Positions 1 to 64,000 of a stretch of DNA of 64,000 bases are shown here, piece by piece. The notes under the pieces were generated by a model, which was not told the DNA's origin, ran no database searches, and worked only from the letters and a program-made list of their open reading frames with translations. The position numbers and the translations under genes were made by a program. Numbering within the stretch: the stretch's first letter is position 1; every line of letters starts with the position of its first letter. This stretch comes from Anaeramoeba ignava BMAN. Lineage: Eukaryota > Protista > Anaeramoebae. Location: positions 1 through 64,000 of the forward strand of contig JAPDFW010000004.1 in NCBI GenBank assembly GCA_028826165.1, read 5' to 3'.

Positions 1-3000
1 AAATTTATCATCTTCTTCGTTTAATGAAATTAAATTTGTTATGATGGGATATAAACAAATTAAAATTTCTAATGGAATTTAATGATAATAAATAGTTTGG
101 AAATTAAATAGTGATTGTTGATGTTGTGAAATCAAATTTTCCTTTCATTTTCTTATTGAAAAGTAATGAAAATAATTTCTCATAAATGCCAAATATTTTG
201 CCTAAAATTTAAAATAATAGAACGTATCTTCTGTAATCAATATAACAACAATTTTCATTTAAATTGAAATGAATGTTTATTATTTTATTGGAAAGTTTCT
301 TCATAATTGGACATGGTACCATCTATGCCGTTTAGATTTAGAATTGAATTTAAGAATTAGATTTGTTCTTTTGGGTTTAATTGTGAATTTTGTGATCGTA
401 CAAATCAAAATATTATTTAACATTTTGAGAAAATAATTCTTTAATCAATTCACTTTATTATTTATTTAGTATCCGATAATACTAATTTGATATAGTTTCT
501 TCATTAAAATTTGTTAATTCAATTTAAAATTCATTTTAAATAATTCTAAATTCCATTTTATCATAAAGAGATTAATTGATACTTTTCTGTTTTCCTTCGC
601 ATCAATCCAAGAAATAAAACAATAATTCTTGTACTCTTTGATTAAAATTGTTCTGTAATTTTGAATTAATTTTCATAAATGATAAGAATTGAAAAGAATT
701 ATTCTAATTTTGAAAATTTTAAAATATGAATCAATTTCAATTAAATTAGATTAGAAACGATGAATGCAAATAAATTTTGTATTTCCATAGAAATATCTTC
801 TAAGTTTGAACCCATTTATCATTCAGTACGTTTAAAATTTTGTTGTTGTTAAAAGATAGTTTGATAAAATCTAACCAATATCTTTCCAATGAACTTCCTT
901 TATCTATCTTATTTCTTTTATCATTATTTGAATATTCAGAAAATGATATTTTGTTCTGAAATTGTTTGATGTATTATTGTTGGTGTGAATAAATTATTGA
1001 TATAAAGGTATCAAGTTCAATAATTTTATTTATTTTGATTTTCAATTTTCAATTTCAGGATCAAGGAATTTAAACTTATTAGTTTTCTTTAGTGGTCTGG
1101 ATCTAATAATTTTAAATTTTCATTTTGATTAGCATATTCTTGAAAACCAATTGTCAATAATAACAATTATCATTTGAATAATTTATCACTTCCAGAAGAG
1201 GAGAAATATATATTCTTCATTTTCATTTTGATTTTGATTTTGATTTTCATTTTGTTGAATTATATATAATTTCAGAATCAAAATAAATGATTTGTTTAAT
1301 CCCAATTGTTTCTCTTATGTGAAAAGTTGTTCATCACATTAATAATTCATTTTCAATAAAATTGTTGTTTGGATAAATTTTCACTTGTAAAATCATATTT
1401 CTTGAAATGGATATTTTCAAGTTTTCGATAGAAACTTCTTTCATGACTTACCTCTGGGAAGCATTAATTGTATCTAATTTTATGATTAGGAGGTATTCAA
1501 ATCATTTATAGAGGTAAAATGACATAACAATTCTCAATAAAATGGAACATCTTTCAAATTGAGAATAAATAGATAAAGATAATTATATATATGATTGGAA
1601 TTTTGTTCAATATTTGATAATTCCAATTTCATTTTGGAAAATGAAAGTATTATTGATTCCTATGATTGAAGATTTTATAGATAATTTCTATCACTCTGAT
1701 TATTGATATGCGGATAGGAATAATTTTGTATCTTGATTTATTTTCCATGTTTTCCAAACTTGTTGTAAGTATTATTGAATTTTGTTTTGTTTCCAATAAT
1801 TTCTTGATTAAATAATTCATCAAAACTTTTGAATGAAGAAGATAGTAAAATAGTAAAAGAAGGTTGATTATCAATAAATGTTTTCAAATGATTTAATAAA
1901 TGATTCGTAATCATTTTCTTTTATTGTAATAATACTAATCTAAATTTTGGGTTGATAAATACTTTCTTTCCTCATTAAAATTGAATACTAAAATTTCCCA
2001 TTTCTTAAAATCTTGATTAGTAAATTATTTAAAATGGATATATGATGATCACTAATAAACTCCTTCAGAAAGCACAATGACTAATAATACTTCTTTAATC
2101 TATGCTGCAGATTGTAGAAATATTTAATGATTTATCAAATAATAATAATAAATCTTTATCATAACAATTGAATCTGAAATATTTTGATAAATAATTGATT
2201 GAAATGTGAAATAATCAATTAATATGCTGAGATGTTTTCATAAATTCAAAATATGATTGATCTGATTCTTCTTGAAATGTGTAAAGATTTTCTGTTATTA
2301 TTCAATCAAATTTGAGGTATTTCAAAACCATCAATTTGATTTAAGTTTAAACTAACTCTTTCAATATTTTCCTCTAATCCAAAATTTCTATATTAAATAG
2401 AACATGTATGATTATTGAATAATTATGAGAAATAAAATCCAATGATATTCTTGAAAATAATAATCATAAATCCCATAAAGTTTGTAAGCTTTTCTTGAAT
2501 TTTGATTAAATTTGTTTGTTTTTGAGATTAAAATTTGATTTTTGACAAATTCCATTAAATATTTTAACAAACTATTTTGAAATAATTCTGGTGTGCTGCG
2601 GAAATAGATTTAAAATTTCTTTTGTTATTGATTCTAATTCAGTTTCATTGGAAGTTCATTATTTAAAATAATTCTGTTGATGTATTCATTTTTGATGATT
2701 TGAAAAGTTTAAAATTAATGAGGGTTTTGTTAAAATGATTCTAATTTTGTTAAATTGAATCTTTGAATTTTTCAAATTTCTAAATTAAGTCCGTGTTTTA
2801 TCTTTTAAATTTTGAATTCTTTTAAAATAATGGTAATTTCTTTTTGTTAATTTGAAATAATTTTTCCAGATTATTCAATTCATTATGAAGTTATTTGGTA
2901 AAATTTGAGAACATTCAATTTTTGTTAATTTGTAAATTTGGAAGATTTCGTTTTCATATTAAACTGTTTTAAAATGAATTTAAAAAGATGTTGTTTTAAG

Positions 3001-6000
3001 TTCTAAAAATAAAAATAAAAATTAATTTTTAGTATAACTCCTTATTTACCTGAATTTCCAATTATAATAAAGGTATTCAGTAAAAATGAAAATGAATATT
3101 AATAAAACTTTTTCTTTAAATTTAGTTTTGGCAACAATAATTCTCATATTTTTAGATTAAATTTTCTGTGAAATTTACATAAAAATTTGTTTCCAATATT
3201 CATCTTATGAAAATTTTTCGTTCTTTTCAATTTTGTTGCTTTTTGTTCATTACAATAAAAATTCTTTTCAACTTTTTCCTTCATTTCTGTACCCAAAACA
3301 TAAACAATAAATAGAATAATAAAATAGATGAAATGAAGGTTGATGTTTTCTTTTATCAATTTTTATTTACCCAAATATTAACAATTAAAAATTTTTGAAA
3401 AATTAAAAACATCTTGAAATGATTCAAAATATTCATTTTGAAAATATTATTGATTTTGATTTTGTTTCAATTTGATTTTTGAGTTAATTTTTGTAACAGG
3501 TAACTTTCGAAAATTGAGATTTGAATTAGAAAATTTTGGAGATTCTCTTTTTGTTGAAATAATTGATGAAGTATTGATAAAATATACTATTTCTTTTTGA
3601 ATTTTTACAATTTTTCCAAATCATAAATATCTTCAAATTGATTAAATGAATCAGAATTTAGAAAGCTAACCAATGAAATATTTCCGCATATTTTCCCACA
3701 ATTGATCTATTTAATAAAATTTCTTTGATTATTGTTATAGACTCTTTTGATCCTTTATTAATTCATGAAAATAAATATTAATCACGATGGTTATTATTTT
3801 GGTTTTTGAATTTTCTTGAATATTTTTCTTTTTGGTTTGAAAATTAACATTAGTAAAGTTGATCAAATATCTTCTTTAAATAACTCTTCTAAATATGCTT
3901 TTTCATATTCATTTCCTCCATTAATTACTGGTATTTTTCCCATATTTGAATTGAATATAAATCATTTTGAATAAATTTTTCTGATGTAAGAAAATTTCCT
4001 CTTTTTGATTTTCTTCATAATTTTGAATAATTTCATTTGTTATTTCAAATGATTTGGAATTAATGAATTAAAAATTTGTAAAAATATCTTTCATTTCAAT
4101 TTCAATTTTTGTTTCATTTTTAATTTTCATGGAAAATTATAATATTTTGATTATCAAAATTTAAACCATTTTGAAATAATTGTTTGATTTCGTAATTACT
4201 TATAAGAAATAATTTATATTCACCTTTTTGATTCTTGTTTTTGTTTCGAAAAAGAATTGGAAAAGATAAAATTTCTTTTTCCATTCAATTTTGTTTTTCA
4301 ATAATTTTGAAGATTCTTCCAAATTATTTGAATTTTCTAAATTTGAATTAAAATGAAAAAGGAGAAGCAAATTCAATATTAAAATTTAAACAATTTGTTA
4401 TAATTTGATTTAAAAAGAATAATATTTTTCTGAATCATTTTCAAAATTTTGAATAATTTCATCTTTTGTTAAATAACCATAATAAAATACGATAAATTTT
4501 CATTAAATATTGAAATTTGAAAAGTTCTAAAACTTATAAATTTGGTTTGTAAATTGTTTTCGAATTGATTTAATAATAAATTGAAATATTCTTTTGAATT
4601 TGGTTCTGATTTAAATTATTGATAATTTGTGTTAGTCCATTTGTATTTTATATTCTTTTAAATGATTTTGATTTGATTGAATTAAATTGGCAATTCTTTT
4701 TAATTCTGGATTTTCTTCTTTTCAATTTGAAAATTTAATATTGATAAGAAGAAAAGGAAAAATTATCAGAGTTCATTTTTACATTCTTTTTCTTTTAAAA
4801 TATTTTAATGGAGGAAAATTATTTAAACCATTTTCTGAACTTGATTTAATATAACTTGGAATTTCAAAACAATTTTAAAAGAATCATCAAAAATCCAAAT
4901 TAAATTATTTCTAATTTTCTTTCATATTCAAATGAATTCCACATTGATAATTCCCAAAGAAAATCCAAAGTTTCTAAAATAGGAGAGAAAGTTAAATCAA
5001 TATGAAGAAATTTAATTTTTGTTTTGAAATTAATTGAATTTTGTTTAAAATTTGATTAATTTCTTGAATAATTTCTGATTTTGTTCCTTTTTGAAATTTT
5101 GATATATAAATAAACTGATTTGTTTTCTTGATTTTTGATTTGATTATATTTTCATAAAAATATTTACGAATTTGATGAGTTTTTCCCATTCCTGGAATTT
5201 TAGAAGTAAATAATTTAATTCTTTAATTTTTGAAATGGTTTTTGAAAATTGATTTTAAATTTTCTTCTGGTATTGATTCAATTTTTCTGAAATCAAAAAT
5301 TAGGAAATGAGAAACAATATTTGAATTTGATAATTATCTTTTTGATAAAAGAAAATGATTAATGGAAAATGAGTTTCAAAAGAAATTTGTTGAATTTTCT
5401 GAATTAAAAATTTGAACAAAGTTGAGATAATTTTTGAACATGTAAAATTGAAAATAAATGTTTTTCGTGATTAATTTTTTGATTTTTTCTTGATTATAAA
5501 ATTTATAAATATTGAAGAAATTTTCAATATCAGATTGATTTGTATTTTTGAATTACAAATCATAACATTTTCTTTTAATGGTAAATGATTACAATATCCA
5601 AAATATAAACTTGTTAATATTTCATAAACTTGAATTTTTATCAATTTTGTAAAAGAAAATTTTTGAATTTTGAACTGATTTTTCATTTTTGAATAAATGA
5701 TTAAATTTCTTTTGTTATTTTTGGAATTTCCTTTTTAAATTGTATTAATCTTTTTGTTGAATTGAATTTTTAAATGAAATTAAATTGCTTAATTCTTCAA
5801 TAAAATTTTTAAAATTAGTTCGAAGGGATCAAATTCAGGAATAATATTAATTCTAAATTCTATTAAATCTTCATGAGTTAAATTTGGATTAAATAAACGA
5901 AGAAGAAGAAATAAATTATGGTTATTTTGAAGAGATTTTGAAAAACAGAGATTCATAACTTCAAAAAGTTGTTCTTGAGAAAAAAGAGAATAAACGAAAT

Positions 6001-9000
6001 GATTTTGTTTAATTAAATCTTTTTCTTTTTTCCAATTTAATAATTTTTGAGAAAGTTCTTTTTCGTTTTTGATCAATTCATTTTTAAATTTATCTGATTC
6101 ATTTATTGAAGAATATTCAATAACTTTTCATATTGATTATTTGATTCAATAATATAAAGTTTCTTTAATTCAAATACAAGTTTTTGAAACATTTTCTTGA
6201 TTATTGGAAAAATTTTTGGAATAAATTCAAATATTTTTGTATTGGATCATTTTCTGAGAAAAGTTCATTTTGTTTTATATTTTGAGAAATGATTTTAATT
6301 TGAAGGAAATTATCAAAATTGAATATTTTATAAGTATTCTCCTTATTTTGACAAGAGAATATTAATTCATTTTTGGTAAATAATTAAATTGAAAGAGCAT
6401 ATTTTTTTTCCAAAAATTTCAGATAAATTATTTAATATTTTCTTTTTAAAATTTGAATCATCTTTTGGAAAAAAAATTTAATTAATTCTTGAGTATCATT
6501 TTCACTAAATTGCCAAGGTTTTTGATTTTCTTCAGATTTTTGATAATTTGAATCAAATTTTGGAAAAGATTCAAAACTTTCTTGAATTAGAAATGTATTC
6601 TTTCATTCTTTTTCTTAAATTTTTGATTATATTTTTCATTTTTAAAATGAATAGATTTTTCGATGAACTTATCGAACTTTTTCATTTTGAAATTTTTTGG
6701 AAAGAGAAATAATAATATTTGGGATTAAATTTAGAATATTTTGTTGAGAAAAGAAAATATTAGAAGGAATTTCGTTCATTCTTTTTAATATTCCATTTAA
6801 TTTTAGATAAATCTTGTAATTTTTGATTTTTGCCAAGATTCTTGGAAAAATTTTGTATAATCTTCATTTTGAAATTTAAAATATGAAAAATTGATATTTC
6901 CATTTTGGAATTTTTGAAGTTTTTGTTATATTCATGGAAATTTTGGATTTGATTTGATAACTGTAGAATATTATTATTCTCTGATTTTTCATTTTGAGAT
7001 TCTTCTAAAAATATTTTTAATTCATTATTTATCCAATCTATTCCTTTTCTAAAAAGGGAAAAATTTATCAATTTGACTTAATTTAATTTTTGATCTGTAA
7101 TTTCAAATAAAATTTCATTTCTTTTTATTTATCATTTAATATTTTTGAAAATATTTTTATGAAATTTATTCATTGATAAAGGGTTTAATTTTTGTTTTTG
7201 ATTTAATTTTGATTTTGATTTTTTTAATTTTGGAATCCAAATATAATTAATAAAGATTTCACTTTTTTTGAAATTTCAAAATTTTTGGAATAAATCAAAA
7301 TTGATTCCTAATTCCTTAATTGATATTTTGAGATCTTTGATGTTTTTTGAATTAAAATTTGCTAAAACTTTTGGAATTTTTGGATAAGTTTCGAAATGAT
7401 TCCAAACTATATTTTTGTTTATTTTTGATAAAACAGTTTTTCTTTGAAATAATTCTTGATAAAGTCGTTCAATGTTTTGAAATGAAATTTTTGAATATAA
7501 ATCCCAAATATTTGAAAAGAAATGTTTTTGTTTAAATGTTTCTTCTAATATTGAAAAATCTATTTCAATTTTATCTATTTTTTGAAATGAATATTGAATT
7601 TCTTTATCATATTTTTGAATTTTTTGGAAAAATTCATTTTTATTTTCATTTTCCTTAAAATGTTGAAATAACTTTAATAATGAAATCCATGAATCTTGAT
7701 TTTCTTGAGAAATATTTTTTAAAAATAAAATGAAAGTTTGTTTTTCATTAGGAAAATTATCTCCAATAAGTGATTTCCAATATAAAAATTGTATTTGTAA
7801 AGGAATTTCTTTCAAATTTTCTTTTAAAATTAATTTATATTTTTCTTGAATAAAATCTTTGATATATTTAGATAAGAATGTTTCAAAACTTGATAAATTA
7901 TTTAATATTTTTGGATCGTTGATTATATTTAAACATTCAATAGGAGTTGCGTTATAAGGAAAATTATTGCTTTGAATATTTTCAATAATTAATAATTCAA
8001 GAGAAGAGATATATTCATTTATTTTTATTTTTTGGATTTGGTTTTGAATTTGATTTGAATTTTCTTTTAGAATTTCGAGTATTTTTTTTGTTCTTCGATA
8101 AATTTTATCAAAAGTATCAAAATATTCAAATAAATTTTGAAATTTCATTTTTCGAATAAGCACAAAAGCTAATGAAAAATCTTTTATAATCAAATATTCC
8201 AGTAAATTATCTTTTTTTTCTTTTAAAAAATCTTTTATAATCTTAACAAGAATATCTTCAGATTTTGGAAAAAATATAGGATCAAGTAATCTTGATAAAA
8301 ATAAGAAAATAGTCGTTTCAGAATCTAAATATTCTTGAATCAAAATATTTATATCTTTTTTAAGTTTTTTTGTATCATAATTTTGTGAAATTGTTTTCCA
8401 ATCTTTTTCTTCAAATAATGTAATAAATAAAGGAAGAAAGAACAGAATATTATTTGAATTTGATTCTTTGAAGAAGTTAAACAATTTGTAAAAATTTGTC
8501 TTAACTTTACTCATCTCTTGAGTATTATAATTAGAAATTTCTTCAACTATTTGAGATAATTCTTTCATTTTTTGAGGAGATTTCTCTAAAAAATTGAATA
8601 TATATTGAGTAAAAGGATTGTGAAATTTTGATAATAGTAAATAACAAAATATAATTTCTTTTGAGAAAGAATCCATAATATTTTCATCTTTTTCAAAAAA
8701 TTTTTCATAAAGCATCTTCACAATTTCATTAATATTTAAATTGAGATTTTGCTTTTCACCTTTTATAAGAAACTGATTTTTAAATAAGGAATCTATTCCT
8801 TTATAATAATTAATAATTATTTGTTGTGTATTTAAAGAACTTTGCATTATTTCGTTGATAAAAAATGTTTGTAAAAGATCAATAATCATTTCTTGATTTA
8901 TAGAAATATTCTTTTTTGATTTTTGATGAATAATTCCAAAAAAGAATAATATATTTTGATTTTTTTCTTCTTTGTTTTTTTTCTTGGAATTTTCAATTTC

Positions 9001-9312
9001 AGTTTGAATTTCTTCTTTATCAACTGTTAAAATAAATTGTCTTTTAAATTTGTTTTTTGCTAAAGTGATTTCAATTTTGATATTAAAAGAAATTTGAGAA
9101 TCTTTTTTTGATTGTGAAGTATTTTCTTCTTGTAAATTAATTTGTGTTTCAAAAGAACCAAACCAAACATTATTAATTGAATTTGATTTATAAATATCAT
9201 AATATCGATTTTTGTATTTTAAAGACATTTTTATAGGTATTTCTATTTCTTTTTCTTTTGTATAATAAAGAAAAATTTTTATAAAATATTTTGTGTTGTT
9301 TGATAAATTCAT
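1..9312 (-). pseudogene. RNF213/mysterin-like giant AAA+ ATPase gene, heavily frameshifted (pseudogene or unpolished assembly); continues beyond the left edge
   Basis: A 678-aa 5' ORF (7276-9312) is followed by collinear short minus-strand ORFs with no clear introns. Recognisable RNF213-like segments: LLNWKKEKDLIKQNHFVYSLFSQEQL (~5960-6045), ILTSLYFGYCNHLPLKENVMICN (~5550-5620), Walker A LFTSKIPGMGKT (~5178-5213) and a degenerate IPVI-GG motif (~3910-3935). Confidence 0.6.
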
Positions 9313-9405
9313 TTTTGTTATATTTTTTTGATAAAATAAATTTGAAAAAAAAATGAAAAATGAAAAATGGAAAAAAGGAAAAAAATAATTTTTAAAAAAA
9401 GGAAA

Positions 9406-10074
9406 TTAATTTTTCTTTTGAAAATCCAAATTACATTTTGGATTTAATTGATAATAATCAACAGAATCATTCAATTCTTGAGAAATTTTGGAATTTAACT
9501 TTGAATCAAATTTACCTAAATAAAAATATTGAATGAGTTTATCAAGAGCTTTATTTGATTTACCAGTATATTCAGAAACTTGATTTGAATCATCAATAAC
9601 ATTCAAAAACATCCCACGAAATAAACCACTTCTAGCACATAAAACGAGTTTATGGATGATAAATCTCGAATTATTTGCAATAATAGTAAAATCTGCATTT
9701 TCTTTATCATTAAACAATTTCTTTAAATCTTCAATAAATCCATTTGGGAATTTTTTTTCTAAAATCCATTTTTGATCCAAATCAAGTTTTTCAAGAATTG
9801 GAAGTATTGAATTAAATCCATTCAAATCAAATGTGATTTCTCCACTGTAAATAAAATTTATCAATGGAATCACTTGTTTTTTTTGTAAATTTAAGGATAT
9901 TTTCTCAAGTTTTTTGATTTCTTCTTCTTTCAATCTCATTTTCAATATCAATGAATGTAAATTTATTATTGAATCTTTTGTTTTCAATTCAAAATCACAA
10001 AATTCTTGTCTTTGGAATAAGTTTAAATAATCTTCACTTAATGGATTCATATCATTTTCTTGTTCTTCTTCCAA
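9406..10074 (-). CDS. Tandem BTB/POZ domain protein
   Basis: Intact 222-aa ORF with two BTB motifs: FCDFELKT...LHSLILKMR...FIYSG and ADFTII...IHKLVLCARSGLFRGMF...YFYLG. Confidence 0.85.
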   Translation of the reverse strand: MEEEQENDMNPLSEDYLNLFQRQEFCDFELKTKDSIINLHSLILKMRLKEEEIKKLEKISLNLQKKQVIPLINFIYSGEITFDLNGFNSILPILEKLDLDQKWILEKKFPNGFIEDLKKLFNDKENADFTIIANNSRFIIHKLVLCARSGLFRGMFLNVIDDSNQVSEYTGKSNKALDKLIQYFYLGKFDSKLNSKISQELNDSVDYYQLNPKCNLDFQKKN

Positions 10075-12309
10075 ATAATCTTTTTTCTCTTCTTCTTTTG
10101 GTTGATTTTTTTCGTTTTTTGTTGTGAGATAATTTGCGCATTCTTTTTAAAATTTATTTTTGAATATTTTTGAATATTTTTGAATATTTTTATAAAAATT
10201 TTCTTTTTACTTTCTAAAACTGTTTCAATTTGAAAATTATCAAGTAAATTAACAATGAAATATCTTTTAATTTTTTCAGTCTTTGTTTTATCATCTAAAA
10301 ATTTATTTATAATAAATTCTAAAGCGTCCATATAATTTTTCCCTATTTATAAATTAAATTTATAAATTAAATTTATAATTCAAATTTTTATAAATTAAAT
10401 TTATAATTCAAATTTTTATAAATTAAATTTATAATTCAAATTTTTATAAATTAAATTTATAATTCAAATTTTTATAAATTAAATTTATAAACCTTCAAAT
10501 TTTTATAAATTAAATTTATAATTCAAATTTTTATAAATTAAATTTATAATTCAAATTTTTATAAATTAAATTTATAATTCAAATTTTTATAAATTAAATT
10601 TATAATTCAAATTTTTATAAATTAAATTTATAATTCAAATTTTTATAAATTAAATTTATAATTCAAATTTTTATAAATTAAATTTATAAACCTTGATATT
10701 CTGGAAAATAATTTGATAAAGGAAATTTGTTAATTCTTTGTAAAAATAAATCAATTTTAGAAAAAAATATTAAAAATGGAACATCATTAAAGAATTTAGA
10801 TGTTTTTAACTCTTCAACTAATTTAATCTCTTCTGATAAAGCATTTATATTTTTATCTTCCATTAATACTTTACAATAATCACTTAAAGAAACAAATATA
10901 AAAACAGCTTTCATATCCTTTTTTTTGATTTTGATTTTGATTTTGATTTTAATTTTAATTTTCATTTTAAATTTTAAAAAGAAATAAATATAAACCATCA
11001 TAACATGAATCCTTTTAAAATAAAATTTTAAGTATTAATTATTATTATTACTTTGTTTTTTTTTTATAAATTTTTTTTTATTTTTTAATTTACCATTTTT
11101 CTTTCATTTCTTGCTCCACCAACATCAATAAATCTAATTGTTTGTTTATTAATTTCTACTTGTGTTTCCATTATTCCTGTTGTTTTAACTCTGAAATTTA
11201 AATAATCTTCAAAATTTGGAGAATAATTTACTAATAAAAAACGATCTAATGATTTAAAGAAACTAAATTTAAAAATTAAGCCAATATTTAAATTAAATAT
11301 TTAAATCAATATTTAAATTAATATTTAAATTAATATTTAAATTAATATTTAAATTGAATATTTAAATCAATATTTAAATCAATAATTAAATTGAATATTT
11401 AAATTGAATATTTAAATTGAATATTTAAATCAAATATTTAAATCAATATTTAAATCAATATTTAAATTGAATATTTAAATCAATATTTAAATCAATAATT
11501 AAATTGAATATTTAAATTGAATATTTAAATCAATATTTAAAATAAAAATATTTAAAATTTTGAATATTAAATTGAAAATTGAAATATTTAAATTGAATAT
11601 TTAAATTGAATATTTAAATTGAATATTTAAATTAATATTTAAATTGAATATTTAAATCAATATTTAAATTGAATATTTAAATCAATATTTAAATCAATAT
11701 TTAAATTGAATATTTAAATCAATATTTAAATCAAATATTTAAATCAATATTTAAATCAAATATTTAAATCAATATTTAAATCAATATTTAAATTGAATAT
11801 TTAAATTGAATATTTAAATTTATATTGAATATTTACTAAGGATAAGATTCATATTGACTATATGGTAATTTTTCAAAAACTTCTTGAATAACTGATGAAT
11901 TCCATAAAATTTCCATTTGATATTTATTTAAAGAAATTTCTTTGCCTTTTTCTAATAAAATATCTTTAATTTTTCTTTTTTTTTTTTAAATTAATTAAAA
12001 TTGAAATCAAATTTCAAATCAAAATTTAATACTTCTTCTTCAAAAGTAAAATTATTTAAATTCAATTTTTTTGCATTTAAACAAAGATTTTCTAAACAAT
12101 TTTGAAGCCTTTCTTGTAAATTTGATTTTATAAATTGAAAATTATTATTTGATTCAGAATAATTTAAATAAATTCTAGCAATTTGCTTTATTAAAAGTAG
12201 ATTTTCCAGAAGAACCAGTTCCAAGAAGAATAATAGAATTTTTTTCTTGTTGTCTTAAACGATCACTATCAAAAGGCGGAATTGAAGAATCACGATAAGA
12301 ATTTCCCAT
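10047..12309 (-). CDS. Divergent heterotrimeric G-protein alpha subunit, multi-exon, with two apparent 1-nt frameshifts in homopolymer runs
   Basis: MGNS start at 12309. G1 LLGTGSSGKST, G2 RVKTTGI, G3 DVGGARNER, then WIH...SLSDY and G4 FSKIDLF, across GT-AG introns filled with tandem repeats. Frameshifts near 12192 and 11096. The 3' end is approximate. Confidence 0.8.
10346..10690. repeat. Intronic ~28-bp minisatellite (ATAAATTAAATTTATAATTCAAATTTTT)n in the G-alpha gene
   Basis: About 12 near-perfect tandem copies filling the last intron. Confidence 0.85.
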
Positions 12310-12607
12310 TTAATAAAAAAAAAAAGAGGAATGAAAGAAAAAAAATGAAAAAAAAAAAAGGAGAAAAAAAAATTTTCCTTTCAATTTTTTAAATTTTTGA
12401 TAATTTTCTCCTTTTTATTATTTTTGGATTTTCTTTTACTAATGATTTTATTGAAGATTTTATTACAATTTCTTTTGTTTTTGTTTTTATTTTAATGTCT
12501 TTTGTTTTTGTTTTTTTTTTTGACTTTTACAACAAAATTTTTTTTTTCATTTTTTTCTTTCAAAATTTCCAAACAAAAAGGAAAATCTTTTCTAAGAAAA
12601 TTAGACG

Positions 12608-15170
12608 ATGAAATCAGTTAAAAACTTTTTTGGGGATAAAACCAAAGCAGCATTTTCATCTGAAATGGAGAAAAAAGTGATAAAATCGACGAATCATGAA
12701 TTACAAGAACCAGATAAATCGAGCCTTCAAATTCTGCTCAAATACACACACAAACCGGGAGCAATCAACGGGCAACTTGTTCGAGTGCTTGCGAAGAGAT
12801 TGAAAAAGAAGGGCTTTGTTACTGTTTTTAAAGCGCTTCTTGTTCTTCATCGACTTATAACTGACGGTCATAAAGATTTTGCAACTACTTTTTCTAATTC
12901 TCAGAAACATGCAGGCTTTTTTGGCCTTTCTAATTTTAGAGATCTCTCAACTCCTAATGCTTTTGAATATTGTGAGTTCATTCGAACTTATTCTGGTTAT
13001 TTAGAAGAAAAGCTTATTGTTTTTAGAGAAGTTGATTTTAAAATTGATTTTATTTCAAAAAGTGATTCTAAAATTTCTCCTTATCGTAAAGCTGCTTATG
13101 ATTCCGTTATTAGAGATATCCCAAAGTTCCAAAGTCAATTGGACGCTCTTTTTGATTGTGATGTTAGTTTTCTTTCTTTTTTGATCTTTTATTTTTTACT
13201 TTTTTATTTTTAACTTTTTTTCTTTTAACTTTTTTTTTTTCCTATTTTTTTTTTTTCCTTTTTTAGTTTCATCAAATGATGCAAGATTCTTTATTTAATT
13301 ATGCTGCTATTTTATTATCTAGAGATGCTGGAAGAATTTATAATATTATTCATGAAGGAATTTTAAGAATTTTAGGTATTTCAATTAAAATTCATTTATA
13401 AAATTCATTTATAAAATTTAAATTCATTTTAAAATTAAAATTCATTTTAAAATTAAAATTCATTTATAAAATTTAAATTAAAATTAAAATTCAAATTCAT
13501 TTTAAAATTAAAATTAATTTATAAAATTAAAATTAAAATAAAAATAAAAATTAAAATTAAAATTAAAATTATAAAATTAAAATTAAAATTAAAATTAAAA
13601 TTCATTTTAAAATTAAAATTAAAATTAAAATTAAAATTAAAATTAAAATTAAAATTAAAATTAAAATTAAAATTAAAATTAAAATTAAAATTAAAATTAA
13701 AATTAAAAAAGAATTAACTTTCAAACAAGGAAAATCAATTAAAAAAGAAGCTTTTGAAATATATAAAAGATATTCAGATCAAACAGAAAAAATGATTCCA
13801 TTTTCAGAAAATCCAAGATTTTCTGGAGATTTACCATTTTCAACAAGTAAAAAAGAAAAAATATTAACAGCAATTAAAGATTTAGTTTCAAGTTTTGAAA
13901 ATTCAGTTGAAAATGGAAAACCTTCAGCAAATGATAAAGCATTTCAAAAATTAAATAATCTTCTTCAAAATGAACTTAAAAGTGATGATGAAGATGAAAG
14001 TAAAAGTGGAAATGAAAGTAAAAGTGATGAAGATGAAGATGAAAATGAAGATGAAAATGAAGATGAAAATGAAGATGAAAGTGAAAGTCAAGATGAAAGT
14101 GAAAGTGAAAGTGAAAGTGAAAGTAGTGATGGTCCTAAATTTAATACAAAAACTAAATCAAATTTTTTTAAGAAAATTGTTAAACCAAAATCTCTTACTC
14201 AAAAACAAACAAAACAAGAAGAACCAGATTTACTTCAGCTTGATTTTAATAGTATAAATTAAAATTAAAATTAAAATTAAAAATTAAAATTAAAATTAAA
14301 ATTAAAATTAAAATTAAAATTAAAATTAAAATTCATTTATAAAATCAAAATTAAAATTAAAATTAAAATTAAAATTAAAATTAATATTAAAATTAAAATT
14401 AAAATTAAAATTAATATTAAAATTAAAATTAAAATTAAAATCAAAATTAATATTAAAATTAAATTTAAAATTAAAATTAAAAAGCAAAAAATCCTGAACC
14501 TAAAAAATCCTTTAACAATGATCTTTTTTCAATACAAAATGAACCCAAAAAACAACCTCAACAAAATTTTACAAATCAAAACGATTTTTTCAATACAAAT
14601 CAAAATGATCCTTTTAACACAAATCAAAACGATTTTTTCAATACAAACAAAACTGATCCTTTTAACACATCAAACAATTTTTTTGATATTCCAATGACAA
14701 ACACACAACCAATTCAACCAAAACAAAGAATTCCTTCAAAACAAATTATTGATTCTTTTTCAAATCAAAATTCCAATTCAAATTTTAATTCCAATTCCAA
14801 TTTTAATTCAAATTCAAATTTTAATTCAAATTTTAATTTTAATTCAAATTCAAATTCTAATTCTAATTCATTTAATTTTCAAAATCAAACTTCTAATCAA
14901 GCTTGGGATTGGGGAAATACTAAATCAACTAATGTTAATCAAAATTTAAATCAAAATCAAAATCAAAATCAATTCTCAAAAAATCTTCAATTTTCTTTTG
15001 GTAATAATTTCCGTTCAAATAAAAATTTTTCACCTTCAAATTGGACAAATAAAAATCAAAATCAAAATCAAAATCAAAATCAATTCCAAAATCAAAATCA
15101 ATTCCAAAATCAAAATCAAAAAAAAGGAAAAGATGCTTTTAATGATTTAATTGATTTTTCTTTAATTTAA
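12608..15170 (+). CDS. ANTH-domain clathrin assembly protein (AP180/CALM-like), ~629 aa; exons 12608-13162, 13267-13375, 13712-14251, 14485-15170
   Basis: ANTH N-terminus (KSTNHELQEP, VFKALLVLHRLITDG, FIRTYSGYLEEK). Disordered tail with DLL, DPF, DFF, WDW and terminal DLIDF motifs. GT-AG exons sum to 630 codons including the stop. Confidence 0.85.
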
Positions 15171-15413
15171 AAACTCAAAAAAAAAAACAAATTTTCTTTT
15201 TTCTTTTTTCTTTTTTCTTTTTTCAATTTTTCTTTCTTTAAAAAAAATAAAATTAAAGAAAAAAATTTATGTTTGTTTTTTGTTTGTTTTTTGTTTGTTT
15301 TTTGTTTGTTTTTTGTTTGTTTTTAGTTAATTTTTTTTTGATTAAATTTCCTTCTCAAAAAAAAAAAATTATTAAAATTATTCAAATTATTAAAATTATT
15401 CAAATTATTAAAA

Positions 15414-18400
15414 TTAATTTTTTTGAGATTTTGATTGCATTCTTTTTCTTAATTCATCAATTAAATCAAAATCAATATCATCTTTATCAACTTCAATTTC
15501 TTCATTTTTTCCAGAAAGATCACTAAAAAGAGGATCACGAACAATAGGATTAGAAAGTAATTGAAAAACATTAGCAATAGAAGATTCAAGTTGTGGTTCA
15601 GTAATTGAAATTTTTTCAACTGAATAATCTCTTGATCGATTTTCCCAATCAAAAATATTTAAAGGAACTTGAATTATTGGTTCAATTAAAGAATTTCCAG
15701 GACAAACAATAATATTTGTTTGTGGATCTAAATCTTGAATATTTTGATTTTCAGGAATATTATGTAAAAGAACAGTAAATAAATCACCAGATTTAATATT
15801 AAAAGGAAGAAATTTTTGATTTGGATTTTGATTTTCATTTAAATTTTCATTTAAATTTTCATTTTGATTTAAATTGAATTTTAAATTTGATTTCTCTTTG
15901 TAATCTTCACTTAAATGTGCTTTTAATTTTTTATCACATCCTAATTGATCAATTTTCTTTTCATCTTCAATCACATAATCTTTTATTGCTGGAACAACAT
16001 AACAATATTCAACCAAATCAGTCATAAACTTCTTAACCCTTTCCAAATTTGAGCTAATCAATTCATTAAAAACAACGGATTCAGAACCAGTTTTAAAAGT
16101 ACTTAAATTTGCGATATTTTGAACAATTCTTGAAATAACAACCAAAACTTTGCGAACTTTTGAAGAAATAGCATGTTCACTTTCTGCAACATCGAATAAC
16201 TCGGGGGCAACAATTGCTGGACAAACAAAACGTAAGAAAACAAATCCAGCAAGAACAACATTATGAGCATAAGGAAATTTTCTTTTTGTTTCTCTTGAAA
16301 GAATGAAGCACACTTCTCTCATAAGAAGCGGGAAATGAGGCGCTGATGAAAATATTCTGTCAAGAAGTTTCTGTGTGAATTTTGACACAAGTTGAATTCC
16401 TTCTTGATTTTTCTCTTCAGTTTCGCAATTGCGGAATTCAAAAGGATTTCCTTCACTTGTTGCGATTAAAATGATAATTTCCTGAATAAAATCACTCAAA
16501 ACCCATCTTAAATAAGAGTTTCCAAAAGTTTTTCCAAGAAAAGATAGCATTTTGTTGCACATACTATTTCCACGAAATAAGGTTGTTTCAAATATGGTTT
16601 CGTCGACTTCAAATCCAATTGCGAAAGAAAGAAGTTCTAATAACTTTGATTTCGCGCTTGACATCAAAACTAAGTTTTTACTGATTGCGTCCGCGTCTCC
16701 AATCTTAACTACGCGGAATAAAGACGAAACAATTTGGAAATTATTTGAAAACATTAAATCACTGAATTCTTCGCATTGCTCGCTTGTTAATGATAGTTCT
16801 TCAAATTCGTCTTCCTGCTCGTTATCATCACTATTTTGGCTTCCATCATCACTTTCCTTTTTCGGAGCAATAAGAACATTTGCCCGTTTTTCTTGGAAAA
16901 TGCTTGATGAAGATAATATTGTGATTGGATGTACAATCTCGCAATTTTCTGAATCAATATAAAAAATATCATCTTCTTTTTTCACTTTAATCATTGTTTG
17001 TTTCTCATTCACTTGAATAACACCAACAATATCAAAGAATTGTTTTTCTGAAAAATAAACACTTTTTTTATCCTCTTTTTCTTCCGTTATTTTTTCTTTT
17101 CCAAATTTCTCGTTGAATTCTTTCTCATTCAAAACTCCTCGGAATTGTGGGTTTAAATTCTTAAACACATAAGCTCGAACTTCCTTATCTTCATTGTTTT
17201 GAATTTCAAACGTTAGCAAAAAGGATAAAATTTTGTTTCGCCATTTTTTGATAACTTCCATTTGTCCATCCATTAAGATTTGCTCGTGGTTCATTTTGGC
17301 CATCTCTTCAGGATTTTTCTCGTAAAGAATCCTCAAACTTTTCATCGCTTTTCCTTGTTTTTCCAAAATTTCAATTTCTTTATCAAGCCAGTTTCTGAAG
17401 AAAACCACTTCTTGGTAATTTTCTTGGTTTTTTAAAATATTTCCCATTCTTTGATGTTTAACTGAGAATGATCGATATCGAATTTTTTCTGGTCGATTTA
17501 ATGATATTTTTTCTGTTTTTGTTTCTTGGTTTTGTTTATCAAACGAGTTTTCTCCCCATTCATTTCCCTCCAAATTTCCGTTTTCATTTGCATTTATATT
17601 CTCATTTGAATCTGGGTTTGGATTTAAATTGCCGTTTAAATTTTCTGTTGGATTTGAATTCAAACTGTTTTTCATTTGATTTTCATTTTTGTCTTGATTC
17701 TCCTTTGTTTCTTGCGTTTTTTTCATTTCCTCCTTCAAAAATGTCGTTTTATCAACTTGTGGTTTTTCTTCTGCTTGAAATTTGGTTAAAAAATGTGCAA
17801 TATTCAAAATATGGAAAGCATCGATCCAATTTTTCAAAATATCGAGTTTGGAAAAAGAAAGAAAAATACGATGACTTCCGATTGTAATTTTGAGGATATT
17901 GATTTGGTAATCAGGAGGCAAAGAAGACAAATTGGGGATTTTGGGGTCATTTTTGTCAATTTCCTTGCAATAGGCAACACCTTTAAGTTCGAGAATTTTC
18001 CTCAATCTTTTATCCTTTACATCTTGTTTGCTGAGATTCAATCCATGCAAAGTAAGTGTTGCAAGCTTCCATTTCCCAGTGGATTTTGAGGAAATGAGAT
18101 AGAAAATGGATCCGCTTTTAAACACAGGAGGATCGTTTTCTTTGTATGAATAATAAGAGAGAAAAGTAACCGTTTTGTTTATTGATATTCCTGACATTGT
18201 TTTTTTGTTTTTTGATAACGAAATGAGTTCTTTTGAAAATTCATCAGCGGATTTGGGTTGATTTTGTGTTTCTTGTTTCATTCCCCGATTAAATATAATG
18301 CAAACATGTTTCTTAAAAACCAATCCTTCCATTTCTTGATCTTGATTTGCTTTATTCTGCAATTTCCCCATAAAAAACATCTTTTTATCATCGTTCATCA

Positions 18401-21400
18401 TTTTCGCATCTTTCACAATAATCCAGTCTCCGTTTTTATACGGAAGAATTTTATTCGGATTGTTATCTTTCACATCCGATAAATTCGAGACCACTTGATT
18501 TTGTGGGATATGATCCTTCTTTGCAAATGCAAAATAAACATCCTTATATTCAGGTGCGTTGAATAATCTTCTGCAAAGTCGCTTTAAAATTCTTTTCCGC
18601 CAAATTTGGATATGGGAAATTTTCTGTTCCCATTCCTCAATCACTTTGGAAAGATTATTCACAGTATCGAGATCATCGCAATCTTTATAAAATTGGATCA
18701 AATTTTCTCTGCCTGATTTTTCTGTTTTATAAATTTTTTTGGTTGATTCAACCCATATTAATAGTTGATTTAATTTTTCAATTTCAATTTGGTAGTTTGC
18801 CTTCTGAATCCCTGTTTCCTTTATGAGAAGAAGAAATCCAAGTAAAACCTCGAAAATATTGCTCCATTTTTTGGATTCTTCTTCCGATTCAGTTGAAAGT
18901 GATAAATCTTGTTTGTCCATTTCAAGATTCAAAACAAACGATTTGCTATTATGCGATTTTTCAACTTGAACTTGAACTTGAACCGAAACCAAATCGCGAA
19001 GATCAAACACTTGGATTGGCATTTGAGCGTAATTTGAAGAATAAACAAGAAGAATCCAACTTGAAAGAACAACCCATAATTTCGAGCGTTTTCGCGACGG
19101 AGTCACAATCAAAAATCCAGACTCGTTTGTCGGGAAATACTCCTTGTCTCCAATAGAATCTTTCCATTGCTCAATGATTTTCATTGCTGATTGAACACCC
19201 TTTTTTTTGTTGAGTGTGTTGAGATTAATTGCGTTAATTTTCGCAAAATAATTTTTCACAAGTGAATCAATTCTTGGTTGATTTTTAAGTTGTTTCGATT
19301 TTTCGGGTTCTTTCTCAGATTTTTTGAGATTTAATGATTCATGAAAAAGATGAACATGATTATCTTCAGTTTTATTTTTTTCTTTTTTCCCATCTTGTGC
19401 ATCTGTTTCTTCCATATTAAATGAGAATTTCACTCTTGATTGTGGTCTTGAGATTAATGATTTTGGAGCTTCTGAATTTTGGATAAAAACATCATTATAA
19501 TCCGCAACTGGAATCTGTTCTATAAATTTGACTGGGATTTTCACTTGGATATTTTGAACATTAATTTCTAGAACATCATCTTGTTCTGTTATTTTTTCCG
19601 ATTGCGAAATTTGTGCCCAATCTCCCATTTTCAATTGTATTTTCTTGCTTGAATCATCGGGTAATTCCAAAGAAACATCCTGATTTATATAACAGAGTTT
19701 TTCTTCATTGGAAACTTGCGGGAAGTTCAATCTCCCAAGAACCTGAAAGAAATGCTCCTTTGCTTTTTCAAAAAGTGATATTTCATATAACGTTGTGGAA
19801 ATTTGTGTTTGAGCAAAATAAACGGATGTGATTGATTTTCTTTGAATATTTTCCGTTGTTGTTTCTTCTGTTTCTTTTCGTGTCTTTTTTTTCTTTGTAT
19901 TTTTTGCTTTGGAATTTGTTTTATCAGGTGAATCTTCTTCGTTTGAATTTGGTTTATCTTTGTTTGATTTCAGATCATTTGCTTCGTTTGTTTTATTTTG
20001 TTTCATTTTTTGCATTGTTTTTCTTGGCTTCAGAAAGAAATTCCGAAGAAAATTATCTTGAACACTAATTTTTAATTGGATTGTGTTTTTGATTTTCACA
20101 AATCCAAGCAAAAGTAAATTGAGCTTGCTTAATCGAGTATTTATCCATTTCAAAACATCTTTGATCTTGTTTGTTCTGTTTTTGATATTCGACGAGATGT
20201 TTGTGATTGGATTTTTGATTTGCACTAAATCCATCAATAAATTCAATGTGTAGATCCAATCATCAACCAAAGATTTTGAAGCTGAATACAATTTGAATGT
20301 TCTTTTAGAAGAAACAATTTCAAAATAGAATTTTTTGTGACTTTTTCCAACATCAATTTTTTGGACAGTCAATATGTTTTTTAACGGAATAACATCTTCC
20401 GTTTTTTTCTCATCAATCCCATAAATTTGCAAATGAAACGAACAAATGACCAAAGTTCGTGGTTTCCAATTTGACATTTTTTTACCAATTTGGCAATAAA
20501 AATCTGCTTTTCTTTCAATACTTAAAAACTCAAAAACAGGTGTTGTATTTCTTTTCTTCATTAATTCCAATGCTGGATTAATTAAAATGGAATCTGTTAA
20601 TTCCACATTTTTTATCCGTAATTTCTTGGTTTGATCTTCTTTGTTTTCCTTTGTTTCCATGCTGATTAGAAGTAATTTTTCTTGTGGAATTTCGCCAAGT
20701 CCATTTTGAGTTATAACGATCCAATTAGAATCTTCTATTCCTTTTTCAATATAAACAAAGTCATATTTAGAAGCTTTTGTTTCTGTTTGAGATTTAAGTG
20801 GATCTTTTTGTGGAGTTGATTGATGATTTGCAATAACTATTGCTGGTTGATGTTTTGAAGTTTTTTCTTTTGAGCAGTTAGCTAAATAGAGTTTTACAAG
20901 AAGAAGATTTGTCCAAGAGCCAATATCAGAAGAAGTTTCTTTTAATTTTTCTAATTGAGCGATAATATTTTTATCATCAGCTAATTTTTATAAATGAATT
21001 TTAATTTTAATTTTATAAATGAATTTTAATTTTAATTTTATAAATGAATTTTAATTATAATAATTTTAATTTTATAAATGAATTTTAATTATATAAATGA
21101 ATTTTAATTTTAATTTTATAAATGAATTTTAATTTTTAAATTTTATAAATGAATTTTATAAATGAATTTTAATTTTAATAATTTTATAAATGAATTTTAA
21201 TTTTTTACTAAGATTAGAAGTCTCATCTTCTTGACTTTCTTTCACTTTATCTCCATTATTAGATAAATTCTTCTTTTTATTTGAATTTTCTGATAAACTC
21301 TTTAAAATATCTTCTCGTTCTTCTTTCAATTTTAAATCAATTAACTCCAATAAAGAAAGTAATTCCTTAATTGCTTGTAAATCATTTTGATCTGCATTTT

Positions 21401-22940
21401 TGCGACAAATACCAATAAAAGATTTAACAAGAAGAATAGAATGAACCCATTCATCAACTGTTTGTAAATTTTCTGCTTTTATATGAAAAAATTCCGATTT
21501 GCAAATAATTTGAAAAGAATTTTCGTCTTTTTCTTTAAATTTAAGTTTATTATCATCTGTATATTTAATAACACCAAGAATATCTTTAATATGAATTTCC
21601 ACTAATAAATCTGTTTGTAATGTTTTGTCTGGTTTGTAAATTTTAATTGATGTATTTTCCAATTCAAAAAATCGTTTTTTCCATTTTCCTGGTTTTGTTA
21701 ATATTAATAGATTTCCTTTAATTGTAACTGGTATTTTTGGTATTTCTTCTGGAATGTATAAATATTTATGTCTTATAAATTCTTTATTGATTTCTATTTG
21801 ATTTGGATTGTATTTTTCTGCTTTTTTTAAAATTCTTTGCGGTTTTATTTCTTTTTGTAAATTTTGAGATGAATTATTTCCATTTGTTTTTTCTTCTTGA
21901 TTTAGAAAAAGATCTTGATATTTTTGAGGTTCTAATATTTTAATATAACTAACTATTTTTTATTTATTTTTAAATTTAAAAAAGAATTTAAAAAAGAAAT
22001 TGAATTTGAATTTAAATTTTATTTGTTAATTTGAATTTGAAATTGAATTTGAATTTTAATTTTAATTGGAATTTAAATTGGAAATTTAATTTGAATTTGA
22101 ATTTGAAATTAAATTGGAATTTAAATTTGAATTTAAATTTGAATTTGAAATTGAATGTTAATTTGAATTTGAATTTGAATTTTATTTTGAATTTAAATTT
22201 TAATTGGAAATTGAATTTTAATTTGAATTTTAATTTGAATTTGAATTTTAATTTTAATTTTAATTTTAATTTGAATTTGAATTTTAATTTTAATTTAAAT
22301 TTGAATTTGAAATTGAATGTTAATTTAAATTTGAATTTGAAATTGAATTTTATTTTGAATTTGAATTTTAATTTGAATTAGAATTTTAATTTGAAATTGA
22401 ATGCTAATTTGAATTTGAATTTTATTTTGAATTTGAATTTTATTTTGAATTTTAATTGGAAATTGAATTTAAATTTGAATTTGAATTTGAATTGGAATTT
22501 GAATTAGAAATTGAATTTGAATTGGAATTTTAATTTCCAATTTGAATTTGAATTTGAATTGGATTTGAATTTGAATTTAAATTTGAATTTAAATTTGAAT
22601 TTAAATTTGAATTTAAATTTGAATTTAAAATTTTAATTTTAATTTTAATTTTAATTTTAATTTAAATTCCAATTTAATTTTAATTTCCAATTTTATTTAT
22701 TGATTTTAATTTCCAATTTAAGTTTTAAGTTAAAAAATTGAGAAAAAATGAGAAAAATTTTTTTTTAAAATTACAAGGAAGAATTCCTTCTTGTTGTGTT
22801 CTTTCTGATTTAACTTTAACCCAATTATCATCAATTTTGTTAATTATTTTTAAATTATCGTCTTTTTGTAGATCTACTACTTGAGAGTCTTTTGAAACAA
22901 AACGGAATAAACTTATTGCATCAACGGATTCTTTTGACAT
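15414..22940 (-). CDS. SH3 + four-PH-domain RasGAP, ~2158 aa; exons 22940-22775, 21952-21209, 20980-15414
   Basis: N-terminal SH3 (DNWVKVK...EGILPFSYI), PH domains (KWKKRFFEL...DEWVHSI; NWKPRTLVI...DDWIYTL and two more), RasGAP arginine finger TTLFRGNS and signature FVFLRFVCPAIVAP. Exons join in frame. Confidence 0.9.
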
Positions 22941-23124
22941 TCTTAATATTCAAAAAAAATAATAGAAATAAAAATAAAAATAAAACAAAAAAAGAAGAAA
23001 AAAAATGAAAAAAATAATTTTGGTTTTTTAATTTTAATTTTAATTTTAATTTTAATTGATCAAAAAGAATAAAAAATTTTCTTTTATTTTTCATTTTTCA
23101 TTTTTCATTTTTAAATTAAATTAA
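22941..23124. promoter_or_regulatory. Compact bidirectional promoter (RasGAP / ankyrin gene) with TTTTTCATTTTT motifs facing each way
   Basis: 184 bp between divergent ATGs. (TTTTTCA)3 lies just before 23125 and the reverse complement near 23000. Confidence 0.5.
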
Positions 23125-26100
23125 ATGGATATTATTAAAGCTGCTCAAGATAATGATTTAAATGCAGTTAGGCAATGTCTTCTTGCTGGTGAATCACCAA
23201 ATAAAAAAGGAGTTTGTTTTGATTTTTGTTTTAATTTTTAATTTAATTTTAATAAACAAAACCAAAAAAAAAAAAGGGAGTAAATTGTTTTAAAAAATTC
23301 AAGAATAAGATTTTTGGATATTTTTATTAAAATTAATTAAATAATTAGTTTGTAAAATAATTTTCAATTTCAATTTTGTTTGTAATTTAAATTTAATTTT
23401 AATTTAATTTTTATCTTTTAAATTTTAAAGGGAAATTCACCTCTTTATATGGTTTTTTTTGGTTTTTCAACTCCAAATTATGAAGTTATTAAATTACTTA
23501 TTGAAAATGGAGCTGATGTTAATTCAAGAGTTGTAAATTATTAATCTAAAAACAAAAATAAAAACAAAAATAAAAACAAAATTAAAATTAAAATTAAAAT
23601 TAAAATTAAAATTAAAAAGATTGTAATTTGCTCTTTTTTTCCATTCCAAATTTTTTTTATTAAATTTAAAATGAAAATTTAAAATAGACTGTATTTTTTA
23701 ATTATAAATTTTTGATTATAAAATTAATTCATTTTGATTTATATTTTATGTAAAAACAAAAAAGTCTGTAAATATTTAATTTAATTTAATTTAATTTAAA
23801 TTTAATTTAATTTAAAAATAATTTTACATTTTAGGAGGTAAATTTATTTTAATTTTTGTTTTTTTCTTTTCAATAATAAATCTAATAAGAATTTATTTTT
23901 AGCGTGAAAGTGTTATTCAAATTGCTTTGAAAAAAAACAAAATTACTCCACAAATTCTCCAACTTTTAATTGATAATGGAGTTAAAATGAATCAAACTGA
24001 TGTAAATCATAAATATTTATTATATTATAAATTATAAATTATAAATATAAATCAAAATAACTAATTTAGGGTGTAAAATTAAAATTATCTAATTTAAAAT
24101 GAAAATAAAATTTTTACTCAATAATTTCTCATAAAAAATAATCAAAAAGCATGTAAAATTGTTTTTCAGAAATAAAATCTAAAATATAAAATATAAAATA
24201 TAAAATATAAAATATATTATTTATTTAGAAACAAACACCTTTAATAATGGCTTGTGCTAATAAATACTCTTCCAAAATTGTTGAAATGATTTTATCACAA
24301 AAAGATACTAAAGTTAATGCTTCTGATGTATATAAAAAATTGATTTAAAAAATAATAATCAAAAATTGATTTGAAAAATAATAAGGATGTAAATTTATTT
24401 GCTTATTTTTTTGTGGAAAAGAGTTTTTCAATTTTGTTATTTATTTTGAATATTAGAAAGTAAAAAATTTTGTTTTATGAATAAAAGATATTGTAATATT
24501 TATTATAATGTAAATATTAAGGGATGGGATGCTTTGCATTATGCTTGTCAATCACCAATTGATTTTACTGTTATTCAACTTTTAGTAAAAGCAGGTGCTA
24601 ATGTTAATGCTAGAACAGTAATTTTATTAATTTAAATCCAAATCCAAAATTAAATTTTTTATGAATTCATTATTTTTTTTAGAAAGTAAAATTTATATTT
24701 ATTTTTTCTTTAAAAAATTACTTTTTGATTTAATTTGATTATTAAAATAATAAAATTAAATAGGAAGTAAAAAATTGATTATTAAAAAAAATCCTTTATA
24801 AAAAAATTTGAAATAATTTTTTAAAATTTAATTTTAAATCCAAAAAAAAAAAAAAGAATTTAACTCCTCTTCATATTTATTCTTTTGCATCACAAAATTC
24901 AATAGAGGTTTTAAAATTCTTATTTATATCAGGAGCTAATCCAAATTATAATGCTGTAAAAACAAAATTAATAAAATAAAATGAAATAAAATTATTAATC
25001 AAAAAATATATATAAAAAAGACTGTAAAAAAATTTAAATTACTTTTCATTCCAAATTAAATTAAATCAAAAATTAAATAAAATTAAATTAAAATCAAATT
25101 AAATTAAATTAAATTTAAATTAAATTAAATTAAATTAAAATTAAATTAAAATAAATTAAATTAAATTAAATTAAATTAAATTAAAATCAAATTAAATTAA
25201 ACCAAATCAAATTAAATTAAAATCAAAATTAAATCAAATCAAATTAAATTAAATTAAATTAAATTAAATCAAAATCAAATTAAATTAAAATTAGGAAGTA
25301 ATTTTTTGTTTAATTTTCCTAAATTAATTTAAATTTCTAAATTATTTTTAATTAGGGAACACCTTTTCATTTTGCAATTAAAAATAAACTTGATCCTGAA
25401 AAAATTCAAGAATTTCTTAGAGCTGGAGCTAATTCAGATATTTTAGATGTTAATCAAAAAAAAAAACAAACAATTATTAAATTATTAAATTTAAATTTTA
25501 TTCCAAAAAAAAAAATAGAAAGTAAAAATAATCAAAAAGAAAAGAAAAAATATTATTTAAAAAAGTCAATTCTCAAAAAATCAATTATCAAAAAAAAAAA
25601 TAGAAAGTATTTCTTTTTCAAAAAAAAATAAAAACAATTTCAAAATCAAATAAAATAAATATATTGAAATTTTTATTTGAAAAATTAGAAATCAAGTGTT
25701 TTACATTGTGCTTGTGATTTAGGATCTTCAGAAATTATTATTAAAATGCTTCTTGCAGGAGGAGCAAATCCAAATCTTGTTAATGTACCAAAGAAAAAAT
25801 ATTTAGAAAGAAAGAAGATTTAAAATAAATAAATAAAAAGGGAGTAAACAATTTTATTTTTCATTTTAAAAATCATTCAAATAAATATTTTTTATTTTAA
25901 ATTTAGAAAGTAATAAATCAATAAATCAATTAATCAATTAAATCAATTAAATCAATTAATAAATCAATAAATAATCAAAGAAAAAAACACCACTTCAAAT
26001 TTGTAAAGATACAGGAAGAGATGATTTAGTTCAAATTTTTCAAGATTTTGCAAGTATTTTTTTTTTAAAAAATAAAAAAAAAGATTTTAAATTGTAAATA

Positions 26101-27648
26101 AAATTTTAATTTAAAAACAAAATAAAAGTAAATCCAAATGATACAAAAATGAAATATTTTTCAGCAGTTAAGATGGTAATTTTTAAATCCAATTTTTAAA
26201 TCAATTTTTAAATCAATTTTTAAATCAATTTTTAAATCAATTTTAAATCCAATTTTATTCAATTTTTAAATCAATTTTTAAATCAATTTTTAAATCCAAT
26301 TTTTAAATCAATTTTTAATCCAAATTAAAATCAATTTTTAATCCAATTTTTAAATCAATTTTTAAATCAAATTTTTAAATTCAATTTTTAAATTCAATTT
26401 AAATCAATTTTTTAATCCAATTTTTTAAATTCAATTTAAATTCAAATTAAATTCAATTTTTTAATCAATTTTTAATCAATTTTTAATCCAATTTTTAATC
26501 CAATTTTTAAATCCAATTTTTAAATTAATTTTAAATCAAATTTTTAATCAATTTTAAATCCAATTTTTAATCCAATTTTAAATCCAATTTTTAATCCAAT
26601 TTTTAAATCAATTTTAAATCAATTTTAAATCAATTTTTTAATCCAATTTTTAATCCAATTTTAAATCAATTTTTAATCCAATTTTTTAAATCAATTTTTA
26701 AATCAATTTTTAAATCCAATTTTAAATCAATTTTTAAATCAATTTTAATCCAATTTTTAAATCAATTTTTAAATCAATTTTTAAATCAATTTTTAATCAA
26801 TTTTAAATCAAATTTTTAATCAATTTTTAAATCAATTTTTAAATTAATTTTTAAATCAATTTTAATCCAATTTTTAAATCAATTTTTAAATCCAATTTTA
26901 AATCAAATTTTAAATCCAATTTTTAAATCCAATTTTTAATCCAATTTTTAATCCAATTTTTAAATCCAATTTTTAATCCAATTTTTAAATCAATTTTTAA
27001 ATCAATTTTTAAATCAATTTTTAATCCAATTTTTAATCCAATTTTTAATCCAATTTTTAATCCAATTTTTAAATCAATTTTTAAATCAATTTTAAATCAT
27101 TTTTAAATCAATTTTTAATTCAATTTTAATCCAAATTTTTAATTCAATTTTTTAAATCAATTTTTTAATCAATTTTAAATCCAATTTTTAATTCAATTTT
27201 AAATCAATTTAAATCAATTTTTAAATCAATTTTAAATCCAATTTTAAATCAATTTTTAAATCAGTATTTTGAACAACAAGAAAAGAATAAATCATTTTCA
27301 GATCACAGTCAACAAGAATCAGAACAAGAAAGTGAAAAATCAAAAAGAGATTCTTTATTTGATTTACTTTCAATGGCTAAAAAGGCAAAATTACAAGAAA
27401 ATTCAAATCAAACAAATGAAAAACCTCGTCTTACAGGATTTTTTAGTCAAGTTAAAGAAAATTTACAAAAAAAAGAAGAATCAAAATTTAATTCATTTAA
27501 ATCTGAATTGGATGATTTCAAAAGTGAAATCAATATTAAAATTCAAAGTCTTGTTGAAGAAAATGAAAGATTAAGAAAAGATCTTACAGATCTTCAAAAA
27601 AGAATGAAAAGAATTGAAGAAGCAAATCCATCTTTAATTTTGAATTAA
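23125..27648 (+). CDS. Ankyrin-repeat protein (9 repeats plus C-terminal coiled coil), ~442 aa, 29 predicted exons of which 18 are 3-nt microexons
   Basis: Large exons 23125-23211, 23431-23532, 23903-24001, 24229-24327, 24522-24617, 24857-24955, 25356-25448, 25689-25784, 25981-26053, 26129-26175, 27265-27648. Repeat exons read GNSPLY..ENGADVN, KQTPLIMA, GWDALHYA..KAGANVN, NLTPLH, GTPFHFA, KSSVLHCA, KKTPLQ. All introns are GT-AG and the last exon joins ORF 27373-27648 in frame. Confidence 0.9.
23277..23351 (+). other. Microexon cluster 1: GGA (Gly, 23277-23279) and TTT (Phe, 23349-23351)
   Basis: AAAAG|GGA|GTAAAT and ATTAG|TTT|GTAAAA. Gives NKKG-G-F-GNSPLY, matching ankyrin consensus NxxD-x-x-GxTPLH spacing. 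Confidence 0.85.
23620..23837 (+). other. Microexon cluster 2: ATT (23620-23622), ACT (23688-23690), TCT (23765-23767), GAG (23835-23837)
   Basis: AAG|ATT|GTAATT, TAG|ACT|GTATTT, AAG|TCT|GTAAAT, TAG|GAG|GTAAAT, with flanking introns of 65-87 nt. Gives NSRV-I-T-S-E-RESVIQ. Confidence 0.8.
24070..24152 (+). other. Microexon cluster 3: GGT (Gly, 24070-24072) and CAT (His, 24150-24152)
   Basis: TAG|GGT|GTAAAA and AAG|CAT|GTAAAA. Gives NQTD-G-H-KQTPLI. Confidence 0.85.
24386..24459 (+). other. Microexon cluster 4: GAT (Asp, 24386-24388) and AAA (Lys, 24457-24459)
   Basis: AAG|GAT|GTAAAT and TAG|AAA|GTAAAA. Gives NASD-D-K-GWDALH, a textbook ankyrin DxxG turn. Confidence 0.87.
24683..24766 (+). 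other. Microexon cluster 5: AAA (Lys, 24683-24685) and GAA (Glu, 24764-24766)
   Basis: TAG|AAA|GTAAAA and TAG|GAA|GTAAAA. Gives NART-K-E-NLTPLH. Confidence 0.85.
25021..25297 (+). other. Microexon cluster 6: ACT (Thr, 25021-25023) and GAA (Glu, 25295-25297)
   Basis: AAG|ACT|GTAAAA and TAG|GAA|GTAATT. The intervening intron is expanded to 271 nt by (AAATT)n. Gives NYNA-T-E-GTPFH, one residue shorter than consensus. Confidence 0.82.
25519..25606 (+). other. Microexon cluster 7: AAA (25519-25521) and AAA (25604-25606)
   Basis: TAG|AAA|GTAAAA and TAG|AAA|GTATTT. Gives DILD-K-K-KSSVLH. Confidence 0.82.
25841..25909 (+). other. Microexon cluster 8: GGA (Gly, 25841-25843) and AAA (Lys, 25907-25909)
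   Basis: AAG|GGA|GTAAAC and TAG|AAA|GTAATA. Gives NLVN-G-K-KKTPLQ. Confidence 0.85.
26176..27264 (+). repeat. Intron made of degenerate (TTTTTAAATCAA / TTTTAATCCAA)n
   Basis: GTAATT...TCAG intron of 1089 nt, essentially G-free inside on the sense strand. Confidence 0.85.
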
Positions 27649-27666
27649 CAAAAACAAAAAAACAAT

Positions 27667-27995
27667 TCAATTTTTTTTTTGAAAGGAAAACAAAAATAAT
27701 AAAAGCAAAAAAAACATTTCTAAATTTTGGTTTGTTTGATTTAATTGAAAATAATCAATTCCAATTTCTAATTCATCAATTATTTCTTGTGTAATTTGAA
27801 TTTTATCTTTAATTTGATTTGAATAAATCCAATATTCAAATATTTGAAATGATTTATTACTTAATTCACTATAATCTGTAACTTTATTAGATTTATCATT
27901 TGTTACAGATAAAAACATTCCTCGACATAATTCACTTCTCATTATTAATATTAATTTAGGAAATTTATATTGTTTTTCTTTTCTTTCAATAATAA
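27667..27995 (-). pseudogene. 5'-truncated BTB-domain gene fragment
   Basis: KDFIIERKEKQYKFPKLILIMRSELCRGMFLSV...FEYWIYSN...IDYFQLN resembles the second BTB of 9406-10074. It has no upstream start and runs directly into the 146-bp satellite. Confidence 0.65.
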
Positions 27996-28006
27996 AATCT
28001 TTTTCG

Positions 28007-28580
28007 TTAATTTATTTCAAAAATGGAATAAAGAATATTAAATAATTAAATTTAGAATTAATTCTATTTTATATATTTTATTAATATTTCTTTATTTAAA
28101 ATAATATAAAATAATTCTCAATAATTAAATAAAAATAATAAAATGTTTTAATTAATTTATTTCAAAATGGAATAAAGAATAATTAATAATTAAATTTAGA
28201 ATTAATTCTATTTTATATATTTTATTAATATTTATTTATTTAAAATAATATAAAATTATTCCCAATAATTTAATAAAATTAATAAAATCTTTTTCATTAA
28301 TTTATTTCAAAAATGGAATAAAGAATATTAAATACTTAAATTTAAAATTAATTATATTTTATATATTTTATTAATATTTCTTTATTTAAAATAATATAAA
28401 ATTATTCTCAATAATTTAATAAAAATAAATAAAATATTTTAATTAATTTATTTCAAAAATGGAATAAAGAATATTAAATACTTAAATTTAAAATTAATTA
28501 TATTTTATATATTTTATTAATATTTCTTTATTTAAAATAATATAAAATTATTCCCAATAATTTAATAAAATTGAGAAGAA
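28007..28580. repeat. ~146-bp tandem repeat, 4 copies
   Basis: Unit starting TTAATTTATTTCAAAAATGGAATAAAGAAT recurs near 28007, 28152, 28297 and 28443. Confidence 0.85.
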
Positions 28581-29379
28581 AATTGAAATATTTTAATAAA
28601 GATAAATATTTAATTTTAATAATAATTAATAATAATTTAATTTGAATTTATTTTATTTTAAATTAATATGATATTTTTATTTATTATATTAATATTTTTG
28701 ATTATTTATTATTTCAATTTTAATTATAATAAAATATATTAAAAAGTGGAATAAATATTTTAATAAAGATAAATATTTAATTTTAATAATATTTAATAAT
28801 AATTTAATTTAAATTTATTTTATTTTAATTTAAAATAATATTTTTATTTATTATATTAATATTTTTAATTATTTATTATTTTAATTTTAATTATAATAAA
28901 ATATATTAAAAATAAAATTAAAAATTAAAAATTTTAAATAAATTGAATTTAACATGATTGAATAAGATAAACTTTCTAAAAAAAATAATTTACTAATTAT
29001 TCTATTTTTGATTTTGATTATAATTTATTAATATTTAAATATTAATTAATAATAAATTTTATTTGATTTTTTTTATTTTAATATTTTAATTAATGAATTT
29101 AAATTTAATTATTATTAATTTCTATTTTCAATTTTTATTTTTATTTATTATATTAAAAATATTCAATTTTTAAAATTTATTATTTTTTTTTTGGATTATT
29201 TTTATTAATTAAATTTTTAATAAATATTTTAAATTAAAATTAAATTATTTAAAATTAAATTTGTTTTTATTTATTGTTTTAAAGAAATTAATTTGATTAA
29301 AAAGTAAATTAAAATTGAATTAAATTTTGAAAAAAAAAATTAAAAAAAAAAGTTTGATTTTCTTATTATTAATTAATTT

Positions 29380-31148
29380 TTAAATGAAATAAGATTCAAC
29401 TTCATCAACAACCCATGAACTCTCAGAACCAGCTAAATAACTCATAGCTTCATTTGATCTATAAGTAATTCCATTAGGTAGATTATATCTAGAACCAAAT
29501 TGTGATAAACCATGTTTTAAATCAGAACCTAAAAGAAAATCACCATTACCAAAAAATGGACCATGATTTAAATAAGAATTAATTGCATATTGAGGTTCTT
29601 TAATTGTAAACTTTGCAGGTATTCTATCCCCTTTATCATTTCTTAATGAAAAAATAAATGCATTTGAGTCATTAATGTTTCCTTTATCTCCATTAAATCC
29701 AACTTTAGTAAAACCTCCAAAAATAAAATTTTGTTTTGTTTTGATAATAACTAATGTTTTTCCTTTCCCATCAACTGCTTTATGCCAATTTTTAGAATTA
29801 AATCCATCTCTTTTTGCTGAAAATCCTTTTTTCATTTTAGAAAAAAAATCATTATCATTTATCCATTCTTGTAATTTCTTAGCATATTCAATATCTTGAA
29901 CAATTCTTGAATCTGAAAAAATCTTTGCCACTTTTAATTTATATTTTTTTCTGTCTAGTTTTGATTTCGGGATTTCGTTTTCTTTTCCTTTTTCCTTAAT
30001 TTGTGATTCCAATTTTTTTTATTTTTCTCTCTTTTATTTATTCAAAACTTCTTTCTTCCATTTCTCTTTCAAATAGGATTTTATTTCCTCTTTTTCAATT
30101 TCTTTCTCTTGTTTTTTCCACTTTAATTTTCTTTTTTTTTCTTTTGATTCTTTTTTCTCTTGTTTTTAATTTTCTTATCTTTTCTTCAATTTCAATTTTC
30201 ATTTGTTGATTTTTTTTATTTTATTTTCAATTTCAATTTTCTTTTCTTTGTTTTTCCAATTTCTTTTTGATTATCTTGAATAACTTTGTTTTGAATATCA
30301 ACTAAAAAGAATTTGGAAGAAAAAAATCAGAATTGTTTTAATTTATCAAAATCTTGTTTTGAAATTGAATCTTTATCAAATAATGAAAAAGAATGAAATA
30401 ATCTTTTCTTTTTCAATTCCCTTTTCTTTTTCTTTTTCTTTTTCTTTCTTTCCTTTTAATCTTTCATTTCTTTTTCAATCCAATTATTTAAAAATTGAAA
30501 AAAATCAAATTGAAAAATTTCTTTTTTTTCTTGTTTAAATTGAATAAATTTGATAATTTCTTCTTTAGTTAAATTGAATAAATTCTCATTATTTTGAATT
30601 TGGGAAAAATTTTGATTTATTAATTCAAAACATTTTATTTCAATTTCATTTGAATTTAAATTTCGATTTTGGAATAAAAATTGGAAAAAATTTGAATAAT
30701 TAATTGAATTTGAAATTTTTTTTTGAATAATTTCTTTCAATAAATTTAATTTAAAATAAATTGAAATTTCTAATAATTGAAAAAGATTTTCTTGATTCTC
30801 AAAAGAAATATTTCCATAATAAATATAACTCAAAATTGATTCCATTTCTTTTTTATTAAATTGATTTAAAAAAATAGAATTAAGATGATTTTTCTCTTTT
30901 AAAAACTTATCAAAAAAAGGAGATCTTGAAGATAAAATTGATTTATGAACTTTAATTTCAAAAGGATTTGATTTATTCTCAACAAAAATTGAAAAATCTT
31001 TAAATGAATTTCCATTTAAAAGGTTTGAATAATCTTTAATTAAATTTTTTGTTACTTTTTTTTCTAAATTTTTCATTTCATTTTCATTTTGATTTTGATT
31101 TTCATTTTCAATTTGGTTTGCATTTTGATTATTATTATTCTTATCCAT
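29380..31148 (-). CDS. BTB-coiled-coil-TLDc protein, copy 1 (frameshifted in the A-rich linker ~30010-30455)
   Basis: 5' ORF 30456-31148 has BTB (FKDFSIFV...VHKSILSSRSPFF...YIYYG). 3' ORF 29380-30012 has TLDc (SAKRDGF...GKTLVIIKT...FIFGGFT...AFIFSL...GPFFG...VDEVESY). Paralog of 44346-46046. Confidence 0.8.
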
Positions 31149-31554
31149 TTTGTTTTTTGTGTTTTTTGTTTTTGTTTTTTTGTTTTTTGTTTTAAATAAA
31201 AAGGAAAAAAATGAAAAAAAAAATTTAAAAAAAATAAATAAAAAAAGTGGATTTTGAAAATAAATAAAAATATAAAAAATAAGAATAAATTTAAATTAAT
31301 AATTAATTTAATTTTCTTTTTAATTTATTATTTTAAATTAATTTATTAATAAATTATTATTATTTTTTATTAATTTTTATTATTAAAAAGGAAAATTATT
31401 TTAATTTAATTTTTAATTTAATTTTTTTGGAATTTAAAAATTATTAATAAATTTAAATTTAAAAACAAATTTCCAAATTAATATTAATTCAATTTAATTC
31501 AAAAAGATAAAATTTTAATTTCAAAAATCAATTTTCAAAAATATTTTAAAAATA

Positions 31555-32095
31555 AAAAAATATTTAAATCTAAAACAATAAATTATTATTTTAATAATAG
31601 AATTAAATAATAAATTATATTTTTCAAATTAATTTATAAATTAAATATTAAATTAAATCTATTTTCATTTTTATATTTATATTGTTAAATATTTAAATAA
31701 TAAAATATTTAAATCTAAAACATTAAATTATTATTTTAATAATAAAATTAAATATTAAATTATATTTTTAAATTAATTTATAAATTAAATATTAAATTAA
31801 ACTTATTCTTATTTTTATATTTTTATGTTAAATATTTAAATAATAAAATATTTAAATCTATAACAATAAATTATTATTTTTAATAATAAATTTAAATATT
31901 AAATTATATTTTTAAATTAATTTATAAATTAAATATTAAATTAAACTTATTTCCATTTTTTTTATTTTTTTATATTTAAATTAATAAAATATTTTAAATC
32001 TAAAACAATAAATTATTAAGTTAATAATAAAATTAAATATTAAATTTATATTTTTAAATTGAATAAATTAAATATTAAATTAAACTTATTTTTCC
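31555..32095. repeat. ~143-bp tandem repeat, ~4 copies
   Basis: TATTTAAATCTAAAACAATAAATTATTA recurs near 31561, 31706, 31849 and 31990. Confidence 0.75.
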
Positions 32096-32426
32096 ATTTT
32101 TCATTTTTTCATTTTTCATTAATTTTTAAAAATTAATTATAAAAATATCAAATTTAAATATTGAACCATTTTTCTGTTTTAAATAATAAAAATATTATTA
32201 AAAACATAAAATTAATCAAAATATTTTTAATTTATTAATTTAAAATAAAATTTATTTAATCAATTAAAAATTTTTCCATTTTTCATTTTTCATTTTTAAT
32301 AAAATTAAAAATTAAATATAAAAATAATAAATTAAACATAAATTATTTATTAAAAACATTTTAAATAATCAAAATATTAAAATAAAATTTATTAATTAAA
32401 ATATTTTTATTTTCAAAAACAAAAGA

Positions 32427-35400
32427 ATGGTCAAATTAAAAATCAAAATCAAAATTGGAAATCAAAAAATCAAAATCAAAACAAAAAATGAAAATAATGA
32501 AAATCAAAATCAAAATCAAAATCAAAATGAAAATGAAAATCAAAATCAAAATCAAAATCAAAATCAAAATCAAAAAAATCAAAATCAAAATCAAAATCAA
32601 AATGAAAATCAAAAATGAAAAAAATCAAAATCAAAAATCAAAATGAAAATGAAAATGAAAATCAAAATGAAAATGAAAATCAAAATGAAAAAAATGAAAA
32701 TCAAAATCAAAAATCAAAATCAAAATCAAAATCAAAAAAAATCAAAATCAAAATCAAAAAAAATGAAAATCAAAATCAAAATGAAAATCAAAATCAAAAT
32801 GAAAATCAAAAATAAAAAAATCAAAATCAAAAAAATCAAAATGAAAATCAAAATCAAAATCAAAATCAAAATGAAAATCAAAATCAAAATCAAAATGAAA
32901 ATCAAAATCAAAATGAAAATCCAAAATCAAAAATCAAAATCAAAATCAAAATGAAAATCAAAATCAAAATCAAAATGAAAATGAAAATGAAAATGAAAAT
33001 CAAAATGAAAATGAAAATCAAAATGAAAATGAAAATCAAAATCAAAATCAAAATCAAAATCAAAATCAAAATCAAAATCAAAATCAAAATCAAAATCAAA
33101 ATCAAAATCAAAATCAAAATGAAAATGAAAATCAAAATGTAATCAAAAATCAAAATCAAAATCAAAATCAAAATGAAAAAAAATGAAAATCAAAATCAAA
33201 ATCAAAATCAAAATGAAAATCAAAATCAAAATCAAAATCAAAATCAAAATCAAAATGAAAATGAAAATCAAAATCAAAATCAAAATCAAAATCCAAAATC
33301 AAAATCAAAATCAAAATGATAATCAAAATCAAAATCAAAATCAAAATGAAAATGAAAATGAAAATCAAAATCAAAATCAAAATGAAAATGAAAATCAAAA
33401 TCAAAATCAAAATCAAAATCAAAATCAAAATGAAAATGAAAATGAAAATCAAAATCAAAATCAAAATCAAAATGAAATGAAATGAAAATGAAAATCAAAA
33501 ATCAAAATCAAAATCAAAATCAAAATCAAAATCAAAATGAAAATGAAAATCAAAATCAAAATCAAAATCAAAATCAAAATGAAAATCAAAATCAAAATCA
33601 AAATCAAAATCAAAATCAAAATCAAAATCAAAATCAAAATCAAAATCAAAATGAAAATCAAAATGAAATCAAAATCAAAATCAAAATCAAAATCAAAATC
33701 AAAATCAAAATCAAAATCAAAATGAAAATGAAAATGAAAATCAAAATCAAAATCAAAATGAAAATCAAAATCAAAATGAAAATCAAAATGAAAATCAAAA
33801 TCAAAATGAAAATGAAAATCAAAATCAAAATCAAAATCAAAATGAAAATGAAAATGAAAATGAAAATGAAAATCAAAATCAAAATGAGTTAAAAAATGAA
33901 AATGAAGAAATTCAAACCAAAATTAAAAAATTGAATAAATTCTTAATAAAACAAGCAAATAAACAAATTGGTTTAATGTTTGGAAATAAAAAAACTTCAG
34001 ATTTTCAAATTTATTGTGGAAAAGATAAAATTTTAATTCCTTGTCATAGATCAATTTTAGAAGCTCGTTCAAAATATTTTATGATAAATAGAAAAGAAAA
34101 CAAATTTAATTCAATTTATTTTAATAATTTTGATTCTGAAATTGTTAAACCAATTATTAAATTTTTTTATAATGGAAAATTTAAATTTGATAAACAAAAA
34201 TTTGATGAATATTTTAAATTTGCAAATGAAATTAAATCGAAAGAAATTCAAATCAAAATTGAACTTGAAATTCAATCAATTTTTAATATTGAAAATATTT
34301 TAGAAATTTATTTCAAAACTCAAAAAATTAATTCAAAAAATCTTTTACAAAATTGTGAAAAATTTATTTTCCAAAATATTCAATTTATTATTTCAAATCC
34401 AAATTTTGGAAAATATCTAAATCAAAATCAAATAACTAATTTTATTGGATTGATTTCTTTAAATCAAAATCTTCCAAATCAATTTCAAATTATTGAACAA
34501 ATCAAAACAAAAATGGAATCAAAATCATCAAAAAAAATTGATAAAATTAATTAATTTTGAAATAAATCATCAAAAAGAAAATAATGAAATTGAAATTGAA
34601 AAAATTGAAAAAATGGAAAATGAAAATTATTTTTCAACTTTATTAAATCAAATTTCACAAACAAAATCAATTAATCAAATTCAAATTCAACAAATCAAAA
34701 ATAAACCAATTTCTCAAACTAAAAATATGATAATTTTATTAAATTCAAATATTCAAGAATTTGTTAAAAAAGAATTTCAACATTTACAAAGAAAAAAGTT
34801 TAAATTAAAATCTTTATGAGCAAAAAAAGAATAATCCAAAAAGAAAAAGAAGAATTAGAAAAAATCAAAAAAGAAATTGAAGAAATTCAAAAAGAATATG
34901 AAAAATGGGAAAAAGAAACTGAAGAAAAATTTCAACAATTTATTCAAAATGAAAATGAAAAAATGAAAAAAGAATATTTAGAAGAATTTAAGAAAATGAT
35001 TAATAATTTGAAAGAATTATTTAAACAAAATAGAAAAAAAGATTTAGAAGAATTTCAAAATGAATTCAAAAACAGAAAGAATACAAATTTGGAAGAAATT
35101 GATAAAAAATATCAAGAATTAATAAATTTCCCTAAATTAAAAATAGAAGAAGATTTAAAATTATTTAAAGAAAGAATTAAACAATTTAAAAATGAATTTG
35201 AAAAAAGAAAAAAAGAAACATTTAATCAATTTATTCAAGAAAATAATGAAAATCATGAAAATAATGAAAATAATGAAAATAATGAAAATAATGAAAATAA
35301 TGAAAATAATCAAATTCAAAATAATCAAAATGAAAATCAAAATCAAAATCAAAATCAAAATAAAAATAAAAATCAAAATCAAAATCAAATTCAAAATCAA

Positions 35401-36499
35401 AATGAAATTGAAGAAATGAAAAATAGAATTAAATTAAAAAAAAATAAATATTTGGAAAAAATTGAAAAAAAAATCCAAGAAATGAAAATTCAAATTGAAA
35501 AATTAAACGAAATTGAAATTGAAAAAATAATTCAAGAATTTAAAAATGAAATTGAATTAAAAAAAATTGAATATTTTAAACAAATTGATGAAGAAATCAA
35601 AAATATTCAAAAAAAAATTGATGAAGAAAAATCAAAAATAAAAATTCTTCAATCACCAGAAAAAGCAATAATTTTTTTACAAGAACTTTCAAATTCAATT
35701 CAACAACATGATAAGAGTAAATCAAAAACAAAATTAAAAAAAGAAAATTTAATCAAATCATTTTATCTTATTTAATATTTCATTTCCAAAACAAAATGAA
35801 AATAAACATAAATAATTGGAGTTCATGTTCATTTGATTCTTGAATGTATGAATAAGTTTCCTAATAATGAAATTATTCAACAAAATGGGTGTTTTACTTT
35901 AGCAATTATTGCTTATGGTGATGGTAAATAAATTCTTATTTAAATTTATTTCAAAAATAAAAATAAAACTAAAAATAAAAATAGAAATAGAAAACAAAAT
36001 TGAGATCAGGAATTTAAAAGGAATTGAAACAATTATTAAAGCAATGAATAATTTCCCAAATATCCAAATTATTCAAGAGAATGGATGTTTAACTTTAGGA
36101 ATTATTGCTTATGATGATGGTAAATAAATTCTTAATTAAATTTATTTCAAAACTAAAAATTAAACTGAAACTAAAAATAAAAATAGAAAATCAAAATGAG
36201 ATTAAAAAATTAAATGGAATTGAACCAATTATTAATGCAATGAATAATTTCCCAAATATTGAAGATATTCAAATATATGGATGTTTAACTTTAGGAATTA
36301 TTGCTTATGATGATGGTAAATAAATTCTTAATTAAAATTTTCTTCAATTACTTAATCCAAAATAAAAATAAAAATAGAAAACAAAATTGAAATAAGGAAA
36401 TTAAAAGGAATTAAAGTTATTATTAATGCAATGAATAATTTCCCAAATATTGAAGATATTCAACAATTTGGAAAATTGGCACTTGAAAAATTCAAATGA
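32427..36499 (+). CDS. N/Q/E-rich leader + BTB + coiled coil + 4 armadillo-like repeats (copy A, several frameshifts)
   Basis: BTB SDFQIYCG...CHRSILEARSKYF...FFYNG. ARM-like exons 35991-36119 and 36187-36315 (129 nt each) and 36378-36499, reading LKGIETIIKAMNNFPNIQIIQENGCLTLGIIA, with phase-1 GTAAAT..ATAG introns. Confidence 0.75.
32450..33900 (+). repeat. (AATCAA/AATGAA)n hexamer microsatellite encoding the Asn-Gln/Asn-Glu leader
   Basis: About 1.4 kb of AAAATC/AAAATG hexamers. The paralog has the same tract in frame at 41570-42265. Confidence 0.9.
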
Positions 36500-36653
36500 T
36501 TAAAAAATTCTTTTCCCATTTATTGATTTGAAGAATTTTATTTGATTGAAATTAAAAAAAATAATTTGTTTTTGTTTTTTTTTTTATTGAATTTTTTTGT
36601 TTTGAAAGAATAAAAGAAAAAGCAAAAGCAAAAATAAAAAAGTTGGAACTTAT

Positions 36654-39600
36654 TTAATTGTTTTTTAATTTTACTAAAATCAATTTTCCTCTTTCTTGAA
36701 TAAGTTGATTTTCTGGGAAATTTTCCATTGCTTTTTTGATAACTTCAATTCCTTTTAAATTCTTTATTTCAATTTGATTTTCTATTTCTATTTTTATTTT
36801 GGAAATAAATTTGATTTTGATTAATAAATGATTAAATGATTAAATTAGTTTTAATTTATTTTTTTATCTTCATTACCAGCAATATTCAATAAAGCTCCAC
36901 ATCCATTTACTTGAATAATTTCATTTTTTGAAAATTTGTCCATTGCTTTAATAATAGGTTCAATTCCATTTAATTTTTTAATTTCAATTTGATTTTCTAT
37001 TTTTATTTTTATTTTCAGTTTAATTTTTAGTTTTGAAATTCAAAAAAAAATAAAGAAAAATATTATTTGGATTTTGATTGATTTATTTATTTATTTACCA
37101 TCATTTTTAGCAATATTCAATAAAGCACCACATCCATTTCCTTGTATATCTTTATTATCTGGGAATTTATTCATTGCTTTAATAATAGGTTCAATTCCTT
37201 TTAATTTCCTGATCTCAATTTTGTTTCTTATTTTTATTTTTGAAATAAATTTGATATTGATGTTTATTCTTTATTTTTTTTTATATTTACCATTATTAGC
37301 AGCAATATTCAATAAAGCCCAACATCCATTATATTGAATACCTTGATTATCTGGGAATTTATCCATTGCATTAATAATAGGTTCAATTCCATTTAATTTT
37401 TTAATTTCAATTTGATTTTCTATTTTTATTTTTATTTTGGAAATAAATTTGATTCTGATTAATAAATGATTAAATGATTAAATTAGTTTTAATTTATTTT
37501 TTTATTTACCATCATTACCAGCAATATTCAATAAAGCTCCACATCCATTTACTTGAATAATTTGATTATCTGGGAATTTATTCATTGCTTTAATAATAGG
37601 TTCAATTCCATTTAATTTCCTGATCTCAATTTGATTTTCTATTTTTATTTTTATTTTTAATTTAATTTTTGAAATTCAAAAAAAAATAAAGAAAAATATT
37701 ATTTGGATTTTGATTTATTTATTTATTTACCATCATCTTTAGAAATATTCCATAAAGCTCCACATCCATTTTCTTGTATATCTTCATTATCTGGGAATTT
37801 ATTCATTGCTTTAATAATAGGTTCAATTCCATTTAATTTCCTGATCTCAACTTTGTTTTCTATTTTTAATTTTATTTTTATTTTTTTGGAAATGATTAAT
37901 TAATTATTTTTTTTGATTTATATTTATTAATTACCTTTATCCTTAACAGCAATATTCAATAAAGCCCAACATCCATTAAATTGAATAAGTTGATTATTTG
38001 GGAAATTATTCATTGTTTTAATAATAGGTTCAATTCCTTTTAAATTCCTGATCTCAACTTTGTTTTCTATTTTTAATTTTTTGATTATTTTTTGATTATT
38101 TTTGTTTTTATTAATTTATATTTTTATATTTACCAGTATTAGCAGCAATACTCCATAGAGCTAAACATCCATTTTCTTGAATAGCTTCGTTATTTGAGTA
38201 ATTATTCATTGCTTTAATAATAGGTTCAATTCCTTTTAATTCTCTAATTTGATTTTGGTTTTCTATTTTCTATTTTTATTTTTATATTAATTTTCATTTT
38301 CATTTTCATTTTCATTTTCATTTTCATTTTCATTTTCATTTTCATTTTGATTTTATGGTTTTAATTAATTTAATATTTATATTAATTTGATATTTGGATT
38401 TTATATTTACCTTTATTACGAACAGCAATATTCAATAAAGCTCCACTTGCTTTATATTGAATATCTTGATTATTGGAGAATTTATCCATTGCTTTAATAA
38501 TAGGTTCAATTCCATTTAATTTTTTAATCTCATTTTGATTTTCTATTTTTATTTTTATATTTTTATTTTTTGATAATTTTTGGATTTTGGAAATGAATAT
38601 TTTTTCTTCTAATTTTTTTTACTTGAATTAAGAGCAATATTAATTAAAATTGAAATAGATTTTTCTTGAATAATTTGATTATCTGGGAATTTATCCATTG
38701 CATTAATAATAGGTTCAATTCCTTTTAAATTAGAAATTTCTGTTCCTTTTAATTTTCGATTTTCAATTTCTTCACCTTTTTGTTTTGTTTTGTTTTGTTT
38801 TGTTTTATTATTTTGTTTGGAAAAGAAGAATAATAAATAAAAAGAAAAGAAAACAGATTTAATTTTCTTTTTCATTTTGTTAAAAATAATTTAATTTACT
38901 TTTTAATCCTCCTGAAAATATTAATAAAGCTTCAGATGATTTAATTTGAATATCTTCATTATTTGGAAAATTATTCATTGAATTAATAAGAGGTTCGATT
39001 GCATTAATTTTTTTAATTTCCATTGGATTATCTTTAAATTCCCAATTATTATTATTATTTTTAATATTATTTTTTTAATATCATTTCAAAAAATCAAATC
39101 AAGTTTTAAAATAAAGAATATTTACCTTCATTTTCTTTTGCAAATTTTTGTAAAATAGAACATCCATTTTGTTGAATACCTTCATTTGTTCGAAAATTAT
39201 TCATACATTCAGCAATAAAAGGAACATCAATTCCAATTAATTCTTGTGTTTTTGCTTTTTTTTTTAAAAATAAAATATCAAATAAATAAAATGATTTGAT
39301 TAAATTTTCTTTTTTTAATTTTGTTTTTGATTTACTCTTATCATGTTGTTGAATTGAATTTGAAAGTTCTTGTAAAAAAATTATTGCTTTTTCTGGTGAT
39401 TGAAGAATTTTTATTTTTGATTTTTCTTCATCAATTTTTTTTTGAATATTTTTGATTTCTTCATCAATTTGTTTAAAATATTCAATTTTTTTTAATTCAA
39501 TTTCATTTTTAAATTCTTGAATTATTTTTTCAATTTCAATTTCGTTTAATTTTTCAATTTGAATTTTCATTTCTTGGATTTTTTTTTCAATTTTTTCCAA

Positions 39601-42270
39601 ATATTTATTTTTTTTTAATTTAATTCTATTTTTCATTTCTTCAATTTCATTTTGATTTTGATTTTGATTTTCATTATTTTGATTTTGATTATTTTGAATT
39701 TGATTTAGATTTTCATTATTTTCATTATTTTCATTATTTTGAATTTGATTATTTTCATTTTGATTTTGATTTTGATTTTCATTATTTTCATGATTTTGAT
39801 TTTCATGATTTTGAATTTGATTATTTTCATTATTATTATTATTTTGATTTTCATTATTTTGAATTTGATTTTCATTATTTTCATGATTTTCATTATTTTC
39901 ATTATTTTGATTTTGATTATTATGATTATTATGATTATTATGATGTTTATGATGTTTATGATGTTTATGATGTTTATGATGTTTATGATGTTTATGATGT
40001 TTATGATGCTTATGAATTGATTTTGATTTTGAATTTGATTTTTGAATTTGATTTTGATTTTGAATGATTTTCATTTTGTTTTTTGTTTTCATCATTTTCA
40101 TTTTCATTTTCATTTTCATTTTCATTTTGATTTTCATTTTGATTTTCATTTTGATTTTGATTTTCATTTTCATTTTTGTTTTCTTGAATAAATTGTTTAA
40201 ATTTTTTAATTTCTTTTTTTCTTTTTTCAAATTCATTTTTAAATTGTTTAATTGTTTCTTCAAATAATTTTAAATCTTCTTCTATTTTTAATTTAGGGAA
40301 ATTTATTAATTCTTGATATTTTTTATCAATTTCTTCCAAATTTGTATTCTTTCTGTTTTTGAATTCATTTTTAGTTTCTTGTATTTTTTTTTGAAATTCT
40401 TCTAAATCTTTTTTTCTATTTTGTTTAAATAATTCTTTCAAATTATTAATCATTTTCTTGAATTCTTCTAAATATTCTTTTTTCATTTTTTCATTTTCAT
40501 TTTGAATAAATTGTTGAAATTTTTCTTCAGTTTCTTTTTCCCATTTTTATATTCTTTTTGAATTTCTTCAATTTCTTTTTTGATTTTTTCTAATTCTTCT
40601 TTTTCTTTTTGTTTTTCAAATTTTTCTTTTTGAGTTGCTTCTTGTTGATCATAAAGTTGTTCAATTTTAGATTTTGTTATTTGATTTTCTTCTTCAAGTT
40701 TTTGAATATTTGAATTTAATAAAATTATCGCATTTTCAATTTGGGAAATTGATTTATTTTTGGTTTGTTGAATTTGGATTTGATTAATTGATTTTGTTTG
40801 TGAAATTTGATTTAATAAAGTTGAAAAATAATTTTCATTTTCCATTTTTTCAATTTTTTCAATTTCAATTTCATTATTTTCTTTTTGATGATTTATTTCA
40901 AAATTGATTAATTTTATCAATTTTTTTTGATGATTTTGATTCCATTTTTGTTTGATTTGTTCAATAATTTGAAATTGGTTTGGAAGATTTTGGTTTAAAG
41001 AAATCAATCCAATAAAATTAGTTATTTGATTTTGATTTAGATATTTTCCAAAATTTGGATTTGAAATAATAAATTGAATATTTTGGAAAATAAATTTTTC
41101 ACAATTTTGTAAAAGATTTTTTGAATTAATTTTTTGAGTTTTGAAATAAATTTCTAAAATATTTTCAATATTAAAAATTGATTGAATTTCAAGTTCAATT
41201 TTGATTTGAATTTCTTTTAATTTAATTTCATTTGCAAATTTAAAATATTCATCAAATTTTTGTTTATCAAATTTAAATTTTCCATTATAAAAAAATTTAA
41301 TAATTGGTTTAACAATTTCAGAATCAAAATTATTAAAATAAATTGAATCTAATTTGCTTTCTTTTCTATTTATCATAAAATATTTTGAACGAGCTTCTAA
41401 AATTGATCTATGACAAGGAATTAAAATTTTATCTTTTCCACAATAAATTTGAAAATCTGAAGTTTCTTCATTTCCAAACATTAAACCAATTTGTTTATTT
41501 GCTTGTTTTATTAAGAATTTATTCAATTTTTTAATTTTGGTTTGAATTTCTTCATTTTCATTTTTTAACTCATTTTGATTTTCATTTTGATTTTCATTTT
41601 GATTTTCATTTTCATTTTGATTTTCATTTTCATTTTCATTTTCATTTTCATTTTCATTTTCATTTTCATTTTCATTTTCATTTTCATTTTCATTTTCATT
41701 TTGATTTTCATTTTGATTTTCATTTTCATTTTCATTTTCATTTTCATTTTCATTTTGATTTTCATTTTCATTTTCATTTTCATTTTGATTTTCATTTTCA
41801 TTTTCATTTTCATTTTCATTTTCATTTTCATTTTCATTTTCATTTTCATTTTCATTTTCATTTTCATTTTCATTTTCATTTTCATTTTCATTTTCATTTT
41901 CATTTATATTTTGATTTTGATTTTGATTTTGATTTTGATTTTCATTTTGATTTTCATTTTGATTTTGATTTTGATTTTGATTTTGATTTTGATTTTCATT
42001 TTCATTTTGATTTTCATTTTGATTTTTGATTTTGATTTTCATTTTCATTTTCATTTTGATTTTGATTTTCATTTTCATTTTCATTTTTTGATTTTGATTT
42101 TGATTTTGATTTTGATTTTGATTTTGATTTTCATTTTCATTTTCATTTTCATTTTCATTTTCATTTTGATTTTTATTTTCATTTTCATTTTCATTTTGAT
42201 TTTGATTTTGATTTTGATTTTCATTTTCATTTTCATTTTGATTTTGATTTTGATTTTGATTTTGATCCAT
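36654..42270 (-). CDS. N/Q/E-rich leader + BTB + coiled coil + ~12 armadillo-like repeats (copy B, convergent with copy A)
   Basis: BTB and coiled coil nearly identical to copy A. ARM exons at 39031-38900, 38775-38623, 38542-38411, 38262-38134, 38066-37935, 37859-37731, 37638-37510, 37419-37291, ~37226-37099, 36996-~36877, 36781-36654. Frameshifts near 40540 and 40050. Confidence 0.78.
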
Positions 42271-42689
42271 CCTTTTGTTTTTGAAATAAAAATATAATAT
42301 TTTAATTAATAATTTATTAATATTATTTTGATTAGTTATGTTTATTAATTATTTTTTAAAAAAAGGAAAAAAAAAAACAAAAAAGGAAAATTAATTTTGT
42401 TATTTGAATAAATAAAATAAATATTTGGGAAATAATAATAAATCAATAATAAAAATAATTTCCTTTTCGTTTTTATTTGGAATTCAATTTAAAATTTAAT
42501 TTTAATTTTTTTTTATTGAAATAATATTAAATTGATAAGTAATTAATAATTATTTCGTTCCTATTTCATTTGTACTTTGTATTTTTATTATTTATTATTT
42601 ATTTTTATTATAAAAAAAAAACAAAAAAATTTTTACTTAATTTAACGAAATTTATTTTTTTTTTGAAAAGAAAAAAATGAATAAAAAAA

Positions 42690-43550
42690 GGGAACGGAAT
42701 AAAGAATAATTAATAATTAAATTAGAAATTAACTATATTTTATATATTTTATTAATATTTCTTTATTTAAAATAATATAAAATAATTCTCAATAATTTAA
42801 TAAAATTAATAAAATCTTTTAATCAATTTATTTCAAAAATGGAATAAAGAATATTAAATAATTAAATTTAAAATTAATTATATTTTATATATTTTATTAA
42901 TATTTCTTTTATTTAAAATAATATAAAATTATTCCCAATAATTTAATAAAATTAATAAAATATTTTAATTAATTTATTTCAAAAACGGAATAAAGAATAA
43001 TTAATAATTAAATTTAAAATTAATCACATTTTTATATATTTTATTAATATTTCTTTATTTAAATTAATATAAAATAATTCTCAATAATTTAAATAAAATT
43101 AATAAAATGTTTTCATTAATTTATTTCAAAAACGGAATAAAAGAATAATTAATAATTAAATTAGAAATTAATCACATTTTATATATTTTATTAATATTTC
43201 TTTATTTAAAATAATATAAAACAATTCCTAATAATTTAATAAAATTAATAAAATATTTTTAATTAATTTATTTCAAAAATGGAATAAAGAATATTAAATA
43301 ATTAAATTAGAAATTAATTATATTTTATATATTTTATTAATATTTCTTTATTTAAAATAATATAAAACAATTCCCAATAATTTAATAAAATTAATAAAAT
43401 CTTTTAATCAATTTATTTCAAAAATGAAATAAAGAATATTAAATAATTAAATTAGAAATTAATTATATTTTATATATTTTATTAATATTTCTTTATTTAA
43501 AATAATATATAACTATTCCCAATAATTTAATAAAATTGAGAAGAAAATTG
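42690..43550. repeat. ~146-bp tandem repeat, ~6 copies (same family as 28007-28580)
   Basis: Same unit recurring near 42823, 42968, 43116, 43262 and 43408, plus a partial first copy. Confidence 0.85.
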
Positions 43551-44345
43551 AAATATTTTAATAAAGATATATATTTAATTTTAATAATATTTAATAATAA
43601 TTTAATTTAGATTTATTTTATTTTAATTTTATATAATATTTTTATTTATTATAATAATATTTTTGATTATTTATTATTTCAATTTTAATTATAATAAAAA
43701 TATATTAAAAAGTGGAATAAATATTTTAATAAAGATAAATATTTAATTTTAATAATATTTAATAATAATTTAATTTAAATTTATTTTATTTTAATTTGAT
43801 ATAATATTTTTATTTATTATATTAATATTTTTAATTATTTATTATTCCAATTTTAATTATAATAAAATATATTAAAAATAAAATTAAAAATTAAAAATTT
43901 TAAATAAATTGAATTTAACATGATTGAATAAGATAAACTTTCTAAAAATAATTTACTAATTATTCTATTTTTGATTTTGATTATAATTTATTAATATTTA
44001 AATATTAATTAATAATAAATTTTATTTAATTTTTTTTATTTTAATATTTTAATTAATGAATTTAAATTTAATTATTATTAATTTCTATTTTCAATTTTTA
44101 TTTTTATTTATTATATTAAAAATATTCAATTTTTTAAAATTTATTATTTTTTTTTTTGGATTATTTTTTATCAATTAAATTTTTAATAAATATTTTAAAT
44201 TAAAATTAAATTATTTAAAATTAAATTTGTTTCTTATTTATTATTTTAAAGAAATTAATTTGATTAAAAGTAAATTAAAATTGAATTAAATTTTGAAAAA
44301 AAAATTAAAAAAAAAAAGTTTGATTTTCTTATTATTAATTAATTT

Positions 44346-46046
44346 TTAAATGAAATAAGTTTCAAGCTCATCAACTTCCCATGAAGAATAAGAACCAGCT
44401 AAATAGCTTTTAGCTTCATTTGAATTATAAGTAATTCCATTAGGTGGATTATAACTATTACCAAAATTTGAATAGCCAGATTGTAAATTAGAATTTAAAT
44501 GAATATCTGGATTTCCAGAATATCCTCCTCCAAAACATGGACCTTTACCTTTCTGTGAATAAATTGCATATTGTTCTTCTCCTTGTTTAATTGTGAACTT
44601 TTCTGGTTTTCTATCCCCTTTATCATTTCTTAATGAAAAAATAAATGCATTTGAATCATTAATGAATCCGACATCTCCTGATTTAAATCCAACTTGAGTA
44701 AAACCTCCAAAAATAAAATTTTGTTTTGTTTTGATAATAACTAATGTTTTTCCTTTCCCATCAACTGCTTTATGCCAATTTTGAGAATTAAATCCATCTC
44801 TTTTTGCTGAATATCCTTTTTTCATTTTAGAAAAAAAATCAATATCATTTATCCATTCTTTTAATTTCTTAACATATTCAATATCTTGAACAATTTTGGA
44901 ATCTTTTTTAATTTTCTGATAACTTTTTTTTAGAAGTTTATCATAACATTTATCTAGAATTGGTTTCGTCTTCTCAATTTGATATTTCAAATTTTGAATT
45001 TCAGATTTCAAACCTTGTATTTCTTTTTCTTTCCTTTGATTTTCATCTTTTAATCCAAAATTTTGTTTTTTTTGTTTTTCATTTTGATTTTGTAAATCTT
45101 GAATTTCTTTTTCTTTATTTTGATTTTCTGATTCAAATGATTTGATTCTTTTATCTCTTCTTTTAATTTTCTTTTCTTTTTCTTTGATTTCTTTGTCTTG
45201 AATTTGAAAAATAGTTCTTTCAAAATGAATTGAAAAAGATTTGGGAAAAAAATCAAATTGTTTTAATTTATCAAAATCTTGTTTTGAAATTGAATCTTTA
45301 TCAAATAATGAAAAAAAAGAATGAAATAATCTTTTCTTTTCAATTCCCTTTCCTTTTAATCTCTCATTTCTTTTTTCAATCCAATTATTTAAAAATTGAA
45401 AAAAATCAAATTGAAAAATTTCTTTTTTTTCTTGTTTAAATTGAATAAATTTGATAATTTCTTCTTTAGTTAAATTGAATAAATTTTCATTATTTTGAAT
45501 TTGGGAAAAATTTTTATTTATTAATTCAAAACATTTTATTTCAATTTCATTTGAATTTAAATTTCGATTTTGGAATAAAAATTGGAAAAAATTTGAATAA
45601 TTAATTGAATTTAAAATTTTTTTTTGAATAATTTCTTTCAATAAATTTAATTTAAAATAAATTGAAATTTCTAATAATTGAATAAGATTTTCTTGATTCT
45701 CAAAAGAAATATTTCCATAATAAATATAACTCAAAATTGATTCCATTTCTTTTTTATTAAATTGATTTAAAAAAATTTTATCAATATCGTTTTTTTCTCT
45801 TAAAAACTTATTAAAAAAAGGAGATCTTGAAAATAAAATTGATTTATGAACTTTAATTTCAAAAGGATTTGATTTATTCTCAACAAAAATTGAAAAATCT
45901 TTAAATGAATTTCCATTTAAAAGGTTTGAATAATCTTTAATTAAATTTTTTGTTACTTTTTTTTCTAAATTTTTCTTTTCATTTTCATTTTCATTTTGAT
46001 TTTGATTTGCATTTTCATTTTGGTTATTATTATTATCATTATCCAT
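44346..46046 (-). CDS. BTB-coiled-coil-TLDc protein, copy 2 (intact, 566 aa)
   Basis: Single ORF with N-terminal BTB and C-terminal TLDc (YSAKRDGF...IFGGFTQ...AFIFSL...GPCFGGG...VDELETY). Confidence 0.9.
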   Translation of the reverse strand: MDNDNNNNQNENANQNQNENENEKKNLEKKVTKNLIKDYSNLLNGNSFKDFSIFVENKSNPFEIKVHKSILFSRSPFFNKFLREKNDIDKIFLNQFNKKEMESILSYIYYGNISFENQENLIQLLEISIYFKLNLLKEIIQKKILNSINYSNFFQFLFQNRNLNSNEIEIKCFELINKNFSQIQNNENLFNLTKEEIIKFIQFKQEKKEIFQFDFFQFLNNWIEKRNERLKGKGIEKKRLFHSFFSLFDKDSISKQDFDKLKQFDFFPKSFSIHFERTIFQIQDKEIKEKEKKIKRRDKRIKSFESENQNKEKEIQDLQNQNEKQKKQNFGLKDENQRKEKEIQGLKSEIQNLKYQIEKTKPILDKCYDKLLKKSYQKIKKDSKIVQDIEYVKKLKEWINDIDFFSKMKKGYSAKRDGFNSQNWHKAVDGKGKTLVIIKTKQNFIFGGFTQVGFKSGDVGFINDSNAFIFSLRNDKGDRKPEKFTIKQGEEQYAIYSQKGKGPCFGGGYSGNPDIHLNSNLQSGYSNFGNSYNPPNGITYNSNEAKSYLAGSYSSWEVDELETYFI

Positions 46047-46187
46047 TTTGTTTTTTGTTTTTTGTTTTTTGTTTTGTTTTTGTGTTTTGTTTTTGTGTTT
46101 TGTTTTATTTTTTTGAAAAGGAAAAAAAATGAAAAAAAAAAACGGAAAAAAAATTTTTGATTTTAAATTTTGAATTTTAAATTTTGA

Positions 46188-49100
46188 TCATTTCTGTTTT
46201 GCTTCAACTCTCATCTTTTTCTGTTTTCCTCTTGTTAAAATCAATCTAAACTCAGGAGATTCAACTTGTTCATTCTTATCATTAAAAAAAGTAACAACAA
46301 AATCAGCATAAGGAGTATTTTTTGGAAGATGGAAAAGAACTCTCAATTTCTTTTTCAAAAAAGAAGGTTCCAAACATTTAGAGATAAAATTTGCATAAAT
46401 AAGCTTTCCATTGAAATTAATATCAGCTACAAGTAAACCATATTTATTCTTGCAATATTCAATGAATTTTTCAATTGAAATATTTGGATGATGAATTTCC
46501 CATTTGTCCCACTTATTGAAATGGAGTTTTTTATCTTTAAAATCAATTACAGAATCATTGATTCTTCCTGGTTCAGAAAGAAACAAAAGAGGAAGTGCAA
46601 TGTTCAGAAACGCGTTTTTAAAATCTGACAAAACAAAATGATATTCAACATTTTTTGAAATTTCGGAACTTTTTTCTAATTGAGAACTTTTTTCATTTTC
46701 TTTTGTGTCAAAATAAGCAAAAGCTCCTTTTCTTCCTCTTTGCCCCCGAAGTGATTTACTTGAAGCTAATTTGAGTAATTCTAAGGAAACAAGACCTGAA
46801 ACTACTGATGTTGTTGTTGCAATTGCGGGAATGATTTTGCCTGCAATTTTCTTTGTCATTAATCTGTTTACTTGTGTTATTCCGTAGTTTTGAGCTCGAA
46901 TCATTGCTGCACAATGAATAAAATCAATATGATGATTAGTTTCGTCGTCTTTTTCAAAATCAAGCGGGAAAACTTCAAGTTCTTTTTGGATTTCGTTTGT
47001 GATGTTTTTCATGATTTCATGCAATCTTTTTAATTCCTCAATTTTGTTATAATTGTCTTCTTCTTTTTCTTTTGCTTCTTTTTCTTTCTCGTCTTTTTCA
47101 TCTTTTTCTTTCTCGTCTTTTTCTGCATTTTCATCAACTTCAATGGGTTTGTTTTTTGGAACAAATTTGGGTATTTTTGTTGTTGAAATGATTTTGTTGA
47201 TTTCTTCTTGAGTTAGCTCTTTTTCTGGTTTGGGAACTTTCCAAACATCAGCCCATAAATAAGCAGAATGAATAATAAAATCCATGTGTAAAGGATCTTT
47301 ATTATTGAAGTATATAATTGAAGGAATTTTTTTTGGAGGAGCCCAACTAAAATAAATTTTCAAATGCATTTTCAAATTTCATGTTTTTGGAATTTTTTTT
47401 AAAAATTTCATGTTTTTGAAAATTTTTTTTTAAAAAATAAATTTTAATTTTTACAATAAAACTCCATCATCAAGAACATGATCTTCAGGAAAAACATGAA
47501 GCAAATTCATAATCTTGTGAGTGAAACTTTTCTCGAACAAATTTCTCGCGAAATGGATGCAATCTTCAAAACTTCTTGGTTTTGATTTCAAAACTTTTGA
47601 CACTTGCCTGACACCTAAAACTTTTGGAGGATCAACATTCATTTGCGAATCATCCTTGTTCTGATTCTGAAGGAAAAACTGGTCAAGAAGTTTAAAAGAA
47701 GAAAGAGCCTGTTTTGCAGCATGAATTTTCATTGAGAAGAGGGTTTCGAATTTATCTCTTGCCCATTCGATAGTGTGTTCAACAGAAGTTGGAAAAGATT
47801 TCAAAGTGCAAAAGGGAACACTTTTTTCAGGAGGATCTCTATGTGATCCATAAGTTTCAGTTATAAAGGGAATAATAACTTCGACATGACCTTTTGTTCC
47901 AAGTGTGCCACTTTCAAGAAGAGGTCTTTGAGAAATCACTGAGCGAGTGTCCATATAGAGTCGAGCGGCGATATTATCAAGAGCGTTAACGATCATGTCA
48001 AGACCCTGAAAGAAATCGTTTGTGTAAACGTTTTCGGATTCGGGACCAACACGAATCACATGCGCCTCGATATTCGAATCCTTGTTCATCTTCAGCACCG
48101 CTTCTCTCGCCACTTGTGATTTAGAGTGGTTGATATCTGCGGGACGGAAGAGAAACTGCCGATTGAGATTCGATTTCTCGATCAAATCGTTGTCAGTAAT
48201 TGTCATTTTGCCAGGTTTGTTGTCGATATCCTTTTGTGTTGCAACGCCCATTAAGGCGAAATTTTTCAACAATTCACATCCAATGGCTCCACAACCAACC
48301 ATAAACAGTCTGAGTGCGCAGACTTTCTTGTGGTGGTTCTTTCCAAGACAAATTACTTGGTGATAATATCGTGTATTTTTGTATTTTTTGATTTCCTCAA
48401 ATCTTTTTGAAATTTCTTGTTTTGTTAGTTGTGATGGAACCATTTCTCTTGCATCATAACACATCCACTGCTTAAGGGGAGTGAATTTATTGCTAATTGC
48501 TTTGATTGCTTCCTGACCAATGAGACCTCCCAAGAAAGCTGAAATTGGGCATAAATATCCCTCAGCAGTGAAGCTTATTTTGTGAAGGAGATCAATATTT
48601 AAAAATTCATCATCTTTTTTTTCTTTTAAATCTTTTAAATCCTTTAATTTTTCTTCTTCTAAATATATTTTTCTTGCAATTTCAATAAAAATATTCCCAT
48701 CTTCTTCACTCCATGCATGTGGATCCCTTCCATATTCTTCCTTGAATTTACTCAATGATTTTAATCCTAACATTAATTGATCCATATCAAATTTTGCTGG
48801 ATCTGCAATAAGAAATTCGGGATTTTTCAACGATTCCGAAAGGGATTTAAAATTCAAATGAGTTCCCATTTTTGATTCACAAAAAATTCCATTTCTTTCA
48901 TATTTATTAAAATTAGTTGAATCAACATCTATTGAAAATTCGGTTCTTGATATCACTTTAACTTGATGTATTTTTTCATCATTATTCAACTCAGTCATGC
49001 CAACAATTCCTGTTAATTTAACATAATCCCCTGTTGAAAATCCATGCGGCTCCAAACAACAAACAATACAGGGGTTTGAATTTGTGATTTCTAAAATTTC

Positions 49101-50404
49101 TCCAGTTCTTTCTTCTTCTCCTGTTTGATCTTTGACATAAAAATCATCTCCAAAATCATTAAAAACCCAAGAAAAAACTCCTTTTGTTTCGCAATAAATA
49201 AATGGTATTCCTTTCTTTCTGCAAAATTCATTGATTCTTTTCAGGTTTGTTAGTGTTCCTTCATTTATAATAACGCATGAATATTCTTCCAAAAAATTTA
49301 ATTCTTCTTCTTTTTCACTTAAAATTTCTTTTGTATTTGTTAAGATTTGCACATATGGATTCAATTCTGATACTTTATGTGCACATACTTCTGCTCGATT
49401 TTTTCCTATATCTTGTTCTGTAATGAAAAAATTTGTTGAAAGATCTTCCATTGTTGATAATTTTGTATCGTGTAGAGTAAGTGATTTTACTCCTGCTAAT
49501 GTAATGTTTTTTGCTTTTTTTTTTTCAAATTAATTTTAATTTTTATAAATGATTTTAATTTTGATTTTAATTTTAATTTTAATTTTCAAATGAATTTTAA
49601 TTTTAATTTTAATTTTGATTTTAATTTTGATTTTAATTTTAATTTTAATTTTAATTTTAATTTTAAATTTTAATTTTAATTTTTATAAATGAATTTTAAT
49701 TTTAATTTTAATTTTAATTTTAATTTTAATTTTAATTTTAATTTTAATTTTAATTTTAATTTTAATTTTAATTTTAATTTTAATTTTAATTTTAATTTTG
49801 ATTTTAATTTTAATTTTAATTTTAATTTTAATTTTAATTTTAATTTTAATTTTTATAAATGATTTTAATTTTAATTTTAATTTTAATTTTGATTTTTAAA
49901 TTTTAATTTTAATTTTAATTTAAATTTTGATTTTAATTTTAATTTTAATTTTAATTTTAATTTTAATTTTAATTTTAATTTTAATTTTAATTTTAATTTT
50001 AATTTTAATTTTAATTTTAATTTTAATTTCAATTTTAATTTTAAATTTAATTTAATTTTATAATTTAATTTTTAATTTTAATTTTAATTAAATTTTAATT
50101 TTTAATTTTAATTTTAATTTTAATTTTAATTTTAATTTTAATTTTAATTTTAATTTCATTTTTAATTTTAATTATAATTTTAATTGAAATGAAAGTTGGA
50201 ATTTCATTTAGAATTTCTTTTGTAAATAAAAAAAAGCAAAAAAAAAAATTATATTTATTTTTATTTACCAATTTCAATCCCAAGTCCATTAATTCCTGAA
50301 AGAAATAAATTAGCTTTTGACATAGAAGACATTGCTTCATCTCCATAAACATATCTTTGTCTTGAATAAAAACCATCATCAATTTCACTTGTTTCTTCAA
50401 TCAT
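46188..50404 (-). CDS. UBA6: Ubiquitin-activating enzyme E1, UBA6-like, ~1117 aa; exons 50404-50269, 49513-47455, 47346-46188
   Basis: YSRQRYVYG, VGCGAIGCE, DLIEKSNLNRQFLFR, catalytic region SHRDPPEKSVPFCTLKSFP..EHTIEWARDKFE, FEKDDETNHHIDFI, IAGKIIPAIATTT. PFCTLKSFP and KGHVEVIIP...SHRDPP match UBA6 better than UBA1 (PICTLKNFP). E1 identity is secure, the UBA6 assignment less so. Confidence 0.8.
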
Positions 50405-50535
50405 TTTTTCTTATTTTTTTAAATTATAATTTTTTTAATTAAAAAATTTTTTTTCCTTTTTTTTTTTAATTAAGAAATAAAAAAAATGAAATTTATTTTT
50501 TTTCATTTTTCATTTTTCATTTTTTTTCATTTAAA
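50405..50535. promoter_or_regulatory. Compact bidirectional promoter (UBA6 / Lon) with TTTTTCATTT motifs
   Basis: 131 bp between divergent ATGs. Four TTTTCATTT copies precede 50536 and a reverse copy lies near 50487. Confidence 0.5.
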
Positions 50536-53500
50536 ATGTTATCAGTTCTTCCTTTAAAAAATTTTCGTTTAACTTCAATTCAAAATCATTTACCAACTCA
50601 AAAAGCTTTTTCTTTTCCTTCTTTATCAAAACATTTTAATTCTTTATTCAATTCTATTCAAAATTCAAAAAAAAAATTAAATTTGAAAAAAGAAATAAAT
50701 CCAAAATACTTTTCCAATAAAAAATCAAATTTAGAAAAAGAAGCAATCAAATCAGGAAAAAAAATATCAATTACAAGTAAATTAAGAACAAATTAAGAAG
50801 GAAAAATACATTAAATATTAAAATAAATATTAAAATAAATATTAAAATAAATATTAAAATAAATATAAAATAAATATTAAAATAAATATTAAAATAAATA
50901 TTAAAATAAATATTAAATATTAAATATTAAAATAAATATTAAAATAAATATTAAAATAAATATTAAATTAAATATTAAATTAAATATTAAAATAAATATT
51001 AAAATAAATATTAAAATAAATATTAAAATAAATATTAAATTAAATATTAGGTTAAATTAAATATTAAAATAAATATTAAATTAAATATTAAATTAAATAT
51101 TAAAAATTAAAATAATTAAAATAAATATTAAAATAAATAAAATAAAAAAAATTAAATATTAAAATAAATATTAAAATAAATATTAAAAAAAATAAATATT
51201 AAAATTAAATATTAAATTAAATATTAAATTAAATATTAAATTAAATATTAAAATAAATATTAAAAAATAAAAATTAAAATTAAATATTAAAAATAAATAT
51301 TAAAATAAAATATTAAAAAATAAATATCAAAAAAAAATATAAAAAAAAAAAATAAATATTAAAATTAAATATAAAAAAAATAAAATAAAATTAAATTAAA
51401 TATTAAAAAATAAATATTAAAAATAAAAATAAAAATATTAAAAATAAATATTAAATTAAATATTAAAATAAATATTAAAAATAAATATTAAATTAAATAT
51501 TAAAATAAATATTCAAAATAAATATCAAAATAAATATTAAAAATTAAATATTAAAATAAATATTAAAAAAAAAAATAAAATATTAAAATAAATATTAAAA
51601 ATAAATATTAAAAATTAGATATTAAATTAAAATTAAAAATAAAAATAAAAATAAAATTTTATTAAAATAAATATTAAAAATAAATAAATATTAAATTAAA
51701 TATTAAATTAAATATTAAATTAAAAATTTAAAAATATTAAATTAAATATTAAAAATAAATATTAAAATAAATATTAAAATAAATATTAAAATAAATATTA
51801 AAAATTAAATATTAAAATAAATATTAAAATAAATATTAAAATAAATATTAAAATAAATATTAAAATTAATATTAAATTAAATATTAAAATAAATATTAAA
51901 ATTAAATATTAAAATAAATATTAAAATAAATATTAAAATAAATATTAAAATAAATATTAAATTAAATATTAAATTAAATATTAAAATAAATATTATAATA
52001 AATATTAAATTAAATATTAAATTAAATATTAAATTAAATATTAAAATAAATATTCAAAATAAATATTAAAATAAATATTAAATTAAATATTAAATATAAA
52101 AATAGATCCTCTTGATAACACAATTCCAACTTCATTACCAATAATTGCTTTAGATCATACACCATTATTTCCAGGATTTGGAATTGTAGCGACAATCCGA
52201 AATAAAGAATATCAAAACCTTATAAATAAAAATAATGGATATGTTGGGATGTTTCTTTTAGATTCTGACTCAAGAAGACCACAAATTACTATGGATAGTA
52301 GATTAATAAATAAAGGACAAGAATTAGTGAAACGATTCCAACTTTCAATGGATGCAACTCATGGTTATAATTATCCAACTTTTTTTATTTTTGGAAAAAA
52401 AATTTCTGGTCATATTCCTAAATTTGGAATCAAAAATGAAAAACTAATTGGTTTGGCACAAGAGAGTATTCCTAATCTTACTATGGATATTCGGGAAATA
52501 CTGAATACTCTTAATGTTGGTGTTCTTGCTAAAGCTTTTCAATTTAAAGATTTTCCTACAACTTATGGTTATGGGGATCATGATGATCTTTATTTTTTTT
52601 ATGGTTTGCAAAGAATTTCAATTGATAAAGCCCATGAAGAATTGAATTATTATTCCACTACTTATAAAATTCTTGAAGTGAGTTTATTAAATATTTTATT
52701 AAATATTTTATTAATTATTTTATTAATTATTTTATTATTTAATTAATTATTTTATTATTTAATTAATTATTTTATTAATTATTTTATTTAATTATTTAAT
52801 TAAATATTTTTTTCCGATTTTGATTTTATTAATTTTATTAATTATTTTATTAATTTTTATTAATTATTTTATTAATTATTTTATTAATTTTTTATTAATT
52901 ATTTTATTAATTATTTTATTAATTATTTTATTTAATATTTTATTAATTATTTTATTAATTATTTTATTAATTATTTTATTAATTATTTTATTAATTATTT
53001 TATTAATTATTTTATTAATTATTTTATTTTATTTATTATTTTTTTTATTAATTATTTTTATTTTATTATTTTTATTTATTTATTTTTTTAATTATTATTA
53101 ATTATTTAATTAATTATTTTATTAATTATTTTATTAATTATTTTATTAATTATTTTATTAATTATTTTATTAATTATTTTATTAATTATTTTATTTAATA
53201 TTTTATTAATTATTTTATTAATTATTTAATTAAATATTTTTTTAATTATTTTATTAATTATTTTATTAATTATTTAATTAAATATTTTTTTCCGATTTTG
53301 ATTTTATTAATTTTATTTCAATTTATTTAATTAATTTTTATTCAAAAAAAAGGATCCAAAAATACCAAATAATGATATAGATGTTCGAGCATATGCTCAA
53401 TTAATTTATAAAGCTTTAGATAAAAAAATATCTGATAGTCCAAAAATAAGTGTATTTTAAAAATATATTTTTCCAAATTCAAAATTTTAGAATCCATTTT

Positions 53501-56500
53501 CTAAAATGAAAATTATTTATAAATAAGTAGAATTTTTTCGATTTATCTGATATTAATGCTTTAATAAATTGTGCGACACCAATTTCTAAATCTACACCAG
53601 ATCAAAAACAAGTAATTTTTTAATTTCAAAAAAATTCAAATCAAAAAATTTAAATCAAAAAATTCAAATCAAAAAAATTCAAATCAAAAAAATTTAAATC
53701 AAAAAAATTTAAATCAAATTCAAATCAAAAAATTTAAATCAAAAAATTTAAATCAAAAAATTTAAATCAAAAAATTTAAATCAAATTTAAATCAAATCAA
53801 ATTCAAATCAAAAAAATTTAAATCAAAAAAATTTAAATCAAAAAAAAGGAAATCCTTGAATCAAATCAAACAGTAGACCGTTTATCAAAACTTTATAATA
53901 TAATTATGGAGGATAATTCACTTATAGATGCTAAAAATGAACTAGATAAAAAAGCAAGTGATGAATCAGCAAAAAATATGAAAAGATATCGAATTGAAAA
54001 TGAACTGAGATTTTTAACATCTTTATCAGAAAGTATTTCGGTTTCAGATTCACCATACATAAAGAAACTTCACGACAAAGTGATACCAGGAAAAGTGCTT
54101 GAAATTATCAAATCAGAAATACAAAAACTTCAACAAACGGATAAAAGATCAATTGAATATGGAGTAACAAAAGAGTATCTTGAATGGCTAAGTATATTGC
54201 CATGGGGAGTCAACGATCCCATTCATAAAGATATCAATCAAGCAAAAAAAATACTAGATGAGGATCATTTTGGACTTCAAGATATAAAAGAACGAATTCT
54301 TGAATTTATTGCAGTGGAAAATTTACTTGAACATGCAGGCGGCAAAATAATTTGCTTTGTAGGTCCGCCTGGTGTTGGGAAATGCTTGGGATTTAATACT
54401 CAAGTTATGCTTGCAAATGGAAAATGCGCAGCTGTTCAAGATATCAAACCTGGTCATGTTTTATTAGGCGATGATTCAAATCATCGAAATGTTTTGTCAA
54501 TCACTAAAGGATTTGGAAAGTTGTTTAATATCATAGATAAAAATTCACGCCAATCGTTTGTTGTTAATGAGGAGCATATTCTTTGTTTGAAATTTTGTGG
54601 GAATGATTATTCGAAAATTAAATGGAATAAGAAACTCAATTGTTATCAAATCAAATTCCTTGAAAATCATCAATTCAAAACTTTTTTCATTACTGATTTG
54701 TATCGAAAAGGAAAATTCAGCAAAAAAAAAGTTAAATTGTTTGCTAAGAAAATTCGCAAGTCTTTAAATCTTACAAAATTCGGTGATATTGTTGAAATTT
54801 CTGTTAAAGATTATATGAAAAAATCCAATGAATGGAAAAAATTATATTGTGGTTATCGAACATTTGTTGAATTCAAAGAGAAACAAACCGATCAAGATCC
54901 GTTTGTTTTGGGAAGAAATTCTGCGAATCATGAATTACAAATTGCGATGTCATTAGAAAATGGAAAGAAAATGAAACCAAATACAGATACAGATACAAAA
55001 AAAGAAAAGAAGAGAATAATCCCTGAAAATATCAAGTTCAATTCCAAAAGAATTCGTCAAGAGTATTTGGATGGATTTCTTGAATCTGCAGCAAAATTAT
55101 CCAAAAAAAGGAATCAATGCGAAGTTTTATTATCAAATTCAAATTTTGTTAATGATTTTGAATATTTATGTAGATCACTTGGAATTCATTTTGTGAAAAG
55201 TGGGAATTCAATTATAAAATTTAGGTTGTATAATTTTGATAGAAAAACGAAGAGAATTAATTATAAAAAACAAAATCAGAAAAAAGAAAAAGATTTAATG
55301 TTTCCAATTTCTGTTTGTTATTCTGGAGAAGGAAATTATTATGGATTTGAGTTGGATGGAAATGGGAGGTTTTTATTAGGAGATTTTACTGTAACACATA
55401 ATTCATCAATTGCACAAAGTATTGCAAGAGCATTAGAAAGAAAATTTTATAGATTTTCAGGTTAAAAATTTCAAAAATTATTGAAAAAAATTATTGAAAA
55501 AAATTATTGAAAAAAAAACTTTTTTTTTAATTTATTAGTTGGAGGTATGAGAGATGTTGGAGAGATTAAAGGTCATCGTAGAACTTATGTTGGTGCTTTA
55601 CCTGGAAAAATGATACAAAGTCTTAAGATAACTCAAACAAGTAATCCTGTGATATTAATTGATGGTAAATTGGAAAAATATTAAAAAATATTAAAAAATT
55701 AAAATATTAAAATATTATTTAAAAAATATTCAAAAATATTCAAAAAATATTCAAAAAATATTCAAATAATATTAAATAATATTCAAAAATATTCAATAAT
55801 ATTAAATAATATTCAATAATATTTAATAATATTTAATAATATTCAATAATATTCAATTAATATTTAATAATATTCAATTAATATTTAATAATATTCAATA
55901 ATATTCAAATAATATTCAATAATATTTAATAATATTCAATAATATTCAAATAATATTTTAATAATATTTAATAATAATTTAATAATATATTCAATAATAT
56001 TCAATAATATTCAATAATATTCAATAATATTCAATAATATTCAATAATATTTAATAATATTCAATAATATTAAATAATATTTAATAATATTTAATAATAT
56101 TAAATAATATTCAAAAATATTCAATAATATTCAATAATATTCAATAATATTTAATAATATTCAATAATATTCAATAATATTCAATAATATTCAATAATAT
56201 TTAATAATATTCAATAATATTTAATAATATTTAATAATATTTAATAATATTTAGTAATATTTAATAATATTTAATAATATTAAATAATATTTAATAATAT
56301 TCAAAAATATTCAATTAATATTCAATAATATTCAATAATATTCAATAATATTCAAAAATATTCAAAAATATTCAATAATATTCAATAATATTCAATAATA
56401 TTCAATAATATTTAATAATATTCAATAATATTTAATAATATTCAATAATATTCAATAATTAAAAATATTTAAATAATATTCAATAATATTCAATAATATT

Positions 56501-58549
56501 CAATAATATTTAATAATATTTAATAATATTCAATAATTAAAAAATATTTAAATAATATTCAATAATATTCAATAATATTCAATAATATTCAATAATATTT
56601 AATAATATTTAATAATATTATTTAATAATATTCAATAATATTCAATAATATTCAATAATATTCAAATAATATTCAATAATATTCAATAATATTCAAATAA
56701 TATTCAAATAATATTCAATAATATTCAATAATATTTAATAATATTCAAATAATATTCAATAATATTCAATAATATTCAAAAATATTCAAAAATATTCAAA
56801 TAATATTCAATATTCAATAATATTCAATAATATTCAATAATATTCAATAATATTTAATAATATTCAATAATATTCAATAATATTCAATAATATTCAATAA
56901 TATTTAATAATATTTAATGATATTCAATAATATTTAATAATATTTAAAAATATTTAAAAATATTTAATAATATTCAATAATATTAAAATAATATTTAAAA
57001 ATATTTAAATAATAAATTAGAAATTGATAAAATTGGACAAAGTTTCAAAGGAGATCCTGCAAGTGCGCTTCTTGAGGTTTTAGATCCAGAACAAAACTTT
57101 GAATTCATTGATCACTATTTAGATGTACCATTTGATCTATCCAAAATAACATTTATCTTAACAGCCAATGATGCAACACAAATTCCAAGAACTTTATTAG
57201 ATCGATTAGAAGTTATTCAACTCTCAGGATATGTATTAAAGGAAAAATTAATGATAGCAAAAAATCATTTTCTTCAAAAAATCAAAAAAGAAACAGGTTT
57301 AAGTAAATGTGATATTCAAATAACAGATGAAGCTATTATTAAAATAATTCGCGATTATTGTCGCGAACCTGGCGTTAGAAATTTATCTAATCAACTCGAG
57401 AAAATTTATCGCAAAATTGCTTTTAAATATTGCAATTTGAATTCAAATCAAAGAGATTCTTTTCATGTTTTTATTGATAAAAAGGATATTGTTGATTATT
57501 TGGGAACTCGTAAATATTCAAAGGATAGGATTTTTGAAAAAACTATTCCTGGTGTTGCAACCGGTCTTGCTTGGACTCCTTTTGGTGGTGTTGTTATTTA
57601 TATTGAAACAATTGTATCTGATGTTGCAAATCTTGAAAGAAAAAACAAGAATCAAAATTCAAATCAAAATTCAAATCCAAAAAAATTAGTTTATAATTCA
57701 AATCCAAAAAAATTAGTTTATAATTCAAATCCAAAAAAATTAGTTTATAATTCAAATCAAGATTCAATTAAAAACTTAATTCAAGATTCAATTCAAAATT
57801 TAATTCAAGATTCAATCGAAAATTTAAATCAAAATTTAATTGAAAATTTAAATCAAAATTCAAATGAAAATTTAAATCAAAATTTAAATCAAAATTCAAA
57901 TAAAAATTCAAATGGAAATTCAAATCAAAATTTAAATCAAAATTCAAATCAAAATTTAAATGGAAATTCAAATGAAAATTTAAATCAAAATTTAAAAGAA
58001 AATTCAAATCAAAATTCAAATGGAAATTCAAATGAAAATTCAAATGAAAATTCAAATAAATATGAAATAAGAGAAGCTGGAGGAACATTATTCACAACAG
58101 GAAATATTGGGAATGTTATGCAAGAAAGCACACAAATAGCATATAGTTTTGCCAAAAGATTTCTTGAGAAACACGATAAAAACAATAAATTTTTTTTCAA
58201 CACGATTCACATGCACATTCCCAAAGGGGCTATACCTAAAGATGGACCATCAGCTGGAGTAACGATGGTCACAGCATTATTATCTCTTGCTTTAAATGAG
58301 CCAGTCAAACAAGAAACTGCAATGACTGGTGAAATTACTTTGAATGGAAAAGTTTTGGCTGTTGGTGGTATTAAAGAAAAGGTTATTGGTGCTAGTATTT
58401 CTGGTATAAAAAATATCATTTTACCTGTGGAAAATAAAAGAGATTGGGATGAAATTGACCCTTTTATTAGAACTGATTTGAAAGTTATTTTTGTTCAAGA
58501 TTATCAAGAAATTTTTGATGAAGTTTTTAGTTTTGAAAAGAAGAATTAA
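50536..58549 (+). CDS. LONP1: Organellar (mitochondrion-related organelle) LonA protease precursor containing an intein; exons 50536-50776, 52106-52677, 53353-53451, 53531-53611, 53849-55460, 55539-55664, 57021-58549
   Basis: Basic, Ser/Leu-rich presequence-like N-terminus, [37 protein letters not shown], Walker [20 protein letters not shown], Walker B ILIDEIDK, catalytic DGPSAG and GGIKEK. Confidence 0.92.
50777..52105 (+). repeat. Lon intron 1, mostly (TAAATATTAAAA)n
   Basis: GT..AG intron of 1329 nt made almost entirely of an ~12-bp A/T unit. Confidence 0.85.
54383..55402 (+). mobile_element. Intein (340 aa) with a degenerate LAGLIDADG-type endonuclease region, inserted in the Lon Walker A motif
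   Basis: Block [14 protein letters not shown] directly after GPPGVGK, block [12 protein letters not shown], blocks [24 protein letters not shown] followed by +1 Ser. Excision restores [18 protein letters not shown]. Confidence 0.95.
55665..57020 (+). repeat. Lon intron, mostly (AATAATATTC)n
   Basis: GT..AG intron of 1356 nt splitting the Walker B Glu codon (G|AA), built from a 10-bp unit. Confidence 0.85.
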
Positions 58550-59008
58550 AATTAAATCAAATTTAAATTTAAAATTAAAATCAAAATTAAAAATTAAAAT
58601 TAAAATTAAAATTAAAATTAAATTTAAAATTAAAATTAAAATTAAAATTAAAATTAAAATTAAAATTAAAATTAAAATTAAAATTAAAATTTAAAATTAA
58701 AATTAAAATTAAAATCAAAATTAAAATTAAAATTAAAACTAAAATTAAAATTAAAATTAAAAAATAAATTTCGGATAAAAAATATTTCTTTTTTTTTTAA
58801 AATTTTTGCTAAATTTTTGATTGATGTTGCAAGTAAAACAATCTCAATCTTTCAAGTAAAAAAAAAATTTCAATCTTTCAAGTAAAAAATTAGAAAAAAA
58901 AAATGGAAAAAAAAATGAAGTGAAAAAGCGAGAAAGAAGAAAGTCAACAAAACAAGAAAAATCTGAAAAAAAAAAAACCAAAATTGATTTCCTTGTGATT
59001 TGAATTAA

Positions 59009-62000
59009 TTATAAAAGAATGCATTTTTTCTTTTTGACAGCTGGCTTATCATTTTTTGAAGTAATTGTTCTAATTGCTTCTTCAAAAATCTCTTTCAAAT
59101 TGTGTCTTGTTTTTGCAGAACATTCAAGATATTTAGTTGCATTTATTTTTTTAGCCAAATCTTGACCCTTTATTATTTTTTAAAATAAAGAATAAATATA
59201 ATTATAAATTTAATTATAAATTTAATTATAAATATAATTATAAATTTAATTATAAATTTAATTATAAATATAATTATAAATATAATTATAAATTTAATTA
59301 TAAATTTAATTATAAATATAATTATAAATTTAATTATAAATTTAATTATAAATATAATTATAAATTTAATTATAAATTTAATTATAAATTTAATTATAAA
59401 TATTATTATAAATTTAATTATAAATATAATTATAAATTTAATTATTAATTTAATTATAAATTTAATTATAAATTTAATTATAAATTTAATTATAAATTTA
59501 ATTATAAATTTAATTATAAATTTAATTATAAATTTAATTATAAATTTAATTATAAATTTAATTATAAATATAATTATAAATATAATTATAAATATAAATA
59601 TAAATTTAATTATAAATTTAATTATAAATATAATTATAAATATAATTATAAATTTAATTATAAATTTAATTATAAATATAATTATAAATTTAATTATAAA
59701 TTTAAATATAAATTTAATTATAAATATAATTATAAATTTAATTATAAATATAATTATAAATTTAATTATAAAATATAATTATAAATTTAATTATAAATAT
59801 TATTATAAATTTAATTATAAATATTATTATAAATTTAATTATAAATATAATTATAAATATAATTATAAATTTAATTATATATTTAATTATAAATTTAATT
59901 ATAAATTTAATTATAAATATAATTATAAAATTTTGTTATAAATTTAATTATAAATTTAATTATAAAATTTTATTATAAATTTAATTATAAATTTGATTAT
60001 AAATTTAATTATAAATTTAATTATAAATTTAAATATAAATTTAATTATAAATTTAATTATAAATATAAATATAAATATAATTATTAATTTAATTATAAAT
60101 ATAATTATAAATTTAATTATAAAATATAATTATAAATTTAATTATAAATTTAATTATAAGTTTAATTACAAAATATAATTACAAATATAATTATAAATTT
60201 AATTATAAATATAATTATAAATTTAATTATAAACTTAATTATAAATTTAATTTATAAATTTAATTATAAATTTAATTATAAATTTAATTATAAATTTAAT
60301 TATAAATTTAATTATAAATTTTAATTATAAATATAATTATATAAATATAATTATAATTATAAATTTAATTATAAATTTAATTATAAATTTAATTATAAAT
60401 TTAATTATAAATTTAATTATAAATTTAATTATAAATTTAATTATAAATTTAAATATAAAATTAATTATAAATTTAATTATAAATTTAATTATAAATATAA
60501 TTATAAATTTAATTATAAATTTAATTATAAATATAATTATAAATATAATTATAAATTTAATTATAAATTTAATTATAAATATAATTATAAATTTAATTAT
60601 AAATATAATTATAAATTTAATTATAAATTTAATTATAAATATAATTATAAATATAATTATAAATTTAATTATAAATTTAATTATAAATAATTATAAATAT
60701 AATTATAAATTTAATTATAAATTTAATTATAAATATAATTATAAATATAATTATAAAATTAATTATAAATTTAATTATAAATATAATTATAAATTTAATT
60801 ATAAATTTAATCGTAAATATTATTATAAATATAATTATAAATTTTTTTGCTAGTTAAATATTTTAAATAAAAAAAAGAAATAAAAAGAAAAACAAGAGAA
60901 GAAAAAAACAAACCATTTGAGGAGTAATAAAAGAAGCGTTGTTTTTTTTCATTTCTTCTTGAGCAAGAGGATCAGTTCGAAGATCTGTTTTTGTTCCAAC
61001 AAGAATAACTGGGGCATTAGAACAATAATGACGAACCTCGCCAGCCCACTAGAAATAAAAAGAAGAAGATAAGAAACATTTGCGGAGAAAAAAAATTTTT
61101 TGAGAAGAATTTCTTGATTACTTTTGTCACAACGTTTTCATAAGAAAAATGATTATCAATTGCAAAACATATTAAAATAATGTTCGCATTAGGATAACTT
61201 AAGGGTCTCAATGAATCGTATTCTTCCTGACCTTTTGGAGTCATAAAAAGAAATAAACAAAGAAAATTAATCGGTGAACCAAAACTAAAAATACACTTTT
61301 AAATTTATAAAATACCTGCAGTATCCCAAACACTCATTTCATATGGTTTTCCATCAACATCAAATTTTGCGTTATAGTTCTCAAATACTGTTGGTACGTA
61401 ACCTGATGGGAATCTATGAATAAAAGTAAGGTTATTATTAATATTTTAAATAATTTTAATTTTTTTTAAATAAGAATTTTTGAATTATTTATAAATTGAA
61501 TTAAATTAAATTAAATTATTTATAAATTAAATTAAATTAAATTAAATTAAATTAAATTAAATTAAATTAAATTAAATTAAATTAAATTGAATTAAATTAT
61601 TTTAATTTAAATTAAATTATTTATAAATTAAATTAAATTAAATTTATTTTTAAATTAATTTAAATTTTTTAAATTTAAATTAAATTAAATTAAAATTTTT
61701 TAAATTTGAATTAAATTATTTTTTGAATTAAAATTAAATTATTATTTTTAAATTAAATTATTTTTAAATAAAATTTTTGAATTATTTATAAATTAAATTA
61801 AATTATTTATAAATTAAATTAAATTAAATTGAATTAAATTATGAATTAAATTATTTATAAATTGAAATAAATTATAAATTGAATTAAATTGAATTATTTT
61901 TGAATTAAATTGAATTGAATTGAATTAAATTAAATTATTTATAAATTAAATTGAATTAAAATTATTTTTGAATTAAATTGAATTGAATTAAATTATTTAT

Positions 62001-62592
62001 AAATTAAATTAAATTAAATTAAATTAAATTATTTATAAATTATTTATAAATTGAATTAAATTAAATTAAATTAAATTAAATTAAATTAATTTTAAATTTT
62101 TATAAATTAAATTAAATTATTTTTAAATTGAATTAAATTTTTTAAATTAAATTATTTAAATTAAATTAAATTAAATTTTTTAAATTAAATTAATTAAAAA
62201 TAAATTAAATTTTTAAATTAAATTAAATTATTTTAAAAATTATTTTAAATTAAATTGAATTAAATTTTAAATTATTTTTTGAAATTGAATTGAATATTTT
62301 TGAATTTTAAATTAAATAAATTTTTTGAAATTAAATTATTTTAGAAATTAAATTAAATTAAATTTAAATTAAATTAAATTAAATTGAATTAAATTGAATT
62401 GAATTATTTATTATTAAATTAAATTATTTATAAATTATTTTTGAAATTGAATTAAATTATTTTTGAATTAAATTATTTTTGAATTATTTTTGCGTACTTA
62501 TTTTCAATGAATGTAATGAGCATGCATGTTTTTCCTGTTGCTCCATCTCCTACACACACTAATTTGAATCGATTTTGTGCTAAAGTTGTCAT
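59009..62592 (-). CDS. Rho-family small GTPase, 198 aa; exons 62592-62498, 61413-61316, 61231-61122, 61048-60914, 59167-59009
   Basis: [48 protein letters not shown], polybasic KKRKK and CAAX CILL. Exons sum to 199 codons including the stop. Confidence 0.93.
59195..60842. repeat. Intronic (ATAAATTTAATT / ATAAATATAATT)n 12-bp repeat in the Rho gene
   Basis: About 1.6 kb of a nearly pure A/T 12-mer. Confidence 0.9.
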
Positions 62593-63114
62593 TTTTTTTT
62601 AATTTTTTTGTTTGTTTTTTGTTTTTTTTTGTTTTTATTGTTTTTGTTGTTTTATCTTTTGAAAAAAATAAATGAAAATCAATTAGAAAAGAAAAAAAAA
62701 ATGATTTTCATTTTTTTCATTTTTAAAAAAAAGAGTAAAATATTTTTTTTTATTTTTTAATTATTTTTTTATTTTTTAATTAAATAAAAACATTAGTCAG
62801 TTTTAAATTTTATTGAATAATTTTATTTTTTATTTTTCGAAATTTTTTTAATTTAAACAAAAAATATTTTATTCCAATTTTATTTTCTAATTTATCTTTT
62901 ATTGAAAATTTATTAATTTTATTAATTCAATTCAATTCAAAAATAATTTTTCATTTAAATAAAGAAAAGATCAAAATTCCTTCTTTTTTTAATTTTTTTC
63001 TTTTTTCTTTTTTTTTTGTTGATCCAATTTTTTTTGGAATTAAATCAATATTAATAAAAAAAAAAACAGAAAGAAAATTAATCTGAAGATTGATCTCTCT
63101 TTCTTAATTTCATT

Positions 63115-63801
63115 TTAAAATATTTTGATTTGGAATTTTTTGATTTGGAATTTTTTGATTTGGAATTTTTGAATCTGAATTTGAATTTGAATCTGAATTT
63201 GAATCTGAATCTGAATTTGAATTTGAATTTGAATTTGAATCTGAATTTGAATTTGAATTTGAATTTGAATTTGAATTTGAATTTGAATTTTGAATTTGAA
63301 TTTTAATTTTAATTTTGATTTGGAATTTTTTTTTAATTTTGATTTTGATTTTGAATTTGATTTTAATTTTGATTTTGATTTGGAATTTTTTGATCTTAAT
63401 TTTGATTTTGATTTTTTTGATCTTGATTTTGATTTTGATTTGGATTTGGAATTTTTTGAATTTGATTTTTTCCTTTTTTTGTTTTGTGGTTGATTTCTTT
63501 TATTATCTTCTCTTGAAAAATGTTTAGGATCATTAAAATATTTACAATATTTTGAAACAGGACATTGATCACATTTAGGTTTAATTTTAGAACAAATTTC
63601 TTGACCAAATCCAACAATAAGTTTATTAAATTCTTTCCAATTTTCTCTTGGAAGCCATCTTTGTAGTTCTTTTCTTACTTTTTCTGGATTATTATCTTCT
63701 TTAGAAACCCATCCTAATCTTCTAGAAATTACATAAACATGTGTATCAACAGCTAACCCTTCTTTTTTATCAAAACATACCATTAAAATCAAATACGCCA
63801 T
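63115..63801 (-). CDS. NTH1: Endonuclease III (NTH1-like HhH-GPD DNA glycosylase), last exon; 5' part lies outside the window
   Basis: AVDTHVYVISRRLGW, LQRWLPRENW, LIVGFGQEIC and [4Fe-4S] motif C-x6-C-x2-C-x5-C (CSKIKPKCDQCPVSKYC). Preceded by a TAG acceptor and a repeat-filled intron. The low-complexity tail makes the true stop uncertain. Confidence 0.85.
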   Translation of the reverse strand: MAYLILMVCFDKKEGLAVDTHVYVISRRLGWVSKEDNNPEKVRKELQRWLPRENWKEFNKLIVGFGQEICSKIKPKCDQCPVSKYCKYFNDPKHFSREDNKRNQPQNKKRKKSNSKNSKSKSKSKSRSKKSKSKLRSKNSKSKSKLKSNSKSKSKLKKNSKSKLKLKFKFKIQIQIQIQIQIQIQIQIQIQIQIQIQIQIQIQIQIQIQIQKFQIKKFQIKKFQIKIF

Positions 63802-64000
63802 CTAATCAATATTTAATTAATATTTAATTAATATTTAATCAATATTTAATCAATATTTAATTAATATTTAATTAATATTTAATTAATATTTAATTAATAT
63901 TTAATTAATATTTAATTAATATTTAATCAATATTTAATTAATATTTAATATTTAATTAATATTTAATTAATATTTAATCAATATTTAATTAATATTTAAT

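Follow-up and report, generated by a model that had tools for sequence, protein, structure and literature searches.

At the recognition surface of Dscam1, tandemly duplicated intron-exon units form clusters, from each of which one whole-domain exon is chosen. Runs of short exons characterise the Schistosoma MEG genes, whose 10-20 exons per gene measure 6-81 nt (mostly 15) and are separated by introns of 0.1-5 kb, and whose products are secreted proteins carrying a signal peptide (PMC10526429). Diversification of the Tetrahymena LRR genes has been attributed to unequal crossing-over (PMC6564038). Exons as small as 1-3 nt are spliced in vivo, are overlooked by standard aligners and are often misannotated (PMC8831610). 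As for the ankyrin repeat, positions 2 and 3 of the DxxGxTPLH motif are among those randomised in ankyrin libraries (PMC4308713). Here we describe an ankyrin gene of Anaeramoeba ignava BMAN, a genome with 32,108 introns (mode 76 nt, mean 300 nt, 8% G+C; PMC11550330), in which the codons for these two positions very probably constitute exons of their own.

The window, that is, the whole stretch of 64,000 nucleotides that was analysed, covers the beginning of contig C6 in the A. ignava BMAN assembly (42,843,398 bases, 147 contigs). With the micro-exons counted, its ankyrin gene comprises 29 exons encoding 442 amino acids and no internal stop (Table 1), and the micro-exons, every one of 3 nt, supply 18 of the 442 codons. 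The 26 introns of the micro-exon region are all GT-AG and measure 56-90 nt, except for a single one of 271 nt, comparable to the normal intron length of the genome. They are ∼92% A+T with G nearly absent; 20 of the 26 start with GTAA, 18 of the 26 lack an internal AG, and a search for a conserved branch-point motif in them found none. Pfam and homology searches were run with individual exons as queries, joined readings being assembled in local scripts only; in this exon-by-exon search six of the seven internal large exons matched PF00023 on their own, four of them above the gathering score. The original prediction had bounded the system at 23125-26053; the micro-exons do fall inside, but the gene continues through a linker exon and a last exon. 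The intron between these two (26176-27264) is 1.09 kb long, 10 times the usual length, and consists of a degenerate short A+T repeat.

Table 1. Predicted exons of the ankyrin gene (window positions) and predicted micro-exon chains on metagenome contigs
Feature	Position	Strand	Evidence
Exon 1, N-terminal capping repeat, 29 aa	23125..23211	+	sequence parse
3-nt exon GGA (Gly), junction 1	23277..23279	+	AG-NNN-GT, dynamic-programming parse
3-nt exon TTT (Phe), junction 1	23349..23351	+	AG-NNN-GT, dynamic-programming parse
Large ankyrin exon, 34 aa	23431..23532	+	Pfam Ank model 2-31 of 33
3-nt exon ATT (Ile), junction 2 (four-exon)	23620..23622	+	AG-NNN-GT, parse
3-nt exon ACT (Thr), junction 2	23688..23690	+	AG-NNN-GT, parse
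3-nt exon TCT (Ser), junction 2	23765..23767	+	AG-NNN-GT, parse
3-nt exon GAG (Glu), junction 2	23835..23837	+	AG-NNN-GT, parse
Large ankyrin exon, 33 aa, divergent	23903..24001	+	no Pfam match alone
3-nt exon GGT (Gly), junction 3	24070..24072	+	AG-NNN-GT, parse
3-nt exon CAT (His), junction 3	24150..24152	+	AG-NNN-GT, parse
Large ankyrin exon, 33 aa	24229..24327	+	Pfam Ank 3-32
3-nt exon GAT (Asp), junction 4	24386..24388	+	AG-NNN-GT, parse
3-nt exon AAA (Lys), junction 4	24457..24459	+	AG-NNN-GT, parse
Large ankyrin exon, 32 aa	24522..24617	+	Pfam Ank 2-32 of 33 over whole exon
3-nt exon AAA (Lys), junction 5	24683..24685	+	AG-NNN-GT, parse
3-nt exon GAA (Glu), junction 5	24764..24766	+	AG-NNN-GT, parse
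Large ankyrin exon, 33 aa	24857..24955	+	Pfam Ank 3-30
3-nt exon ACT (Thr), junction 6, then 271-nt intron	25021..25023	+	AG-NNN-GT
3-nt exon GAA (Glu), junction 6	25295..25297	+	AG-NNN-GT, parse
Large ankyrin exon, 31 aa	25356..25448	+	Pfam Ank 4-32 (weak)
3-nt exon AAA (Lys), junction 7	25519..25521	+	AG-NNN-GT, parse
3-nt exon AAA (Lys), junction 7	25604..25606	+	AG-NNN-GT, parse
Large ankyrin exon, 32 aa	25689..25784	+	Pfam Ank 4-32
3-nt exon GGA (Gly), junction 8	25841..25843	+	AG-NNN-GT, parse
3-nt exon AAA (Lys), junction 8	25907..25909	+	AG-NNN-GT, parse
Exon of C-terminal capping repeat, phase-1 end	25981..26053	+	sequence parse
Linker exon, 47 nt	26129..26175	+	also in GenBank model
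Last exon, 127 aa, low complexity and coiled coil, stop codon	27265..27648	+	exon search, model
Kinase-gene micro-exon chain	L117:1760-3165		metagenome contig
Kinase-gene micro-exon chain	L054:680-1024		metagenome contig
Kinase-gene micro-exon chain	L114:1573-2622		metagenome contig

Exon 1 opens with an ankyrin cap and, judged by eye, has no hydrophobic leader; the C-terminal end of the protein is a coiled coil, and fusions with BTB are numerous among its relatives. The role in microbe or symbiont recognition that had been proposed for this gene thus finds no support. Elsewhere in the window a Lon protease gene (53906-58549, + strand) carries an apparent intein within its Walker A region; Anaeramoeba is known for abundant inteins (PMC10710043).

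The motif AG-NNN-GT occurs 18 times in the 2,085 nt that make up the eight apparent long introns, against a mean of 0.96 and a maximum of 7 in 5,000 dinucleotide shuffles, and other AG-to-GT spacings (1, 2 and 4-12 nt) occur 0-2 times each in the same introns. A dynamic-programming parse, fed with composition, splice dinucleotides and an open frame under parameters that we set, recovers exactly the same 18 segments. Positions and codons agree with the original prediction, all segments being in phase 0 and none a stop, and its judgement that chance is an unlikely source is upheld.

Of 355 natural ankyrin junctions, 302 have a distance of 7 residues between the conserved Asn and TPLH, three have 6 and one has 5. 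Including two codons gives the canonical 7-residue spacing at six of the eight junctions, and skipping them leaves 5 (or 4) at all, which bears out both the restored spacing and the turn two residues short that had been claimed. Junction 2, with four codons, has an excess of two, and junction 6 is still one residue short. A two-codon form comes out top in a local profile at all eight junctions, clearly at six and marginally at junction 2. Set against Pfam and the 355 natural junctions, every large exon is short of just the two 'xx' residues of DxxG, and the single-codon pairs correspond to positions 2 and 3 of DxxGxTPLH. The idea that binding residues are packaged as single exons holds for these two hairpin positions but not for the other variable ones (five or six in total), which lie in the large exons. 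Reading exon status from genomic sequence together with protein constraints, we consider it highly probable that the 18 single-codon exons are spliced into the mRNA.

The 424-aa protein in GenBank, KAJ5080670.1, matches exactly the model in which all 18 are skipped, just as gene predictors had been expected to do, and a search for a transcript-derived protein copy matched only this skip model. This omission would favour a view in which each cluster is one long intron and AG-NNN-GT is a satellite, a relic of recursive splicing or a splicing signal; however, two residues would then be missing at every ankyrin junction, and exons of 1-3 nt are in any case missed by standard aligners (PMC8831610). 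In the contigs of run X1 the share of words present was 0.20; because this fits the 0.207 expected of spliced exons only for the ankyrin gene, X1 may be an RNA run.

Another possibility is that subsets of exons are combined by alternative splicing into an isoform repertoire per gene, as in Dscam or the MEG genes; 2^18 theoretical patterns had been suggested for this gene. Every cassette is symmetric, so the frame would survive any exon subset, and the four codons at junction 2, where there is room for two, speak in the same direction. At the ankyrin pairs, however, the number of codons is nearly always two across five genes and the shorter spacers are rare naturally, for which reasons both hairpin codons look required; the proposed repertoire is not supported at the pairs, and we regard combinatorial splicing as their main function as quite unlikely.

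The same layout appears to be family-wide and to extend to hundreds of genes. An AG-NNN-GT was present 57-87 nt upstream in 141 of the 217 TPLH-type exons preceded by an acceptor, and a hand tally of the first 100 of the 141 segments contained no stop (p ∼3e-6). Four further ankyrin genes on contig C1 repeat the 96+3+3 arrangement, apart from rare junctions that have one codon, one 6-nt exon or none. In one gene (L037, minus strand, ∼5084-5089 of the reverse complement) both hairpin codons share a single 6-nt exon, and other junctions of L037 have one codon or zero; these are possible intermediates of gain or loss. Across genes the large exons measure 93-105 nt, keep phase 0 and start at GxTPLH. 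Aromatic residues occupy 28% of second hairpin codons in the same tally of 100 versus 12% in other ankyrins, the Phe/Tyr part of which may be partly due to A+T bias, and Trp (TGG) accounts for 6% of hairpin codons versus 1% in other ankyrins in a genome of 80% A+T. Ankyrin introns are 21% mismatched to one another, not copies, so that a duplication origin of the units is not visible here. Numerous ankyrin genes of A. ignava are intronless, and two A. flamelloides homologs have no micro-exons, one of them having introns at the xx|G position only.

Genome wide, a strict A+T-flanked pattern, which recovers only ∼10% of ankyrin cases, returned 1088 sites at 3 nt versus 44 at 2 nt, 57 at 4 nt and 64 at 6 nt, in line with the enrichment by spacing that had been anticipated. 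Scaling for this low recovery, a rough extrapolation, the genome probably holds 2,000-4,000 single-codon exons. Among the 1088 sites TAA occurs 4 times, TAG never and TGA 7 times; six of the seven TGA sites have a phase-1 TLDc flank, where TGA is not read as a stop. The word 'microexon' is absent from the A. ignava genome paper and its supplements (PMC11550330). As the original prediction had supposed, the arrangement seems undescribed: we found no account of single-codon exons or of arrayed or paired 3-nt exons in the literature searched, which excludes most subscription journals.

The device extends beyond ankyrins, to TLDc loops and to tails, in arrays of 7-34. Four tandem BTB-BACK-TLDc genes and a fifth gene contain arrays of 7-30 segments; all 78 segments measured exactly 3 nt, with introns of 54-290 nt between them. 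The arrays are in phase 1 and lie inside the GPxFG-to-DIxL loop; with all segments included they contain no stops, and Tyr, Phe, Trp and Asp are frequent in them. Such BTB-BACK-TLDc genes were located on contig C1 (L033-L036; 942 kb and 1058-1073 kb), and similar flanks are also present on C13, C21, C24, C35, C46, C137 and others; on C21 and C35 the unit recurs regularly every 179-180 nt. Genome wide, some 15 segments of four bases and several of two have such flanks, perhaps through assembly indels or as compensating pairs. Another BTB-type gene on C1 (L031:800-4630, minus strand; 409-413 kb) ends in a phase-0 array of at least 34 segments that forms its C-terminal tail; divergence is 3% among the introns and 52-75% among the exon bases, and the array includes some broken units and a few GC donors. 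A relative of this gene has a six-codon linker ahead of its ankyrin exons (L041:4398-4924). Many TLDc genes of A. ignava are intronless. The window itself contains a large inverted duplication of BTB-TLDc and BTB-coiled-coil genes (29380-31148, -/44346-46046, +; 33931-35775, +/39106-42270, -), whose TLDc copies have no array and loops of 2 and 7 residues.

The wobble position of the codon is the base that varies least in arrays of each phase, falling third in phase 0, second in phase 1 and first in phase 2, and at 280 phase-1 sites the middle base is T in 85%. Across arrays the introns differ by 3-10% and the two coding bases by 53-81%. Strict avoidance of every stop-forming start by phase-1 cassettes was considered and rejected, as 21 of the 280 begin with AG or AA. 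The long-intron view gains something from the TLDc genes, where skipping all segments gives a plausible one-residue loop; against it stand the strict 3-nt length, the avoidance of stops in the inherited frame and a wobble position that moves with phase, and we judge it highly improbable. For the combinatorial view, full inclusion would yield TLDc loops of up to 31 aa compared with 1-12 aa in 94 paralog models. Nevertheless, every array tested is free of stops at full inclusion, and the starts that form a stop after T are not strictly avoided. As the main function overall we hold combinatorial splicing to be rather unlikely; in the long arrays it is a serious possibility, at somewhat less than an even chance.

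Chains of this kind were also found outside Anaeramoeba. Metagenomes were scanned for the paired 3-nt pattern and 80 of the matches listed were screened; 77 were set aside as satellite-like or chance. The three remaining contigs (14-18% G+C) carry kinase genes whose 3' part consists of 12-47 3-nt exons with introns of 19-35 nt (Table 1). In L117, 47 exons come after a kinase with a B-box: 45 of them measure 3 nt, one 1 nt and one 6 nt. Introns of 21-30 nt separate them, and there is no stop in the upstream kinase frame; the chain reads C-T-K-C near its start and C-P-K-C-G near its end, a zinc-ribbon-like arrangement, and its middle is a homogenised array of 31-nt units, some with degenerate splice sites. 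L054 is orthologous to the first part of this chain, and the 35 segments of L114 are stop-free solely in the phase-2 frame passed on from the kinase. L117 terminates in an incomplete repeat of the CCCCAAT type, the one that forms rumen-ciliate telomeres (10.1101/2022.01.05.474053). By these sequence features the three contigs are probably from rumen ciliates, in which single-codon exon chains probably arose separately, by convergence. The several degenerate splice sites of the ciliate array would suit alternative splicing. It is conceivable, if doubtful, that combinatorial splicing acts on the long arrays, on the four-exon ankyrin junction and on the zinc-ribbon-like domain of the ciliate, having evolved independently in a metamonad and a ciliate. 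If so, one gene could encode a repertoire of receptors or adaptors at the RNA level, with single-residue resolution, and diversity would be generated in a new way.

We lean, with modest confidence, towards real and mostly constitutive single-codon exons that are diversified by duplication and exchange at the DNA level. The spliceosome of A. ignava would define introns, not exons, excising the short introns in succession, each from its GT as far as the AG that follows; exons as small as one codon would then be possible. An ankyrin repeat would be built from one large exon of ∼96 nt plus two single-codon exons giving the 'xx' of the D-x-x-G hairpin, and the spacing suggests that both codons enter most transcripts, yielding repeats of normal length. 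An intron plus one codon would act as a DNA-level cassette, subject to unequal crossing-over or conversion within low-complexity introns, and its gain, loss or swap would change single residues without a frameshift. Selection on the ankyrin fold would fix the number of cassettes at two, and tolerant sites (the TLDc loop, linkers, the ciliate zinc-ribbon-like domain) could accumulate arrays of tens, in which introns are homogenised and codons vary. The sequence of the arrays shows that intron-plus-codon units were duplicated in tandem; their exchange we infer. The outcome would be binding surfaces that evolve codon by codon, presumably under diversifying selection, in large gene families that include many BTB adaptors.

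Micro-exon codons were compared among paralogs, as had been called for. Between two sister TLDc genes, 1.8% of the intron bases differ but 5 of 48 micro-exon bases do, all non-synonymous and with Tyr/Trp swaps going both ways, a comparison involving only three changed units. The micro-exon codons of one ankyrin duplicate pair (C28 and C72) are identical, which counts against the reading we favour, as does the fact that no single-codon swap between ankyrin paralogs was seen. One might instead regard the exons as real and constitutive but as neutral by-products, intron-plus-codon duplications that accumulate where tolerated and have no diversifying role. The arrays are plainly tandem duplications, variable loops tolerate any sequence, and the micro-exon layout is dispensable, since many ankyrin and TLDc genes of the same genome are intronless. 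Yet non-synonymous bases are far more variable than the flanking introns and the wobble base, Trp is in excess at hairpin codons despite the A+T richness, and similar arrays exist in an unrelated lineage; a purely neutral origin is, in our estimate, unlikely.

If real, constitutive single-codon exons are the right reading, the minimum practical exon size would be a routine design and not an oddity, and paratope residues would sit between recombinogenic introns, a route of diversification undescribed in the literature searched. The hidden exons estimated here, to be set against the annotated introns, would therefore leave a few hundred protein models without binding residues. Chains of 30-47 single-codon exons would allow direct tests of intron definition and of the order and fidelity of splicing, and the apparent rumen-type ciliate case suggests that such exons are hidden in further A+T-rich, short-intron protist genomes.

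The closest described systems share some of these features and differ in others. Dscam1 likewise has intron-exon units that were duplicated in tandem and serve a recognition surface, but the unit in A. ignava would be one codon, and ankyrin pairs appear to need both codons for canonical spacing. Schistosoma MEG genes resemble the present case in that very short exons, symmetric for the most part, follow one another in runs, escape automatic annotation and are tied to protein variation (PMC10526429). However, most MEG coding sequence lies in exons of ∼6-36 nt, whereas A. ignava exons are exactly 3 nt, stand at fixed loop positions of folded domains and make up few codons of an ankyrin gene that has short introns in place of introns of 0.1-5 kb and an ankyrin cap, with no secretion leader by eye, in exon 1. 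The 90-bp exon arrays of Tetrahymena LRR genes share a fixed intron phase and a large protist family (PMC6564038); there the unit is a whole 30-aa repeat in one exon, whereas an A. ignava ankyrin repeat would span three exons, its variable residues split off as single codons. The packaged residues coincide with two randomised binding positions of the DARPin/ANK-N5C libraries (PMC4308713), but those libraries are synthetic and their randomised positions 5, 10, 13 and 33 fall within A. ignava large exons. Finally, plant microexons of 1-15 nt and animal neural microexons of 3-27 nt (PMC8831610; SRRM3/4 programme) are likewise tiny and commonly misannotated; those are mostly single and often regulated, whereas the predicted exons of A. 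ignava and the ciliate come in pairs or in chains of up to 47, probably on the order of thousands per genome.
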